Virus record (IMG/VR): IMGVR_UViG_3300028797_000010
Location: 21,381-85,380 of that record
DNA from: a virus
Taxonomy: Duplodnaviria; Caudoviricetes
DNA: 64,000 bases
Direction: 5' to 3' (one strand)
Made by a program: the position numbers and the translations under genes. The notes under the pieces are model-generated. The model saw only the letters and a program-made list of their open reading frames with translations, had not been told where the DNA came from and made no database searches. Shown here piece by piece: positions 1 through 64,000 of the stretch. Position 1 is the stretch's first letter; every line of letters begins with the position of its first letter.

Positions 1-1
1 T

Positions 2-346
2 CATGAACTAAAGAGGGTTTTGCCAAGTATTGAAAAGCAAGTTTTCTTTCGAATACATGGAAGATGTTACTTTCTTGATTATTATTATCCCAAAAAACGT
101 ATTGCAATAGAAATTGATGGAGGCTATCATAAAGGACGAAAAGAAATCGACAAACAACGCGATAAGGATTTTGCCGAAATTGGTATAGCAACGATTCGTA
201 TAAGCGACAAAGATGTATTAAACGGAAAGTTGTTAGATAGAATAGAGCAAAATGAATCAAGAATAAAGTTGTCGAAAAGTAAAAAGAAAAAAGTAAAGAA
301 AGAGCAAAAAAGAAATAGACTTATTGATGCGTCTCAAGGAACATGA
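2..346 (+). CDS. DUF559/Vsr-like PD-(D/E)XK endonuclease, probably 5'-partial
   Basis: Motif YFLDYYYPKKRIAIEIDGGYH...RD...GIATIRI is typical of DUF559. The frame is open back to position 2. Confidence 0.72.
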   Translation, partial: HELKRVLPSIEKQVFFRIHGRCYFLDYYYPKKRIAIEIDGGYHKGRKEIDKQRDKDFAEIGIATIRISDKDVLNGKLLDRIEQNESRIKLSKSKKKKVKKEQKRNRLIDASQGT

Positions 347-390
347 CAAGATGAAACATAACGCTAGATGGATATAAATCAAATACAATT

Positions 391-834
391 ATGGCACATT
401 ATTTACTCTATACCGACGGGGCATATTACCCTGAACATGAACGTAGCGCAATCGCCTACGTGATGATTGATTCATCGACAAAAAAGGAAGTACGACGCAT
501 GCAACAAACAGTCATGGGCGATACAAGCGGACGCGCCGAGTTGAAAGCCATTATAAGTGCCTTGTATGCGTTGCCCGATGATGCCACGGCCTGTACCATC
601 GTTTGCGATTCAAAGTACGCCATTGACGCCTGTAGCGGACGTTGCTTGCGATACAGGAACAATGACCTATTAAGGCTCTTTGACGAACTTGTGGAAAAGC
701 GTGGCGTGTCCGTAAGTTACTCTTGGGTGAAATCCCACAACGGGAATTTCTATAACGAGCTTTGCGACACACTATGTCAGCAAGCGATACATGAATATAA
801 AGAAGAAAAAGACAAAGACAAGAACGAATTATGA
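391..834 (+). CDS. rnhA: Ribonuclease HI
   Basis: Catalytic set present: YTDGA, RAELKA, CDSKY, WVKSH and YNELCDTL. Confidence 0.92.
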   Translation: MAHYLLYTDGAYYPEHERSAIAYVMIDSSTKKEVRRMQQTVMGDTSGRAELKAIISALYALPDDATACTIVCDSKYAIDACSGRCLRYRNNDLLRLFDELVEKRGVSVSYSWVKSHNGNFYNELCDTLCQQAIHEYKEEKDKDKNEL

Positions 835-995
835 CGCATTTTAAGATTAAAATGAAGGAACGTGGCGTGGATGGCAACGTCCGCATGTTGGAAACGGAAT
901 ATATCGGTGACGTGACGCCTGAATACGTGATAGACTTTTTTGGTCTTAACAACACGGATATTCTGGACTATGAAATAATAGTAACCGCATTTTGA
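831..995 (+). CDS. Small hypothetical protein (54 aa)
   Basis: The ATG overlaps the rnhA stop (ATGA). Translation is MTHFKIKMKERGVDG...IIVTAF. Confidence 0.5.
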   Translation: MTHFKIKMKERGVDGNVRMLETEYIGDVTPEYVIDFFGLNNTDILDYEIIVTAF

Positions 996-1022
996 TTTAT
1001 TAACTTAAATAATCACAAATTA

Positions 1023-1054
1023 TTTGGCATATTCAAAATCTTTTTGTATTTTTG
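1023..1054 (+). promoter_or_regulatory. Bacteroidota primary-sigma promoter (-33/-7)
   Basis: TTTG at 1023-1026, a 20-nt spacer, then TATTTTTG at 1047-1054. Confidence 0.75.
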
Positions 1055-1058
1055 CACC

Positions 1059-1439
1059 ATGTTAGACAAAAACATAGTATGGCTTGAAGGTCTGATTGGC
1101 GATGATGCCAAGTTTGGCCGAACCGAAGAGGGGAAGGAATATTTCACTTTTTCGCTTTGTGTCGATTCGTTTATCAAAGAAATGAGCGACATGACGGAAA
1201 GGACGCATTCACAGAACTTCATCCGCACGACCGTGTTTGACAAGCGCGCCTTGGCCTACCTACGCAAGGTTGATGCACATCGTGGCATGCGCGTCACGGT
1301 CTTTGGACGCATATCGTCGTTCAAGACAGAATACAAGGGCGTCGAGTTCATACAGCTTTCAATCATCGTGCGTGACATCGGTGTTATACAGACAAAAAGC
1401 ATGAAACGAAAGAAAACGGAAGAGACAAAACAAGATTAG
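1059..1439 (+). CDS. ssb: Single-stranded DNA-binding protein (OB fold)
   Basis: N-terminal NIVWLEGLIGDD...RT...FSL, and later RGMRVTVFGRI, both SSB-like. ATG is at 1059. Confidence 0.75.
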   Translation: MLDKNIVWLEGLIGDDAKFGRTEEGKEYFTFSLCVDSFIKEMSDMTERTHSQNFIRTTVFDKRALAYLRKVDAHRGMRVTVFGRISSFKTEYKGVEFIQLSIIVRDIGVIQTKSMKRKKTEETKQD

Positions 1440-1462
1440 TTATTAACGTAATAAGAAAGATT

Positions 1463-2479
1463 ATGGTAGATTACAAAGAAGATGTTGCCCAATCTCGCGT
1501 TGGGTGTTTGGGTTCAAGTGACGGTCACATGCTACAACAGATTTGTGCCTTGGGCTATGTACCTAAGTCGGCCTACAAGCGATTGGCCGTATGCAAGGGC
1601 TTGATTCCACAAGAGGATATTCCACGCACGGCGGCGGTGCAAGCAGGTGACGCTATGGAAATGCTTATCTACAAGCACCTCGAGGCCAACGACCCCCGAT
1701 ATGAGTCGAATCCGCGATGGGAATCCACAAAGTATTCAACAAAGAACGTCAAGCTGATTGCACATCCCGACCTCGTATTGAAAGACGATGCACGTCGTAC
1801 GCTGTTTGTCTATGAGGTCAAGACAACACGTTTCTCGTTCGAGGAAACCCGACAGACTTACAAGTCGCAATTGTTCATCGAGCACGTCTTAGGCAAGGAA
1901 ATTTGCGAATCACTTGGCAAAGGTTGGACGGTCAAGGTTTTCTTGGTACATTATAGCACCGAGGGCTTGGACTTGGCACAATTATTAGCCGATGATGCAC
2001 TTGAAATAGACCCGACACGTCTGACTGTACACGAAGTTCGTTTTACGTCCACGTCTTTTTTTGACATCAAGCGCACGATGGCGATGGTGGATGCCTTCTT
2101 AGAGGATTTCACCGAGTACTATGATGGTGACGAAGTGGACGCGAATCTACTTCCAGCAACCGTTAAGTCACAATTCGAGGATATTGCGGTCGCTTTGAAA
2201 GAAATCGAGGAACGCAAGACACGTATCGATGAATTCAAAAATAAACTCTACGACTTTATGCAGGAAAAAAACATAAAGTCTATAAAGAATGACCTTTTTT
2301 CGATTACACGTGTTGACCCGACGGAAAGCAAGTCGTTCGACAACAAGCGTTACCTCGATGACATGGCAAAGGAACACCCACGGAAGGCAAAGGCCATTGC
2401 CGCAAAGTACGCCAAGACTACGAAGCGTGGTGGCTATGTGAATATTAAGGTTAAAGATAACGAAAACAAAAACGATTGA
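1463..2479 (+). CDS. YqaJ/lambda-Exo-like recombination exonuclease
   Basis: LGSSD motif, G..ME, AHPD...YEVKT nuclease motifs. It lies next to RecT. Confidence 0.75.
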   Translation: MVDYKEDVAQSRVGCLGSSDGHMLQQICALGYVPKSAYKRLAVCKGLIPQEDIPRTAAVQAGDAMEMLIYKHLEANDPRYESNPRWESTKYSTKNVKLIAHPDLVLKDDARRTLFVYEVKTTRFSFEETRQTYKSQLFIEHVLGKEICESLGKGWTVKVFLVHYSTEGLDLAQLLADDALEIDPTRLTVHEVRFTSTSFFDIKRTMAMVDAFLEDFTEYYDGDEVDANLLPATVKSQFEDIAVALKEIEERKTRIDEFKNKLYDFMQEKNIKSIKNDLFSITRVDPTESKSFDNKRYLDDMAKEHPRKAKAIAAKYAKTTKRGGYVNIKVKDNENKND

Positions 2480-2482
2480 ATT

Positions 2483-2650
2483 ATGGCAAAGTATCCATCA
2501 CAGCCGTTGAAGTTCATGCACGGCAACGCCGAGGTATTCGGACAGTATTACATGCACGGCAACGCCGAGGTATTCGGACAGTATTACATGCACAGCGCAA
2601 AGGCAAGACAAGCAGCACGCAAGCGCAAGCAGATTAACAAACGTAAGTAG
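2483..2650 (+). CDS. Small basic protein with a 12-aa duplication
   Basis: MAKYPSQPLKF(MHGNAEVFGQYY)x2 MHSAKARQAARKRKQINKRK. The frame is preserved through the duplication. Confidence 0.5.
   Translation: MAKYPSQPLKFMHGNAEVFGQYYMHGNAEVFGQYYMHSAKARQAARKRKQINKRK
2515..2593. repeat. Perfect 36-bp tandem duplication (two copies plus 7 bp)
   Basis: CATGCACGGCAACGCCGAGGTATTCGGACAGTATTA at 2515-2550 and 2551-2586, followed by CATGCAC. Confidence 0.97.
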
Positions 2651-2675
2651 AACTAACATTAAATTGGAAAAGATT

Positions 2676-3515
2676 ATGGCAGATGAAAAGAAAGCAACGG
2701 GATTAAGATTGTTCAATCAGACAATCACCAACCCGTCAACACAAAAGTATTTGGCAGACGTCCTTGGCGAGCGTAAGGGTTCGTTTGTGAACAACCTCAC
2801 GGCCTTAGTAGCAAACAACACCATGTTACAGGATTGCGACCCGTACACGGTGATGTTCGCCGCAATGAAGGCCACGGCACTAAACCTTCCGTTGGACAAT
2901 TCACTTGGTTTCGCGTATGTTCTCCCGTATAAAGACAATAAGCGCGGCGTGACCGTGGCGCAATTCCAATTGGGTTACAAGGGTGTCAAGCAATTGGCCT
3001 TGCGTAGCGGACAGTTTGCCATCATACCAAATGCAACCGACGTACGAGAGGGTGAACTTGTCTCACGTAACCGTTTGACTGGCGAATGCAAGTTCAACTT
3101 TATCGATGATGCCGAGGAACGTGAAAAGAAGCCCATCATAGGCTATGTAAGCTATTTCCGTCTTTTAAGTGGCGCAGAATCGACTTTCTATATGTCATTA
3201 AAGGAAATGGAGGCACACGCCTTGCGCTATTCCCAAACATATCGTTCGAAAGATTCACGCGTCAAGGCCGCATCGAAATGGACTACCGACTTCAACGACA
3301 TGGCTTGCAAGACCGTAGTCAAGCTGAACCTTTCCAAGAATGCCCCGTTGTCGGTTGAGATGGCAGACGCAATAAAGGCCGACCAGTCAATCATGTTTGA
3401 GCGTGACAAGTATTCCTATCTTGACAGCGACCAAGCGGACATCGATATGGCAAAGGCACAAGCCATTGCGGACAAGTTTGCTGACTTTGTGGACGTGACC
3501 GACAACGACAAATAA
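2676..3515 (+). CDS. recT: RecT/Bet-like single-strand annealing recombinase
   Basis: AAMKATALNLPLDNSLGFAYVLPY, AQFQLGYKG, LALRSGQF and W..DF..MA.KTV motifs. Confidence 0.92.
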   Translation: MADEKKATGLRLFNQTITNPSTQKYLADVLGERKGSFVNNLTALVANNTMLQDCDPYTVMFAAMKATALNLPLDNSLGFAYVLPYKDNKRGVTVAQFQLGYKGVKQLALRSGQFAIIPNATDVREGELVSRNRLTGECKFNFIDDAEEREKKPIIGYVSYFRLLSGAESTFYMSLKEMEAHALRYSQTYRSKDSRVKAASKWTTDFNDMACKTVVKLNLSKNAPLSVEMADAIKADQSIMFERDKYSYLDSDQADIDMAKAQAIADKFADFVDVTDNDK

Positions 3516-3531
3516 AAACAACTGCAAGCCC

Positions 3532-3738
3532 ATGAGCAAGAATACGAATTATCTACACTCGCATAGCGGTATCGAACGTGAACGAAAGTTCCCGAAACAC
3601 CTTGTGCTTGTTGATGAAGACTATAAAAACATGTTCCTTGACCCAAAGCTTTATCGGGTACATGGCAAGGACTATTTTGTAGTCAGCATTTTGGAATTTG
3701 TGAATAAAGGTGGCGTGTTTAAGAACTTTAGCGAATAA
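3532..3738 (+). CDS. Hypothetical protein
   Basis: ORF that fits the operon packing. Confidence 0.55.
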   Translation: MSKNTNYLHSHSGIERERKFPKHLVLVDEDYKNMFLDPKLYRVHGKDYFVVSILEFVNKGGVFKNFSE

Positions 3739-3743
3739 GTGTA

Positions 3744-4124
3744 ATGGAAATCGATTTTAAGCGCATTGTTTTCACAAGCCTTGATGGTTGGCTATCCTTT
3801 ACGGGAAAAGCCGCCACAGGGCTTTTAAACGGCATTCTCGACGTTCTTTTCGCATTGGTAGCCGCCATTGTGTCGTTGTCGTACAAGCTGTGGATTGTAT
3901 TTACGGCTTTCGTGCGCCGCAGGCCGTTGCTTGCCGTGGCTTTTGTGTCACTTGTGATTACGGTGGTTTGGATGGCCGTAGCGATGCGTGTGGCGGCCAA
4001 GTCTAAGTACTACGAGCACCAGCGTGACAGTCTGTCGTACGAGCTTTCAAAGTTCACTCAGGCTTATACGCCAAGGGATTCTACCATAGTGATTGCGGAC
4101 TCTACATACATCTATTGCTATTGA
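3744..4124 (+). CDS. Hypothetical membrane protein
   Basis: Two hydrophobic segments (ILDVLFALVAAIVSL..., LLAVAFVSLVITVVWMAVAM). Confidence 0.6.
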   Translation: MEIDFKRIVFTSLDGWLSFTGKAATGLLNGILDVLFALVAAIVSLSYKLWIVFTAFVRRRPLLAVAFVSLVITVVWMAVAMRVAAKSKYYEHQRDSLSYELSKFTQAYTPRDSTIVIADSTYIYCY

Positions 4125-4128
4125 TGCG

Positions 4129-4695
4129 ATGGTATTAGGTTCACATAATAGTTGGTCTTACCTTCCAGTTCGGAAGTGGTGGATGCGTCCGTTGGCTTTC
4201 ATGGCCAGATGCCAGTGCAAGACGATACGCGAGCAGTATGAGCTTGGCGTAAGGTGCTTTGACCTGCGTGTAAGGTGGAAAAGACTGTGGCGATTCAGGG
4301 TTGCGCACGGCATTGTCGAATATGACATAACAGAGAACCAGCTAACGAACGACCTTGCGTTTCTTGACTCAAAGGGGGACTGTATGGTGCGTGTGTTGCA
4401 TGAGGTAAGGACAAAGAAGCAGTACGAGCCTTCCAAGCCGTTCTTCCAGAGTTTCTGTTATGTGATTATGTCCGAATACAAGCATATACGCTTCTGGTGC
4501 GGACGTAATATGTATAATTGGGAGGTTGACTACCGCTTCGGCAACGACCCGACTTGCGATGAGAAATATGCGTCCGTTTCGTGCAAGTGGTTTGCGTGGT
4601 GGCCGTGGCTGTATGCAAGGGTCATGAACCACAGGATACGAAGACAAGGAAGCAATAGCGACATTCTTTTGATTGACTACATAAATATAGAATAG
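4129..4695 (+). CDS. PI-PLC X-domain-like phosphodiesterase
   Basis: GSHNS, RCQ..TIREQYELGVRCFDLRVR and RVAHG, with both catalytic His positions present. ATG is at 4129. Confidence 0.75.
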   Translation: MVLGSHNSWSYLPVRKWWMRPLAFMARCQCKTIREQYELGVRCFDLRVRWKRLWRFRVAHGIVEYDITENQLTNDLAFLDSKGDCMVRVLHEVRTKKQYEPSKPFFQSFCYVIMSEYKHIRFWCGRNMYNWEVDYRFGNDPTCDEKYASVSCKWFAWWPWLYARVMNHRIRRQGSNSDILLIDYINIE

Positions 4696-4699
4696 CATT

Positions 4700-4876
4700 A
4701 TGGTAAAGATAGTAAAAGTACACGTTTCAAGGCCCAACTACGGTTATGTTGAATTAGATATTACGCGTATATTAGCAGTTATTCCAGACAGCAACGCGTT
4801 GCTTTTTGAGAATGTTATTTGGCATTTGGAAGAAGAAGAATTTGATAAGGTTTACAAGGAATGGAAACGATTATAG
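4700..4876 (+). CDS. Small hypothetical protein (58 aa)
   Basis: MVKIVKVHVSRPNYGYVELDITRILAVIP... This ORF fills the gap between neighbouring genes. Confidence 0.5.
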   Translation: MVKIVKVHVSRPNYGYVELDITRILAVIPDSNALLFENVIWHLEEEEFDKVYKEWKRL

Positions 4877-5895
4877 ACAACACAAAGATGTGGGAGTCAC
4901 TAATAACCCTATTGCACAATTCCACATACCCAGCACTTCAACTAATAGGTCACCGTTTGCATAATGCTTACGAGGATGCTATTAAGAAAGGAGAGATAGT
5001 CAGCATTAAGCCTGAGCCTTTCAAGATAAAGAAAGGAATGTGGTATATGTGCATTAAAGATAATGTAAATATTACAAAAGGCAATATTTATAAAGGTATT
5101 GCTGACGGGTATATTCTTGATGATAAGGGACAGAGATACAATTGTAATAATTGGGCTGTTTTTCAAAGATATTTCCGTCCAGCAACAGAGGAAGAAATCC
5201 CACACAAGTTTAAGGTTGGGGATTGGCTGTGTGAAAATGAACCAAACAATTATGCTCGATTCATGCAAATACTTGAAACAGTAAATATACAAGGTAAAGA
5301 AAAATATAGAATTTCAAGAGACATTCATAATGATGAAGATGTAGTTGAATTTGACTTTGTAGAAAAGTATTATCACAAATTTGACATTAAGGATGCCAAG
5401 GACGGTGATGTGCTTTCATATAGAGATGGTCAGTGGATATTTATCTTTAAGAAAAATAGAAAAGAACATGAAATAGCTTATCATGCACTAATTTCAGATA
5501 GAGGACTTTCAGTTAATGATGTTGCGTTTACAATATTTAAAGATGCTATTGACCCTGCTACCAAAGAACAACGCGATACCTTGTTCAATGCAATGCGTGA
5601 AAAAGGTTACGAATGGGACGCAGAAAAGAAAGAACTTAGTCACCCCGAAGTGACCAAGATAAGTGAGCAAGAGTTGACTGAGTTTGAGAAAGAACTTGCC
5701 AATTTGGTGGGACACTATTATGTATGCAAGTCAGACCAAGATACAGACTTTACTGATGTTGAATTTGTAAAGGAATACTCAGAAGACCTTCTCTCTGTTG
5801 CCCGCAAGCAATTTATTGAAGAGGCTTGTGAATACATTAGAAAGCATATAAACGATTATTATGCAGAAGATTTCAGAAAAGCATTAGAGAAATGA
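4861..5895 (+). CDS. Modular accessory protein of unknown function
   Basis: 344-aa ORF built from short modules (FKIKKGMWY, FKVGDW, FDIKDAKDGDVL, PATKEQRDTLF). Confidence 0.75.
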   Translation: METIIDNTKMWESLITLLHNSTYPALQLIGHRLHNAYEDAIKKGEIVSIKPEPFKIKKGMWYMCIKDNVNITKGNIYKGIADGYILDDKGQRYNCNNWAVFQRYFRPATEEEIPHKFKVGDWLCENEPNNYARFMQILETVNIQGKEKYRISRDIHNDEDVVEFDFVEKYYHKFDIKDAKDGDVLSYRDGQWIFIFKKNRKEHEIAYHALISDRGLSVNDVAFTIFKDAIDPATKEQRDTLFNAMREKGYEWDAEKKELSHPEVTKISEQELTEFEKELANLVGHYYVCKSDQDTDFTDVEFVKEYSEDLLSVARKQFIEEACEYIRKHINDYYAEDFRKALEK

Positions 5896-6074
5896 AACCA
5901 TACGGACTAATAAACAGAATTATGGCTTTTGTAGGTAAGAAAGACTATCATTGTTATGATAAAAATCATCGGAAGGTAAGTTCATGGTGGGAAGATTATT
6001 CTACACAATCAAGCCGCAGAACAATGAAACAAAGAATTAGAAAAGCAATAGAGAAAGGAGGTAACAATGAGTAG
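5892..6074 (+). CDS. Hypothetical basic protein
   Basis: ATGA overlap with the upstream gene. Confidence 0.55.
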   Translation: MKPYGLINRIMAFVGKKDYHCYDKNHRKVSSWWEDYSTQSSRRTMKQRIRKAIEKGGNNE

Positions 6075-6225
6075 TATTAACGACGTATACACAGAAGAGG
6101 AGTTGCAGTTTATGCGGCTACAGAGAGAAGAAGAGATTCGGATGGCAAAGCAATTTATGGAAATGCCAGAAGAACATCAAAAGGTATTGGAGACGATGCT
6201 AAAAGAAAAAGGTATAACAATATAA
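6067..6225 (+). CDS. Small hypothetical protein (52 aa)
   Basis: ATG preceded by AAAGGAGGT. Translation is MSSINDVYTEEELQFMRL... Confidence 0.55.
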   Translation: MSSINDVYTEEELQFMRLQREEEIRMAKQFMEMPEEHQKVLETMLKEKGITI

Positions 6226-6236
6226 ATCAAACGACA

Positions 6237-6383
6237 ATGACGGCATTTGAAAAATCAAGAGGATGGAAAGATGTTGCTCACAGGCAGGCAGCAAGGTTCT
6301 ATCTATATACGGAAGACCTCGCTTATTTAAGAGGTTTTTGTAATGGGTGCAAAAGTGTAATTGATAATATTGAAATACAATAA
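6237..6383 (+). CDS. Small hypothetical protein (48 aa)
   Basis: MTAFEKSRGWKDVAHRQAARFY... This ORF fills the gap between neighbouring genes. Confidence 0.45.
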   Translation: MTAFEKSRGWKDVAHRQAARFYLYTEDLAYLRGFCNGCKSVIDNIEIQ

Positions 6384-6392
6384 ATACCGACT

Positions 6393-6626
6393 ATGACAAT
6401 CGCAGAAGAAAAAGCAAAGAGAGCCTACACCGACCACGAGGAATTCATTTTCCATGATAAAAGAGAAGCCTTTGTGAAAGGATATAATGAAGGCATTAAA
6501 GATTCCATCGAGAAGGCTTGCGATGTCTATTGCCTATTATGTGACACCAAGGAGTGCGAAAACTATGGCGAGTGCAGTTGGGTGAAGAAATTCGAGAAAA
6601 GACTTAGAAAAGAGGCAACCCCATGA
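6393..6626 (+). CDS. Hypothetical Cys-rich accessory protein
   Basis: IEKACDVYCLLCDTKECENYGEC. Confidence 0.6.
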   Translation: MTIAEEKAKRAYTDHEEFIFHDKREAFVKGYNEGIKDSIEKACDVYCLLCDTKECENYGECSWVKKFEKRLRKEATP

Positions 6627-6714
6627 GCAAGACCATCGACTACGGCCAACAGAACAAGGAAATGCATACTGAAACATTGGAGTTTATTAAGGAATATATA
6701 AAAATTGAATAGTT

Positions 6715-7281
6715 ATGGATTACGAAAAATTACATAATGAAACTTTGCGTAACTTACAAGAAATGGTAAGCAAAGGAAAGATAACAGAAGCAGAAGCAAA
6801 AGGTATTTGCGCTGACTTTATTCCAGAGAGCAAGGAAGAGAAGATAAGAACTGCAAGCGAGGACTTGGAAAAAGAGATAGAGAAATTTGCTTATTCTTTG
6901 CCGTTTGCAGCACAAGGACAGTGGCCTTATGATAAGGTTGTAAAAGTTGCCAGCCATTTCGCCCAATGGCAGAAACAGCAGATGGAAGCCTACAGGATAA
7001 AGCATTGCAATAGCATTACCAACGAGCAGGTAGAAATGGAATCTAATTTTGTTTCAAGCCATATTGATAAAAACAATAGGATGCCGACATTCTTAGACGC
7101 CATTGAATATGGTATGAAATTACAGAGGGAACAGATGATAAAAGAGGCTGTAGAAGGAGTCTGTAGCTTGGAGTTTTGGGATGGGACAGGGGCTGTAAGA
7201 ACAGCATCAGACGCAAATTTCAAGCTAAATGGATTGCATTGTGGAGACAAGGTTAAACTGATAGTTATTAAGGAGGACTAA
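6715..7281 (+). CDS. Accessory protein, DKVKLIxxKED family member 1
   Basis: Ends GDKVKLIVIKED and shares modules with the genes at 7455, 7743 and 8312. Confidence 0.75.
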   Translation: MDYEKLHNETLRNLQEMVSKGKITEAEAKGICADFIPESKEEKIRTASEDLEKEIEKFAYSLPFAAQGQWPYDKVVKVASHFAQWQKQQMEAYRIKHCNSITNEQVEMESNFVSSHIDKNNRMPTFLDAIEYGMKLQREQMIKEAVEGVCSLEFWDGTGAVRTASDANFKLNGLHCGDKVKLIVIKED

Positions 7282-7284
7282 CTT

Positions 7285-7452
7285 ATGAGCATTACATTAA
7301 ATAGAGACGGGTATAAGCAAGTAATAGAAGATGATATTGATTTTCTCAACAGACATTTTCCAAAAGAGTTGCAAAATCATCCGAGTTACTTTCATATCAC
7401 AAGCGTATTAGAACATAGTGTTGAATACCTATATGGAAAGGAGAGGACTTAG
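7285..7452 (+). CDS. Small hypothetical protein (55 aa)
   Basis: ATG lies 8 nt after TAAGGAGG. Translation is MSITLNRDGYKQVIEDDIDFL... Confidence 0.6.
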   Translation: MSITLNRDGYKQVIEDDIDFLNRHFPKELQNHPSYFHITSVLEHSVEYLYGKERT

Positions 7453-7454
7453 TT

Positions 7455-7739
7455 ATGAGTAACAAAGAAGTTATAAATACGCTTATCTCAGATTATTCAA
7501 GACAGGCCAAGTTGTCTAAAAGAGAAAGACAGATTTATGAGCATGGCATTCTTACTGGATTTGATGTTGCTAAACAAATAATAATGACGGATACAGTACA
7601 CGGAAATATTGATTATCCATTTATAGGACATGACTTCCCTAACATATACCCAGACTATAAAGAGTTGAAGGATTATTGTGACAGACATAAAATAAAGAAT
7701 GACGATAAGGTTAAACTGATAATTTTTAAGGAGGACTGA
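7455..7739 (+). CDS. Accessory protein, DKVKLIxxKED family member 2
   Basis: Ends DDKVKLIIFKED. Confidence 0.7.
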   Translation: MSNKEVINTLISDYSRQAKLSKRERQIYEHGILTGFDVAKQIIMTDTVHGNIDYPFIGHDFPNIYPDYKELKDYCDRHKIKNDDKVKLIIFKED

Positions 7740-7742
7740 TAT

Positions 7743-8072
7743 ATGGCAAAAGAAACATTAGAAGCTATGGAGGCTTGTGAGCCGCAGGCAAATCTATATA
7801 TGGCCGCAGAAGAATATGCGGAAGAGAAAGCATACGATTTTAAGGGCTTCAGCGATGATGAAGACTATAAAGAATTGGCTGAATTGATGAAACAGGCCGT
7901 TGTTTATGGTGCGCATTGGAAAGAGCAGCAGATGATGAAGGATGCAGTCCCAGGAAGAATATCAGTAAACAGATTTGGAAACAAAGTTGTTTCTTCGCGG
8001 CCTGGTATTCAACAGCTTCAACTGCTGCATACTTATGATAAAGTAAAACTGATAATCATTAAGGAGGACTGA
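7743..8072 (+). CDS. Accessory protein, DKVKLIxxKED family member 3
   Basis: Contains GAHWKEQQMMKDAV and ends YDKVKLIIIKED. Confidence 0.7.
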   Translation: MAKETLEAMEACEPQANLYMAAEEYAEEKAYDFKGFSDDEDYKELAELMKQAVVYGAHWKEQQMMKDAVPGRISVNRFGNKVVSSRPGIQQLQLLHTYDKVKLIIIKED

Positions 8073-8074
8073 AG

Positions 8075-8299
8075 ATGCGAATCGTGATAGATTATAATGG
8101 TTCAAAGGTAATATGTCGAGTAACGCATTATCTTAACGAGAACAATCCACACTACAATGACTATACAGAGTTTACAAAGGTGGATGACGATGTGTATCAG
8201 TTAATTTTTGCAGCTTTCGGTAAGCTTGCCGATGAACTCAAAAAGAATCTGAGAAAAACCAAACTGGATGAATGGAAATATGTGGAATCACAGAAATAA
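8075..8299 (+). CDS. Hypothetical protein
   Basis: ATG follows TAAGGAGG. Confidence 0.6.
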   Translation: MRIVIDYNGSKVICRVTHYLNENNPHYNDYTEFTKVDDDVYQLIFAAFGKLADELKKNLRKTKLDEWKYVESQK

Positions 8300-8311
8300 G
8301 GAGGACTGATT

Positions 8312-8746
8312 ATGACAGACAAAGAGAAAATAAGAGCCGAGATTGAAAAGAAAATAAAAATGCTATCTCCCTTTACTCATCAAGGAAGTGACACTTGTGG
8401 CAAAGTTATAAGACAATTAGAAAGTCTTGTTAGCTTTATTAACTCCCTTCCAGAAGAGCCTATAAGCGAGGATTTGGACAAAGCCGCACAAAAGTATGCT
8501 AATTCTGAGTATGACCGCAAGAAACCTGCAACTTTACCAGATAAATGTAGAGGTTGTTATGCACCAATTATGTATGCTTTCAATGCTGGTGCTCAATGGC
8601 AAAAAAGCAAACTTGTCACATGGCTTACAAGAGAGTCTGACTTCTTAATCCAAGAACTACAGAAAGGTAATAAGGCTTATGGGCTGCCAGAGCAGTACAG
8701 GGCACAGTTGTACAAGGAAATTGCTAACAAGTTAAAGGAGGAATAG
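8312..8746 (+). CDS. Accessory protein sharing the SEDL/GAQWQK modules
   Basis: SLPEEPISEDLDKAAQKYA...FNAGAQWQK. Confidence 0.7.
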   Translation: MTDKEKIRAEIEKKIKMLSPFTHQGSDTCGKVIRQLESLVSFINSLPEEPISEDLDKAAQKYANSEYDRKKPATLPDKCRGCYAPIMYAFNAGAQWQKSKLVTWLTRESDFLIQELQKGNKAYGLPEQYRAQLYKEIANKLKEE

Positions 8747-8757
8747 CGTATTTGATT

Positions 8758-8910
8758 ATGGAAATTACAAAATATTTGTGCGAGTTCTTTTTCACGGATT
8801 TTTGGCATTGGTTAGGCTTGGTTGTTGCTCTTTATACGGTCGGATTCCACACTGTCATTATTAAAAAGGACAACCAGATTACAAGCAAAGAAAACGCAAA
8901 AGAAAAGTAA
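8758..8910 (+). CDS. Small membrane protein (50 aa)
   Basis: Hydrophobic stretch FFFTDFWHWLGLVVALYTVGF. Confidence 0.55.
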   Translation: MEITKYLCEFFFTDFWHWLGLVVALYTVGFHTVIIKKDNQITSKENAKEK

Positions 8911-8911
8911 T

Positions 8912-9154
8912 ATGAAGAAACTGATATTATTGGCACTTACAGCTGTCATGATGGCTGGGTGTTATGACCAAAAAGATGTTGTCGCTTCTATTGAAGATGG
9001 TGATTTTGAAGTCTTTGAGTTTGATAGTTGTGAATATGTAATTAGATTAATTCCATATAAGGGGTTTCTTGCCCACAAAGGCAACTGTCGCTTTTGCAAG
9101 GAACGTAGGCAGAAGGAGTTGGAAGAATTAGTTATAAGGATTAAAGAGAAGTGA
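8912..9154 (+). CDS. Small lipoprotein
   Basis: Signal peptide II MKKLILLALTAVMMAG-C and an AHKGNCRFC motif. ATG is at 8912. Confidence 0.7.
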   Translation: MKKLILLALTAVMMAGCYDQKDVVASIEDGDFEVFEFDSCEYVIRLIPYKGFLAHKGNCRFCKERRQKELEELVIRIKEK

Positions 9155-9155
9155 T

Positions 9156-9341
9156 ATGGCAAAGAAACTAAAGTACAAAGACCTCGTAAGGAAACTAAAG
9201 CCCTTTGAGAATGACGAGATAGTAATGGTGGCTTCAAGAAGCGAGGTGTCTTTCTTTGACAAGGAAGGTATGTTTAGGATAGTCCATCTGTTAGAGTTAG
9301 AGAATGAAGAGCATTGCTTTGCAACTGAGATTAAAGATTAG
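9156..9341 (+). CDS. Hypothetical protein
   Basis: ORF that fits the operon packing. Confidence 0.55.
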   Translation: MAKKLKYKDLVRKLKPFENDEIVMVASRSEVSFFDKEGMFRIVHLLELENEEHCFATEIKD

Positions 9342-9346
9342 TGATT

Positions 9347-9472
9347 ATGATTAAATTGTCAGAATTAGGATGGCCGCCAGCAATTGCATTCCTTGTGGTG
9401 ATGCTTGTACTTAGCGCACTGGCTATATGGTGGCTTGTGAGAGAACATGGAAGACGTAACAAACCCTTTTAA
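9347..9472 (+). CDS. Small single-pass membrane protein (41 aa)
   Basis: PAIAFLVVMLVLSALAIWWLV. Confidence 0.5.
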   Translation: MIKLSELGWPPAIAFLVVMLVLSALAIWWLVREHGRRNKPF

Positions 9473-9483
9473 TTTATAAAGTT

Positions 9484-11664
9484 ATGGAAGTAAATGGAAA
9501 TGTAATTACCCTTGAGGCTGGTGAAGAAATTACCATCAAGGCAAAGAAAAAAGACGTACAGCCGCAGCCAGAGCCGCAACCGCAGCCGTCAGGCAAGTAC
9601 CTGTCTTTCTCTGAACTGTTGGCACAGATGAACGCTGTGCTAAAAAACTTTGGGTTTAAGGAGGTATCCAAGTCGGGGACTCCTAAGACCTACGACTATC
9701 TTGTTAATGCGGACAAAATGGCGAGCGCTGCTTGGGATGACACGGATTCTTGGATGTGGAAAAAAGACTCCTACAAGGAAATCTACGACTACCACGGCAC
9801 GGACAAGACCTACAAGTACGAGGCCGCCAACTGCCTTGGTGCGTCGCTTATGGCGTCATGCCTTGCCGAACTCTGTCCTACAAGCGGTGAGAAGACCAAC
9901 TGTCAGACAGAGCTTTTCAAGCTGGCCTACGAAATCGGTGGTGGCAGGGCTGTGCCTATCACGGGCTTGGATATGCACTGCGACCCGATGATTGCAAGAA
10001 ACGTCGCTTGTGCGCTATACTCCACTTTGCACAAGCAATACACATGGGCACAGATTGATGCCATGCGCAAGGAACTTGGTGGCAAGGCCATCAACGCCAG
10101 CGACTGGAACGGTCTCGGCTACAAGGGCGACGATGGAGCGATGACTTATCTTGGGTATATTGTGAATACGGACGCTATCATTCCTGCCGCCGCTGGCTGG
10201 TTTGCCGATGGTTGCGATAACGGACGGGTAAAACCTTGGGAAGAGGGACAGCCAAAGGACAAGTTCCTGCTCGGTGACTATTCCAAGCCTTGGTATAAGT
10301 ACAACTATAATGATGATGTAGTCTGCGATAGAATAATCACCTCCGACTACAACATGCAGGCGCAGACAACGCTTGAAGAGTGGAACAGTTACACAAAAGA
10401 GAAAAAGCAACTTATTATTCAGGCATCTGCCGCCGTTCGTGCAACAGACCATTTCTTCTTTGGCAAGAAATATGTCAAGTTTGACGGCATTCACATGGGT
10501 AGTCGGGCTGGTAACAACAAGGAATACCAGTATTTCTGGTTCAGCGAAACTAACGAGAAGCCCACCGCCACAAATGATGTCTTTGAGATTCGCGGATGCT
10601 TCTACGATTTGGAGGATAAGATGTTTGTAGGTTCGGGTTACGGCACGCCTACGGACGCGTTGAAGTATATGAGCACAGTTATGAAGATTGCTGATAATGG
10701 TAGAGCGGCAACGGTTGATAACCAATATGGCCGTGTAAGACCTTGCGGTGGTCAGAAGATGCCAACCGATGCCCGTAGCGAAATCAAGGGCGATAAGCTT
10801 AATGCCATCTACAACGTTGACATTAGCTGTATCTTCGCAGATGATGAGGCACAATACAACAAGTGCTACAACACAAGCGGCTTTGTCTACGAGTTCCCGC
10901 GTTCGTATGTCAGTGGTCACACCACACAGACATGGGTAGGGGCAATGCTATTGGCACAGATGAACCCCAGCACGCTACAGAAGTACTGGGAAGGTGCTTG
11001 CATGGTCGCAACAAGTCGCAACATTACTCGTTACCATTGGCTATCTGACGTTATCTATGGGCGTATGATTGGCTGTATGATTGTGCCCATTATTAACGCT
11101 ATGTCGGGCTTGCAAAGTGGTTTTGACAAGGCGAAAGACATCGTTAATGGCGTAACACCTGTCCCGACACCAAGCGGTAAGACTCCAGCTACGGTCATAT
11201 CTTTCAAATTCAAGATTAAGAACAACAAAAAAGAGTCCGTGACCATTGACGATAATGTAAACTTTGTACTCGCAAACCCCGACAAGAACGGATTCTATTA
11301 TGGTGGCAAGGACGGCACTCCGTATATAGGCTGGTACAACAGATGGAAGACACCTCTTGTGGGTAACGGCAAGAAGATTACTATTGCCGCTGGAAAGGAG
11401 GCTACGTTCACACTGAAGCCGAGCGAAAGCAGTAACATCTTCAATGCCGACGGCTCGCTTTACGGTAACAATGTTATTAACGGCTTTGGCGGGCGAAATC
11501 TTGTAAGCAAGGCAGACATGGACAAGAACGGTTGGAACAAGGACAGAGGCTATACCAACGTCCTCTTGTATCAGGACGGCTATTCGAACAAGGTCGTGCC
11601 AGAGTTCATGGACGCCGACGTTGTGTTTGTTCAGGGTAATACCTACACGGCAATAATCAAATAG
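9484..11664 (+). CDS. PAP2/class A acid phosphatase-superfamily protein with a C-terminal extra domain
   Basis: YGRVRP, SYVSGHT and SRNITRYHWLSD (SR-x5-H-x3-D). There is an N-terminal QP linker and no obvious signal peptide. Confidence 0.78.
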   Translation: MEVNGNVITLEAGEEITIKAKKKDVQPQPEPQPQPSGKYLSFSELLAQMNAVLKNFGFKEVSKSGTPKTYDYLVNADKMASAAWDDTDSWMWKKDSYKEIYDYHGTDKTYKYEAANCLGASLMASCLAELCPTSGEKTNCQTELFKLAYEIGGGRAVPITGLDMHCDPMIARNVACALYSTLHKQYTWAQIDAMRKELGGKAINASDWNGLGYKGDDGAMTYLGYIVNTDAIIPAAAGWFADGCDNGRVKPWEEGQPKDKFLLGDYSKPWYKYNYNDDVVCDRIITSDYNMQAQTTLEEWNSYTKEKKQLIIQASAAVRATDHFFFGKKYVKFDGIHMGSRAGNNKEYQYFWFSETNEKPTATNDVFEIRGCFYDLEDKMFVGSGYGTPTDALKYMSTVMKIADNGRAATVDNQYGRVRPCGGQKMPTDARSEIKGDKLNAIYNVDISCIFADDEAQYNKCYNTSGFVYEFPRSYVSGHTTQTWVGAMLLAQMNPSTLQKYWEGACMVATSRNITRYHWLSDVIYGRMIGCMIVPIINAMSGLQSGFDKAKDIVNGVTPVPTPSGKTPATVISFKFKIKNNKKESVTIDDNVNFVLANPDKNGFYYGGKDGTPYIGWYNRWKTPLVGNGKKITIAAGKEATFTLKPSESSNIFNADGSLYGNNVINGFGGRNLVSKADMDKNGWNKDRGYTNVLLYQDGYSNKVVPEFMDADVVFVQGNTYTAIIK

Positions 11665-11668
11665 GCAC

Positions 11669-12424
11669 ATGGAAAAAGCAATGATTGGACTGAGCGAGTC
11701 TTCGGTTGTCGAGGATGATGTCATCAAACGCATCCGAACCACTGGCGTCCGTGGACTTAGCTTCGAGAATGCGAAGGAGTTGGGATTCTTTACAAGGATT
11801 TCCAACCTCCTTTGTGTAACGCATGCCGCCATTATGGCAGCCAACCGCGTGTATGGAGGCGTAGACTATCTGTTGTCGGAGTTCGGTGGGCGTCGCAACG
11901 ACATAGCAAAGGCGATGAGCGACTACGAGAAAGCGTTCACTAAGTTCACGGACTTTTGGACGGGCTATTATGCGCACGGCAATGCTGGCATCGAAGTCAA
12001 CGAGGAAACCGAAACGCTTTTCCGTCGCATCATGGAATGGGCACAACTGCCATACAAATGGGAACTTGGCGACCCACAGCGCATCGAAGACGACGGGCTT
12101 GACGTGGCTATACGCGTAAATGTCGGTGACAAGCAGTACACATTCCGCAATACCGTCGTTGACGGCAAGACAGTAGGCGAGCCAAAGGAATCGTGGTGTG
12201 TGACCAAGTATGATACGAGGGAACACACTCAGACATGTGTCGAGCAGGATATGGACAAGGCATCAGCCATAATGGTCGCCAAAAGACTGTCCGCAGAAGA
12301 CCGTGACAACATCTACACCGCAAGCGTGGTGCGCGACTATGTGGAAAAAAAGACGGAGGTGACGCCATTCAAGGCATACAAGGCCAACGAAACCGTAGGT
12401 AGACTTGTAAACGTTAAAAAATAA
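11669..12424 (+). CDS. Hypothetical protein
   Basis: 251-aa ORF with no motif I recognise. Confidence 0.7.
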   Translation: MEKAMIGLSESSVVEDDVIKRIRTTGVRGLSFENAKELGFFTRISNLLCVTHAAIMAANRVYGGVDYLLSEFGGRRNDIAKAMSDYEKAFTKFTDFWTGYYAHGNAGIEVNEETETLFRRIMEWAQLPYKWELGDPQRIEDDGLDVAIRVNVGDKQYTFRNTVVDGKTVGEPKESWCVTKYDTREHTQTCVEQDMDKASAIMVAKRLSAEDRDNIYTASVVRDYVEKKTEVTPFKAYKANETVGRLVNVKK

Positions 12425-12429
12425 ACAAT

Positions 12430-12651
12430 ATGGCTGTATTATCAAACAATTGGATTCAAAATAAGGACGTTGTACGCGAAAGGGATAAAAATGCCGCCGT
12501 ACGTGCCGAAAAACTTGAAGCTAAGAAAATCAAGAAAGGTTATCGGTGGGTAAGGATTGACGCGCGTACAAAAGCACTTGTGGAATGTGACAAGAATGGT
12601 CAGCCCACTAAACTTGGTTTAATGCAAATTGAAAACGTGAAGAATATGTAG
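12430..12651 (+). CDS. Hypothetical basic protein
   Basis: ORF with an A-rich start region. Confidence 0.6.
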   Translation: MAVLSNNWIQNKDVVRERDKNAAVRAEKLEAKKIKKGYRWVRIDARTKALVECDKNGQPTKLGLMQIENVKNM

Positions 12652-12680
12652 CAAAAAACTTGTTAAAATTTCCAATATCT

Positions 12681-12712
12681 TTTGGTATATTTAAAATTAT
12701 TGCGTACATTTG
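12681..12712 (+). promoter_or_regulatory. Bacteroidota -33/-7 promoter
   Basis: TTTG at 12681-12684, N20, then TACATTTG at 12705-12712. Confidence 0.8.
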
Positions 12713-12743
12713 CACCGTTGTTTAATTTAAAAGTTACAAGATT

Positions 12744-13289
12744 ATGGATATTATGTTTGAAAAAGAAGTCTGTCAATACCTTGGCATTCCGTCGATACCG
12801 TTAAAGGAATGGGATGGGACATCACCTTTTACAAAAGCCGTTGCCGTGCTCTCGTTGGCTTTCGGTAAGAAAGCTTATGGCGTTGCAAGGTTTGAACCTA
12901 CAAAGGAAAGCGAGCCTAACATTGTCAAGGTGTTCAATAGCGAACCTTTTGTAGGTATCGAGAAACTGTTTGTTGTCCCAGAGTATATGGAAACAAGTGT
13001 CGAGGATGCCGACTTGGACGATGAATCAAAGAAGAAAGCCGAGGAATTGGCACATCAAGGCGATGAAATCATCAACGCGGGCAAGCATGATGACGACAAG
13101 GCTTTGGAAAATCCCCCAACCCCATACTATTTCGACAACATCACGTCGGACGAGGAAGCCATTGCCTTTATCGCCGCCTACAATAAAAAAAACAAGACAG
13201 GCGGGCGTGTGCCAAAGACGCATGACACAATACTTATGCGCTTGGCGGTTATCTATGCAGACCAAAAGAAAGCATCAGGTGTCGAATAA
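12744..13289 (+). CDS. Hypothetical protein
   Basis: 181-aa ORF downstream of a promoter. Confidence 0.7.
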   Translation: MDIMFEKEVCQYLGIPSIPLKEWDGTSPFTKAVAVLSLAFGKKAYGVARFEPTKESEPNIVKVFNSEPFVGIEKLFVVPEYMETSVEDADLDDESKKKAEELAHQGDEIINAGKHDDDKALENPPTPYYFDNITSDEEAIAFIAAYNKKNKTGGRVPKTHDTILMRLAVIYADQKKASGVE

Positions 13290-13298
13290 GGGTTTGTT

Positions 13299-13445
13299 AT
13301 GGTGAATGACTACGAGTATTATAGACTAAGGTCACAATTGGCCGTTCTAAGGGATGTGGCCTTGGTTTACCCTACGGCATCCATACAAAACGTAATACAA
13401 CAATTGGATGCGAGGATAAAGAACATGGAAACAAAACAAAATTAG
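13299..13445 (+). CDS. Small hypothetical protein (48 aa)
   Basis: MVNDYEYYRLRSQLAVLRDVALVYPTASIQNVIQQLDARIK. Confidence 0.55.
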   Translation: MVNDYEYYRLRSQLAVLRDVALVYPTASIQNVIQQLDARIKNMETKQN

Positions 13446-13448
13446 TTT

Positions 13449-14132
13449 ATGGAGAAACAAAAGAAAGAAACAAAAGGTGCGATGGAACGCCGTATGCGCA
13501 ATGCCATCGTGCTCGTGCCTAAAGATAAGGACTATCAAGGCGTATATTTTGACGATAAGGGCTTGAAACTTGAAGTAACGGGTGACTTTGCCATTGTTAG
13601 CACAATGTTCCACCGCCATGTTTTCAACAACATAACGTCACAAGGTGTATCAAGGCCATTTATCTATGTGCGTCGTTTCATCGAAATAGCCTTGGAAAAC
13701 GATTGTACTATCAAGGATGCACAAGGTAACGTGACACGTTCTTATGCAAAGCTGCTTGATGTGCTTAACAACAAAGAGGACAAGTTGGAATTCAACGTTT
13801 GTTGGTACGTCGACTTGTGGCTTAACAATATATGGCAACCATTGTTTGGAATTGGTGAAACGGAAGCCGAATCGTTCCTTGTCCATGAAACCTACTTGCA
13901 CAATATTGCACGTAACAAGGTGATACTGTCGGAAAAGGTTGAAGACATTACCAACGTCGGGTTCGTCAACGAGGTTTGTGAATCGATGAAGAAAATGACC
14001 GAAGGTTGGAAAACACATGTGATTTTCCCAAAGAAAACCGACGAGGAAAAGGCCAAGGAAAACATCGATGCTATCCAAGACGCCATCGTTGATGCAACAT
14101 TAAAGGAAAACGCCGAGAAAGATGGAAACTAA
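13449..14132 (+). CDS. Hypothetical protein
   Basis: 227-aa ORF. Confidence 0.7.
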   Translation: MEKQKKETKGAMERRMRNAIVLVPKDKDYQGVYFDDKGLKLEVTGDFAIVSTMFHRHVFNNITSQGVSRPFIYVRRFIEIALENDCTIKDAQGNVTRSYAKLLDVLNNKEDKLEFNVCWYVDLWLNNIWQPLFGIGETEAESFLVHETYLHNIARNKVILSEKVEDITNVGFVNEVCESMKKMTEGWKTHVIFPKKTDEEKAKENIDAIQDAIVDATLKENAEKDGN

Positions 14133-14286
14133 TGAATATGAAATGTTAAGCGTTTCCGAGGTCGCAAAGCGGCAAGGGACTTCCAAGCAGACGATTTATA
14201 ACCAAATCAAGTCTGGCTTGTGGGAAACTATGACCTACCAACGTGGCAAATACAAGGGAATCTTGGTTAAGTACCCCAAAAAATAA
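14122..14286 (+). CDS. Small helix-turn-helix DNA-binding protein (Xis/MerR-like HTH)
   Basis: MLSVSEVAKRQGTSKQTIYNQIKSG. It was not in the supplied ORF track because it is only 54 aa. Confidence 0.7.
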   Translation: METNEYEMLSVSEVAKRQGTSKQTIYNQIKSGLWETMTYQRGKYKGILVKYPKK

Positions 14287-14292
14287 GATGTT

Positions 14293-14715
14293 ATGGCATA
14301 TAAGGTCATGGATGCCATCAAACGGCGTATCAAGGAAAATTGGGAGGTGGCTTGCAATAGCTACCTCCTTGAGCTTTGCAACATGTGGGATTTAGACCCA
14401 GCAAATGGCTGGTTTGTTGGAGACGAAGTCGGTGACGTTTGGTGCTACGGTGACAATATCTTTATTGGTTTCGACGATATGCGCTACGTTGTAGAGAATG
14501 ATGTTTCCTATGAAACCTACCAAGACTGGCAGGAATATTGTGTTTGGGCTACCGAATTTAATCAAGACACACCAAATCTTAACGCATGGTGCAAAGGCTG
14601 TCCTCGTGTTGACGAAGAAACACAAAAGAAACTTTCTGCCATGAAAAGCGATTTGATTAAGGCGTGTTTAGACGAAAAAGAAAAGATAAAAAATGGCAAG
14701 GAAAAACCGTACTAA
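14293..14715 (+). CDS. Hypothetical protein
   Basis: 140-aa ORF. Confidence 0.7.
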   Translation: MAYKVMDAIKRRIKENWEVACNSYLLELCNMWDLDPANGWFVGDEVGDVWCYGDNIFIGFDDMRYVVENDVSYETYQDWQEYCVWATEFNQDTPNLNAWCKGCPRVDEETQKKLSAMKSDLIKACLDEKEKIKNGKEKPY

Positions 14716-14893
14716 AACAAAAGCGAGAAAGCGCGTAAAGGGTAAGGTAAAACTTACCCAACGTGCTCGTATCGTTGAAAAGAACGATGCTACACGTGTT
14801 GCACGAACCGACACGACATCATACCCACGTATGCAAGCACAAATGCCAAGAAGTCTTGCCCCAACATTTAAGATTAAAATAAAAAGAAAATAA
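14693..14893 (+). CDS. Small highly basic protein
   Basis: K/R-rich ORF overlapping the upstream gene. Confidence 0.55.
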   Translation: MARKNRTKTKARKRVKGKVKLTQRARIVEKNDATRVARTDTTSYPRMQAQMPRSLAPTFKIKIKRK

Positions 14894-14894
14894 C

Positions 14895-15317
14895 ATGGTT
14901 GAAAATCCTATCGTTATCAAAGCAAGAAAGGCTTTTATAATTGGTAGTAAATGTTTCCCGTTTATGCTATGCTTGCTTATAGCGTTATCGTACTTGGAAA
15001 CAATATTTGCGTTGGCTACAAACGATTTTATTATATATGATGGATATTTGATACCAAATGTTCCTATTTCATGGTTTATAGGCGAATATTTTGAATATCA
15101 AATACCATTTGTACTTGCTTTAATTGTAATAGTTCACGCAACAAATACATGCATTTGGAATAAACTTTGTTGTTATTATTCTTTTATTGCTTTAATTGAA
15201 AAGTCTTTCTTTGACTTTGAACTTGACCCCGAATACATATACATAATATGTTTGGCCAACATCATTATTAGTGCGTTTTTGGTCTACAAGGGCACGAAAA
15301 TAATAACACGAATGTAA
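14895..15317 (+). CDS. Multi-pass membrane protein
   Basis: About four hydrophobic segments in AT-rich DNA. Confidence 0.65.
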   Translation: MVENPIVIKARKAFIIGSKCFPFMLCLLIALSYLETIFALATNDFIIYDGYLIPNVPISWFIGEYFEYQIPFVLALIVIVHATNTCIWNKLCCYYSFIALIEKSFFDFELDPEYIYIICLANIIISAFLVYKGTKIITRM

Positions 15318-15363
15318 CTTTATGTTATATTTGTGTTAATTTTGTGTTAAATATCGGAAAACA

Positions 15364-15395
15364 TTTGCAAGTTACGAATGAAAGTTGTAATTTTG
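15364..15395 (+). promoter_or_regulatory. Bacteroidota -33/-7 promoter
   Basis: TTTG at 15364-15367, N20, then TAATTTTG at 15388-15395. Confidence 0.8.
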
Positions 15396-15608
15396 CACTT
15401 GATAAATTTTCTTTTGGATAAATGCCTATAAATTTAAGTTAATACGCGATACGGAACAAGGCATTGTGAAATGTAGTAGTTCCACTTTTGCATAAAAACA
15501 AAGCTTATCTTTATTTGTTTTTAAGAAAACCACGAAAGCGAAAATCCGTGAGGCCGAGTAGCTTTTTTACATTGTGGCGTGGTAAAGATAAAAGTAGTGG
15601 TTAGTTCC

Positions 15609-15679
15609 AGGAGATTGGTGTAACGGTAACACGTGAAGATTTGGCCTTCAAGTAGGGGTTTCGACTACCTCATTTCCTA
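15609..15679 (+). tRNA. tRNA-Gln (anticodon TTG), atypical
   Basis: Acceptor stem AGGAGAT/ATTTCCT, D-stem GTGT/ACAC, anticodon stem TGAAG/CTTCA with loop ATTTGGC, T-arm GGGGT-TTCGACT-ACCTC. No encoded CCA. Confidence 0.82.
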
Positions 15680-15717
15680 CAAAAATTCATATATTTTATT
15701 CACGAAAACAATAAATT

Positions 15718-16857
15718 ATGGCAAAATTAAGAATTAGTACAGACGAAGTGTTACCGCGACTTGCACAGGTTGTAGGCGTCGTAAATTCAAAGAGTCCGCT
15801 ACCAATACTTGGTAACGTGGTGTTCCAAACAAGACAAGACGGTGGGCTTACCATTACGGCGTCGGATAGCGAGATTTGGCTTACGGTCAAAGTCCCTTGT
15901 ATTCAATCCGACGAACCCATGACGTTCTGTGTTCTCGCAACGGACATTTTCAAGGTGCTTTCCAACCTTAAAGGCAAGGAAGTGGAAATGACGCTTGACA
16001 AGGAAACACACACCGTTCAAGGCACGTATCAAAAGGGTCGTTTCTCGTTGCCGTACGAGGATGCAACGGACTTTCCACGTCCAATGATGGACATGACGGA
16101 TGCAAAGACGATTCTAATGCACGCAACGAACTTTATCCGTGCCATTGGCAAGGCGAACTTTGCCGTAGCCAACGAAAAGCTGCGTCCAATATTGAACGGC
16201 GTGCATTTCATTTTCTCAAACACGGGGATGATAGCCGAGGCTACGGATGGACAGAAACTTATTCGCTATGTCGATAAGACCATTGAGAACTTTGGCGATG
16301 GCGAAAGCGAAACGGCCTTTGTGTTGCCAAAGAAACCCGTGACGTTGCTTATTGGCTTGCTTAATGGGTATAGCGATGATGTAAAGATTGAATTCACTCC
16401 GAGTTGTGTGGCCATTTCAAACACCGAGTTCAAGATGATGGCACGATTGCTTGAGGGAAAATACCCTACACTTGAACGCATTATCCCGACGGACAATACA
16501 ATTAAAGTCACCATACCAAAGAATGACCTAATAGAGGCTTTGAAACGTGTACTTCCGATGGGCGATGCCGTAAGTGAACTTGTAAGCCTTGCTTTCTCGA
16601 TTGGAAACTTGACGGTGGCCACGACGGACATCAACTATAGCAAGTCGGCAGATGAAAGCATCGATTGCGACTACGCAAGCCCAGAACTTTCAATAGGTTT
16701 CAACGGTAGCTATTTGTTGGACGTGCTGGCAAACATCGAAGATGACAATGTATGTATCATGTTGAAAGATGCGACACGCGCTGGTTTGTTCAAGCCCGAG
16801 AGCATTGACGAAAGTGAGGACTATGTTTCATTGTTGATGCCCATATTCTTGCTATAA
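15718..16857 (+). CDS. dnaN: DNA polymerase III beta sliding clamp
   Basis: PILGNV, ITASDSE, RPILNGVHF, ATDGQKL, RLLEGKYP and IGFNGSYLLDVL motifs over 379 aa. Confidence 0.95.
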   Translation: MAKLRISTDEVLPRLAQVVGVVNSKSPLPILGNVVFQTRQDGGLTITASDSEIWLTVKVPCIQSDEPMTFCVLATDIFKVLSNLKGKEVEMTLDKETHTVQGTYQKGRFSLPYEDATDFPRPMMDMTDAKTILMHATNFIRAIGKANFAVANEKLRPILNGVHFIFSNTGMIAEATDGQKLIRYVDKTIENFGDGESETAFVLPKKPVTLLIGLLNGYSDDVKIEFTPSCVAISNTEFKMMARLLEGKYPTLERIIPTDNTIKVTIPKNDLIEALKRVLPMGDAVSELVSLAFSIGNLTVATTDINYSKSADESIDCDYASPELSIGFNGSYLLDVLANIEDDNVCIMLKDATRAGLFKPESIDESEDYVSLLMPIFLL

Positions 16858-16868
16858 ACGTGTGTGCT

Positions 16869-17246
16869 ATGGCTGAAAGTGACTTCTATCCTGCGGGCGC
16901 ATACAACGACCCTGACGCGCCGTTTAACGAGAAAATCATACCACTTCGAGAGTTTGACATTGAAGCAGAATTCACCATGCGAAAGGTTGTGACGGTGAAG
17001 ACCAGCGACTACATCCCCGAATATGATGATGAAAATGGACGTGATTGCCCCAACACCGAGAACACCGATTGGCACAGCGCTTATGACGATAACGGGCATT
17101 ATACGATAATCGAATTGTTGTCGGAATTGGAAGAATACGTGTTGGAAGATATGAAGACGTGTTCACCAAACACAGGCAAAGGTAGGGCATTGAAACGCCT
17201 CTTGGAAAATTGCCGTGGTTGGACAATGGAAGCAAACTTTGAGTAA
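16869..17246 (+). CDS. Hypothetical protein
   Basis: Begins YPAGAYNDPDAPFNE. ATG is at 16869. Confidence 0.7.
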   Translation: MAESDFYPAGAYNDPDAPFNEKIIPLREFDIEAEFTMRKVVTVKTSDYIPEYDDENGRDCPNTENTDWHSAYDDNGHYTIIELLSELEEYVLEDMKTCSPNTGKGRALKRLLENCRGWTMEANFE

Positions 17247-17248
17247 GA

Positions 17249-17677
17249 ATGACGGATTACGACAGCTATGTAAACGGGTACATAGAAAGAGCCAAGGATG
17301 GTTACTATGTGGGTTCTTTAAGGGTGGAGGGCGTAAACCTTTCACCCATTGAAGGACAGTATTTCAAGAAAGACAACGAGGTGTACCTTTTCATCAAGCG
17401 TCGCCCAATCATGGAATACAACTATGAAAGGGATTCGTTCATCACGCGCGAACGCACACCACAAGTGCTTATCTACATGAAGAAGCAAGTCAACAATGAC
17501 GGCGTTGTGGCGTATAAGGGCGAGTTCATGTTCATGCGGTTCAAGTTCCACATCGAAGGTATTTGGGACAAGATTCTTGGAAATGACATGAAACGCCTCA
17601 ACCTATACGTGGAACGTGCCCCGATACAGGAACAAACACTATTACAAAACATAGCCAAAGCAAAGGAAAGGAAATGA
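17249..17677 (+). CDS. Hypothetical protein
   Basis: 142-aa ORF. Confidence 0.7.
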   Translation: MTDYDSYVNGYIERAKDGYYVGSLRVEGVNLSPIEGQYFKKDNEVYLFIKRRPIMEYNYERDSFITRERTPQVLIYMKKQVNNDGVVAYKGEFMFMRFKFHIEGIWDKILGNDMKRLNLYVERAPIQEQTLLQNIAKAKERK

Positions 17678-18150
17678 AAACAGACGAACAGATAAAATCC
17701 GACTGGCAACGGCTTGAAAAAGAGAACTTGGAAAAAGCCTGCGAATATCTTTCCAAGTGCGAAACTGACGTTGAAGAATACATAGCCGATTGCATCGCCG
17801 CATTGTGCGACATTACGGTATCGGAAATGCTTTCGGACGCGGCACAAGCACGCATAGCACAGCCACGTTGGCTTTATTGGTATGCCATACGCTACATGAC
17901 AAATGAAACGTATGACGAAATCGCCACAAGGACGATAAAACGAAGCGGGTGTAGTTTTACTGCCAACGGAATAGGCCAAAGCATCAACAAAATGGCCATT
18001 ATGGTGGCCATAGAGCCGATTTGGACAAAGCGGTGGACAATTATCAAGCACATCATAAAAATGCGCGACAAGGCAAATGCAAGCACCCAAGAAAACGTTG
18101 TGCGCATCATAGCACCCAAAAGCGTAAAAGTTGAACTAAAAACGGAATAA
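17674..18150 (+). CDS. DnaA C-terminal (domain IV)-like HTH protein
   Basis: IADCIAALCDITVSEMLSD...RIAQPRWLYWYAIRYMTNETYDEIA resembles the DnaA DNA-binding domain. Confidence 0.55.
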   Translation: MKTDEQIKSDWQRLEKENLEKACEYLSKCETDVEEYIADCIAALCDITVSEMLSDAAQARIAQPRWLYWYAIRYMTNETYDEIATRTIKRSGCSFTANGIGQSINKMAIMVAIEPIWTKRWTIIKHIIKMRDKANASTQENVVRIIAPKSVKVELKTE

Positions 18151-18156
18151 AAGATT

Positions 18157-18573
18157 ATGTTACACGAAGTAAAAGTACAGTACAAGACACGTAACGATGA
18201 TGGTAATGAAGTCACCAAGAAAGATTGGTACATCGTGGACAATTGCAATTTGTTTTGCGAGGTTGAACACAAGGTTTTCAAGAACTTTAACTATGACACC
18301 ATAAAGGACTTTGACGTGACGGACATCAAGCGTTCACGCATCAAGGAAGTGGCAAACACAAGGTCAAGTGACAATGAAAAGATGTTCATGGCCGAGGTCA
18401 AGGACACGTTCACAACCGATGACGGAGTAGAGAAGGAAATCAAGTACAAGGTTGTTTTCTTTTCCACCGACATTGACAAGGCATTGTCGTTCATCATCGA
18501 ATACATGGAACAAGGCTACGATATGTCGCTTATAGGATTAAAGAAAACCAAATACGTCGATTTGTTGCAATGA
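18157..18573 (+). CDS. DUF4494-like protein
   Basis: Duplicated pattern EVKVQY...DG.E...Y...KRSRIKEV typical of this Bacteroidota family. Confidence 0.6.
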   Translation: MLHEVKVQYKTRNDDGNEVTKKDWYIVDNCNLFCEVEHKVFKNFNYDTIKDFDVTDIKRSRIKEVANTRSSDNEKMFMAEVKDTFTTDDGVEKEIKYKVVFFSTDIDKALSFIIEYMEQGYDMSLIGLKKTKYVDLLQ

Positions 18574-19037
18574 AACGTTTCGGTAATTCAAGAGACAACA
18601 ATAAGTATGGTGCATCAAAGGTAGTGTTCAAGGGCATCACTTTTGATAGTCGCTATGAACGAGACAGGTATATACTGTTGCTACACTTACAACGTGAGGG
18701 GAAAATTAGCCATCTGCGCTTGCAACAAGGTTTTCGAATCATCAAGAAAGTCATCAAGCTTGTCAAAAAACAACTAAAGACAAAAGTTCGTTGGGACGAG
18801 CGCGTTGTAGAACAAGAGGCACGTTATCATTGCGATTTCCTATACAAGGAAAACGGCAAGATTATTGTCGAGGAATTCAAATCCAAGATGACAGCAGAAC
18901 TACCAGACTACATCTTGCGCCGTAAGCTTATGGTCAACAAGATTTACGACCACAACTCGCGCCAAGGCCGTACGCAATGGGTGTTTCGTGAAGTAATCTA
19001 TGAACGAAAGGGTAAAGTAACTATAACGGATAAATAA
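18570..19037 (+). CDS. DUF1064-family nuclease
   Basis: NNKYGASKVVFKGITFDSRYE...L.LQ..F...YHCDFLY...VEEFKS. Confidence 0.75.
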   Translation: MKRFGNSRDNNKYGASKVVFKGITFDSRYERDRYILLLHLQREGKISHLRLQQGFRIIKKVIKLVKKQLKTKVRWDERVVEQEARYHCDFLYKENGKIIVEEFKSKMTAELPDYILRRKLMVNKIYDHNSRQGRTQWVFREVIYERKGKVTITDK

Positions 19038-19044
19038 CAGGAAA

Positions 19045-19674
19045 ATGCTCAACTATTTGGATTGTAAAAACGTGTTGTTTACACGTGGTGTAACGTTTGA
19101 CGTTAAGCAATATCTTTTTGTGGCACAAGTCGTGCTTGGCGAAGACCCACAGACGGCCTACGCCATGATTTACGACCGAGAGAATTTTGTTCGTGAAACT
19201 GGTACCGAAGAAGAGCAAGAATATCTTTCAAGGTTCACCAAAGATGCCGACGTGATGTTGAACCAACAAGAATGCAGACATATCTATGACTTCCTAAAGG
19301 AAAACTACCAGTCGGACGTGCAAGCATCGGCGTCCACGTTGGAGGACTACAAGTTCAGCGGCTCGGACGTTCAGCAATTGTTGGCTAATCTATTGCATAA
19401 TCGTGCTGGTAGTGCCGACAACCTTGACGATGCAAGCGTAAAGGACGTGATTTCGCTTATCAAGATGATGTACGAACAAGGCGCATTGGATAGTGGCGAC
19501 ACTTTTCAAAAGCATTTTATACAAATCCATGATGCCTTTAATGCCTTATGCACGGCTTGTAACCATGAATTCGAGGCACATGCTGGCATTGACTGCATTT
19601 GCCCACATTGCCGCCAAGTGTATAAATGGTCGGAAAACGAGCGCCGTTTCTATCCTAATCCGTCAAAGCTATGA
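19045..19674 (+). CDS. Hypothetical protein with a C-terminal Zn ribbon
   Basis: CTAC...CICPHC. Confidence 0.7.
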   Translation: MLNYLDCKNVLFTRGVTFDVKQYLFVAQVVLGEDPQTAYAMIYDRENFVRETGTEEEQEYLSRFTKDADVMLNQQECRHIYDFLKENYQSDVQASASTLEDYKFSGSDVQQLLANLLHNRAGSADNLDDASVKDVISLIKMMYEQGALDSGDTFQKHFIQIHDAFNALCTACNHEFEAHAGIDCICPHCRQVYKWSENERRFYPNPSKL

Positions 19675-20066
19675 TAGAAACAATTAACATAGACATCTAC
19701 CTGAATTGCATCGTATTTGCCGTAGGCATAGACGAGAAAGAATTTGATGACTTGTACTATCGGAATGTAACAAGGATTACGGATGAGGAATATAAGCTGA
19801 TACGCAAGGATATTGCAGACAAGAACTCTTGCAATGGATTAACTACGCAGCTTGACAACGGAAACGTGTTTGTATTCATACGGAAAGGTCAAGAACGCAA
19901 AGACTTAACTGTTGCACACGAGATTTTTCATGCCACACACAACATCTTGAAACGTGCTGGTGTTGTACTTGATGCCGACGGCGAGGCTTATGCCTATCTT
20001 ATCGGATGGTTGACGAACGAATATTATAACAGATTGGACGATTACGAGGATGGAAAAGCAAAGTAA
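19671..20066 (+). CDS. HExxH zincin-like protein
   Basis: VAHEIFHATHNIL...GEAYAYLIGWL. Confidence 0.65.
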   Translation: MIETINIDIYLNCIVFAVGIDEKEFDDLYYRNVTRITDEEYKLIRKDIADKNSCNGLTTQLDNGNVFVFIRKGQERKDLTVAHEIFHATHNILKRAGVVLDADGEAYAYLIGWLTNEYYNRLDDYEDGKAK

Positions 20067-20179
20067 ATTTCAAGGAAAATCTTGTAATTCGGGTAAGCCA
20101 ATAATTACAAAGGGCGATATGGTTCTTATACCACCAAGCAGTTTCACATTAACAAAAGTTCAAAAATGGAGAAAACGTT

Positions 20180-20836
20180 ATGAAAGAAACAAAAGATAAA
20201 TCGTGGAAACTTGTAAAACAAGACCAGAATAACGAAGACCAATATCTATTGGGATTCTTTAATAGCGAGAAACACGCTAAAGACAATATCCAGTTTATCA
20301 TGCAAAAGTACGGCAATTGGATTAAAAGCAAAGAAAGCATTGTCGTTAAGCGCGTCAATCCCGAAATGATTCTAAACCCAGTCGTTACGGATTACATGCA
20401 CTACGTATGGTCGTTGATACCAAAAAAGGAAATCGAACGTGTTATGAAATCGGATGCGTCGGCAGAGATTGATGCCTCGAGTTGTATGTGTGGTGGTGCG
20501 ACGTATTACTATTTGTCTAAGATGATTCCAAAGCATTGGACAGTCATCGACATAGGTTGTGCGTACAATTCGCAATCTTATTTGTTCCAATCACATGCAA
20601 GACACATTGCAATAGAACCTGTGTGGCTTGACAAAGACTTTCATTTCGAGTATTTTAAAGCACCGAACACGGAATTGCTGTTTATGACTGGGCAAGAGTT
20701 TATTCAGAACGAATTATCGAAAATGAAATTGGATTTGAATAAGACTTTTGCTATCTGTAATTACATACCCAGTGATGCTTGCAACCTAATGGTTCGCGAA
20801 ACTTTTAAAAACCTTTGGTGTTTCTACCCGTCGTAA
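20180..20836 (+). CDS. Hypothetical protein with a possible class I SAM-binding fold
   Basis: TVIDIGCAY followed by HIAIEP. Confidence 0.55.
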   Translation: MKETKDKSWKLVKQDQNNEDQYLLGFFNSEKHAKDNIQFIMQKYGNWIKSKESIVVKRVNPEMILNPVVTDYMHYVWSLIPKKEIERVMKSDASAEIDASSCMCGGATYYYLSKMIPKHWTVIDIGCAYNSQSYLFQSHARHIAIEPVWLDKDFHFEYFKAPNTELLFMTGQEFIQNELSKMKLDLNKTFAICNYIPSDACNLMVRETFKNLWCFYPS

Positions 20837-20849
20837 ATTTTGTTAAATG

Positions 20850-20941
20850 CTTGCATATTTAAAATAAAGTTCGTACCTTTGCAAAGTGGATAGGTCGGAA
20901 GTCATGAGCCGACCGAAAAGGTAAGTCGAAAGCCCTGCCAC
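20850..20941 (+). promoter_or_regulatory. Promoter plus structured 5' leader of the GIY-YIG gene
   Basis: CTTG-N20-TACCTTTG, followed by GTGG...GGTCGG/CCGACC hairpin...CCAC. It is homologous to 63248-63316. Confidence 0.7.
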
Positions 20942-20978
20942 CTTGCAATTTTTCGACATTTTTAATTTCGACAAAAAT

Positions 20979-21908
20979 ATGGACGACGTACAAAAAATGG
21001 AGTTATATGAAAACGTAATCACAAGTTTGTTTTCTAAACTCAAAGAGCAAGATAATTCTTTCTTGCGTGAGAAAGACAACGCGAACACAATAGAAAAGGC
21101 AATGTCTCTTTTGGATTGGGCTTACAAGGATGAAAATTTCGTCTTCGACAACGTTTATGCGTATATTTTTCAAGACTTGAAAAGTGTATATATTGGTAGA
21201 ACAACCAATTTGATTGCGCGAGACAAGCAACATCGTACAGATAAAGATTCTGCTGTATTCAAGTTTTCACAAACTAATTCTGTAGAAATACCAAGAATGA
21301 CCATCCTTGAAAGAAATGTTAGTTTAGAAGATGGAATAAAAATGGAAAGTTTTTATTGCGGTGCGGCTAAAAAGAAAGGGTGGAATTTAATAAACATAGC
21401 AAAAACGGGCATACATGTCTCTGCTGGAAAGCCTAAAGCAAAATGGGATTTTGAAAAATGTTACAACGAAGCAATAAAATATAGTAATGTTGGTGACTTT
21501 AAAAAATACGCCCCTTATGCTTACGAAAGGTCTATTAGAAAAGGTTTCTTGTCTAATTTTTATTGGTTAAACGGGAGAATCATAAACGTTAAAAGAGTTA
21601 GAACGTATGAGGAATGTGTAGAAATTGCAAAGAAATACAAATCACTTAATTCTTTCTATAAAAATGAAAAAAGGGTTTTTAGGTATTCAAAAGACAGAGG
21701 GTGGCTTGATGATTTTACGTGGTTAAAACGCGAAAAAGAACATAAGAAAAAGGTTGCCCAATATACTAAAGATGGTATATTGTTGAATGTGTTCCCCAGT
21801 ATAAATAAGGCCAGCATAGCCACAGGCATATCTTATAGCGGTATTTATAACTGCTACATTGGTAAAACAAGGGAATACAAAGAATATATTTGGAAACCTG
21901 TTGATTAA
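20979..21908 (+). CDS. GIY-YIG homing endonuclease with a C-terminal NUMOD1 domain
   Basis: VYAY...VYIGRT...RDKQH and ME..Y. Repeats KWDFEKCYNEAIKY/RTYEECVEIAKKY. NUMOD1-like KVAQYTKDG...YIWK. Confidence 0.8.
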   Translation: MDDVQKMELYENVITSLFSKLKEQDNSFLREKDNANTIEKAMSLLDWAYKDENFVFDNVYAYIFQDLKSVYIGRTTNLIARDKQHRTDKDSAVFKFSQTNSVEIPRMTILERNVSLEDGIKMESFYCGAAKKKGWNLINIAKTGIHVSAGKPKAKWDFEKCYNEAIKYSNVGDFKKYAPYAYERSIRKGFLSNFYWLNGRIINVKRVRTYEECVEIAKKYKSLNSFYKNEKRVFRYSKDRGWLDDFTWLKREKEHKKKVAQYTKDGILLNVFPSINKASIATGISYSGIYNCYIGKTREYKEYIWKPVD

Positions 21909-21910
21909 AA

Positions 21911-21961
21911 ACGTGTTGGTGTTTTTATGGCCATTATGGCCGTTTTATACCACCAACACGT
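21911..21961. terminator. Long hairpin between convergent transcription units
   Basis: ACGTGTTGGTG (21911-21921) pairs perfectly with CACCAACACGT (21951-21961), with an inner GGCCA-TTA-TGGCC hairpin. Confidence 0.65.
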
Positions 21962-22001
21962 CAATTTATCCAGCAACGACACAAAACGCACTTAAAACGC
22001 C

Positions 22002-22409
22002 TTATTTGCAAGGTATGGCAATTTCCTCTACCACCCTTTGCATCAAGTACCCGATTGTATAGGCCGACGATTCGCCGTCTAAAGGTTCGCCATAATAATC
22101 TATGATAGCATCTGCCGCATGTTTCAATTCATGCACAACGGTACTCCAAAATTGCGCCCTTGATGTGCTTTTGCCGACATAGATAGCCGTCATACGTATT
22201 TCATCGTTTGAAACGGCCAATCCGCTATTTGGTGTAGAAAGTACACGTATTGCACGTTGTATCTTTCTTTCATTTAGGCCAAATGAATGTAGGACGGCGG
22301 CAATGTCATCCCAATCAAGCATATCGAAATCATAAGAAATCAAAACGCCCCATTTGCCATCAATATCAATGTACTTTGTTACCATGCCGAATGTATCATT
22401 TGTTCCCAA
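22002..22409 (-). CDS. HExxH zincin-like protein
   Basis: VVHELKHAADAII...GESSAYTIGYL. Confidence 0.65.
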   Translation of the reverse strand: MGTNDTFGMVTKYIDIDGKWGVLISYDFDMLDWDDIAAVLHSFGLNERKIQRAIRVLSTPNSGLAVSNDEIRMTAIYVGKSTSRAQFWSTVVHELKHAADAIIDYYGEPLDGESSAYTIGYLMQRVVEEIAIPCK

Positions 22410-22807
22410 AAGATGATAACGCCTTTACACGAGCAATCGCCAAGGAAACGGCAGAAAACAAGTCCGTCGCATCCGTCGGGGTCACAAAGAACGTCTTGGA
22501 TATACCGCACCATGTGTTCCTCGTCCTCGATGGACGAACCCCAAAAGTCGGCCTTGACCATGTTTGCCAAATACAAGGCATCGTATTGTTCGTTCGTGTC
22601 TATCGATACCTTGTATTTCTCTAACATTGTTTTCAATTCCTCTATCGTCACAGGCGTAATCTTTGTCAACGTACCCTTCACCTTGTCGTCACGGCGCATC
22701 TTCGATATTGCAAATTCACAAAGCAACTTATTGAAATGACAACCGTAGTATGACAAGTATTGTTCCATGTCCTCGGGTATTAAATAGTTCATCATTGTAT
22801 TTGCCAT
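22379..22807 (-). CDS. Conserved-looking hypothetical protein
   Basis: YLSYYGCHFNK...DALYLANMVKADF...DPDGCDG..FCRF. Confidence 0.75.
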   Translation of the reverse strand: MANTMMNYLIPEDMEQYLSYYGCHFNKLLCEFAISKMRRDDKVKGTLTKITPVTIEELKTMLEKYKVSIDTNEQYDALYLANMVKADFWGSSIEDEEHMVRYIQDVLCDPDGCDGLVFCRFLGDCSCKGVIIFWEQMIHSAW

Positions 22808-22883
22808 AATCCTTATTCAATTTTTGACGTTAAACTTTGAATAGGGGAAACCCTTATTCAAGAATCTCCCCCATTTGCTTTAA

Positions 22884-23120
22884 TTAGATATAACGGCCTC
22901 TTGAATCACGGGCACGACGCATGTTCATTTCCTCGTCCATATCGTCCTCCGAATCCTCCCAACCGTGCTTGTAGCCTACACGGTAGCCGTGTTCGTAAGA
23001 ACCCGTACCGCCGTGCATCATTGGCACGTAGCCGTCGTGACGGTAGCCGCCACGCATCGAACGGCGCATGTCGTTACGCATTTTGCCGTCGCTTTCCTTG
23101 TCTACAAAAATATATCCCAT
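22884..23120 (-). CDS. Low-complexity R/D/G/M-rich protein
   Basis: MRRSMRGGYRHDG...MRRARDSRGRYI. Confidence 0.7.
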   Translation of the reverse strand: MGYIFVDKESDGKMRNDMRRSMRGGYRHDGYVPMMHGGTGSYEHGYRVGYKHGWEDSEDDMDEEMNMRRARDSRGRYI

Positions 23121-23141
23121 AGTCGTCTTTGTTTTAAAGGA

Positions 23142-23663
23142 TTAAACACCACTCGGAGAAGGAGAGTCCAGTTTCTGTAATATCTTCAAGATACTGTCCA
23201 ACTTCTCGTCGGTAGCAGCCTGACGTTTCTCTAAGTCGCTTATCGTTCGTGCTTGTTTCTTTTCCTCTGCATAACGCGGATTCAATACTTCAAGCATCTT
23301 TTCAGATTCCGCAATGACACCCTTATGGTAAGGTATTTGGTCTAAAGCCTTGCGCGACGTCTGTAACATGGTGTCAACCGCCTGTAGCATCGCTTCGCGA
23401 CTTCCACTAAATGTTACATTACCCTTTGCGGCAATCTCAACGCCCAATGGTATGTCGTTAAACGTTTCGTCCTTACCGTTGACGGTTGCGGTCACATCAA
23501 TAACCTGTTGTGTCTGCAATCCTGTCATAAGGTTCGGAGTCTGCGTTGGAAACTTTACATGCGGCTGCGTCTTTGACTTTATTGTGCCGACTTCAAGAAT
23601 CGGCTTTTCTCCCTGGCGGAGAATATAAAAAGGACTACCTTGTCCGAGTGATGAAAAATCCAT
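23142..23663 (-). CDS. Hypothetical protein with a C-terminal coiled coil
   Basis: MDFSSLGQGSPFYILRQGEKP... followed by a helical tail. Confidence 0.75.
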   Translation of the reverse strand: MDFSSLGQGSPFYILRQGEKPILEVGTIKSKTQPHVKFPTQTPNLMTGLQTQQVIDVTATVNGKDETFNDIPLGVEIAAKGNVTFSGSREAMLQAVDTMLQTSRKALDQIPYHKGVIAESEKMLEVLNPRYAEEKKQARTISDLEKRQAATDEKLDSILKILQKLDSPSPSGV

Positions 23664-23694
23664 TGTTAATTACTTTTTATTGTTAATTACTAAG

Positions 23695-24033
23695 TTAAAC
23701 GGTTGTACGCGACATCAACTGCAAGATATTGTCGAATCGGTTGTTGAACACAAGGAACACGCCAGTGCCGCCGATAAGTTCGGCAACGGTGACAGGTGTT
23801 CCGTCAAAAAGGGTCAACGCACGTGTCACCCCGTTCATCGAAAGAGTAACTGGTAACGTTGTCGTTGTAGCCTCAGGTATTGCGTCCGTAAGCCGCACCG
23901 TGAAATATCCTATTGGTTGGATGCGACGGAAACCAAGTGCAATGTCAACACTTTCCGTGCCGACGGTGATGTTAGTGGAATTGATAAAAGGAATACCACC
24001 AGCATTCGTTGTTATATTGTTTAAACACATCAT
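23695..24033 (-). CDS. Small beta-rich hypothetical protein
   Basis: 112-aa T/V/I-rich ORF. Confidence 0.7.
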   Translation of the reverse strand: MMCLNNITTNAGGIPFINSTNITVGTESVDIALGFRRIQPIGYFTVRLTDAIPEATTTTLPVTLSMNGVTRALTLFDGTPVTVAELIGGTGVFLVFNNRFDNILQLMSRTTV

Positions 24034-24059
24034 GCCTTTAACCTCCTATCCTTAAATCA

Positions 24060-24995
24060 TTAGAACACTACGCTACCGCCGAATCCATTGCCGTAGAAAC
24101 CATTGAAACCGCCCATGTAAGGTGTGGTATTCACGGCCTGAATCTGTGGCCACTGAACGGGTACGGTAGGAAGCTGCTTGTCGGCAATCTCCGTAACCTT
24201 TGCCTGCAATGGAGCAATCAGTGAATTAACATAACCCGTAATCTGAGCAGTCTGGTTTGCGTTGTCGATTTGACCACGAAGCTGAGTTATGATGTCTGCT
24301 TGCGTGTCAATCTTTGCCTGCATGTCACGCTCGCGGGCTGCACAGAACTGGTCGTTCATTGCAACGGTCTGTGCGTTGATAGCATTCAGCAATGAATTGG
24401 TATTGCGGTCTGCCTGTGAACCGAGCTGATTAGTCTGATTCAAGGTTGCAATCTGGCTTTCATAACCCTGTTGTGTCACAAGCAGCTTGTTCTCACAGCA
24501 ACACTTTTCAAATGCGCTAATCATTGATGCATTACCACTTTGGATAGCGTTGATAACCTGCGGCACGCTTACGGCCTGCTGTAATGCAAGTGACTGTAAT
24601 GCGTTCTGAACAGTCTGAACACCTTGGTTGACGAGGTTAAAGTCCTGACCAAGCATCGTGCTCAAAGTCTGGATAGCCGTGCGTGATGCCTCGCCCTGAT
24701 TGGTGATTGCGTTCATAATAAGTTCGCGACCCGAATCGTTCGACAGCTGATTAGCCAAGAAAGCCGCGCCTGAGTTTCCTCCGCCAAAGCCTCCATTGCC
24801 AAATCCGCCATTGTTCCAGCCGAACATTGAAGCAATGATAGCCAGTCCAAACAAGTCAGCAATCCCGTTCATGCCGTAGTTGCCGCCAAAAAGACCACCG
24901 CCCATGCCAAAGCCGCCAATGGGAATAGAGAAAGGTATGTTACCAAATCCTCCGTTGTTGTTGCCGTTCTCGGGCAACTGATAAATCTCTGCCAT
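24060..24995 (-). CDS. Gly/Asn-rich protein with a CCC motif and coiled coil
   Basis: MAEIYQLPENGNNNGGFG..., a hydrophobic segment, EKCCCENKLL and a Q-rich helix. ATG is at 24995. Confidence 0.8.
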   Translation of the reverse strand: MAEIYQLPENGNNNGGFGNIPFSIPIGGFGMGGGLFGGNYGMNGIADLFGLAIIASMFGWNNGGFGNGGFGGGNSGAAFLANQLSNDSGRELIMNAITNQGEASRTAIQTLSTMLGQDFNLVNQGVQTVQNALQSLALQQAVSVPQVINAIQSGNASMISAFEKCCCENKLLVTQQGYESQIATLNQTNQLGSQADRNTNSLLNAINAQTVAMNDQFCAARERDMQAKIDTQADIITQLRGQIDNANQTAQITGYVNSLIAPLQAKVTEIADKQLPTVPVQWPQIQAVNTTPYMGGFNGFYGNGFGGSVVF

Positions 24996-25060
24996 ATTTT
25001 TTTCCTTTCTTTTTTTGTTGTTTAACTTAATGGAAATTAATGTTGTAACGTTACACGGTG

Positions 25061-25091
25061 CAAATATACGACACAAAGAAAGAAAATCAAT
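25061..25091 (-). promoter_or_regulatory. Bacteroidota promoter for the 24995-22002 operon
   Basis: TATATTTG (reverse complement of 25061-25068), with ATTG 19 nt upstream. Confidence 0.65.
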
Positions 25092-25130
25092 CGTGGACTT
25101 TTTGATGTCCAAAACAAGGTGTGAACAAAC

Positions 25131-25167
25131 AAAAAAGGCGGCAACACCATCACGATGTCACCGCCTT
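25131..25167 (-). terminator. Intrinsic terminator
   Basis: Minus strand reads GGCGGTGACATC-GTGA-TGGTGTTGCCGCC-TTTTTT. Confidence 0.85.
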
Positions 25168-25208
25168 CGTTGAAAAAAGGCTTCAGTCCATAGACTGTGC
25201 TGTGTTAC

Positions 25209-25385
25209 CTACAACTTGATGTAGTCGAACATCTCCTTCACTTTGTCAAATGAAAGGTATCCGTTAACGGCCACGCCTATGGCTATGGGATATGCGCCAC
25301 AGTAGAGCGTGTAGCCAACGCCGCCCACGAGACCGAGAAGCCAAAGGGCGAGCAAGATAAAATAAAGTGGTTTCTTGTACTCCAT
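25209..25385 (-). CDS. Small two-TM membrane protein (58 aa)
   Basis: MEYKKPLYFILLALWLLGLVGGVGYTLYCGAYPIAIGVAVNGYLSF... Confidence 0.6.
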   Translation of the reverse strand: MEYKKPLYFILLALWLLGLVGGVGYTLYCGAYPIAIGVAVNGYLSFDKVKEMFDYIKL

Positions 25386-25405
25386 GATTCTACGTTTTTA
25401 AGGGG

Positions 25406-25876
25406 TTATTCAACAATAAGGGCTCCTATCTCGATAGTCTGCTCCATAGTCCAATCGTTCGATGCTATTAACTTGCCGAATGCATCCTCTGTAAGGGGCT
25501 CGAAGTCCAGTTTCACCTCTTTGTCGGCAAACTCCTTGATAGCCTTGCCTACGAGCAAGTTGTACTTCTGAAACTCCACTACGAATGCCCCGTATTCAGC
25601 AGCACCCATAGGTAGATTCGACGCATCGAGGTTAGGCTCCTTTATCATGCGCTCGTAGTCCTGTGCCTTTTGTAAACGCTCGGCAAAGTCCTCTGTGGGC
25701 TTTAGCTTGTCTGCGGCATCCTTTGCGTCCTCGTCGAACTTGGTGGCAAAGGGTTTCAGCGCACGGGCTATCTTCCACACTTTTACCTTGTCTTTATCCT
25801 CGAGTTTTGCATACTTTGCCATTGATATTACCTTGTAAGCGGCAAGAATCTTTTCTGTTTTGATAGTCTGTTTCAT
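25406..25876 (-). CDS. Hypothetical helical protein (tail-associated cluster)
   Basis: 156-aa ORF downstream of fibre genes. Confidence 0.7.
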   Translation of the reverse strand: MKQTIKTEKILAAYKVISMAKYAKLEDKDKVKVWKIARALKPFATKFDEDAKDAADKLKPTEDFAERLQKAQDYERMIKEPNLDASNLPMGAAEYGAFVVEFQKYNLLVGKAIKEFADKEVKLDFEPLTEDAFGKLIASNDWTMEQTIEIGALIVE

Positions 25877-25899
25877 AATTTCTTTTGTTTATTGTGATG

Positions 25900-27099
25900 T
25901 TATGTTGTTACTTGTGATGCTGGACTGAGTGGGGTGTACTGCGATATGGGGCCAAAGCATTTGTAGTATTGCAATAACCCGTAAGTAAACCTTATCCACA
26001 TGTATGTGTTTGCCGTCTGTAGGTTTTGAATCCTTAACGTGCTTGAAACCGAGTGAGCGCCGACGGTTGTGCTTACAGGCCAGTTTGTAAACGATGACGG
26101 CTGCGTAGATGACGACTGATTGTATGCGTATGCAAGGTTCAGCATATCTGCACCATTGTTGTTTATCACACGGAAATTGTAGGTGTATGCCTGTGTCAGC
26201 ATAGCGACTATATCCAAGTCGATGTCAAGCTGGTCTGTCTTGTCAACTGCCATAGTCTCCAGTACAGGACAGTTAGGACATGTGTAGCGTGTTTCGCCGT
26301 GAGTGACGTATATGTCATTAGAGATAACGCCCTGACGAGTGCTAAGTATCGGATAGACCTTGTAAGTCTTTCCTTTTTGCAGCATAGTGCCAGACGTTTG
26401 CGCCTTTAACACATCACCGCCTACGGAGTCGGAAGTTACAAGGAGTGTCCTTGGACTTGCGCTTGAGTCGTTGGCTATGAATACCGCACCGAAATAAAGG
26501 TTTGTGCCAGAGCCTACGACGTTCAAGTCTGCGAGCGAGATGCTGTCATAGCCGCTACCGTCAAGGTTTATGGCGGCACTCACTCTTATATACAAACCTT
26601 CGCCTACTGATGTTTTTGCGGGAACGCTGAGATAGTCCACTGGTGGAATTGCCTTTGCGTTGTAGCCTGCAAAGTCAGTCTCACGGAACGGATATTGTAC
26701 GCCCGATATGGTGAAGATACCCCTTGGCTTTGTGTAAGTCCATCCGTTTAAACCTCCATCGTAGTAGCCTATAAACGTTGATTCGTTCCAACCAGAAAAG
26801 TCCATACTTCTCGGCGTGATGCCGTATAGCTGACTGCTTAACCCCATGTACCAATTAGCACTATCCTTCCACTTTAATTGCTGAAAGTTCCATTGGTCTG
26901 ACGTGTCCCTGCTGTTGTAGCACACGGGCTTGAACTTCGACCAGATGTTGATTGTCCCATAGAGAATGCAATAGCCCAAGTCGGGCACGTTGCAACCTGT
27001 GGCTTGCATAATGTCCACGATGTCAACACCAAGCGGATTTGTCTGCCCTGTTGATGGCGGGTTTACCGTAATCTTTCCTGTGCTTCTGTTGTATGGCAT
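25900..27099 (-). CDS. Putative tail-associated structural protein
   Basis: N-terminal INIWSKFKPV and PFRETDFAGY motifs, beta-rich. It follows the large tail gene. Confidence 0.6.
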   Translation of the reverse strand: MPYNRSTGKITVNPPSTGQTNPLGVDIVDIMQATGCNVPDLGYCILYGTINIWSKFKPVCYNSRDTSDQWNFQQLKWKDSANWYMGLSSQLYGITPRSMDFSGWNESTFIGYYDGGLNGWTYTKPRGIFTISGVQYPFRETDFAGYNAKAIPPVDYLSVPAKTSVGEGLYIRVSAAINLDGSGYDSISLADLNVVGSGTNLYFGAVFIANDSSASPRTLLVTSDSVGGDVLKAQTSGTMLQKGKTYKVYPILSTRQGVISNDIYVTHGETRYTCPNCPVLETMAVDKTDQLDIDLDIVAMLTQAYTYNFRVINNNGADMLNLAYAYNQSSSTQPSSFTNWPVSTTVGAHSVSSTLRIQNLQTANTYMWIRFTYGLLQYYKCFGPISQYTPLSPASQVTT

Positions 27100-27100
27100 A

Positions 27101-30100
27101 TCACGCTGATTTTAACTGTTCCAACTCTTTTCTCAAAATCTCGTTCTCGCTTTCAAGTTCCTTGATACGCTTCTCGTGGTCAACCACCTTGCGGGCGGTG
27201 ATGACGGCGGAAACAATAGAAATAGCGTTATAGTCCAACGTAAGACCACGTTCTCCCATATCAAGCACCGTGTTTGGCAACACATTTTGCCAATATTGAG
27301 CGGATGTGCCAACATGCACTCCATCCCCATAGTCTTTGTCTTTCCACGTAAAGTTAAAGACAGGTGCAGACGCAATACTATTAATATTTAAATCGTTAAT
27401 GTCACCAGCAATATTCTTTTTTCTCATATCAGAAGAAATCACAGAACCGTTGACGCAAATTCCAGTGGCGTTGACGTTAAGGTAATTGCCACTCGGAAGC
27501 GTATATTTTTCCATATTAATAGTCGTGCTACTATCTACATAGAAATAAATCTTTCCTTTCACAAAGGAATTTCCGTCAATCTTTAACTTGTAAGTAGTGC
27601 CGCTGTCGGGGGCTATATTTATCCCTACATTGCCATCAAACTTTGTCGTTCCGTTGACATAAAGTTTGTAACCACTTTGAATGTTATCCGAACCTATACA
27701 TACTTGATATGTATCCACACCAAGGTATGCGTGACCGTTAACTTTTAGTTTATAGGTACTATCATCGGGGTCGCCTCCAATTCCTACGTTACCAGTAAGC
27801 GTACTTTTGCCTGTTACGGACAAAGTGCCAGCAGCTGCTATATTTCCACTTGCGCTAACATCGAAAACATAAAGCGTCTTGAACTTTAAGGACGATGAAC
27901 CAAGATATGATGAATTTGTGGTAGTTGGAGTAATATTGCCACCAACAGAAATATTTGTTGTTACGGCAAGCGAATTAGGAGATGTTGTCAAGTACCCTTG
28001 ATTGCCTACCCATGTTTCAGTAGCCACTTTATTTCCACCGCTATACAAAAGCCCACTCTTCATGTAGCAGTTGGCCTGCGTGTACGTCTGAACGCCATCT
28101 GCGCTTGCTGTGCTTGCGCCAACAAGATAAAAATTAGATGAAGATTGTGTTACGCCTGTACCCGTTGTATTCTTTGTGTCATTATCCGTATTTTCCCAAG
28201 GCACATGCACAAACGCTTTCCCGTCTGCCCTAAGTTGTACCGCGTAGTATCTTGCTACACTCCCCGTTTCCGAAATGATATTTGGAGATGAAGTCAAAAC
28301 ATTGGAGACCTTTATGATACCATAGTCAGATGCTGTAGCGGCTGGGAAAGTGATAACGCCATTCGTTGGGGTAAGGCTTGTGCCACCACTTGTAAGCGAG
28401 ATACTATCCACGCTACCACCACCGATACTACTGAGTGCCACCGTACCACCGCCAGCAAGGAGAACGTATGTATCATCACTCCCCGTAACCTTGTAGCCTG
28501 TAGCCTCTATAAGACCCGTCGTAAGGATGCCGTAGAGCGTTGTAACGCTGCTTACCGTTACGCTGTTCGCCACAACCTTCAACCGATAGTTGCTGTCAAC
28601 CGAACTGCCACCGATAATGGCCTTTCCATTCGTTACTTGCAAGTCGTTAGATGACACAATGGAGCCAGTCGATGTCAACTGGTTTGTCCTTATCGTGGTG
28701 TTCACGGAATAAGCCCATTCCGCGCCCGTCCACACAAGTGCGCTGTTTGCCACGTTCGATGTCGGTGCGGCAAGCGAGGACTGGTTAAGGCTGTTCACAA
28801 TATCACTCAGCACAAGCACAGAACTGCTTGTGTTCATGCCCAACGCACTTACGCCTCCCGTGGCAAAGAACGAGCCGTTCAGCTTGACCAAGCCGTTGTC
28901 AATGGTCAAATAGATGGCGTTTGTGTCGTTGTTAGAGTTTGGCTTGTAGAGGTATATCTTCTTTACGAACAGCGAGTTGTCAACACCGAGGTCGCAGTTT
29001 GCGGTGTCAACCTCATCTTTATTGTTAAGGTTGCCTTGTATATAAACCCTGCCTCCAGACCATGTGTGTAGGCAAGGGCTGTAGCCACCGCCAGAGTTGG
29101 TGGCATAAAGACGAACGGACGTTCCGAGGATTCTCGTCTGTCGGGTATTGTCGCTAAGTACAAGGTTATATCCCGTTATCGTCCCGCTTGTGCTTACCAC
29201 TTGCAGTGAGGCTACGTCCGAAAGGTTGTTGAGCGGGTCTCTGAAACGTATGAACGGTGTAGATGTTTCTGTAGTCGTGCTACTAAGGCAGCCAATGGAA
29301 ACATATTGATAGACGCTTGATGTGGCAGAATACTTAAGCCTTAACTGTCCGATTGCGTCAATGGCAAAATCACTTCCGCTCTTTACTACGGATAGTGTGC
29401 CCTCCATTGAAATAGAACTGCTTCCAGTATTGATTCCTACGCGACTGTTGGTGGTGTCGAAATAGAGCAACGAGTCTATGTTGGTCACATAGCTCAACGC
29501 TGCGGGCGTAGTCGATGTGCCGACGCTTACAGGAGAACCCGAAGTCCAGTAGTCGTTACCGAAAAGCGATTGTGTCGATGGCCTGTTTTGAATGTCACTC
29601 CAGTCAACGGTTGTCGTAAACTCATTAAGAGGCTTGTACCCCCACGAAGAGCCATTGTAAGCCAGCACACAGGCAACCGTCGGCGCATTATTTATGTTGT
29701 TGATGGAAAGCAACGGTTCGTATAAAGTAACACCACCGCCACCGCCGCTACCCGACGAAGCACCGAACGCGGCAAGGGATTGCATAGACCAAAAAGCCTT
29801 CAATGCCTTGATGTTGTTTATGGTGGCCAGCGCCGCAGTCCTTGCGCTTCCAGATAGTGCTTGTATGTCGGCAACGTTTATCTTCGTGTCGCTCGAATTG
29901 AAAGCGTTGAACATTGCCTCAAAGACATCAATTGCGACATAGTTGCTCGCCGCGTCCGAAACCTTCAAGTATTCAGAGAAGTCTATCAAGTCATTGCCAA
30001 TATACAGATAAGAGGTCTTGACCGTATCACCTTTTACCGTCAGTTCACCTGAAGCGTCCCATGATATGTTTCCGTCGGCCACATAACCCGAACCGTCAAA

Positions 30101-33100
30101 GCGGAACAGTGATTTTGCGTATCGGTAGCTTGCAAGATATTGTTCAAGCGTAGTACCTGCAGGGGGATTCCTTTGATAGTCGGCTATGAGTGATTCCTTG
30201 TCTATCGGGTCGCCACCATACCATGCGGCCACGCCATAGCCGCGCGAACTGGCACTGTACATTCCGCTAATACCACTCCATATATTCGGTGTGGCCGCCG
30301 TGTCGCGCAACGCCACCATAGAAGAAAGCACAAGACCGCCAGCAATCTGCGTAGTGCCTCCCGTCATGGCTTTAAGCACGTCCGTAAGATAGCGATACGC
30401 GTTGTAGTCCGAGGCAAGTTGCCAGTCACCAATACTAAACACTGGATTGCCTTGTGCGTCTACGCCCGAATCACGCTCACATACAAGTATCTCGTTTTCG
30501 TATTTTGGTGACGTTTGCCCCGACGGAGGCGTGTAATTGGCGTTTATCCACAAGTCACCTTTCTTGTAAGGCGGTATGGGATAGCCGTTAGCGTCAACAT
30601 TTCCAAGCCCTGTACCAAAGACGCGGTTATTTTCTACGAATTGTGAAAGCGGTATCTCCGTACCGTTGTCATCAACCATACTTCCAATGTCAAGGATAGC
30701 CTTTATCTTCAGCCTCGGAGGATTAAGCAGCGTACCGTCGCCTTGTGTGTAGTGAATATATGTACTGCCTTCCGTTTCACCCTGTGCTGGTATTGCACCC
30801 ACATACATGTCGCCGTAGACGTTCATATAGGCTCGTGCCGTTGACGAATCGTAACCAAGGGATATGTACATGTTTCCGTTGTGGTTGTACGTGTTGATGC
30901 CTTGGAATATCTGATAAGACGGGGCGTTTTCGCCGCTTACAAATTCCACTATTGCACCTTGACGCGTGGTGTCCCAGATGTTACCCATTTGTACAATGTC
31001 ATCTTGTGCAATAGGAGGTTCCGAACCCGTGTCAAAACTCAGATACGTATAGGAGTTTTGTCCGACGGTAATCGTGACATTTTGGGGGTTCCCGTTTGCG
31101 TCATGCCTATTCGAAAGGTCTATGTAGTGCTCCTCGTTGATAGGGCTTTGGCTTACGTTTGTCACAAGCCTTGCATAGTAATGCTGCTGGAGGCTTGTTG
31201 AGTCCACGTTCGTCTCCTCGCAGCACGCGAGGTCGCCTACCTCAAAATCGTTGGTGATTTTCTTGCCGTTGTCATCGGCTCGGAAGAAACAGCGGAAAAA
31301 ATCTGCCTCGCTTGCGTCGTTCGTCAGCACGCCGTTCGAGGTGTAGTATTCGACGCGCGAGCAGTTCATTCCCGCAGGCGATGCCACACGGTTGCCACCG
31401 CTGTGCTTGTACTTGCGAACCTCGACGGTATCAAAGTAAGCCTTTACGCGCACGTACATACGGTCGCACTCAAGATAAGTCCGTCCGTCGGCGTCCATGC
31501 GGAATATGCCGCCCTCGCCCAACAGCCCAGTGACATAGCGCTCGCCGACCTGCAGGCCGCGTATAAGCCGTATCAAGCCCTGTGCCGTATCGTCAACATC
31601 CTTGCGCAGGTAGCGGTTGTCGTTCACCGCGCCCACACCGCCCTCGCCCATCAAAAGGCGCAGGCTTGACACTTCGCTTGTCACCTGACCTATCGGGTTC
31701 AGCACAATCTCTATGTCATCGGTGAGCGTGATGTTGTATTCGGGCAACGGCTTGTCACCGTATTTTATGGTAAGCTGCTTGATGTACAAGGCGTGAACCA
31801 CTCCGCAGTATTCGAACCTCGCGATTACGTTCGGTCGCATCTGTGCAAGTATGTTGGCGTTCTTTGCAAGGAAATGCTCGTCGAACTTCAGCGGATAGTC
31901 GTAGTAGTACACGTTGTTGTCGTGCATGTACTGCAGCATGTCCGCGTCAAGCCTTTTCTCAGCACCCGTGACGTAGCTTTGCGGCAACGATATGCCCAAG
32001 ATAACGAACTTGTCGCCATCGTTCGCGCCGACAAGCGATTCTCCGTGCGGCTGCTGGTATATGTTCGGCATCAGCTTGCCGAAGGTAGTGTTCTCCTTCT
32101 TCACCACAACGGATATGGACGTGGACGTGCTATCGGGGTATTTATCGCCATCGCGAACATGGCCATCATCCTCTTCCAAATTCGGATTATGGATAACGGG
32201 GTCGAACTCGCCATCAGCGTTGTAGAAGTTGCGCTTGTAGTCCTCCCAGTCAACGGCAACGGGGAACGTACAGCCTATGCAAGCACCGCTGCGCATGTAT
32301 ATGGACATTTTCTGCGTGATTGCGGCACAGGCATAGAGGTCGAACCCAAGCGCGGGAAGAACCATTCTGAAGTACGACTGCACGTAGTTGCCGTCATCGT
32401 CCATAGAATCGTCCCAGTCGGGCGTGGGGATAACGGAGTTGTTAAGCAGTACGGTGTGCTCGAAGTTCAGTATCGTAGACTTGAACGTGACGTACTTGAA
32501 ATAGCCGTCGCTATGGAAACGCCAGTCGTATTGGTATGTGGTTCGCGTCTGGTTGCTCCATTGCTCGTCGGAATCGTTCTGAAGGAAAGACTCTTTCAGT
32601 GCCTTAATCGCATCCTTTTCGTCCTCGTTTTCGGACTCGCTGTAATATCCGTCAAGCAAGTCGAGGAAAGCCACTTGGGATATGGCGTCCATCATGCTGT
32701 TGTCATAGGACGTCACGTCCAAAAGCCGTATCTCTCCAAGTTCGGGCTTGATGTCCCCGAACTCGTGTATTTCGTATGACGGTTCGGACGGCACTATGGG
32801 GTTGTCCCAAGTCTCGTCCTGTGTGTCTATGGCGTCGTAGTAGTCTATAAGCTTTGTGTCGGGGTCGTAGTTGGGGTTGGTCGCGCCGCTTGCAAGGTAC
32901 GGACTGAGCCTGTTGAACAACGTCTCGACGTATATCGATGGCATCAGGTGGTTGCGCGTGAACGGGTGCTTGATAAGCTTCACGTACCTACCGCCCATGA
33001 TGCCCATGTACAGCGGATAGCTGTCGGGGTCTTCCCCGCTGTTGTTTATGGTGTAGTCCCAGTCGGGGTTTCCGTACCAAGGAATCTGCGGATAGCCGTA

Positions 33101-33952
33101 CGGTATGTTGTCCTCGCTTCCGTAGCCCGCTATGCGCGTGACAATCTTGTTGTTCCGTGGTGTGCGGGAGTTGTTCTTCAAGCCCAAGCCCTTACCGAAA
33201 TGGAACACGAAAGGCACATATTGCCCGCCGACGTTACTGAATATCTCTTGGTTGGGCAATCCGAACACTATCCTATAAAGCTTTCCTTCCGAATATTCGT
33301 TGTCCCAAGGATTTGCGTTGTCTATGATATACGGCACTTCCCATGTCTCGTAGGCTCGTTTCAAGACCTCGGCAACGGTTTGGTTGTCAAACGTCATCAC
33401 GTCGGAAAGCTTGTATATGTCATAAGACACGCCCGACGCGACATTAATCGTAACGTACCATTCCGTGTTGTCAAGGTTCTTGTTGAGCTTTGTGGCAAGG
33501 TCTACAAAGTTGCCCACCCACTGGAAGGTCTTATTCTCGGAAAGATAGTATTTCTGGCTATCCGTCACGGCAACGTCGGTGAACGGGAAATTGCCCAACA
33601 TGTACATCGGATGGTAGAACGTGAACGAGTACTTGGTCATTCCCTTCAGCTGCACATTGTCCGACGCCATGCCCTCGCGTACTATCGTGGGAGGATTGAC
33701 AAGCACAAACCTTGTGGGAACCTCCTCTTCATCGTCGGGGTTCCACTTGAACTCGATGTATTCACGCATCGTGACAGCCAGCGTGTTGTCCTTGTAGTAG
33801 ACGTCGCCAGTTATCTTGTCACCAAGCGACATGACCACGCTGTCGAACGTGGCCTTCTTTAATACGAGGTCATGGAACGGCGTCTTAGTGCCGTCATCGT
33901 CATAGTATATCGGGAACGTCCTGTTCAGCCCTAATGTATCACCCGTAGCCAT
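27101..33952 (-). CDS. Large tail spike/host-specificity protein with a C-terminal S74-type intramolecular chaperone
   Basis: 2283 aa. N-terminal KIVTRIAGYGS tail-protein region, GNVGI...YKLKV(N/D)G repeats, and a C-terminal SSDMRKKNI...GTSAQ...LTLDY...coiled coil. Confidence 0.8.
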   Translation of the reverse strand: MATGDTLGLNRTFPIYYDDDGTKTPFHDLVLKKATFDSVVMSLGDKITGDVYYKDNTLAVTMREYIEFKWNPDDEEEVPTRFVLVNPPTIVREGMASDNVQLKGMTKYSFTFYHPMYMLGNFPFTDVAVTDSQKYYLSENKTFQWVGNFVDLATKLNKNLDNTEWYVTINVASGVSYDIYKLSDVMTFDNQTVAEVLKRAYETWEVPYIIDNANPWDNEYSEGKLYRIVFGLPNQEIFSNVGGQYVPFVFHFGKGLGLKNNSRTPRNNKIVTRIAGYGSEDNIPYGYPQIPWYGNPDWDYTINNSGEDPDSYPLYMGIMGGRYVKLIKHPFTRNHLMPSIYVETLFNRLSPYLASGATNPNYDPDTKLIDYYDAIDTQDETWDNPIVPSEPSYEIHEFGDIKPELGEIRLLDVTSYDNSMMDAISQVAFLDLLDGYYSESENEDEKDAIKALKESFLQNDSDEQWSNQTRTTYQYDWRFHSDGYFKYVTFKSTILNFEHTVLLNNSVIPTPDWDDSMDDDGNYVQSYFRMVLPALGFDLYACAAITQKMSIYMRSGACIGCTFPVAVDWEDYKRNFYNADGEFDPVIHNPNLEEDDGHVRDGDKYPDSTSTSISVVVKKENTTFGKLMPNIYQQPHGESLVGANDGDKFVILGISLPQSYVTGAEKRLDADMLQYMHDNNVYYYDYPLKFDEHFLAKNANILAQMRPNVIARFEYCGVVHALYIKQLTIKYGDKPLPEYNITLTDDIEIVLNPIGQVTSEVSSLRLLMGEGGVGAVNDNRYLRKDVDDTAQGLIRLIRGLQVGERYVTGLLGEGGIFRMDADGRTYLECDRMYVRVKAYFDTVEVRKYKHSGGNRVASPAGMNCSRVEYYTSNGVLTNDASEADFFRCFFRADDNGKKITNDFEVGDLACCEETNVDSTSLQQHYYARLVTNVSQSPINEEHYIDLSNRHDANGNPQNVTITVGQNSYTYLSFDTGSEPPIAQDDIVQMGNIWDTTRQGAIVEFVSGENAPSYQIFQGINTYNHNGNMYISLGYDSSTARAYMNVYGDMYVGAIPAQGETEGSTYIHYTQGDGTLLNPPRLKIKAILDIGSMVDDNGTEIPLSQFVENNRVFGTGLGNVDANGYPIPPYKKGDLWINANYTPPSGQTSPKYENEILVCERDSGVDAQGNPVFSIGDWQLASDYNAYRYLTDVLKAMTGGTTQIAGGLVLSSMVALRDTAATPNIWSGISGMYSASSRGYGVAAWYGGDPIDKESLIADYQRNPPAGTTLEQYLASYRYAKSLFRFDGSGYVADGNISWDASGELTVKGDTVKTSYLYIGNDLIDFSEYLKVSDAASNYVAIDVFEAMFNAFNSSDTKINVADIQALSGSARTAALATINNIKALKAFWSMQSLAAFGASSGSGGGGGVTLYEPLLSINNINNAPTVACVLAYNGSSWGYKPLNEFTTTVDWSDIQNRPSTQSLFGNDYWTSGSPVSVGTSTTPAALSYVTNIDSLLYFDTTNSRVGINTGSSSISMEGTLSVVKSGSDFAIDAIGQLRLKYSATSSVYQYVSIGCLSSTTTETSTPFIRFRDPLNNLSDVASLQVVSTSGTITGYNLVLSDNTRQTRILGTSVRLYATNSGGGYSPCLHTWSGGRVYIQGNLNNKDEVDTANCDLGVDNSLFVKKIYLYKPNSNNDTNAIYLTIDNGLVKLNGSFFATGGVSALGMNTSSSVLVLSDIVNSLNQSSLAAPTSNVANSALVWTGAEWAYSVNTTIRTNQLTSTGSIVSSNDLQVTNGKAIIGGSSVDSNYRLKVVANSVTVSSVTTLYGILTTGLIEATGYKVTGSDDTYVLLAGGGTVALSSIGGGSVDSISLTSGGTSLTPTNGVITFPAATASDYGIIKVSNVLTSSPNIISETGSVARYYAVQLRADGKAFVHVPWENTDNDTKNTTGTGVTQSSSNFYLVGASTASADGVQTYTQANCYMKSGLLYSGGNKVATETWVGNQGYLTTSPNSLAVTTNISVGGNITPTTTNSSYLGSSSLKFKTLYVFDVSASGNIAAAGTLSVTGKSTLTGNVGIGGDPDDSTYKLKVNGHAYLGVDTYQVCIGSDNIQSGYKLYVNGTTKFDGNVGINIAPDSGTTYKLKIDGNSFVKGKIYFYVDSSTTINMEKYTLPSGNYLNVNATGICVNGSVISSDMRKKNIAGDINDLNINSIASAPVFNFTWKDKDYGDGVHVGTSAQYWQNVLPNTVLDMGERGLTLDYNAISIVSAVITARKVVDHEKRIKELESENEILRKELEQLKSA

Positions 33953-34389
33953 CTTAGTAACTTTATGGTTGCAAAGATAATAACTAAAATTGAAATAATT
34001 AAAGAATACTTGTATATTTTTGGAACTTTAACAACTTCCTTTGTCGTCTCTTTACGTATGGTAACTATGCTGTCGCGCCACATAGTGTCCGTGCGCAAGA
34101 CGATTCTATCCACGTACTTGGTGTGCCACCGTTCAACAAAAAACGAATCTCCTTTGGCGTGTATGTAGATGCTGTCATGCACCCGTTCCGTCACCGTATC
34201 CTTTTCCACCTTTGTGACGTAATGGTACACGTCACGGTCGCGGTACTCAATCTTTGTGCGTGTGGCACAGGACGTGAAAGCCATGCAGAACACGACGGCA
34301 ATGACCATAAGCATTAGCGTGCGACCAAAGCAACCGCCGTTCTGCACGGTTTCCTCCCAAACCATCCTTGTATATTCCTCCCTTGTCAT
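33931..34389 (-). CDS. Lipoprotein with a C-terminal TM helix (candidate spanin)
   Basis: Hydrophobic helix ending FTS-C, beta-rich RDSI repeats, and a C-terminal SLIISILVIIFATI segment. Confidence 0.6.
   Translation of the reverse strand: MTREEYTRMVWEETVQNGGCFGRTLMLMVIAVVFCMAFTSCATRTKIEYRDRDVYHYVTKVEKDTVTERVHDSIYIHAKGDSFFVERWHTKYVDRIVLRTDTMWRDSIVTIRKETTKEVVKVPKIYKYSLIISILVIIFATIKLLRWLRVIH
33972..33979 (-). promoter_or_regulatory. Possible internal -7 promoter element upstream of the large tail gene
   Basis: TATCTTTG(CA) on the minus strand. The -33 match is weak. Confidence 0.4.
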
Positions 34390-34393
34390 AGGC

Positions 34394-34954
34394 TTAGAAC
34401 CTAAGCTTCTCTGGATACCCGACAGTTATGTCATAACTCTCCACAGCCCCTATGCTCTCAAGTGCCATTACAGCAGCCTTGTGAGCCTCAGTGACATTGA
34501 GTGCATCACCTGCATACACCTCAAGAGCAACAAGCATCTGTTTCCATGAGGCAATAGGGAATGCGAACTCTTGGCCTCCAAACCACTTGCCCATATACTC
34601 TCTACCAATAGCCTCGTTGGCACTAATCTGTGTGGCAATCTGCTGACGTTCATCAACCGTAAGCCACATGATGGCATCACCAAGATAGAAAGAGTTCACA
34701 TTGGCAGACTTGTCATAGGCTGTAATCTCTGCTATCTTTCTCTGTTTTGCCCTCTCCAACGGGTCTGTAGGCTCTGGTGCTGGCGGTGTGGGTGTAGGTG
34801 TGACTCCCTTCTCGGCAATGTAGTATTGTGATAAATCATCTGTCTGAACCACACCATAGCTTCTGTTGCCTGTTATAGTTCTTACTTCATAACCTGCGTC
34901 GGGTTTAATCTCATAAAGCCCATTTTGTAACTGACTTATTGTTGCATGTTCCAT
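34394..34954 (-). CDS. DUF4376-like tail fibre assembly protein
   Basis: KQRKIAEITAYDKSANVNSF..MWL..ER...LVALEVYA....TEAHKAAV...YDITVGYP. Confidence 0.7.
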   Translation of the reverse strand: MEHATISQLQNGLYEIKPDAGYEVRTITGNRSYGVVQTDDLSQYYIAEKGVTPTPTPPAPEPTDPLERAKQRKIAEITAYDKSANVNSFYLGDAIMWLTVDERQQIATQISANEAIGREYMGKWFGGQEFAFPIASWKQMLVALEVYAGDALNVTEAHKAAVMALESIGAVESYDITVGYPEKLRF

Positions 34955-35079
34955 AACTGTACTTTTTATATTTCTTTATGTTTAAATGATATTTTCTGTT
35001 TAATCTTGCATTTACTGAATAATCTTGTAGATACCCATCATAATCCTTATATTTTCTATAGTTCATACTATCTTTATAC

Positions 35080-35110
35080 TCCTATCCACCCCTTCGGGGA
35101 TGGGATAGGA
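35080..35110 (-). promoter_or_regulatory. GC-rich DNA hairpin with a GAA triloop, DGR target-type
   Basis: Coding strand TCCTATCC-CAT-CCCC-GAA-GGGG-T-GGATAGGA, 15 nt after the stop codon of the CLec-like gene. Confidence 0.7.
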
Positions 35111-35125
35111 AGCATTAAGGGTTAA

Positions 35126-36412
35126 TTATAAAAGCACAACTGCCTGCACACGAAAACTGTTACCCACACCGTTGGTGCTCAAGGAACCATACGCTCCACT
35201 GAAAAACCAAGCATTATTGCTGTAATACCTCTGCGAAAACCATCGGGAGACAGAATTAGTAATCTGAGTACCACCCATCTTACCTATAGTAGCACTTATA
35301 ATATCTCTTTTATCGTCAGGCATAAACATCATACCATCATTTACTCCTGGTAGATACCAATCACCAACATCTATCTTAGGTATATCACTAAACCCTACAG
35401 TCTTTGCAGAGTGCATGGCAGGATACTTATAAGCAATAGTGCCATCCTTCTTGGTAAATGTATCATCACCATACTTGTAAGTAAGAGTTTTACCATCAGG
35501 AAGATTAAAGCAGCCATATTTTTGTGGAAACATTACCATGCAATTTGCAATATAATTAGCATAAGTGGTAAATTGCTCACGAAGGGTTGCACAATACTGT
35601 GAGGTATTGAAAGAGGTTTCGTTCACAACATCACCGCCAGCTGTCATATTACTTGTAGGGGTCTTTCCACTGACACTATAATAACTGTAGAATTTATCAT
35701 AGCTCATGCCACCATAAGAAGCACTGTATCCATTCTTTCTGAATAGAGTGCTGTTAGCGGGCATATCACCATAGACACATAGCTGGCCAGTAATATTACT
35801 ACCAGTACCACCAATAGCGGTAGAGTATTGCCTATAGTCAGCAGAAGCATCGTTCTGAACAATAATCCTACTATTGTCCTCATCATAGAAAGCCCACCAC
35901 TTATGGTTGTCGTAACCTACATAACCAGTGTTTCCAGCAGCTTCAATGGCAGTGGCTATCTCACTTGCAGATGTTGCATTAATCTCAGCTGAAGTGAGTG
36001 TTACTGGAATTGATACAGGATTAGCATAATCACCTGCCATTGCAAGCTTTATAGTTATGCTTGTAGAACTAACGGTTGTGATTTCATGCTGTACACAATC
36101 ACACCATTTAAAATTACCTTGAGCATCAACATGAATACCAAGAGTCTTATCACCTACCTTACCAACGACTGCACCAACTTTGGTAAATCCTTGTGAAGCA
36201 AGCAGGCTATGGTTAAGCTGGTCACCTCCCTTGAAAAACACAACCTTAGTGCCATCATGATAGATTGCATCACCACACATAGGAGTCTCTGTAACAATAT
36301 TGATACCATCAACCTTTATCTCGTCTGTACTGTCAATCAATGCAACCCTACTTTCAGTAGTAGGCTTGCCTGCTGCATCATAAGCAGCCTTGTTTGTATA
36401 TTTTACTATCAT
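35126..36412 (-). CDS. Putative receptor-binding protein with a C-terminal CLec-like DGR variable region
   Basis: DWYLPG...RWFSQRYYSNNAWFFSGAYGSLSTNGVGNSFRVQAVVLL. Confidence 0.75.
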   Translation of the reverse strand: MIVKYTNKAAYDAAGKPTTESRVALIDSTDEIKVDGINIVTETPMCGDAIYHDGTKVVFFKGGDQLNHSLLASQGFTKVGAVVGKVGDKTLGIHVDAQGNFKWCDCVQHEITTVSSTSITIKLAMAGDYANPVSIPVTLTSAEINATSASEIATAIEAAGNTGYVGYDNHKWWAFYDEDNSRIIVQNDASADYRQYSTAIGGTGSNITGQLCVYGDMPANSTLFRKNGYSASYGGMSYDKFYSYYSVSGKTPTSNMTAGGDVVNETSFNTSQYCATLREQFTTYANYIANCMVMFPQKYGCFNLPDGKTLTYKYGDDTFTKKDGTIAYKYPAMHSAKTVGFSDIPKIDVGDWYLPGVNDGMMFMPDDKRDIISATIGKMGGTQITNSVSRWFSQRYYSNNAWFFSGAYGSLSTNGVGNSFRVQAVVLL

Positions 36413-36437
36413 AGTCTTATCTTTTTAATAGTTAATA

Positions 36438-38747
36438 TTAATTTAGAACAACCCAATCCGAAATTGCATTAGTCACCTTTGTGGCAAGATAAACCTTAGT
36501 TCCTGTAGTAGCTTGGTCAATATACACCTGTCCTACAAACCTTGGAACACCAGTCCATATACCCATAGTGCTGTTATCCCAGTTGGTTGGGACATTAGCA
36601 GCAGAGGGAGCACCAGCCACAGTAGATATAAGTGCAAAAGGAACACCATACTGATAGTACTCAACAGAATCAACAGTCTGTACTCTCAATAGAGTTCTTT
36701 CATTGGTAAGAAGCTGTTTAAGACCGTCTATCTCACCTTTAAGATATGCAAATGCCTTGCTTATAATAGGAACAGTATCAGGATTGATGTCAGCAGTACG
36801 TGTGTTGATAGTATCCATTTCCTCTACGGCATCAATGCTGTACTTACATACAAGCGTAGCAGGAGCAGTCTTAACCTCAGAAGTGTTCTTTGGAAGAATC
36901 CTCTCTACTCCCCAGTTGTTTTCTATATAATTGACAGGCAGAGTTACAGGAGTACCATCGACAAAGTGGTCAGAACCCATATAAACTAAGTCTGTATAGG
37001 TTTCAGGAGTAGCAAGCTCGAAGTAAAGAAGAATGCCATCCATTGCAGTCTTGAATGTGGCGGCATCAGAATAATCGGTATTTTTGATTGCAAAATGGTC
37101 TGCACCATAGTAACCACCGTTATATATTTCTTTATCATTCATTGAAGAACCACCTTGTGTATATTTAGGGCAAATTAAGTAGCCACTCCACTTCATTCCC
37201 AAATTGGTCTTATTTGCCTTAAAAGTATTATCAATACCACCTACGGCTTGCCAAGTCAAGTAACCTAAATCAACCTCTTGTATCGCTCTCTTAGCCACAA
37301 CAGCACCATTCTCAATCTTCAGAGCATCAACAATGTCATTGACTTTAGGCATACCAGTAGGCCATACCCTTACGAGTTCACCAGCACCATTCTTCTTACC
37401 ATAGATATGAGTTACATCAAGATAAGCCTGATGGATTTCATAAGGCTCATAATCAACCTTATTTCCGTCCCACCAAAGGAACACAGCACAGTCAGCACCA
37501 CGGTCTGCAACATTAATCGTACCAGCAACATCAATCTCAAACTTTCCGTCAGCATCAGGAGTGATGGTTGATGTGTTACCAAGCCTGTCTGTGAAGGTAA
37601 CTGTGCCATGAGTGCCAGTTATGCCATAGTAGTTGCCATAGACCTCACTATAGGCTCCGATAATCTCTGCCTTACCTGTTGTTGGGTCAAGGAGGTTAAA
37701 GCCTATAGATTCAATACCAGTCATGTTATTGTTAATAACAGAACCAGCATCATAATCATAGTATTCCTGTAGACCAACATTAGCAGCAAGCCATGCCTCA
37801 AAGTCTTCTACAGTAGAAGGTTCATTACCAGCACCGAACATTTGGGTAAGGTCGAAGACTTTAAGATTCTTGACATCAAAAGCATCGTCTCCGGCGGATA
37901 ATTCACTTGTGTCGATATAGAATCTCAAAAGCTTCTCTTCAACCGGTTGGACGATAAACTTTGCCGTAGAAAAAGATGTCGTTGCTGTAATATAAGTTTG
38001 TACTCCGCCGAACACAACGTGCGTAAAATGCGCCGTACCATAATCTTTCAGCGTGGCGAATACGATATACTTATGTCCAACAACAGGTCTCAACGCGGAA
38101 AGAGAGAATTCAAATCCAGAATACTGATTCGGCGAACTTACAACGCCGTGGCCAACATTGTTTTGCACAGTTAGGGTAATGTACCCAGTCGATAATCCAG
38201 TCGGAGCAGAGTTGTCCGCGAAATTCCCATTCTGTACAAGCTGATTAAACTTAAAGCTGTTACCCTGAACCTCTGTAATCTGCCCAAGACCGTTTGCCAC
38301 TTCTGCATCCCCGCCAGTAGTGCGCTCAAGGAAAGTTCCTTCAACCAAAGTACGGCCTGAGAGGTTGTCTGCAATGCCAGCACCCAACGTGGGGTAGCTG
38401 CCGTCGATGTCAGCCTTTTTTGCGTCGAGAGTCTGTATTTCGGTTTCCAAGGCATCGGTGCTACCCTTTACGCTATACGGGTCTACGTGGGCTGCGTTCC
38501 AAGCACCAGCGGCATGGGCTGTCTTGAACTTCCAAAGCTTGTTTGTGTGATATACTATGTCACCAACGGCGTATGGGGTGACGGTTGAGAATGCAGGATA
38601 GCCCAATGTATCCTTGTCGGGGGTATCAACCAGCGTCTGACTAAGTGCTTGGCTCTTGGCTACATCTTGAACCAACGTCGATTTAGTCTTAGGCAGAAGG
38701 GTGTCCTGCGTGCCCTTCTTCTGTAAATAACCTGTCTTTGTAGTCAT
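36438..38747 (-). CDS. Tail fibre/adhesin-like structural protein
   Basis: N-terminal FSTVTPYAVGDIVY...WKF..AHAAGAW carbohydrate-binding-like module, then NQLVQNGNF beta-sandwich-like segments. Confidence 0.65.
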   Translation of the reverse strand: MTTKTGYLQKKGTQDTLLPKTKSTLVQDVAKSQALSQTLVDTPDKDTLGYPAFSTVTPYAVGDIVYHTNKLWKFKTAHAAGAWNAAHVDPYSVKGSTDALETEIQTLDAKKADIDGSYPTLGAGIADNLSGRTLVEGTFLERTTGGDAEVANGLGQITEVQGNSFKFNQLVQNGNFADNSAPTGLSTGYITLTVQNNVGHGVVSSPNQYSGFEFSLSALRPVVGHKYIVFATLKDYGTAHFTHVVFGGVQTYITATTSFSTAKFIVQPVEEKLLRFYIDTSELSAGDDAFDVKNLKVFDLTQMFGAGNEPSTVEDFEAWLAANVGLQEYYDYDAGSVINNNMTGIESIGFNLLDPTTGKAEIIGAYSEVYGNYYGITGTHGTVTFTDRLGNTSTITPDADGKFEIDVAGTINVADRGADCAVFLWWDGNKVDYEPYEIHQAYLDVTHIYGKKNGAGELVRVWPTGMPKVNDIVDALKIENGAVVAKRAIQEVDLGYLTWQAVGGIDNTFKANKTNLGMKWSGYLICPKYTQGGSSMNDKEIYNGGYYGADHFAIKNTDYSDAATFKTAMDGILLYFELATPETYTDLVYMGSDHFVDGTPVTLPVNYIENNWGVERILPKNTSEVKTAPATLVCKYSIDAVEEMDTINTRTADINPDTVPIISKAFAYLKGEIDGLKQLLTNERTLLRVQTVDSVEYYQYGVPFALISTVAGAPSAANVPTNWDNSTMGIWTGVPRFVGQVYIDQATTGTKVYLATKVTNAISDWVVLN

Positions 38748-38789
38748 AATCTTGATATTTTTTAAGTTGTTTCTTTATGTTTCAAGCAA

Positions 38790-40151
38790 TTAGAACGTGA
38801 ACGTTTCCTCGGCTTCATCGATAAAGGTCACGTCACCCTCCACTTCCTCGATGGCATCAAGCCTTGCGTCAAGGTTTTGGTATGTACCGCGTGCCGCTTC
38901 CACCTCGTTATCCAAGTTCCCAGCCAACGTCTGCAAGGCATCCACGTCACCCGAAACCTCAGAAAGGTCTTCGTCCATAGCGTCAAACCTTGCATCCAAG
39001 GACTGATAGCTGCCCTTTGCGCCGTCGATTTCCGACTTCGCATAGTCGCCCTGCTGTTTTGCATAGTCGCCCTGAGTCTGCGCATAGCCTGCCTTGGTGT
39101 TGGCCAATGCGGCCTTGTCGTTGGCATTCGCGGCGGCAGTATTGGCCGATGCGGCTGCGCTGTTCGCGTCCGTTGCCGCCTGCTGTGCAAGTGCCGCCTT
39201 TGCGTTGGCAAGTGCCGCCGCCTCCTGTGCCGCCGTAATCTGGACGCCTGCATCCGTCAAGGCTTGGTACAAGACGGCAAGTATGCGGTCAATCTCGTCG
39301 GTCAAGTCCGCACTTATCTCCTCTTCAATGAAATCTGGCGTTGCGGCGATGTCCGACGGCTGTACGGCTGTCGCACCTGCCTGCGCGCCACTGCGAATCG
39401 TCTGCAAGTCCTGTATCACGTCCTGTTTGCCGTTCAACAACGTGGTAAGTTCGGCACTTGTCGGCAAATTGCCAAGCTTTGTGACAAGCGACGACGTGAT
39501 GCCGCTGTTGATTGCAGCCCATTGTGCCGCCGTGAATCCGCTGTTGTTCAAGGCATACTCAAACGCCCAAGACGTGCCGTTGTACTTGTAGCGTTCCACA
39601 CTTGAAATGACCGTAGGCGTGGTTGCCGACGTCGGTATCTGCACAAAGGCGTAGTCATTGTTGTCCTCACCCGACACGACCGTTCCAAGCTTCGTCGCAA
39701 TCTGCTCGTGCGATGCGTTGACGGCCAATGAAAGGTCGCTTACCAAGTTGTACGTCCCACGGAACGTTGCCGTTGACGTGGAAATGCTTGAATTGACGAA
39801 CAACTCGGTGGCAAGTAGGTTGTCACTTGACGCATCTCTCGGAATCTTGGCGTTGATGCTTCCGATGGCCGAGTTGACGTCCGACGCGTTGGCTTTCTGC
39901 GCAAGCCTTTCGTCCGCTTCCGTCTTGGTGTACACATTGTTTGCGTTGGCCTTTTCGGAAAGCTTTGTGTCAACCTCACCCTTGTTGTAGGTGTTTGACT
40001 GAGGCGCGGCTTGGTCGGCCTTGGTCAGCGATTCCTTCACGCCGTCGGCAAGGTCTGACTTCGGTATGCCGCCTTGTGGTTTGCGGTATGCGCCAGCATC
40101 CTGAATGTCATATTCAGTGCCGTCTAAGTTGATGTGGTCTAAAACTCCCAT
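38790..40151 (-). CDS. Tail fibre shaft/coiled-coil structural protein
   Basis: Y(T/N)KxExD repeats, an Ala-rich heptad run, YAxxQGD repeats and LDARF/LDARL repeats. Confidence 0.65.
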   Translation of the reverse strand: MGVLDHINLDGTEYDIQDAGAYRKPQGGIPKSDLADGVKESLTKADQAAPQSNTYNKGEVDTKLSEKANANNVYTKTEADERLAQKANASDVNSAIGSINAKIPRDASSDNLLATELFVNSSISTSTATFRGTYNLVSDLSLAVNASHEQIATKLGTVVSGEDNNDYAFVQIPTSATTPTVISSVERYKYNGTSWAFEYALNNSGFTAAQWAAINSGITSSLVTKLGNLPTSAELTTLLNGKQDVIQDLQTIRSGAQAGATAVQPSDIAATPDFIEEEISADLTDEIDRILAVLYQALTDAGVQITAAQEAAALANAKAALAQQAATDANSAAASANTAAANANDKAALANTKAGYAQTQGDYAKQQGDYAKSEIDGAKGSYQSLDARFDAMDEDLSEVSGDVDALQTLAGNLDNEVEAARGTYQNLDARLDAIEEVEGDVTFIDEAEETFTF

Positions 40152-40180
40152 AATATCCTGTTCTTTTTAGTTGTTATTCA

Positions 40181-40783
40181 TTAGATGAAAAGCGTAGTCC
40201 CCTCGACGGTCGCATGGATTTTCTCGCCGTTGCGAACCTCGAAGTCGTAGTGCCGTCCGTCCTCGATGTTGACACGTACGACGTTCACACCGCCGCTTTC
40301 GTGCGACGTCTCTATCTGCTCGACCGATGATATGCTGTACCCTTGGTCGCCCTTGTCACCCTTGTCGCCCTTGGCATAGAAGAACACCGCGCCGTCAAGG
40401 ACATAGTCGATGGTGTCGAACTCAATGCCAGCCTCGATTCCTGCGTCCGCAGTAGGTGACACGACCTGTATGATTGCGCGCACCATATAGCGGCACGGAC
40501 GGTTTTCTTGGTCATAGCACAACACGGTCACTTGGTACGTTCCTATGGGAAGCGTCGCATCATCCTCGATGGTCATCACATTGCCAACGACATCGGGTGT
40601 GTACGACTTAGTGTAGCCGCCCTCGCGCATAAGCCTCACCTCCATCGGCTTTTCAAGGTTCGGATAGAAGTCAGACTCGGTCTCCGTCTCGTGCCCGTCC
40701 GTCATCGTGCGTATGCGCATCGTAAGCGGTATTGCCACCCGCATCACGTTTCCGAACACATGCTTTATAAGTGTCTTTGCCAT
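40181..40783 (-). CDS. Baseplate/fibre-base-like protein with a short collagen-like repeat
   Basis: AKGDKGDKGDQG after a beta-rich N-terminal domain. Confidence 0.55.
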   Translation of the reverse strand: MAKTLIKHVFGNVMRVAIPLTMRIRTMTDGHETETESDFYPNLEKPMEVRLMREGGYTKSYTPDVVGNVMTIEDDATLPIGTYQVTVLCYDQENRPCRYMVRAIIQVVSPTADAGIEAGIEFDTIDYVLDGAVFFYAKGDKGDKGDQGYSISSVEQIETSHESGGVNVVRVNIEDGRHYDFEVRNGEKIHATVEGTTLFI

Positions 40784-40801
40784 ATTCCGTATCTCTTTTT
40801 A

Positions 40802-41500
40802 TTATTGTGTCGTTATCATTAATGTTGTCCCAACCACTTGCAGATGCACCTTTGTGTGCTGTATGAACACGCTGTTTAGTTCCGACTGGTAGGCCGTAAG
40901 CCCACGGTCGTAAACGTTGTCGGTGTATATCGTACTCGTCGGTGTGGGCGATGGCGTGTCGCCGCCCGATGCCTGACGGTACGGGTTAGCCACATAGCCG
41001 TCATCGTCTCCAGCCCTTACGTCCAAGGTGTGCAGGGTAATAGTGCCCATGATATAGTTATTGCCCCTCGGACGGTGAAGTTTCTCCGTGGTAGGCTTGT
41101 ATTCCTTCAGACACACGCACCGCATCGTCCTGCCCGCATAGTCAGACCTGACGTACAACTCCCCGTCCGTCATATAGGCGATGAACGAATCGTGTCTCTG
41201 TCGCACGTCAATGACGTGGTTTGGAAGCGCGTACCTGTCACCCACGATGAAGGTTATCGCCAAGTCCACGTTCTCGCGGAAAACGACATCGTACTCAACG
41301 TTGTCTATCGTCTCTTGGGAAGTCACCATGTAGTCCTCCCCCTGTGCGTTGACCCATTGCGCGGTGTATATGTTGATTGGCTTGCCTACCGACGTAAAGC
41401 CGTCTATCTTCAACACCCTCACGCCCTCGAAAAGCGACGCGATGGTGGCAAAGTCTTGGCTGCCGCGTTTTACAAGATACTCATTCGCTATGTCTGCCAT
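40802..41500 (-). CDS. Putative distal tail-like structural protein
   Basis: Position and beta-rich content. The family assignment is uncertain. Confidence 0.45.
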   Translation of the reverse strand: MADIANEYLVKRGSQDFATIASLFEGVRVLKIDGFTSVGKPINIYTAQWVNAQGEDYMVTSQETIDNVEYDVVFRENVDLAITFIVGDRYALPNHVIDVRQRHDSFIAYMTDGELYVRSDYAGRTMRCVCLKEYKPTTEKLHRPRGNNYIMGTITLHTLDVRAGDDDGYVANPYRQASGGDTPSPTPTSTIYTDNVYDRGLTAYQSELNSVFIQHTKVHLQVVGTTLMITTQ

Positions 41501-41506
41501 ACTCGT

Positions 41507-41983
41507 TTAATGTTTCTTTATCGTTAATCCATTCACATAGTACACCGTACGGCCAAGGAACGTGTTCGCCTCGTCTGCACGTCTTCTGACCAAGCCCGCG
41601 AGCACCTTGCCGCCAGCACGCGTCCACCGTATCATCTCGTCCGTAACAGCCGTGTCGTTAGCACCCGAAACGATGCGCTTTTTCATGGTGGAGCCGTTGA
41701 AATTGCCCGCACCAAGATTGAAAATCCAGCTGCAAAGGGCGTCGAACTGGTTTTGCGTGAAGTTGATGTGCATGTTGTTCAACAGGGTTTCTATCGGCTT
41801 TAAGTCCTCTTTAAGGAACTGCTCTGCCTGCGCCTGCGTGATTGCCATGCCAGCCTTTACGCCACGCGTGTGACCATAGCCTATTGTCAGCACACCAACG
41901 GAATCCCTATAGGCGTACAATTTGCATCCCTCAAACCTTTTAATCAAGGCTATTCCATTATCACTAATTTTCATGAGCGTCAT
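41507..41983 (-). CDS. Endolysin, GH24 lysozyme
   Basis: IKRFEGCKLYAYRDSVGVLTIGYGHT, NQFDAL..FNLG and GLVRRRADEA. Confidence 0.95.
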   Translation of the reverse strand: MTLMKISDNGIALIKRFEGCKLYAYRDSVGVLTIGYGHTRGVKAGMAITQAQAEQFLKEDLKPIETLLNNMHINFTQNQFDALCSWIFNLGAGNFNGSTMKKRIVSGANDTAVTDEMIRWTRAGGKVLAGLVRRRADEANTFLGRTVYYVNGLTIKKH

Positions 41984-42432
41984 GTCCTTTCTTGGTTTTT
42001 TCTTGTCATAAAGCTATCATCGTCCACTGGGGTGAGAAACACCCTTGTGCGCTGTTGGCAATTTGACTTGCCGCACATCATTTCGGTCACCAGTTCAAGA
42101 CGGTGCTCAAGCGACTCTATCTTGTTTTCTTGCGTGGCAAGTTTCTTTTCTTGTTCACGTAACTTGTCGTCCTGTTTAAGTAACTTATTCTCGTTCTCGG
42201 CAACACGTTTTCTTAGCTGTTCGCATTCATCGCTAATTTCCGCATTGAACTTACGAAGCCTTTCGTTGTGCGTTTCCAAGTCGGTGAGCATTTCTTGGTA
42301 GATGTCTTGCTCTGACTGAATCGCCTTGGCATCCTCCTGTCGTTTGTGCGCCCGCCAGTTGACGAACCAGCCGCCACTTGCTATAAGTGTAAGTATGCCA
42401 AGAATCCAATTCAAAAGTTCACCCCATTCCAT
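41980..42432 (-). CDS. Holin-like membrane protein
   Basis: One N-terminal TM helix plus a long coiled coil. It overlaps the endolysin start. Confidence 0.55.
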   Translation of the reverse strand: MEWGELLNWILGILTLIASGGWFVNWRAHKRQEDAKAIQSEQDIYQEMLTDLETHNERLRKFNAEISDECEQLRKRVAENENKLLKQDDKLREQEKKLATQENKIESLEHRLELVTEMMCGKSNCQQRTRVFLTPVDDDSFMTRKNQERT

Positions 42433-42457
42433 TGTTTAACGACCTCCTTTCCTTTAG

Positions 42458-43966
42458 TTATGACATTCCTGTCTTTACACGATTGTCAATTATCTCGTCG
42501 CTACGATTCTTGGCGATGCTTTGCGCCTTACGTGATTCTTTGTCAAGTCCGTCTTGCGGAATCAAAGAGCCACGTTCGTCAATGATGCGTTCCATTTCGT
42601 CGGGTGCAGCATCGGGCGACTTTTCGATGATTGTGCGCATCGAAAGCCACTTTGCCTCCATTGCCAAGTTGGTAATCTTGGTATTGTTGGTTTCCAATGA
42701 CCAAGGCACAATCTTAGCACCTATATGTAGTTTTGCAAACTTGTTTCCATCGTTTCCTTCGAGGTCAAGCCCCTCTTGGTGTAAGTACACCATGTCATTG
42801 ACGAACTTGCGCCAATCCAAGGCCGATTGTGTCGCCAAAGCGTAGTCATTTGACATGGCCAACGCAATACCATTGCCGCCACTATTCGTCGTGGTGATGT
42901 CCTTTGGCGTAATGAAAGATGTTGACGAGAAAAGTGAAATCTTTTCTTCTAACGTTTTCAAATACCCGTCCATCGTCTGTGGTTCGGGGAAGTCCAACAC
43001 CTTTGCGTCCTGCTTACCACCAGTCGTGTCGCTTGAAAGGTTGATGATGAGCGTTGAAGAATCACGCTTAAACGACTCCGTGTCCATATCGCCAGTAAAG
43101 ACAAGGGCAAATGTTCCAAAGCGTTTCAAGGCGATGTCTTGTATATTGGCCATAAGTTCCCACATTTCAATCGTGGATTCGGCATATTCCCAAGCCACTT
43201 TGCCACGCTTGTAAAGCAACGGACAACGCGAGAACCCATGTTTCTCGCTTACAATCTCCCATCCTTGGTCGCCTTGCATCACACGATAGTGTAGTTTGTT
43301 GTCATACGTGTCTATGACGATTTTCCCGTCCAAGTCATATACCAACGAGCGGGCTACCTCGAATCCATATTCATCATAGTTTGGGACAATCTGATAGCCA
43401 TTTTCATAGCTATAATTGGTAACTACAACGTGTCTTTCTTCTTTGTCGTAGCGAAACAACAGTCCGCAGTTTCCAAGTTGCTTGCACGTGTTGATGGCTT
43501 GTGAAAGCCACCAGTCCATGTTGCGGGAAGCCCATTCGTCTTTGACTATTTCGAAAGCATCAATGCCACCGTTTTCGGCATCGGTTTTTCCAAGGTTGAA
43601 CTCCAAGGGGTTGGCCGTCAAAGAACGCACGTGAGCCGAGTGGATTAGCTTTTGGAACGATGCCGTTTGTGTCATGTCCATGATACCGCAATCCAACGGC
43701 GTGCCATCAATCCTTACCTTGATGTGTGGTATAGACTGATTCAGTATAATATGATGCAAGTCAGGACGGTACTCGGTAATGAACGTGTCTTGTGATATTG
43801 GCTTCAGCGTAAGGTTCGCAAAGCCAGTGTTAAGCGTTGTGTTGTTTTTGATTTCGGAGGATTCGTATCCGTGTCCATTCATTGAACCGCCACGTGTAAA
43901 AGGCTTCATCATCATAAGCCTTGTGGGTTCCTCCATGAACCAATTGATGTTATGCAGTCTAATCAT
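42458..43966 (-). CDS. Portal protein (SPP1 gp6-like)
   Basis: 502 aa directly after TerL, with a portal-like helical pattern (SGGNGIAL, MRTIIEKSP). Confidence 0.75.
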   Translation of the reverse strand: MIRLHNINWFMEEPTRLMMMKPFTRGGSMNGHGYESSEIKNNTTLNTGFANLTLKPISQDTFITEYRPDLHHIILNQSIPHIKVRIDGTPLDCGIMDMTQTASFQKLIHSAHVRSLTANPLEFNLGKTDAENGGIDAFEIVKDEWASRNMDWWLSQAINTCKQLGNCGLLFRYDKEERHVVVTNYSYENGYQIVPNYDEYGFEVARSLVYDLDGKIVIDTYDNKLHYRVMQGDQGWEIVSEKHGFSRCPLLYKRGKVAWEYAESTIEMWELMANIQDIALKRFGTFALVFTGDMDTESFKRDSSTLIINLSSDTTGGKQDAKVLDFPEPQTMDGYLKTLEEKISLFSSTSFITPKDITTTNSGGNGIALAMSNDYALATQSALDWRKFVNDMVYLHQEGLDLEGNDGNKFAKLHIGAKIVPWSLETNNTKITNLAMEAKWLSMRTIIEKSPDAAPDEMERIIDERGSLIPQDGLDKESRKAQSIAKNRSDEIIDNRVKTGMS

Positions 43967-43967
43967 C

Positions 43968-45743
43968 TTATATGGTGCTTAAAATGTTTAATATTTCACT
44001 TGCATTACGTATCTTTTTGACACGATGGATGCGTGTGTCAACTTGCTCTTGCCCATTGACGTTAAGGAATGACAACATATCCTCGGCTTGCATCCGACGG
44101 CGTGTCACTCCAGCATCATCACGCAGTAGTCTATGGCAGTCGTATATCGTACCGCCACACAACAATATGATATTATCCATAAGGTCTGGCGACATGCCTT
44201 TCAGTAATGTCTTCATCTTTTCCTTTGGCAACATCTCCAAACGTCCATTAGGTGTCTTTTGGAATTGGAATATACGGCTTTCGAATATCATGTGACGTAG
44301 GATGGTAGTGCCACCCTCGCGCTTCATGTTCTTGTGGTCATAGTGTGCTTGTGCAAGCCGTGGCTCGTAGTGTATCAAGCCCGCTTGAATCATTTCCATT
44401 GCAACGTGGCTTGCCTCGTCTTTCATCGTCTTGAATTGTGCCTTTCCACGGTTTGACGGGCTACCAGCGCCACTAAAAAGCATTGCCCTTGGGAAACAGT
44501 CCTTTAAGAAGCCAAAGCCTTGTACGTCAAGAATCATCTCCTTTTCGGAAAGTCCGTGCTTGTCACGAAACGATATGGCCATGATGACGGCCTCGCGATT
44601 CGTGTTGTGTATCGAATATTGTATGTCACGGCAAATCCATCCATAGTGTGACCAAAGCTCCCAATACTTGAATATAAGATTGTCGAAACCCGTAGATGCC
44701 ATATCCATCGTCATACGGCGCATCAATAACGTGCTGTCGGCTGGGACGCCCGTAGGACGGAACATACGCTCAACGTCCAATTGGCTTAGTTCAACGCCTA
44801 CAAGGTCTTCAATGTTTTCCTCTTCGTCGGTTATCGAGTAGTTCCAATTGACCGAGTAGGATGATGCTGCGGTTGCTGAGTTAGCAGCCAATCCGCGATA
44901 ACCCTTGTTCTTGGCCAACATTTTTTTGTTATCACGCACGTCAAACGTAAAGAATGCCATTGAAAGAATAAAATCCTCGTACGTCATGTCGGGGTCTTGT
45001 GCAAGGCGTTCGTCGATTTCAGACTTTGCCTTTTCGTAAACCTCGCGCTTTGTGCGCCCCCATGTGGCTCGCTCGTAGTCGCCATTGGGCATGAAGAAAA
45101 ACATGACAACACCATCCATAGACTTGTCTACAGTGCCATCATCATTTATCCACCCGCCGCCATGCTCGCCCTTGCCACACATTTTGCGCATAAAGCATTC
45201 ACGTTCTGGGTTTTGAGCCAAATAAACTTGTGCCTTTCCGCTTGTGTCGGAACGCAATCGTGGGAAGAACGTTGAAATCGTGCGCCAAAGAAACTTGTTG
45301 CACTCGTCAAAAATAAGCTTCTTTGCTTGCAAACCTTTGGCTATCTTGTCAATGACAATAGGGTTCTCGTTGTCCAATTGCTGGAATTTCAACTCGCTTC
45401 CGTTGTACAATTTCATACCCATGTCCTGATTGTTACGAATGATTTCGCCTATCGGGTCATGTGGTTGGCGTTTCACCGAGCGGTCAATCAACGGGTACAT
45501 CTTTTTCAACGTATCATTCACCTTGCCAGCACCCCAGAAATCCGAGATATTGCGCATAAAGCATACAATCTTTGCGTTGTCATTCAAGGCGAGGTGTGCA
45601 ATTGGAGAATAATAAAGTGCAACGGACTTGCCGCCGCCAGTACCACCAGTAAAGCATACAATATCGGCATTAGAGCGAATGGCCAAACGCTGGTTGCCAT
45701 CCTCCAATGGGGCTAATACCGTGTCATTACGCTTCTTTGACAT
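43968..45743 (-). CDS. terL: Terminase large subunit
   Basis: Walker A FTGGTGGGKS, Walker B LIFDE, AQNP, and nuclease residues MDMA, LDV and SPDLMD. Confidence 0.9.
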   Translation of the reverse strand: MSKKRNDTVLAPLEDGNQRLAIRSNADIVCFTGGTGGGKSVALYYSPIAHLALNDNAKIVCFMRNISDFWGAGKVNDTLKKMYPLIDRSVKRQPHDPIGEIIRNNQDMGMKLYNGSELKFQQLDNENPIVIDKIAKGLQAKKLIFDECNKFLWRTISTFFPRLRSDTSGKAQVYLAQNPERECFMRKMCGKGEHGGGWINDDGTVDKSMDGVVMFFFMPNGDYERATWGRTKREVYEKAKSEIDERLAQDPDMTYEDFILSMAFFTFDVRDNKKMLAKNKGYRGLAANSATAASSYSVNWNYSITDEEENIEDLVGVELSQLDVERMFRPTGVPADSTLLMRRMTMDMASTGFDNLIFKYWELWSHYGWICRDIQYSIHNTNREAVIMAISFRDKHGLSEKEMILDVQGFGFLKDCFPRAMLFSGAGSPSNRGKAQFKTMKDEASHVAMEMIQAGLIHYEPRLAQAHYDHKNMKREGGTTILRHMIFESRIFQFQKTPNGRLEMLPKEKMKTLLKGMSPDLMDNIILLCGGTIYDCHRLLRDDAGVTRRRMQAEDMLSFLNVNGQEQVDTRIHRVKKIRNASEILNILSTI

Positions 45744-45790
45744 ACGCTTTATGGAATAAGTTGGTACTATAAATTAGAAATTTCTTGGTG

Positions 45791-45913
45791 CAAAATTAAT
45801 TTTTGTTTTATGCGAAAAACACTTGTTTTAAATAAAGTTCATAATAAAACAATACATTGTTATAAAAAAGTGTCAAACGAATATTTTCTTAATATTTCCA
45901 TTATTTATTTTTG
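45791..45913. promoter_or_regulatory. Divergent promoter region (terminase operon vs head-tail operon)
   Basis: TAATTTTG on the minus strand (45791-45798) and TATTTTTG on the plus strand (45906-45913), in a very AT-rich gap. Confidence 0.65.
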
Positions 45914-45958
45914 CACCCAAACAACTTACACATTGTTTAATTAAAATAGTAGAAAACT

Positions 45959-46588
45959 ATGACAAAAGAAGAAGTTTTACAGAAAGTAAACGATTATTGT
46001 ACGGAGAAACAGTACACCACGGCAACTCTAACAGACGCATTCAAGGACAAGTTCGCAGACCATTTCCAAAAGGCAAATGCCGACGGGGATGTGAACGACG
46101 AAAACATCCAAAAGTCGTTAAAGTTTGCGCTTAACACGGCTTTTTCAAGCGCATCGGAATTGGCAACCGTAAAGGCTACGGAGTTCACCACGAAAGAAAA
46201 CGGGTACAAAAGCCAAATTGCAGAGTTGCAAAAGAAAATCAAAACACCGCTTACGCCAGACGAGCCAAAGATTCCAAAGGAAATCCAAGACCAACTTAAC
46301 GAATTAAAGGCTTTCAAGGACGAAAAGTCAAAGCAAGAAAAGCTTGGTACTATCCTTACGACGGCGAAGCAAAGCATCCGACAAGACCTCCACAAGTCTT
46401 TCGAAAAGTACGCCGAGGGCTACGAGGTCAAGTTAGATAAAGGGGAAAAGGAACAGGCAGATGCACTTGTGGCACGTTTCCAAGAAATCTTTAAAGATAG
46501 TATCGGGGATATCAAGCCACTTGCACCGCAAGTTTCACAGAAACAAGACGAAGAAGTTATTGGTTCTATCCCTAAAATCAAGATTTAG
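45959..46588 (+). CDS. Putative capsid scaffolding protein
   Basis: Charged helical 209-aa protein, first gene of the head operon. Confidence 0.6.
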   Translation: MTKEEVLQKVNDYCTEKQYTTATLTDAFKDKFADHFQKANADGDVNDENIQKSLKFALNTAFSSASELATVKATEFTTKENGYKSQIAELQKKIKTPLTPDEPKIPKEIQDQLNELKAFKDEKSKQEKLGTILTTAKQSIRQDLHKSFEKYAEGYEVKLDKGEKEQADALVARFQEIFKDSIGDIKPLAPQVSQKQDEEVIGSIPKIKI

Positions 46589-46614
46589 TTCACACTTTTT
46601 AAAACAAAATCGTT

Positions 46615-47364
46615 ATGATAACAAACTTAGCTTATTTCTTTGAGACATCGCGCAAAGTGCGTGGTGGTAAGCATGTTTGGGTGAAAGATTCGAACGGAGA
46701 GCAGCGCGGCAACGTACTGCTTGGTGGCACTATCCTCAACCCCAACAAAGGCTTCGGTAAGTTGTGGGCTGCCCAATTGGTGCAATACACACCGATGGGC
46801 GGTTGCTACATTTTCCGCTCATTTGCCATTAAGACGGCACAAGCATCAAGCGACGCAACCGAGTATGTCATCAATGGCGACGGCTACAGCGACGCACCAG
46901 AGGTTGGTATGATTGTTATGGTCGCACCTGAATCTTTGACGGTAAAGACCATCACTACCACTATCGACAGTAGCGGCGAGACACCAGTGGCAACAACCAC
47001 AGAAAGTTTTGCCGACTACACAGGTCAGTCCGCAAAGATTACCGCCGTTGTGTATGATGAGGCGAACGAGAAGTTCACCATCACACTTGACAACACGCTT
47101 GGCGCACTTGACGCAGGTGCTATCCTTGTCGAGGCTACTGGAACCGCAAAGTCCGCATCGGCCAAGCCCCTTGTGACTAACCCCAACACTTTCATCGAGA
47201 AAGACGAGGAATTGCTTCCTACCGAGGGTTATGGTTTCCAAAACGCCAACTATTCCATCTCGACCGTGTACAACAAGCAGGCTTGGATTGCTCGTATGCA
47301 GCCACTGCCTAAGTACGTTCTTGCTAAGAACAAGTCGCTAATCGATGGTATTTTCTGGATTTAA
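46615..47364 (+). CDS. Putative head decoration/minor capsid protein
   Basis: Lies between scaffold and MCP and is A/T/G-rich. Confidence 0.55.
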   Translation: MITNLAYFFETSRKVRGGKHVWVKDSNGEQRGNVLLGGTILNPNKGFGKLWAAQLVQYTPMGGCYIFRSFAIKTAQASSDATEYVINGDGYSDAPEVGMIVMVAPESLTVKTITTTIDSSGETPVATTTESFADYTGQSAKITAVVYDEANEKFTITLDNTLGALDAGAILVEATGTAKSASAKPLVTNPNTFIEKDEELLPTEGYGFQNANYSISTVYNKQAWIARMQPLPKYVLAKNKSLIDGIFWI

Positions 47365-47394
47365 TCACAAAAAATTAAAGAAAGGGAAAAGATT

Positions 47395-48684
47395 ATGGCA
47401 AACGCATTAAAATACCAATGGACTCCTGACCAGGCGATTGAAAAATTGTACCAAAAGGGATTTATGGACGGGGCTAACGCAGGCTTTCTCCAGACATTGA
47501 TTGACAACACCATCGAAATCGAAGCCAACTCGTTCTTCTGGCAGGAGCACTTTACCGTCGAGGGCAATGAGTACAAGATTGACATGGCAGACCTTAAAAA
47601 GAACCCCGCATGGACTGTTCGCCAAAAGGTCAATCGCATCGTGCCTATGGCCGACGCAATGGCTCCGCTGTCGGAAACCGCACAACTCGACACCGAGGGA
47701 TGGGAGGAAAAGACTGGTTCCATCTACCAATACGGTAAGGGACTTTTCGAAACCTCTATGTCAAAGCAAGAATTGCAGGCACGTCTTCGCGAGCTTAACC
47801 CCAACGACCAAAACCTTGTCACGGGCTTCGTCAAGGGTGTGGCAGACCTTGTAAAGACACACAACTTCCGTGCATCTTACATGGCCGCTCAGACACTTTC
47901 CTATGGTGGTGCTTATTCAAACACCAACACCATCTTCTTTAAGGGCACAACGGGTTCTATCACGTCTACGATGGGCTTTAGCGGCGTAAGCACAACGCAA
48001 CAGTCCTATATCCCCATCGAAAACTTTAAGAAGGCTGGAACCAAGGTTTGGTCTGCAGGCGACTGCGACATCCCGTCTCAGATGCAGAAGATTGAGCATG
48101 ACTTCAAGCAAGCCAAGAGCCTTCCCGAGGATTTTCCGATGGAGTGGGACATCCCCTATAGCATTATCAGCACCATCTTGATTAACAACTCGTTCTTCAA
48201 GGCCGAGGTGAACCGCTATATCCGTCTTTACGCACCCGACAAGGTTATCGTCGTTACAAGCGGTGGTGGCACTGGCGTCGACGTGAACACCATCACTTGG
48301 GAGCAGCTCGTTGCATACAGCCGTTCTACCATTTCCAAGATTGCCCCGATTCGCGTGGTCAAGCAAGCATCAAAGGTGCAAGACTTTACCACCGTTACCG
48401 ACGTAACTGGTTGGAAGGCAAATACGGCAGTTCTTCGTCCCCTTGGCTACGCAGGTGTATTGGTACACGCCGAGACGTCCGACGTCGAACTTATGCGCAG
48501 CGGCGAGGTCAATTCGACCATCCAATTCTCGTTGGCAAAGATTCAGAACTTCCTTTACGTCATCAACAAGGTCACACCGAACGGCATGCTCAAGTCATAC
48601 CACACGGACGTGCTTGGACGTTACGCAACTGTTCTGAACGAGTCACTCTACCACGTCGTAGTTGACATCGCAACCGCAGACTAA
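47395..48684 (+). CDS. Major capsid protein
   Basis: 429 aa in the expected position, with strongly biased codon usage typical of a highly expressed gene. Confidence 0.78.
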   Translation: MANALKYQWTPDQAIEKLYQKGFMDGANAGFLQTLIDNTIEIEANSFFWQEHFTVEGNEYKIDMADLKKNPAWTVRQKVNRIVPMADAMAPLSETAQLDTEGWEEKTGSIYQYGKGLFETSMSKQELQARLRELNPNDQNLVTGFVKGVADLVKTHNFRASYMAAQTLSYGGAYSNTNTIFFKGTTGSITSTMGFSGVSTTQQSYIPIENFKKAGTKVWSAGDCDIPSQMQKIEHDFKQAKSLPEDFPMEWDIPYSIISTILINNSFFKAEVNRYIRLYAPDKVIVVTSGGGTGVDVNTITWEQLVAYSRSTISKIAPIRVVKQASKVQDFTTVTDVTGWKANTAVLRPLGYAGVLVHAETSDVELMRSGEVNSTIQFSLAKIQNFLYVINKVTPNGMLKSYHTDVLGRYATVLNESLYHVVVDIATAD

Positions 48685-48758
48685 GCGCAAAAACCAAGTG
48701 TTGTAATCTACATGGCGAAAAAGAATTTTTCTTGTCATAAATAATAAATGTAGTAAAG

Positions 48759-49145
48759 ATGACGGTATTAGAATGGCTTGAATCATCAACGATGTATAGT
48801 TCTTTCACCGAGAAGAACTTCGTCAAGATAGCATTGGATAGGGGCATTGAACCGACAGCCGATGTCTATGATGACAGTGTTGTCACAAAGAGGGACAGGG
48901 ACTTGATGTCCGCAGACCTTATTTACATGGCAGTGCTTGCAAGGCCATCTGATACTGCATCTTTGCAACAATCACACAACGGCTACCAAAAGACAATCGG
49001 AGCCGAGCGTGACTTTTATCAAGACGAGAAAATCAAATACGCCATTAAGATTTACGACATGTACGGTGACGAAAAGGCAGACATACTTGAGAGCGTCAGG
49101 CGCAAGATTAAGTTCATTCCCATTGTTGATGTAGACAAACTTTAG
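48759..49145 (+). CDS. Head-tail connector/adaptor
   Basis: Position after the MCP. Contains IALDRG...DL..ADL...SHNGY. Confidence 0.6.
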   Translation: MTVLEWLESSTMYSSFTEKNFVKIALDRGIEPTADVYDDSVVTKRDRDLMSADLIYMAVLARPSDTASLQQSHNGYQKTIGAERDFYQDEKIKYAIKIYDMYGDEKADILESVRRKIKFIPIVDVDKL

Positions 49146-49146
49146 G

Positions 49147-49488
49147 ATGGCCATGACACGTGACGAGATACTTGAATATCCCTATACTGGTGTAATCACA
49201 AGAGTCGTTGAAGGACAAGGTGACGCGGATGACACCGTGGTTGAAATATACCGTGGTGTGATGGACGAGACGATGGTGACGGATGACGAAGGGCATGTGC
49301 TTCAAACCGCATCCTACGTTGTTTCCATTCCGCTTACCAAGAACGATGTCGGCGAATATGTGATACCCGTTAATGGAGACGAGATTTCGTTGGTACGTTA
49401 TGGACAGACCATTAAGTTTGTGGTAGACAATGCCGAACCTTCACAACTTATGGGCGTGAGCATCTATGTGACACGCAAGAAATGGTAA
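49147..49488 (+). CDS. Head-closure-like protein
   Basis: Small beta-rich protein in the expected position. Confidence 0.55.
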   Translation: MAMTRDEILEYPYTGVITRVVEGQGDADDTVVEIYRGVMDETMVTDDEGHVLQTASYVVSIPLTKNDVGEYVIPVNGDEISLVRYGQTIKFVVDNAEPSQLMGVSIYVTRKKW

Positions 49489-49500
49489 TCAATACACGCT

Positions 49501-50019
49501 ATGGCAAAGACGGGTTATAGGTTCAACGGAAATCTTTTCGGAAAGCGCGTTTACAAGCGCATGGCCGAAGAGCAGACCAAGAGACTAATCCAATATGCCG
49601 AGGAAGAAATCGTAAGGATAGTCGATACAAAAGGCTTTTCAAACCGAACTTCCAACCTCGCAGATTCCTACGTGTGGTGCGTGTATCAAGACGGCAAACG
49701 AAAGGGCTTTGGTTTCTATGGAAACAAACAGGCTCGCAAGAATTCGTTCTTGCACGAGTATAGCCCAAAGATGCGAGTACCCGTCAACGGTCGGCAATTG
49801 GCACGAAAGTTCGTTATGAGCTACAAGTCGGACGTAGACCACGGATGGGAGATAGTCTTTGCCGCCGTTGCACCCTATGGCGCATACATGGAAGAAGGCT
49901 ATACATTTCACGGTACGCCATACCATTTCGATGTATTGTCACAACGCTACGACCACATCAAGCACGCTTTAAGCCCGCTATGTAGTGTTACGTTTGAAAT
50001 AGACCCACCAAAGTATTAA
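49501..50019 (+). CDS. Tail completion protein (HK97 gp10-like)
   Basis: NRTSNLADSY...APYGAYMEEG motifs. Confidence 0.6.
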   Translation: MAKTGYRFNGNLFGKRVYKRMAEEQTKRLIQYAEEEIVRIVDTKGFSNRTSNLADSYVWCVYQDGKRKGFGFYGNKQARKNSFLHEYSPKMRVPVNGRQLARKFVMSYKSDVDHGWEIVFAAVAPYGAYMEEGYTFHGTPYHFDVLSQRYDHIKHALSPLCSVTFEIDPPKY

Positions 50020-50022
50020 GCA

Positions 50023-50481
50023 ATGATTACGGATAGCACACGCATATCGATATACGAATACCTTGACGGTGTTTTCGAAGATGTCACGGACAACCTATAC
50101 AACATGTCAATGCCCGAGGAAACAACGGCTAATGACGCCGAGAACGGCTTCTGTGTCATCAACGTCGGCAACGTGTATGACGAATCCGAATTTAGTTGCG
50201 ATGCTTACGGATGGGTTCGCTGTCAAATCGCGGCCTACGTTCCCAAACGGACGCGTGGACGCCTTGATAAGGAAAAGTACAAGGCATTCGAGGATGCAAT
50301 CATCGAAGCAATTGTGGACAACCTTGACAGCGAAAATGAAAGCGGATACTATATCATGCAAGACAGCGTCCTGTCTATGGAAGGCGACGAGGAACGTATA
50401 AAGGGAAATCAATACCACATGTTCATCAAGTCTTTCATTGTAGTCATCGACCAAGAAAGCAATAAACAACAAACAAACTAA
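50023..50481 (+). CDS. Tail terminator-like protein
   Basis: Acidic protein just before the tail tube gene. Confidence 0.55.
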   Translation: MITDSTRISIYEYLDGVFEDVTDNLYNMSMPEETTANDAENGFCVINVGNVYDESEFSCDAYGWVRCQIAAYVPKRTRGRLDKEKYKAFEDAIIEAIVDNLDSENESGYYIMQDSVLSMEGDEERIKGNQYHMFIKSFIVVIDQESNKQQTN

Positions 50482-50503
50482 AAAAAATAGAAAGGATACA
50501 ATT

Positions 50504-51004
50504 ATGGGTAAAACAACTGTTAAGGCGATTTCGCTGAAGTACGGTACGGTTGGCTCCGATGCCACCACTCCGTTGATGGGTGTTTTGAAGGGTCTCGTCG
50601 TTGGTCAGGACACACCTGATGCAACCGAAATCGAGGCCGAGTTCTACGATGCTCCGTTCGACATCTTCTATGATGGCAAGCCCGTCACGATGACGTTCGA
50701 GCTGGCCAACTACGCACTTTCAGACCTTACCACGCTATTCGGCGGCTCTGTCGATTCCAGCGGCGACTACGATGGTGCGCCCAACGCCTACACCACCGAG
50801 CATTCTTGGGAACTCGAGTTCCAGCGTGGACACAAGGCTCTTTACATCTACAAGGGTCTCACCGTGGGCACAATCAAGAAGGATGCCGACGGCGCGTTGA
50901 ACTACAGCGTGAGCATCACTGCGATGATTCACCAGACAACCACTGGTGAAGGCGCACAAGCCGTTACGACAGACCACATGTACAAGATTAAGAACCGTAC
51001 TTAG
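50504..51004 (+). CDS. Major tail (tube) protein
   Basis: 166 aa with a tube-like pattern and highly biased codons, followed by a terminator and the chaperone gene. Confidence 0.7.
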   Translation: MGKTTVKAISLKYGTVGSDATTPLMGVLKGLVVGQDTPDATEIEAEFYDAPFDIFYDGKPVTMTFELANYALSDLTTLFGGSVDSSGDYDGAPNAYTTEHSWELEFQRGHKALYIYKGLTVGTIKKDADGALNYSVSITAMIHQTTTGEGAQAVTTDHMYKIKNRT

Positions 51005-51040
51005 GCCAAAAGACAATTCTTTTATTTTCGTGAACGTGAG

Positions 51041-51087
51041 GGGTGCGTTATCGGGGTAACAATCCCATAATTGCACCCCTTTTGTTT
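51041..51087 (+). terminator. Intrinsic terminator after the tail tube gene
   Basis: GGGTGC...GCACCC stem followed by CTTTTGTTT. Confidence 0.7.
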
Positions 51088-51132
51088 ACGGAAATTAAAA
51101 GGTGTAAAGACTACACTTAAAGTTCACGAAAC

Positions 51133-51726
51133 ATGAAAGGGAAAGAAACAAAGGAAAACGAGCAAGAGTCGGTGTTGAAAGATTTCACGATAGACACGCG
51201 AATGGACATCCTTGACATCATCAACGATTCACCGTCTTTGGTTCGTCTTGGTGACAAGGAATACAAGGTAAAGAACATGCGCTATTATTCGGTGTATAGG
51301 ATTTGCCGACTTGTGATGGAAATGAAAAAAGCGGACGTGACGCTTGATACCGACCAAAAGATAATGACGGCCTTGTGTACGGATTTGGATGCCATGTGCG
51401 AGATAATGGCGATAGTGCTGTGCAACCACATGTTCACGCCCGATGCGGAAAACGCCGACGAAAGGAATGACGCCTACATAAGAAAAATGAAAACCATTGT
51501 GATGAACTCCACCTATGATGCAAACCAATGGGCGGCTATCATTATTGGGGCTATAAAGTCCATCGACCTGACGGGTTTTTTTTTGCTGAAAAAATCGGTG
51601 AGTACGCTTACGGATTCACTTCTGACGCGGAAGAAGAAATCCGAGGAGACAGTCTCACGGTTTATGGAAGCACTATCATTGCGGACGCCGCAGACTTCCT
51701 CCGAGCATACCCACAGTACCGATTAG
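51133..51726 (+). CDS. Tail assembly chaperone (G form)
   Basis: Lies between the tube and tape measure genes and contains a slippery site. Confidence 0.7.
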   Translation: MKGKETKENEQESVLKDFTIDTRMDILDIINDSPSLVRLGDKEYKVKNMRYYSVYRICRLVMEMKKADVTLDTDQKIMTALCTDLDAMCEIMAIVLCNHMFTPDAENADERNDAYIRKMKTIVMNSTYDANQWAAIIIGAIKSIDLTGFFLLKKSVSTLTDSLLTRKKKSEETVSRFMEALSLRTPQTSSEHTHSTD

Positions 51727-51956
51727 ATGACTATCTATATCGGTTAAGCGCGGCACAAGTACAGTTCATGGCCATAGACAACACACACACCAAGTACCTG
51801 TATGGTTCGGACAAACAGGCTTGGACGAATTACAAGGAAGCGTACGAGGCACAGACAAAGTTAGAGAACTTCTTTGATGGCATGAACATACCAGAACTTG
51901 CCGAGGGTGAGGAATACGACATTCCAGTACACAAGGAAAAGAAACAAAAAGGTTAA
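51573..51956 (+). other. Programmed -1 frameshift site and extended tail chaperone (GT form) reading frame
   Basis: G GGT TTT TTT at 51573-51584 is in frame as X XXY YYZ. The -1 frame stays open to 51956, just before the TMP gene. Confidence 0.75.
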
Positions 51957-51980
51957 AATAACGATATAATATTTACGATT

Positions 51981-54900
51981 ATGGCAGCAAATGATGATGT
52001 TTTGATTATCGGAAAACTTGAAGATGGTGACTTGCGCAAGGCCATCAGCGAACTTGTCAACTATGTCGGCAACCAAACAAGCGTAATGGCAAGCCAATTC
52101 GTCACGTCTATGGACTTGATGAAAGGTGCAATGAAGGATTTTGCCGTCACACAAAAGGTTTCCGTGGACTTGATGAAAGAATCATGGAAAACGATGTCAG
52201 CATCATTTGATGCCATGTTTGCCGCCCAATCCGCTGCTACTGGTGGTGGAAAGGGTAGCGGAAAGGCTGCTTATGCGGACAACACGATTGGTGCGCTCGA
52301 ACAAGAAATTGCACTACTTGAAAAGGAACGCAAAGACCTTGAACTAAACACCGATGAGTTGCGCAACCAAAACAAAGTAATTGAAGAACAACGAAAACTT
52401 CTTTCCGAACAAAAAGGTCTTAGCACGCAAGCCGAAGCGGCCAAGAAAATCCGCAAGGAACTTGGCGATGCCATGACCATGCCATCAAAGAATCTTGCAG
52501 ATGCACAAGCCAAACTATCAGAACTTGAAAGACTACAACATAAATATGCTGGTACAACACAACTTAGCGTACAACAACAAAACCGCCTGACGACGGCCAT
52601 TCAAAACACAAAAGAGAAAATAGACAAGCTAACGTCCACCAAGCCGAAGACGTTGAAAGACGTTATTGGTATGGACGAGTCATCGCTTGACGCAGTCGCA
52701 AGAAAAATGCGAGCATTGAAACTTGTGAGCGTTAATCCAAATGACAAAAACCAAATTAGGGATATAGGTAATGAATATGCACGCCTTAGTCGTTTACAGG
52801 CAGAATTAATGGGTAAGAATATACAACTAACCCATTCCAACAACTACCTTGCGCAATCATTTGGATATATCCGCAATCGTATTGTCTACGCTTTAACCCT
52901 TGGTGCTATCACCAACTTTACAAAGGAAATCTATGAAATACGTGGACAATACGAACTATTGGAACGTTCTCTTGGAATCCTAATAGATGACATGCGTCGC
53001 GGTTCGGAAATTTTCAACGAGCTGAATGCAATGGCCTTGAAATCGCCTTTCACGTTAATGGAATTGGCAACTGGTGCAAAGCAATTGTTAGCTTACAACT
53101 TTGCCGAGGAAGAGGTTGTGGACACGACGCGCCGCCTTGCGGACATTTCTGCGGCCTTGGGCGTGCCGATGGAACGCTTGGTGTACAACTTAGGTCAGAT
53201 ACGTGCGCAAACCGTTCTCAACGCACGAGACGCCCGTGACTTTGCGAATGCAGGCTTAGCCATTGTGCCTATGTTGGCGCAAATGTACACGGAGGAAAAG
53301 CGTTTTGGAGACGAGATAGTCACCACGTCACAAGTCTTTGACATGATGTCAAAGAAAATGGTATCCTATGCAGATGTAATGAAGGTCATCAACAAGGTCA
53401 CGGACGAAGGCGGCAAGTTCTTCGACTTCCAAGCAAAGCAAGCCGACACGCTAAAGGTAAAAATGGCCAACTTGACCCTTGCTTGGAACAATATGCTGAA
53501 CGAAATCGGGCAAGACAACCAAGACTTGCTTGGAGCACCATTAAAGGGCTTGAAACTATTGTTTGAAAACTGGCGTGCAGTCGCATCCGTAATAAAAGAA
53601 CTAATCGTTGTATTTGGCACTTATAAGGCCGTAGCCATAACCGTGTCGCTTGTGAACAAGTCTTTAGCTGCTTGGGAAGCCGTGAAGGCATTCTTTCAAC
53701 TTGCAAAGTCCGTTAAGACGGCACGTGATGCAATGGCACTATTCAACCTTACATGTCAAACAAATGTATTTGGCTTGCTTATTTCTGCCGTCGCTGCCGC
53801 AATAGGCATGTTTACTTTGTTCAGAAATTCGGTTGACGATTCTTCGGACAATATTGAAAAGTTTGGCAAAGCAGGTGCAAAAGCCGTTCGTGATACCAAG
53901 ACATTGTTTAATACCCTACAAAACATATCCAAAGAATCGTCAAACTACAAAAAAGTGATGGGTGAACTCAATAGTATTCTTGGCGAATACAATATTGAGC
54001 AGATAAAAGAAACGGACACAATTGAACAGGTCAACAAAAAGCGCGAGGTTGCCATAAGCCTTATCAAGCAAGAGGCCTTGGAACGCAAGTATCTCAATGA
54101 TATAGAACAAGGCAACGAGAGATATGAAACGTCTACACAGCAAGCCAAAAAGGAAATGCGTGACAGCTTGAAATCGGCAATGACTGAAAGCATTTTCCTT
54201 TCAGGTAACGAAGAGATTCGCCAAAATGCCGACGCAATAGCCAATATTATCAGTGATATTGTTGAAAACAACATAATGCTGATTGCTGACAAGACTGGCG
54301 ATGAATACGAAAAAGGTCTTGACAAAATCTATGAAAAGATACAGGAGCGGATGCTTAAAATCGGCATCAGCAAGGAAACCGTGTCAAAGGCTTGGCTTGA
54401 TGATTCGCTATTCTTTCATAGCAACATTGTTGCGGATTTCATAAAGAAAATCAAGGAAGCAAAAGAAGCACAAGACAAATACAACACGGCACTTGAAAAG
54501 TCGTATAATGCAGAAAAAGAAGCCGCAGAACAAGGCGCAACATTCAACGACCGTGTGGAACAAACACAAAACAGCCTGATTAAAGCCGCCAATGATACGG
54601 AAAAGTTTACAAAGAAAATCGAAGAACTTTTAAAACAATATGGTGGTCAAAACATCATAGACTTTTTGGTTAAGATAAGAACAAGTGGTGCGCCTGAATG
54701 GATGAAGAAAATGGGCATTAAAGAACTTGCCCAATTAGCCGCTCGATTTACAGCATTGGCGACAAATGCACAAAAAGCTGGCAAACAATCGGTTGATTTT
54801 GGCAATGGCAAAGTATATACAACACAGCAATTGTTTGAACGCGCTGCACAATATAGACAGGCTTATGAAGAAAAAATTGCCGAAGCCGAAGCAAGAAAGT

Positions 54901-57854
54901 CCACCACGCTTAGACGTGAAGCATCCGAGGCTCTAAAAGAATACAAAGAGGCGCTTGAAGCAGCAGATATAGCAAGAAACAAGTTTAAGAAGGGCACGGC
55001 AGACCAAACACTTGTAACAGAAAAAGAAACAGCCGCACAAGAAGCCTATAACAAAGCTTTAAAGGCGGGCGTTAGTGAAGAAGAACTAAGAAAGGCCAAA
55101 AACAAGGGAGGTAGAGGTTCTAAAAAAGACGTGCTTGGTGATGCGCTCACCAAGGAAATACAGCTTATCACTGATATTAGAAAGCGTTACGAGGACTACA
55201 AAAAAGAAGGCGTAGACACACAGACGGCCATTGCAAAAGCCACAGACATGTACGGCTCGTCTTTAAAGAATGTAAAGAAAACGCTTGGAAAGTACGGTAT
55301 TGGCGGGCTTGAAGGTGCAGATGTAGCCAACATGGAAATGCGCGACCTTGTAGCAAAGCTTCAAGAAATGAAGCGTCTCGCAGAAACACAAGGCAATACA
55401 AAGGGCGTAGAAGCTATTGAAAAGGCCATTAATAATCTAAATGGCGAAATCACCAAGGTAGACTACAAGCGCATTACCGACGGTCTTAACAACGAACTTA
55501 GCAAACTGAAAGAGGATTACGAGCTTGGCATTGAATTGGATGCGAACCCAGAACTTGGTTCAATATTTGCCGACATGTTTGATATTGACTTGGACACGTT
55601 GCCAAAAAATGCCGAGGAATATGCCGCACAATACACCAAGCTTTTGAACCAATACCTTAAAGAAAACAAGTCCACGCTTGAACTTCCAAATTTGCTCAAC
55701 CTTACCAAGGATGACATGGCCATGTTCAAGGAACAAATGGAAAAGGGCGAAATTAACGAAAAGTGGTATGACGCCATCCTTAAAGGTTATCTTGCAACAA
55801 GGGATGTTCGCAAGAAAGAGGTGACGGACACCATGAAAGATTGGAACACGTTGCTAGAAAAGTACGCCGAGTACGAGACCAAGATGACCAACATAGCCCA
55901 GGATGCTGAACGTGAACGTGAAATTGCTATCGCGAAAGGTGCTCCACAATGGTTGCTTGATGCCATCGAAAACATGAAAAAGCAACGTCAAGCACAAGCG
56001 TCGTTCGAAGAGTTCCAAAAACGACCCGAATGGCTTGTGGCCACTGGTGACCTTGCTGGTATGACCAACGAATCCTTACAGGGTCTTGTCAATACGCTCG
56101 AAGATTTTAAGAAAAAAGGCGGCCTCACCGAAAAGCAGACCAAGCAGATAAATAAGGCAATTGTGGCATTGCACAAGCAGATACGCAAGGGCAACCCGTT
56201 CCATGCAATAGCAGACGCTATGGATGAGGCCAACATGCGTGCAAGCGTGTATGACGAAAAACTCGAAGAGACATCGAACCTTATCGACAGCTATATGTCA
56301 CGTCTTTCAGACCTGTCCGAAGACGAAAAGAAAAAGCTAAAGCAACTTATTGATGAATACAACAAGTTATTAAAGCTAAAAGAACGTGACTCAAAGGTTG
56401 ACGCATCCACCATTGTAAACGGCATAAACGACGCCATAAACGCCGCAAAACAAGCCACGGGGATATTCACCGATATGATGGATGCGCTTAGTGGCACGAA
56501 CGGCTCGCTTGCCGCAAAACGAATCAACCAAATCGTGGGCGTGCTTGAAAAAGGAGGCCAAGGTGCATCCATAGGCGCACAGTTCGGTGGCTACGGCGCA
56601 CTTATTGGCGGTGTCGCAGGAACACTTTCGGGACTTGTCACCACGTTCTGGGACGAGTGGTCAGGCAACGCAAGTATAACCGACGCGGTGAACGAATCCG
56701 TAAATGCCGTCAAAGACCTTGAGAATGCGTACAAGCGGCTTTCCTATGCTGCAGAGCAATACTACGGTGCTACGTCCATTGCGGCAAAGGAAACCACCAA
56801 GAGCCTGAAAGAAATGGAGCTTGTAGAACTGAGGCGGCAGCTACAGCTTGAGCAGTCGCGCGACAGCAAGAACCGTGACGAAGAAAGGATAAGAGACTTG
56901 CGTTCGGAAATCGTGGACTTGGAACAAGAAATCGCAAATGCGACAAAAGAGACCATCAACGACCTGTTGAGCATATCGTCACACGCCGATTTCTTTGAAA
57001 GCCTAATATCCGACATGATTAGCGCGTTCAAGAACGGAGAGGACGCAATGGATGCCTTTGAGCAAAAGTGGGCTTCCATGATTGACAGCATGGTGACAAA
57101 GCTTATACTCGGCCAAGTACTGCAGCACTGGGTCAAGACCGTAGAGGAAGGCGCGCAAAGCATAGTCGAAAAATATACTGGCGACAACGCGAGGGAGATT
57201 TCCGAACTTGAGTCAAAGATAGAAAAGATAGAGTCAAGCGACGCATACGATGCCGTCAAATACATCATAGACAACGAAAGCGACGCATGGAATCAAATCG
57301 CAAAACAACTTGGCCTTGAAGGGCTTGATTGGCGCGACCCACGTATATGGTCGCAAGTCGACACAATACGCGACATGTATATCGAAATGCTCAAAAAGCA
57401 ACTAAGCTATGCCAATTCACAAAGCTCCAGCCTTTCCGTCAACGCAACCGAAGAGTTGTTGGACTATTACACACAAGCTGGCGAGGAGTTCAAGGAAAAG
57501 TATGCGCAGGCAATCATCGACAAGATTGCAGGATACTATACATTTGGCCAAGACGCCGCCTCCAACCAGATGTCGGCTCTACAACAAGGTATTCAGGGAG
57601 TAACCGAGACGACGGCTGGTGCTATCGAGGCATACCTAAACGGCGTGTCGCAGCAAGTCTACCTGCATAACGAACTCTTGACACAGATTCGTGACGCGGT
57701 GGACAACATGAGCGGCGACGCCATGCTTGGAAGCGTATCGCAGATATTGCTGCAGTTACAGACGTCGTATCAGACACAGCAGGCGATACAGGGCATATTG
57801 GAAGGATGGTCTAACCCAAGCGGTCAGGCCGTAAAAGTTGAATTAATATCATAG
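51981..57854 (+). CDS. Tape measure protein
   Basis: 1957-aa helical protein with the tape-measure N-terminal motif FNELNAMALKSPFTLMELATGAKQLLAY...RLADISAA. Confidence 0.92.
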   Translation: MAANDDVLIIGKLEDGDLRKAISELVNYVGNQTSVMASQFVTSMDLMKGAMKDFAVTQKVSVDLMKESWKTMSASFDAMFAAQSAATGGGKGSGKAAYADNTIGALEQEIALLEKERKDLELNTDELRNQNKVIEEQRKLLSEQKGLSTQAEAAKKIRKELGDAMTMPSKNLADAQAKLSELERLQHKYAGTTQLSVQQQNRLTTAIQNTKEKIDKLTSTKPKTLKDVIGMDESSLDAVARKMRALKLVSVNPNDKNQIRDIGNEYARLSRLQAELMGKNIQLTHSNNYLAQSFGYIRNRIVYALTLGAITNFTKEIYEIRGQYELLERSLGILIDDMRRGSEIFNELNAMALKSPFTLMELATGAKQLLAYNFAEEEVVDTTRRLADISAALGVPMERLVYNLGQIRAQTVLNARDARDFANAGLAIVPMLAQMYTEEKRFGDEIVTTSQVFDMMSKKMVSYADVMKVINKVTDEGGKFFDFQAKQADTLKVKMANLTLAWNNMLNEIGQDNQDLLGAPLKGLKLLFENWRAVASVIKELIVVFGTYKAVAITVSLVNKSLAAWEAVKAFFQLAKSVKTARDAMALFNLTCQTNVFGLLISAVAAAIGMFTLFRNSVDDSSDNIEKFGKAGAKAVRDTKTLFNTLQNISKESSNYKKVMGELNSILGEYNIEQIKETDTIEQVNKKREVAISLIKQEALERKYLNDIEQGNERYETSTQQAKKEMRDSLKSAMTESIFLSGNEEIRQNADAIANIISDIVENNIMLIADKTGDEYEKGLDKIYEKIQERMLKIGISKETVSKAWLDDSLFFHSNIVADFIKKIKEAKEAQDKYNTALEKSYNAEKEAAEQGATFNDRVEQTQNSLIKAANDTEKFTKKIEELLKQYGGQNIIDFLVKIRTSGAPEWMKKMGIKELAQLAARFTALATNAQKAGKQSVDFGNGKVYTTQQLFERAAQYRQAYEEKIAEAEARKSTTLRREASEALKEYKEALEAADIARNKFKKGTADQTLVTEKETAAQEAYNKALKAGVSEEELRKAKNKGGRGSKKDVLGDALTKEIQLITDIRKRYEDYKKEGVDTQTAIAKATDMYGSSLKNVKKTLGKYGIGGLEGADVANMEMRDLVAKLQEMKRLAETQGNTKGVEAIEKAINNLNGEITKVDYKRITDGLNNELSKLKEDYELGIELDANPELGSIFADMFDIDLDTLPKNAEEYAAQYTKLLNQYLKENKSTLELPNLLNLTKDDMAMFKEQMEKGEINEKWYDAILKGYLATRDVRKKEVTDTMKDWNTLLEKYAEYETKMTNIAQDAEREREIAIAKGAPQWLLDAIENMKKQRQAQASFEEFQKRPEWLVATGDLAGMTNESLQGLVNTLEDFKKKGGLTEKQTKQINKAIVALHKQIRKGNPFHAIADAMDEANMRASVYDEKLEETSNLIDSYMSRLSDLSEDEKKKLKQLIDEYNKLLKLKERDSKVDASTIVNGINDAINAAKQATGIFTDMMDALSGTNGSLAAKRINQIVGVLEKGGQGASIGAQFGGYGALIGGVAGTLSGLVTTFWDEWSGNASITDAVNESVNAVKDLENAYKRLSYAAEQYYGATSIAAKETTKSLKEMELVELRRQLQLEQSRDSKNRDEERIRDLRSEIVDLEQEIANATKETINDLLSISSHADFFESLISDMISAFKNGEDAMDAFEQKWASMIDSMVTKLILGQVLQHWVKTVEEGAQSIVEKYTGDNAREISELESKIEKIESSDAYDAVKYIIDNESDAWNQIAKQLGLEGLDWRDPRIWSQVDTIRDMYIEMLKKQLSYANSQSSSLSVNATEELLDYYTQAGEEFKEKYAQAIIDKIAGYYTFGQDAASNQMSALQQGIQGVTETTAGAIEAYLNGVSQQVYLHNELLTQIRDAVDNMSGDAMLGSVSQILLQLQTSYQTQQAIQGILEGWSNPSGQAVKVELIS

Positions 57855-57867
57855 AACATAAACAAGG

Positions 57868-58443
57868 ATGGACGCATTAGACACATACTACAAAAATAGC
57901 TTGTTGGCGAATCTCTGTTCCGACTACAAAGGTCGCTGGCAAGTTGCACGCCATAGTAAGGAAAACCTTTTAAGGCTATCACTTAATCAACAAAGCATCC
58001 CCCACACCGCAACTTTCGCCTACCAAGGCAAGGGCGTGACAAGGGAATACATAGAAAAAAATTTCAAGGACTACATCAACGGGTACACCATACATGACGC
58101 GGACAACGTAAAGGGCTACACCTACGGCTTGTTCGTGGGCAACGGCGATTTCATGGCCGACAAGGACGTGTGCTCGTTCATGTGGTTCAACGGGGACATC
58201 ATCGTGCCGCAGACAAAATGCGTAACGCTTTACGTGAGCAACCGTAGCAAGGCCAACCTTGTGTGCGACGGATACAGCCACGTAAGGGTGTATCTATTTG
58301 ACGAGTCGCGCATCACGCTTGACGACGTGGACGAGGAATCCTCGGTCATCATCTACAAGTACGGCAGAGCCGCAAGCGTGGAGGTGGGAAAGTTCTGTCT
58401 TTCCGACAAGGTGCGGATGTTCGACAAGGAACTTAGGTTATAA
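57868..58443 (+). CDS. Hypothetical protein after the TMP
   Basis: 191-aa ORF. Confidence 0.7.
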   Translation: MDALDTYYKNSLLANLCSDYKGRWQVARHSKENLLRLSLNQQSIPHTATFAYQGKGVTREYIEKNFKDYINGYTIHDADNVKGYTYGLFVGNGDFMADKDVCSFMWFNGDIIVPQTKCVTLYVSNRSKANLVCDGYSHVRVYLFDESRITLDDVDEESSVIIYKYGRAASVEVGKFCLSDKVRMFDKELRL

Positions 58444-58477
58444 TTGAATACTTTTACTTTTATCTTGTGGCGATAAG

Positions 58478-58523
58478 ACGAAAAAGTGCTGCAATCCGTG
58501 TAGGATAACAGCACTTTCGTTTT
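58478..58523. terminator. Bidirectional terminator-like hairpin between convergent units
   Basis: AAAGTGCTG...ATCC-GTGTA-GGAT...CAGCACTTT. Confidence 0.7.
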
Positions 58524-58533
58524 GCCATGCGGC

Positions 58534-59010
58534 TTAAAGCTTCGTGAAAGCCTTGCGCCACCAAGGAAGTCCGTTGAACCATTCCGTGTTCGCCTCATAC
58601 GCGCCGAGTTCGCCTCGGAGGTCTTTGATTTGCGACTCTTGCTGCGAAATCGCCCCGCGCAGCTCCATAGTCTGGTCGTTTAGGCCGTCGATGACTTTTT
58701 GTTTGTTGCCGACGATACGCTTGGCTTCTTCCAGCATGTCCTTGAGATAGTCGATTTCCTTGATACGTTTCTCGTTAAGCTTGTCCCCCTCGCAGTCAAG
58801 TTGCTTGTATCTTTCAACGTCCCTTTTAAGCCTTGTGTTCTGTCCTTTAAGCGAGGAAATCTCCTTCTTTAGCCTTACAAACTCCTCGGTCATGCTGGCG
58901 GCATCCCTTGCCATCACCTCGCACTTTTCTTTAAGCTCGTCGCGCTCTTTTCTGATTTCCTCCAAGGCATTCACGTCAAGCTGTGCCCAATCCTTTCTCT
59001 CTTTCTTCAT
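58534..59010 (-). CDS. Coiled-coil hypothetical protein
   Basis: Long heptad-rich helix. ATG is at 59010. Confidence 0.7.
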   Translation of the reverse strand: MKKERKDWAQLDVNALEEIRKERDELKEKCEVMARDAASMTEEFVRLKKEISSLKGQNTRLKRDVERYKQLDCEGDKLNEKRIKEIDYLKDMLEEAKRIVGNKQKVIDGLNDQTMELRGAISQQESQIKDLRGELGAYEANTEWFNGLPWWRKAFTKL

Positions 59011-59038
59011 AATCCTGTAAAATTTTAGAGTTAATATA

Positions 59039-59443
59039 TTAAAAATCTGGTTTGTTGTATGCATCCATGTCTGGTATGATGTCGCTTGCATGCTCTTGGC
59101 TTTCCTTAATCATGCGTTGTTCTTGTTTCAAGCCGTAACGTGGGTAGCTTGCAAGCGTGATGTGCTGACCGATGACCGTATACCCGTCGACTATCGCGCC
59201 GCGTTGTATCTCGTATGGCAACATTTCGCCTTTCACTTGCACAAGCATTCCGTTGGCGAAGTGTTCCGAGACATACTTCTTGAAGTATGGCTTCCAAACC
59301 GTCTTAAACGTCAAGTACTTGTCGTCGACCACCGTACCGTCGGATTTCCTATACCCCTTGTGGTACTCGTCGATGAACACAAGAACGGCGTCTTGCAGGT
59401 ATTTTATGTTGTTTATGAATCCAATTACACTGAATGAGGCCAT
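59039..59443 (-). CDS. Second SSB-like OB-fold protein
   Basis: FSVIGFI..., NGMLVQVKGEML and a C-terminal acidic tip ending PDF. Confidence 0.55.
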   Translation of the reverse strand: MASFSVIGFINNIKYLQDAVLVFIDEYHKGYRKSDGTVVDDKYLTFKTVWKPYFKKYVSEHFANGMLVQVKGEMLPYEIQRGAIVDGYTVIGQHITLASYPRYGLKQEQRMIKESQEHASDIIPDMDAYNKPDF

Positions 59444-59448
59444 ACGAC

Positions 59449-59628
59449 TTAGTACAAAAATTTTTTTCCTTGAATAATCGTTACTGTTAGAACGCCAGAG
59501 CCATGCTTTGAAAAGAGAACATCGTCTATTTCGTGATAACCCCCTTCTTTGTCAAGAACAACCACTTCAAAACCGTCGTTATTGCACGAGGCTTGTTCAA
59601 GTTTTTCTTTCAATTCTTTCTTGTTCAT
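59449..59628 (-). CDS. Small hypothetical protein
   Basis: MNKKELKEKLEQASCNNDGFEVVV... Confidence 0.55.
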   Translation of the reverse strand: MNKKELKEKLEQASCNNDGFEVVVLDKEGGYHEIDDVLFSKHGSGVLTVTIIQGKKFLY

Positions 59629-59729
59629 ACAAATTTTCTTTTTAAGCCACTTTTTAGCCTTTCTAAGCACATTTCACACCTTTTGTGGTATAGTTGTCCA
59701 CCGATGTAATTTTAACGCGCCTACGGGCT

Positions 59730-59885
59730 TTATTTTTCGTATTGGTTGAACTTGTCGCATTCCACTATCACGTAGCCCGTCTTGACCTTGCCGCTGTTTA
59801 CGTCCAAGGCGCGGGCGAACTTTTGGCATGAAAGCCTTTCACCGCACCCAACGTTGCAACATATCGTTATATTTTCAATGGCCAT
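59730..59885 (-). CDS. Small Cys-rich protein
   Basis: MAIENITICCNVGCGERLSCQKF...ECDKF. Confidence 0.55.
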   Translation of the reverse strand: MAIENITICCNVGCGERLSCQKFARALDVNSGKVKTGYVIVECDKFNQYEK

Positions 59886-59956
59886 AGCTAAAGATGAAAA
59901 CGTGGACGGGACATTGCCGTGTTGTTTTTGCAATGCCCGCCCATAACAATGAAAAA

Positions 59957-60430
59957 CTAATTTTCCTTGCAAGACGATTTCTTTAACCTCTTGCCTTTCT
60001 TTGGCGCTGGTATTCCGTTTTCCACGCGGTATTGGATAGCCTTCGGCAAGTTGCAAGTGCGGTTTGCTGAACAAGTTTCGCAATTTTCGTCATCGTCATC
60101 ATCGTCTTTGTCTTCCTTGAGGAATTCTGAAGAAAGCCTATCGACCATTCCGCTCGATACGGCCTTTACGACGGCCAAGCCAGCATCACCGCCTATTTCA
60201 ACAATTGCATGAATGGCCGTCACGATACCAAGTGCCGCTCTCTTTGCGTGCTTGTTCCCATCGTCGAACCAATCGGAAAGGATTGTAGCTATTCCAGCCG
60301 CAATTTCGTCACCCTTCGAATTGTAGGAATAGAAAAAAAGACCATCTTCGTTGTTGCACATCACAAATGCACTTTGGTCTTTTTTCAAAGATTCCATAAG
60401 TTCATCAACTTTCTTTTCTAAACTTTTCAT
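59957..60430 (-). CDS. Hypothetical protein with an acidic run and CxxC-x5-C
   Basis: DDDDDENCETCSANRTC. Confidence 0.7.
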   Translation of the reverse strand: MKSLEKKVDELMESLKKDQSAFVMCNNEDGLFFYSYNSKGDEIAAGIATILSDWFDDGNKHAKRAALGIVTAIHAIVEIGGDAGLAVVKAVSSGMVDRLSSEFLKEDKDDDDDDENCETCSANRTCNLPKAIQYRVENGIPAPKKGKRLKKSSCKEN

Positions 60431-60474
60431 TTTCGTAAACCTTTAAATTAATTATTAATAAATAAATCGTGGTG

Positions 60475-60505
60475 CAAATTTACAACTTGGTTTTAAATAT
60501 ACAAA
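60475..60505 (-). promoter_or_regulatory. Bacteroidota -33/-7 promoter
   Basis: TTTG (reverse complement of 60502-60505), N19, then TAAATTTG (reverse complement of 60475-60482). Confidence 0.75.
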
Positions 60506-60541
60506 GTAAATTACAATATTTAACCAAAGTTTAACACATTT

Positions 60542-62695
60542 TTAAAACGGTGCATCGTCGCTACTTGGTGGCGCAAACGGTAAGTCATCACCGCCATAGT
60601 ACAAAGTGTTGGGCTTTGTGGGTTTGCTTTGCGGTTGTGATGCGGTTGGTTGCGGATTAGTGTTAAAGTCCATCGTGCCCTGCACAGGTTCGCGTTCCCA
60701 TCCATAGTGTATCGTCTCGTCCAACGTGTTCTTGAAACGACGGCTTTCGATTTCATATTGCATGCCTACCATAAGGTCTACAATACCCCACATGCGGTTC
60801 TTTGCCACCTCTAGTACGTTACCGAAACTACGGAATTGGTTAATCGTAGCCTCGCCAAAGAATTCCGCACCAACACGAAAGAAATCGTTGCAAACACGGT
60901 GCATGATAAACACGTTGTCTACGGCGTTGGTCAAGTCGGCAGTACCCGATATATCGTTCTTACGCAAGAATGCGGTAGTTTTACGCGGGTGTGCGACGAT
61001 GATGATATGTACCATGTTCCTTTTAGCAAAATCCTTTATTTGCAAGATAAGTTCCTTTTGCTTATTGTTCTTGTCACCCTCAAGTAAATCTATATCCAAA
61101 GACATGAGGTTATCAAGGATAAAGACGCGAACGCCGACTTTTAACAATTCGGTCATGTCATGGAACAATTGCTCCCACGTATTGCCGTATTCGTTATTGT
61201 AGAGATAGAACAACGGACGCATCCATTCGTCGATACGCGCCTTGATGCCGTTCGGTACGTAGTATTTGCCGTTGCCGTAGCTTGACATCTTTAAGTTATC
61301 CTTTCCTGCGGCTGCGATTTGAATCCAGCTTTTAAGAATCTTTTCGGGTAACTCGCCACTCCACAATGCCGTCGGCACGCCTTGGTCGATGATATTGAGA
61401 AATAAAGAATTCAACCACGAGGATTTACCGCTCGCGTTTCCTCCCGACAATAGAGTTACCTCACCGTAGTTCAATTGAACGATATTGCGGTCAAGTTCCA
61501 CATATCCCGTCTTTACGCCCTCGATGCTTGCAAGGTCGATACTTTGAATGTCGGGCATGGTAAGCCATTTCTTACCCAATTCGGGCAATTCCTCCTTTAT
61601 TTCGTAACGCGGCTTTTGCGGTGCATATTGACGTGGTGCATATTGTGGCTGAAACGCTGGCCTATCATAAGCATTAGGCTCGTAGAACAAACGAAAATCT
61701 TTCCATTGTTTATCCTTACAATGCGAATGGGCGCACGTATATGTTATTTTCCCTTCCGCGTCTTGGAATAGCGCAGATGAAAATGGATTGTTTGATGAAT
61801 GAGTTTCGTGCCAAGGGCATGTCTTTATTTCATATTTTGTTGACGCTCCATCTTGTTTTTTTCTATATTCAATACCATGCGAATTTAGCCAACTTTCCAA
61901 ATCAAATTGCTCTCCATATCCAATTCTTGTATTCCTTTGTATTGGTTTTGGGGCTTCCTTTGTTGGCAACAATGCAGCAATTGATTCAAATTTTTCTATG
62001 TCAGTTATATTGATTTCTTTGGGTACATAGATGATTTCCGACATACGCCAAGGTCTGTCCTCTAAGTTCGCACCTTTCTTTGCCATCGTTCCATATAACT
62101 TACAAAGACGCGCCAAATTGAACACCTTGGTATCAATATCCACCTTATCATCAGAAAAAACACTTGCAAGATATTCATAGAAACGTTTTATTGTTTCCGT
62201 TGTTTTTTCGTCATTTGGCATATCAACCTTAAAAGTGAGATGAAACCCATTGCCGCTCTTACTGATAATTGGGTCACTAAAACCTTTTTCACGCAAAAAA
62301 CGAAAAACATCTTGTGCCTTTTTGTGTGCCAATTCAAACTCATCGTTACTTGCATTTGTTCCAGATTTTCTTACTGGGTCGAAATCTACAAACACAAAAC
62401 TTCTTTTTACAATATCATTATCATTGGTTGTTATCTTTGGGCTTTTTACAAGTTTTTCGCTTTGTTGACGGCCATAACAAGCATTATCTATCTTGTTTAA
62501 GACAAAATATATTTGCTCGTCATCCATTTCGGAATATGGCTTAATGGCATTGATTACGCTTTCTACGTTATTAAAGTAACCGCTATATTGAAAGCGACCA
62601 AGTATGCGGACTTCCGTAAACGTATTATCCTTCACGAAAATATCCCACCATTTGCGTATTGTTTGTTCGTTTATCATTGCTTTTTGTATTTCCAA
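60542..62695 (-). CDS. Primase-helicase: AEP-type primase domain, Zn finger and SF4 (DnaB/Twinkle-like) helicase
   Basis: FVDFD, SGNGFH and NLARLCKLYGT; CPWH...CAHSHC; Walker A SGGNASGKS, FILDNL, IVAHPRK and LEVAKNR. Confidence 0.85.
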   Translation of the reverse strand: MEIQKAMINEQTIRKWWDIFVKDNTFTEVRILGRFQYSGYFNNVESVINAIKPYSEMDDEQIYFVLNKIDNACYGRQQSEKLVKSPKITTNDNDIVKRSFVFVDFDPVRKSGTNASNDEFELAHKKAQDVFRFLREKGFSDPIISKSGNGFHLTFKVDMPNDEKTTETIKRFYEYLASVFSDDKVDIDTKVFNLARLCKLYGTMAKKGANLEDRPWRMSEIIYVPKEINITDIEKFESIAALLPTKEAPKPIQRNTRIGYGEQFDLESWLNSHGIEYRKKQDGASTKYEIKTCPWHETHSSNNPFSSALFQDAEGKITYTCAHSHCKDKQWKDFRLFYEPNAYDRPAFQPQYAPRQYAPQKPRYEIKEELPELGKKWLTMPDIQSIDLASIEGVKTGYVELDRNIVQLNYGEVTLLSGGNASGKSSWLNSLFLNIIDQGVPTALWSGELPEKILKSWIQIAAAGKDNLKMSSYGNGKYYVPNGIKARIDEWMRPLFYLYNNEYGNTWEQLFHDMTELLKVGVRVFILDNLMSLDIDLLEGDKNNKQKELILQIKDFAKRNMVHIIIVAHPRKTTAFLRKNDISGTADLTNAVDNVFIMHRVCNDFFRVGAEFFGEATINQFRSFGNVLEVAKNRMWGIVDLMVGMQYEIESRRFKNTLDETIHYGWEREPVQGTMDFNTNPQPTASQPQSKPTKPNTLYYGGDDLPFAPPSSDDAPF

Positions 62696-63207
62696 ATAAA
62701 ACCACCTGCTGATTTTCTTAGACCATTACATACAGAATGGACATTCCTTATACCCAAGACACGTTTTACTTCTCGTGTGCATTGCCATTCCTTTACAAAT
62801 TCGCCTTCTTTGGTATATTGCAATACTGGCTTGCCATTCGCTTTTCTTACTTTTTCGTTTCTCTTTCCATAATTGTTGTTATAGGAATGATTGCACCATT
62901 CAAGATTATCAACGCAATTGTTTTGCTTGTTTTCGTCTTTATGGTTTATACAACGGTAGTTATTCGCATTTTCTATGAAAGCAGTTGCCACCAACCTATG
63001 AATCTTGTAAATCTTCTTTTTGCCTTCTTTGTGTAACCAAACATAATTATACCCTCCATTGTTGGTTGATTGCTTCAATACCTTTTCTTTTGATACATAA
63101 TCAGCCCAACCGACAATACGATGACGCGATAAAGATTTAACTCTACCAAGATTCGATACTTGATACAAACCCTCGTAGCCTACAACGTCTTTCCAAATTT
63201 CTTCCAT
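62674..63207 (-). CDS. NUMOD4-HNH-NUMOD1 homing endonuclease
   Basis: EIWKDVVGYEGLYQVSNLGRVKS; HRLVA..F...INHKDENKQNNCVDNLEW; KPVLQYTKEG...FIWKY. Confidence 0.92.
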   Translation of the reverse strand: MEEIWKDVVGYEGLYQVSNLGRVKSLSRHRIVGWADYVSKEKVLKQSTNNGGYNYVWLHKEGKKKIYKIHRLVATAFIENANNYRCINHKDENKQNNCVDNLEWCNHSYNNNYGKRNEKVRKANGKPVLQYTKEGEFVKEWQCTREVKRVLGIRNVHSVCNGLRKSAGGFIWKYKKQ

Positions 63208-63247
63208 AATTTACCTATTCTTTAATTAAAGCCTATCAAAGTTAAAA

Positions 63248-63340
63248 GTGGAAGGGGTGATAGGCTTACCCCTTATCAGATGGTGGCCAAACCACCCTAT
63301 CCACTTTGCAAAATTACAAATAATATTTCATAAAACCAAA
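63248..63340 (-). promoter_or_regulatory. Promoter plus structured 5' leader of the HNH gene
   Basis: TTTG-N20-TAATTTTG, then GTGGATAG-GGTGG/CCACC-...-AAGGGGT/ACCCCTT-CCAC. Confidence 0.75.
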
Positions 63341-63344
63341 CATC

Positions 63345-64000
63345 TTATGTTATATTACGTAAATCAAACAATGTTTTTGTTTCTTGTAATCTTTTGTTGG
63401 CTAAGTCGCAATACTCTTTGCTTATTTCAAAGCCGATGTAGTTACGACCTAAAGCACGTGCGACTTTTGCTGTTGTACCACTGCCCATAAATGGGTCTAA
63501 CACTACATCACCTTCATTCGACCACGATTTGATGTGGTCGCAGGCAAGAAGTTCAGGGAACATGGCTGGGTGCTTGAAAGCGATTTGGTCTTTCGTCGTT
63601 AGATTCTTCCCAGTGTAGTATCGCCAGATGTTTGTCCGTCTGCCTTGTTCTCCGTATGAATAGCCGTTTGTCTTATGTAGAGTTCCGTCTTGTTGCCGTT
63701 TAGTGCTATTGAAATCCTCGCGGCTTTCGACATTTTGGCGGTCACATATTAGATTGATGGTTTTCGGTCTGCCCTTGCTAAAAACAAACATGTACTCAAA
63801 CGACTGCCAATAGCCGTTATTATTTCCGACTGCGCCTTGACATCCTTTGTTGTATATCATCGTGTCGTGCAACTTAAAGCCGCACTTCTTGAAGAACAAC
63901 GCCTGTCGAAATGATGTGCCTGTCTCGTCCCCGTCGATGGTTGCATCACCGACTACCCAAACGACCACACCGCCCTGCTTCGTCACTCGGTACAATTCCC
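63345..64000 (-). CDS. DNA N6A/N4C methyltransferase (beta class), 5'-truncated by the window
   Basis: HPAMFPELL...VVLDPFMGSGTTA...YIGFEIS. The frame continues past 64000. Confidence 0.92.
   Translation of the reverse strand, partial: ELYRVTKQGGVVVWVVGDATIDGDETGTSFRQALFFKKCGFKLHDTMIYNKGCQGAVGNNNGYWQSFEYMFVFSKGRPKTINLICDRQNVESREDFNSTKRQQDGTLHKTNGYSYGEQGRRTNIWRYYTGKNLTTKDQIAFKHPAMFPELLACDHIKSWSNEGDVVLDPFMGSGTTAKVARALGRNYIGFEISKEYCDLANKRLQETKTLFDLRNIT

Follow-up and report, generated by a model that had tools for sequence, protein, structure and literature searches.

An orphan DGR target and a reverse transcriptase remnant in a complete 85-kb phage genome

The locus and its variable repeat

The target gene described here belongs to the tail module of a virus (Caudoviricetes) represented by an IMG/VR genome of 85,380 bp, which has direct terminal repeats, a GC content of 44% and a completeness rating of 100%. 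The window, i.e., the whole stretch of DNA analyzed, comprises 64,000 nucleotides and corresponds to bases 21381-85380 of this record. A bovine gut sample is probably the source of the phage. Two run assemblies of the sample hold the region on one contig of about 9.1 kb each, with no differences. The locus is read on the minus strand and comprises the target gene with a variable repeat (VR) and an IMH-like element at its 3′ end, a GC-rich hairpin past the stop codon, a remnant of a reverse transcriptase (RT) gene, and two flanking genes (Table 1). The upstream neighbor co-travels with the target gene in related phages. The downstream DUF4376-like gene begins 124 nt past the hairpin, in agreement with the approximately 125 nt given in a preliminary description of this DNA, and now occupies the position expected for the gene that follows the RT in related phages. 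This 186-aa ORF and another of 152 aa separate the target from a gene for a 2283-aa protein (window 27101-33952), the third gene on the downstream side and part of the same tail module. Matches of the large protein are limited to PHROGs of unknown function (phrog_38044, E 1.2e-27). Distant from the locus, a 36-nt unit forms a perfect tandem duplication (window 2515-2586), with two copies that are 100% identical.

Table 1. Features of the target locus (positions in the window)
Feature	Position	Strand	Basis or remark
Upstream neighbor, 769 aa	36438..38747	-	Homologous ORFs in 45 related loci; weak CBM_5_12 match
Target gene, 428 aa, tail-module protein	35126..36412	-	ORF; C-terminus SRWFSQRYYSNNAWFFSGAYGSLSTNGVGNSFRVQAVVLL followed by the stop codon
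VR, about 120 nt, 16 hypervariable codons	35129..35248	-	Extent from VR/TR pairs of relatives; variable columns; codons
IMH-like 3′ element CAGGCAGTTGTGCTTTTA	35129..35146	-	GC-rich core compared with family consensus GGCGGTCRCGCTTT; 3 of 14 positions differ
Hairpin CTTCCTATCCCATCCCC-GAA-GGGGTGGATAGGAG, 34 nt, GC-rich	35079..35112	-	Fold energy, z-score, homology
Deletion junction, approximate	35034..35049	-	Local DNA alignments to L064 on both flanks
RT remnant, encodes YLQDYSVNARLNRKYHLNIKKYK	34962..35033	-	Matches the last ~23 residues of family RTs
Downstream neighbor, 186 aa	34394..34954	-	Pfam DUF4376, E 7.5e-4 (below cut-off); phrog_1807 tail fibre, E 6.8e-4

An alignment of 120 homologues revealed 16 hypervariable columns (entropy > 2.3 bits) among the last 45. 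They are interspersed in a fixed scaffold, RWFAxR..V..AW.F.G..G.L....V...RCQAV.LL. The residues K, E, Q, M and W account for 0.1% of the hypervariable columns, compared with 18% in the remaining protein; such a near-absence is what adenine mutagenesis of AAY codons should produce. In the window, the VR residues read YYSNN..F.S.AY.S.STNG.GN.F. The preliminary description had noticed that most of the presumed variable codons end in a pyrimidine, and the count bears this out with 15 NNY codons of 16. The exception, GCG, also fits adenine mutagenesis, because the template repeat (TR) of two relatives checked (L017 and L044) has ACG at this position.

The 3′ end of VR contains the GC-rich core of the IMH-like element. 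The family core, GGCGGTC(G/A)CGCTTT, is conserved at the DNA level across loci of 30-63% GC. In the VR/TR pairs checked, the two repeats diverge just past GCG/ACG in the 3′ part of the core, with CT in VR and AA or AT in TR, as expected of IMH versus IMH*. The core of the window, GGCAGTTGTGCTTT, carries three substitutions. Among 47 loci, 34 have no mismatch to the core and 11 have one; three mismatches occur in the window and in L063 only. The substitutions fit a relaxed constraint after cassette loss.

The hairpin begins 13 nt past the TAA stop of the target gene (15 nt in the preliminary description, which had recognized the GC-rich stem and the GAA loop). Its stem of 12-13 bp includes one bulged base and is capped by a CGAA/GAA loop; the folding energy is -25.4 kcal/mol, with z = -4.1 relative to dinucleotide shuffles. 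A GC-rich hairpin is common to all 47 loci, at a distance of 0-18 nt (mostly 5-14 nt) from the stop. The hairpin of the window is homologous to those of the nearest relatives, including that of the cassette-bearing L064 (CTCC-GAA-GGAG), to which it was aligned at the DNA level. A function as terminator was considered and rejected: a T tract is absent 3′ of the stem, and a terminator scan does not flag the hairpin. The spacer between stop and hairpin (window 35113-35125, and its equivalents in L002-L064) contains a recurrent CTTAA(A/T) or ACTAAAT motif. It recurs despite the very different GC content of the loci and may be part of the homing site.

The target protein has no match to a Pfam family at E values up to 0.1, the DUF1566 model included, and no PHROG hit. 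Its full-length homologues number 179 and share 38-53% identity, the best one 53%. An AlphaFold (AF2) model built on 40 sequences reached a pLDDT of 92.9 and a pTM of 0.86. It predicts a C-type-lectin (Lcl/DUF1566-like) domain to which both the N-terminal part and the C-terminal ~140 residues contribute. In VIA alignments, the best structural matches were the Bacteroides ovatus fimbrial protein BACOVA_04982 (4eps, Z 13.2) and the C-terminal domain of Legionella Lcl (8q4e, Z 11.3). The C-terminal domain of Bdellovibrio Bd2740 (8oks, Z 8.9), dozens of canonical C-type lectins (Z 6-7) and the DGR target TvpA (2y3c, Z 6.4) followed. Foldseek assigned a probability of 0.99 to matches of the Lcl/4eps type. 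A Foldseek search of the whole 428-residue model against the PDB returned nothing at E < 0.001; the matches came from the VIA alignment. The model thus predicts a C-type-lectin fold of the Lcl/DUF1566 type for the target protein, in line with the C-type lectin proposed in the preliminary description, and the likeness to DUF1566 is structural only. The protein presumably acts as receptor-binding tail protein and would bind a host receptor.

Both TR and an RT gene are missing. PF00078 searches yielded no RT candidate across the complete 85,380-bp genome. No second copy of VR is present in the 64-kb window, and in a blastn search of the whole genome VR alone is recovered. The best ungapped second match agrees at 62 of 135 bases. 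The accessory ORF of about 140-150 aa, which holds the avd position in relatives, has no match in the genome of this phage. The earlier statement that 64 kb contain neither TR nor RT therefore stands and extends to the whole genome.

Related cassettes and the deletion junction

For comparison, 48 related loci were taken from IMG/VR. Among the 30 loci with most flanking sequence, 26 records encode an RT (RVT_1). The distance from the VR start to the downstream TR is 670-875 nt in most related loci, and the TR codons at precisely the variable positions are AAC or AAT. In the pairs checked, mismatches between VR and TR are almost confined to TR adenines. Adenine-specific VR/TR pairs were obtained for about 30 loci, the close relative L064 among them. 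The order of the cassette is target gene (with VR, IMH and hairpin), accessory ORF of ~140-150 aa, TR, RT of ~410-470 aa, and a gene of 84-85 aa. Neither the accessory ORF nor the post-RT gene has a Pfam or PHROG match. The assignment of the protein family as genuine DGR target is supported by the cassette-bearing relatives, the family-wide AAY-type variation and the predicted fold. The same grounds support the preliminary description in its call of a C-type-lectin DGR target with VR, IMH and hairpin. The adenine-specific variation and the linkage to TR and RT, on which that call depended, are both found among the homologues. Searches with the single target protein detected no strain-level relatives in viral contigs or metagenome contigs. 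The comparison documents a large DGR target family of rumen and gut phages, which has a well-defined cassette and is absent from Pfam and PHROG.

The nearest target homologues, L062, L063 and L064, originate from phages of low GC content (30-37%), and in two of these phages TAG encodes Q. The database proteins at L062:3135-4448 and L064:368-1651 (also L064:2412-3638) are recovered only if TAG is read as Gln. In L064, in-frame TAG encodes the conserved Q of RWFAQR and that of xQAV, in VR as well as in TR. It seems that a DGR is at work here in a phage of 30% GC with a recoded stop codon.

Cassette ORFs from 23 related loci, comprising 31 RT-length ORFs with one or two per locus, served as tblastn queries against the genome of the window's phage. 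TR-derived frames matched VR, as expected. The C-termini of three RTs matched genome positions 56342-56461 (window 34962-35081) on the strand of the target and directly past the hairpin. E values were 1e-4, 4e-4 and 3e-3 for the RTs of L064, L042 and L043, respectively, with 63-68% identity over the core. This C-terminal scrap was all of an RT that the cassette ORFs of the relatives detected. A profile of the last 80 residues was derived from the RTs of 33 relatives (32 distinct C-termini) and searched, with filters off, against six-frame pieces of the same genome and of G004, a complete phage genome of the group. The RT remnant was the sole significant match (E 3.7e-5), and YLQDYSVNARLNRKYHLNIKKYK aligns to profile positions 57-79 of 80.

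L064 is the nearest relative that possesses TR and RT and was used as reference for the junction. The left flank, composed of stop, spacer, hairpin and TATAGAAAATAT, aligns with the stretch of L064 from the stop to the accessory gene (score 59, shuffle maximum 45). The right flank, from about 35033 to 34960, aligns with the 3′ end of the L064 RT gene (score 85, shuffle maximum 66). Both alignments together place the junction in the 16 nt given in Table 1. Compared with L064, about 1.84 kb are missing, i.e., the accessory gene, TR and ~93% of RT. The RT remnant implies that the locus once had its own cassette and lost it.

Cassette loss is not restricted to this phage. G004 (L005) is a complete phage of 78,094 bp with many genes in common with the window's phage, at 40-58% amino-acid identity. 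It has an orphan target with hairpin (L005:10001-11586), without RT or TR anywhere in the genome. The 85-aa gene that normally follows the RT begins 54 nt past the target stop. One variable codon of G004, CTG at the AW[x]F position, cannot have arisen from an AAY codon if only adenines were altered, a hint of drift since the cassette was lost. In the target tree, the gene of the window groups with L062, L063 and L064, and that of G004 with the cassette-bearing L033. The losses in the two phages were probably independent, since their target genes belong to different clades, each beside cassette-bearing members; given the long branches of this tree, the independence is tentative.

Two further loci contain endonuclease genes. 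In L037, the homology to the sister locus L031 stops 51 nt past the stop, and a NUMOD4 endonuclease gene follows (L037:4980-5579). L008 has kept the accessory gene and part of TR, with a NUMOD4/HNH_3 endonuclease gene (L008:5829-6437) in place of the RT. Invasion by endonuclease genes is one way in which DGRs may be lost. The family has thus repeatedly lost the cassette, twice with substitution by an HNH homing-endonuclease gene. For annotation, this means that an active DGR cannot be assumed from a VR-like C-terminus, and the recurrent loss bears on the question of how often phages give up tropism switching. A homologue of the NUMOD4/HNH endonucleases (39% identity over 191 aa) is encoded at window 62674-63207, elsewhere in the genome.

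Origin of the orphan target

Very probably, the orphan target results from the deletion of a cis-encoded DGR cassette, which froze one receptor specificity. The C-type-lectin tip of the receptor-binding tail protein would once have been rewritten by this DGR. A deletion of ~1.8-1.9 kb, in situ or in a donor of the tail module, would then have taken out the accessory gene, TR and ~93% of the RT gene. It would have spared VR, the hairpin, an IMH that now shows slight decay, and the final ~23 codons of the RT. Without TR and RT, no mutagenic cDNA would be formed, and VR would be fixed at one sequence, subject to ordinary mutation only. The hairpin would have lost its role in retrohoming and would persist as a relic, or perhaps as 3′ structure of the mRNA. 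A deletion of TR and RT with a frozen specificity was one of two possibilities raised in the preliminary description, and the C-terminal RT remnant and the junction mapped against L064 speak for it. VR is presumably no longer diversified. A point against this account is that VR is free of decay: adenine mutagenesis could have produced each of the 16 variable codons, and the hairpin has kept its structure. The loss would then be recent, unless these features are being maintained in some way. Under cassette deletion, VR would be the fossil of a cis DGR with a mapped scar, which explains the apparent orphan and removes it as evidence for diversification in trans.

In the contigs of the source sample (two run assemblies, 12-17x), no alternative contigs or variant letters occur over VR, as far as contigs, which hide rare variants, can reveal. 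A hint in the other direction comes from run X3, which belongs to another bovine study and has a depth of 2. It contains a 151-nt contig over 35194-35339 that differs at 12 of 146 positions (~92% identical). The differences, known in part, comprise Y>D (35224), Y>N (35227) and S>Y (35247), all of which affect the first two positions of variable codons. Third-position changes are present as well, at 35234, 35243 and 35309. A second X3 contig, over 35471-35621, differs at 1 of 151 positions (99% identical). Between close strains, VR has accordingly changed faster than the rest of the gene. The pattern is consistent with a DGR that was active until shortly before the cassette was lost, or with a sister strain in which the cassette survives, and does not require action in trans.

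The cassette may never have been part of this phage. Recombination would then have brought in target, hairpin and RT scrap together, from a donor that already carried the deletion, an account that differs from cassette deletion in situ only in the place of the loss and is rather unlikely. The nearest homologues L062, L063 and L064 reside in phages of 30-37% GC, two of them with TAG=Q, compared with 44% GC here, and the genome-level relative G004 has its target in another clade of the target tree. Breakpoints just past the hairpin in three lineages suggest in addition that gene and hairpin move as a unit. However, no donor was found, and with 53% identity to the best homologue any transfer must be old.

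The second possibility of the preliminary description, diversification by a remote or trans-acting DGR, found no support. A co-infecting phage, a prophage or the host would have to supply the accessory protein, RT and a matching TR RNA, and IMH and hairpin would direct retrohoming to a VR that is still being diversified. The intact hairpin and VR, with variable codons that are all adenine-derived, would agree with such a supply, as would the X3 strain, which differs mainly within VR. In the Bordetella system, avd, TR and RT can act in trans from a plasmid, and cellular DGRs have remote targets (PMC5758913). According to Wu et al. (PMC5758913), however, phage-borne DGRs should not have remote targets. 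Searches with VR-scaffold patterns (N at the variable positions) gave zero matches and no cognate TR in IMG/VR, JGI metagenome contigs and GTDB genomes, zeros that are weak evidence because these collections exclude the window's own record. Sampled family TRs that align over the whole VR each have ~25-30 non-adenine mismatches to it, and the others align partially; no sampled TR is therefore compatible with this VR. Three of the 14 positions of the IMH core carry substitutions, VR is uniform in the contigs of the source sample, and the RT remnant shows that the locus owned, then lost, a cassette. Diversification in trans is consequently very improbable. A wider version includes G004, the second complete phage of the group, which likewise keeps target and hairpin without a cassette. 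Both phages would borrow accessory protein, RT and TR RNA from a co-infecting DGR phage or prophage, which would explain the kept VR and hairpin and would mean that receptor diversification is shared between phages in trans. This version is likewise very improbable.

The likeness of the C-terminus to a DGR repeat might also be accidental or due to convergent composition, and the hairpin a mere terminator. The target lacks a Pfam or PHROG hit, and stem-loops after genes are common. The protein is nevertheless homologous over its full length to proteins with adenine-specific TRs and RTs, the hairpin is homologous to that of L064 and has no T tract after the stem, and an RT remnant is present. 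The probability of a chance likeness is close to nil.

Comparison with known systems

The locus resembles the DGR of Bordetella phage BPP-1, with its Mtd target, IMH and hairpin/cruciform (Guo et al., 2011, PMC3240598). Both have a receptor-binding gene of the C-type-lectin kind whose 3′ end is formed by a VR, and this VR terminates in a GC-rich IMH or IMH-like element. A short-looped, GC-rich hairpin comes next, and the variable codons go back to AAY in either case. In contrast to BPP-1, the genome of the window's phage lacks TR, avd and RT, and the element cannot operate. Its lectin domain is predicted to be of the Lcl/DUF1566 type, not of the Mtd type, and the role of its hairpin is putative.

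Remote targets, which are not adjacent to the other DGR components, are known from cellular DGRs, e.g., in Treponema and Legionella, where they match a TR in their own genome (Wu et al., 2018, PMC5758913). They share with the present locus a VR-bearing gene without adjacent TR or RT. Unlike them, the phage has no TR in its complete genome, and its locus keeps an RT remnant of its own.

Type V pilus adhesins have been described as DGR targets in Bacteroides (bioRxiv 10.1101/2024.11.15.621889). The best structural matches of the target protein, Lcl (8q4e) and BACOVA_04982 (4eps), correspond to it in that variable residues are placed on strands near the C-terminus. Sequence identity is 13-20%, and the protein here belongs to a phage tail, whereas the matches are bacterial adhesins.

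Among phages, the closest parallel is provided by the crAss-like AlphacrAssvirinae genus I. DGR cassettes are incomplete in 66 of 91 genomes, with truncated RT and target genes; VR is present in 80 genomes, TR in only 30 (Morozova et al., 2020, PMC7290462). As in the window's phage, a tail-fibre target keeps VR with TR missing and the RT truncated, and the loss is frequent within the lineage. The crAss-like cassette lacks avd, whereas the cassettes of the relatives studied here include an accessory ORF. The present case is also distinguished by its carrier, an 85-kb rumen phage with direct terminal repeats, by a different target family that has no Pfam or PHROG model, and by the mapped scar, consisting of the 23-residue RT remnant and the junction. 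Decayed DGR cassettes in phages are already known; what this locus adds is a cleanly mapped scar and an uncatalogued target family.
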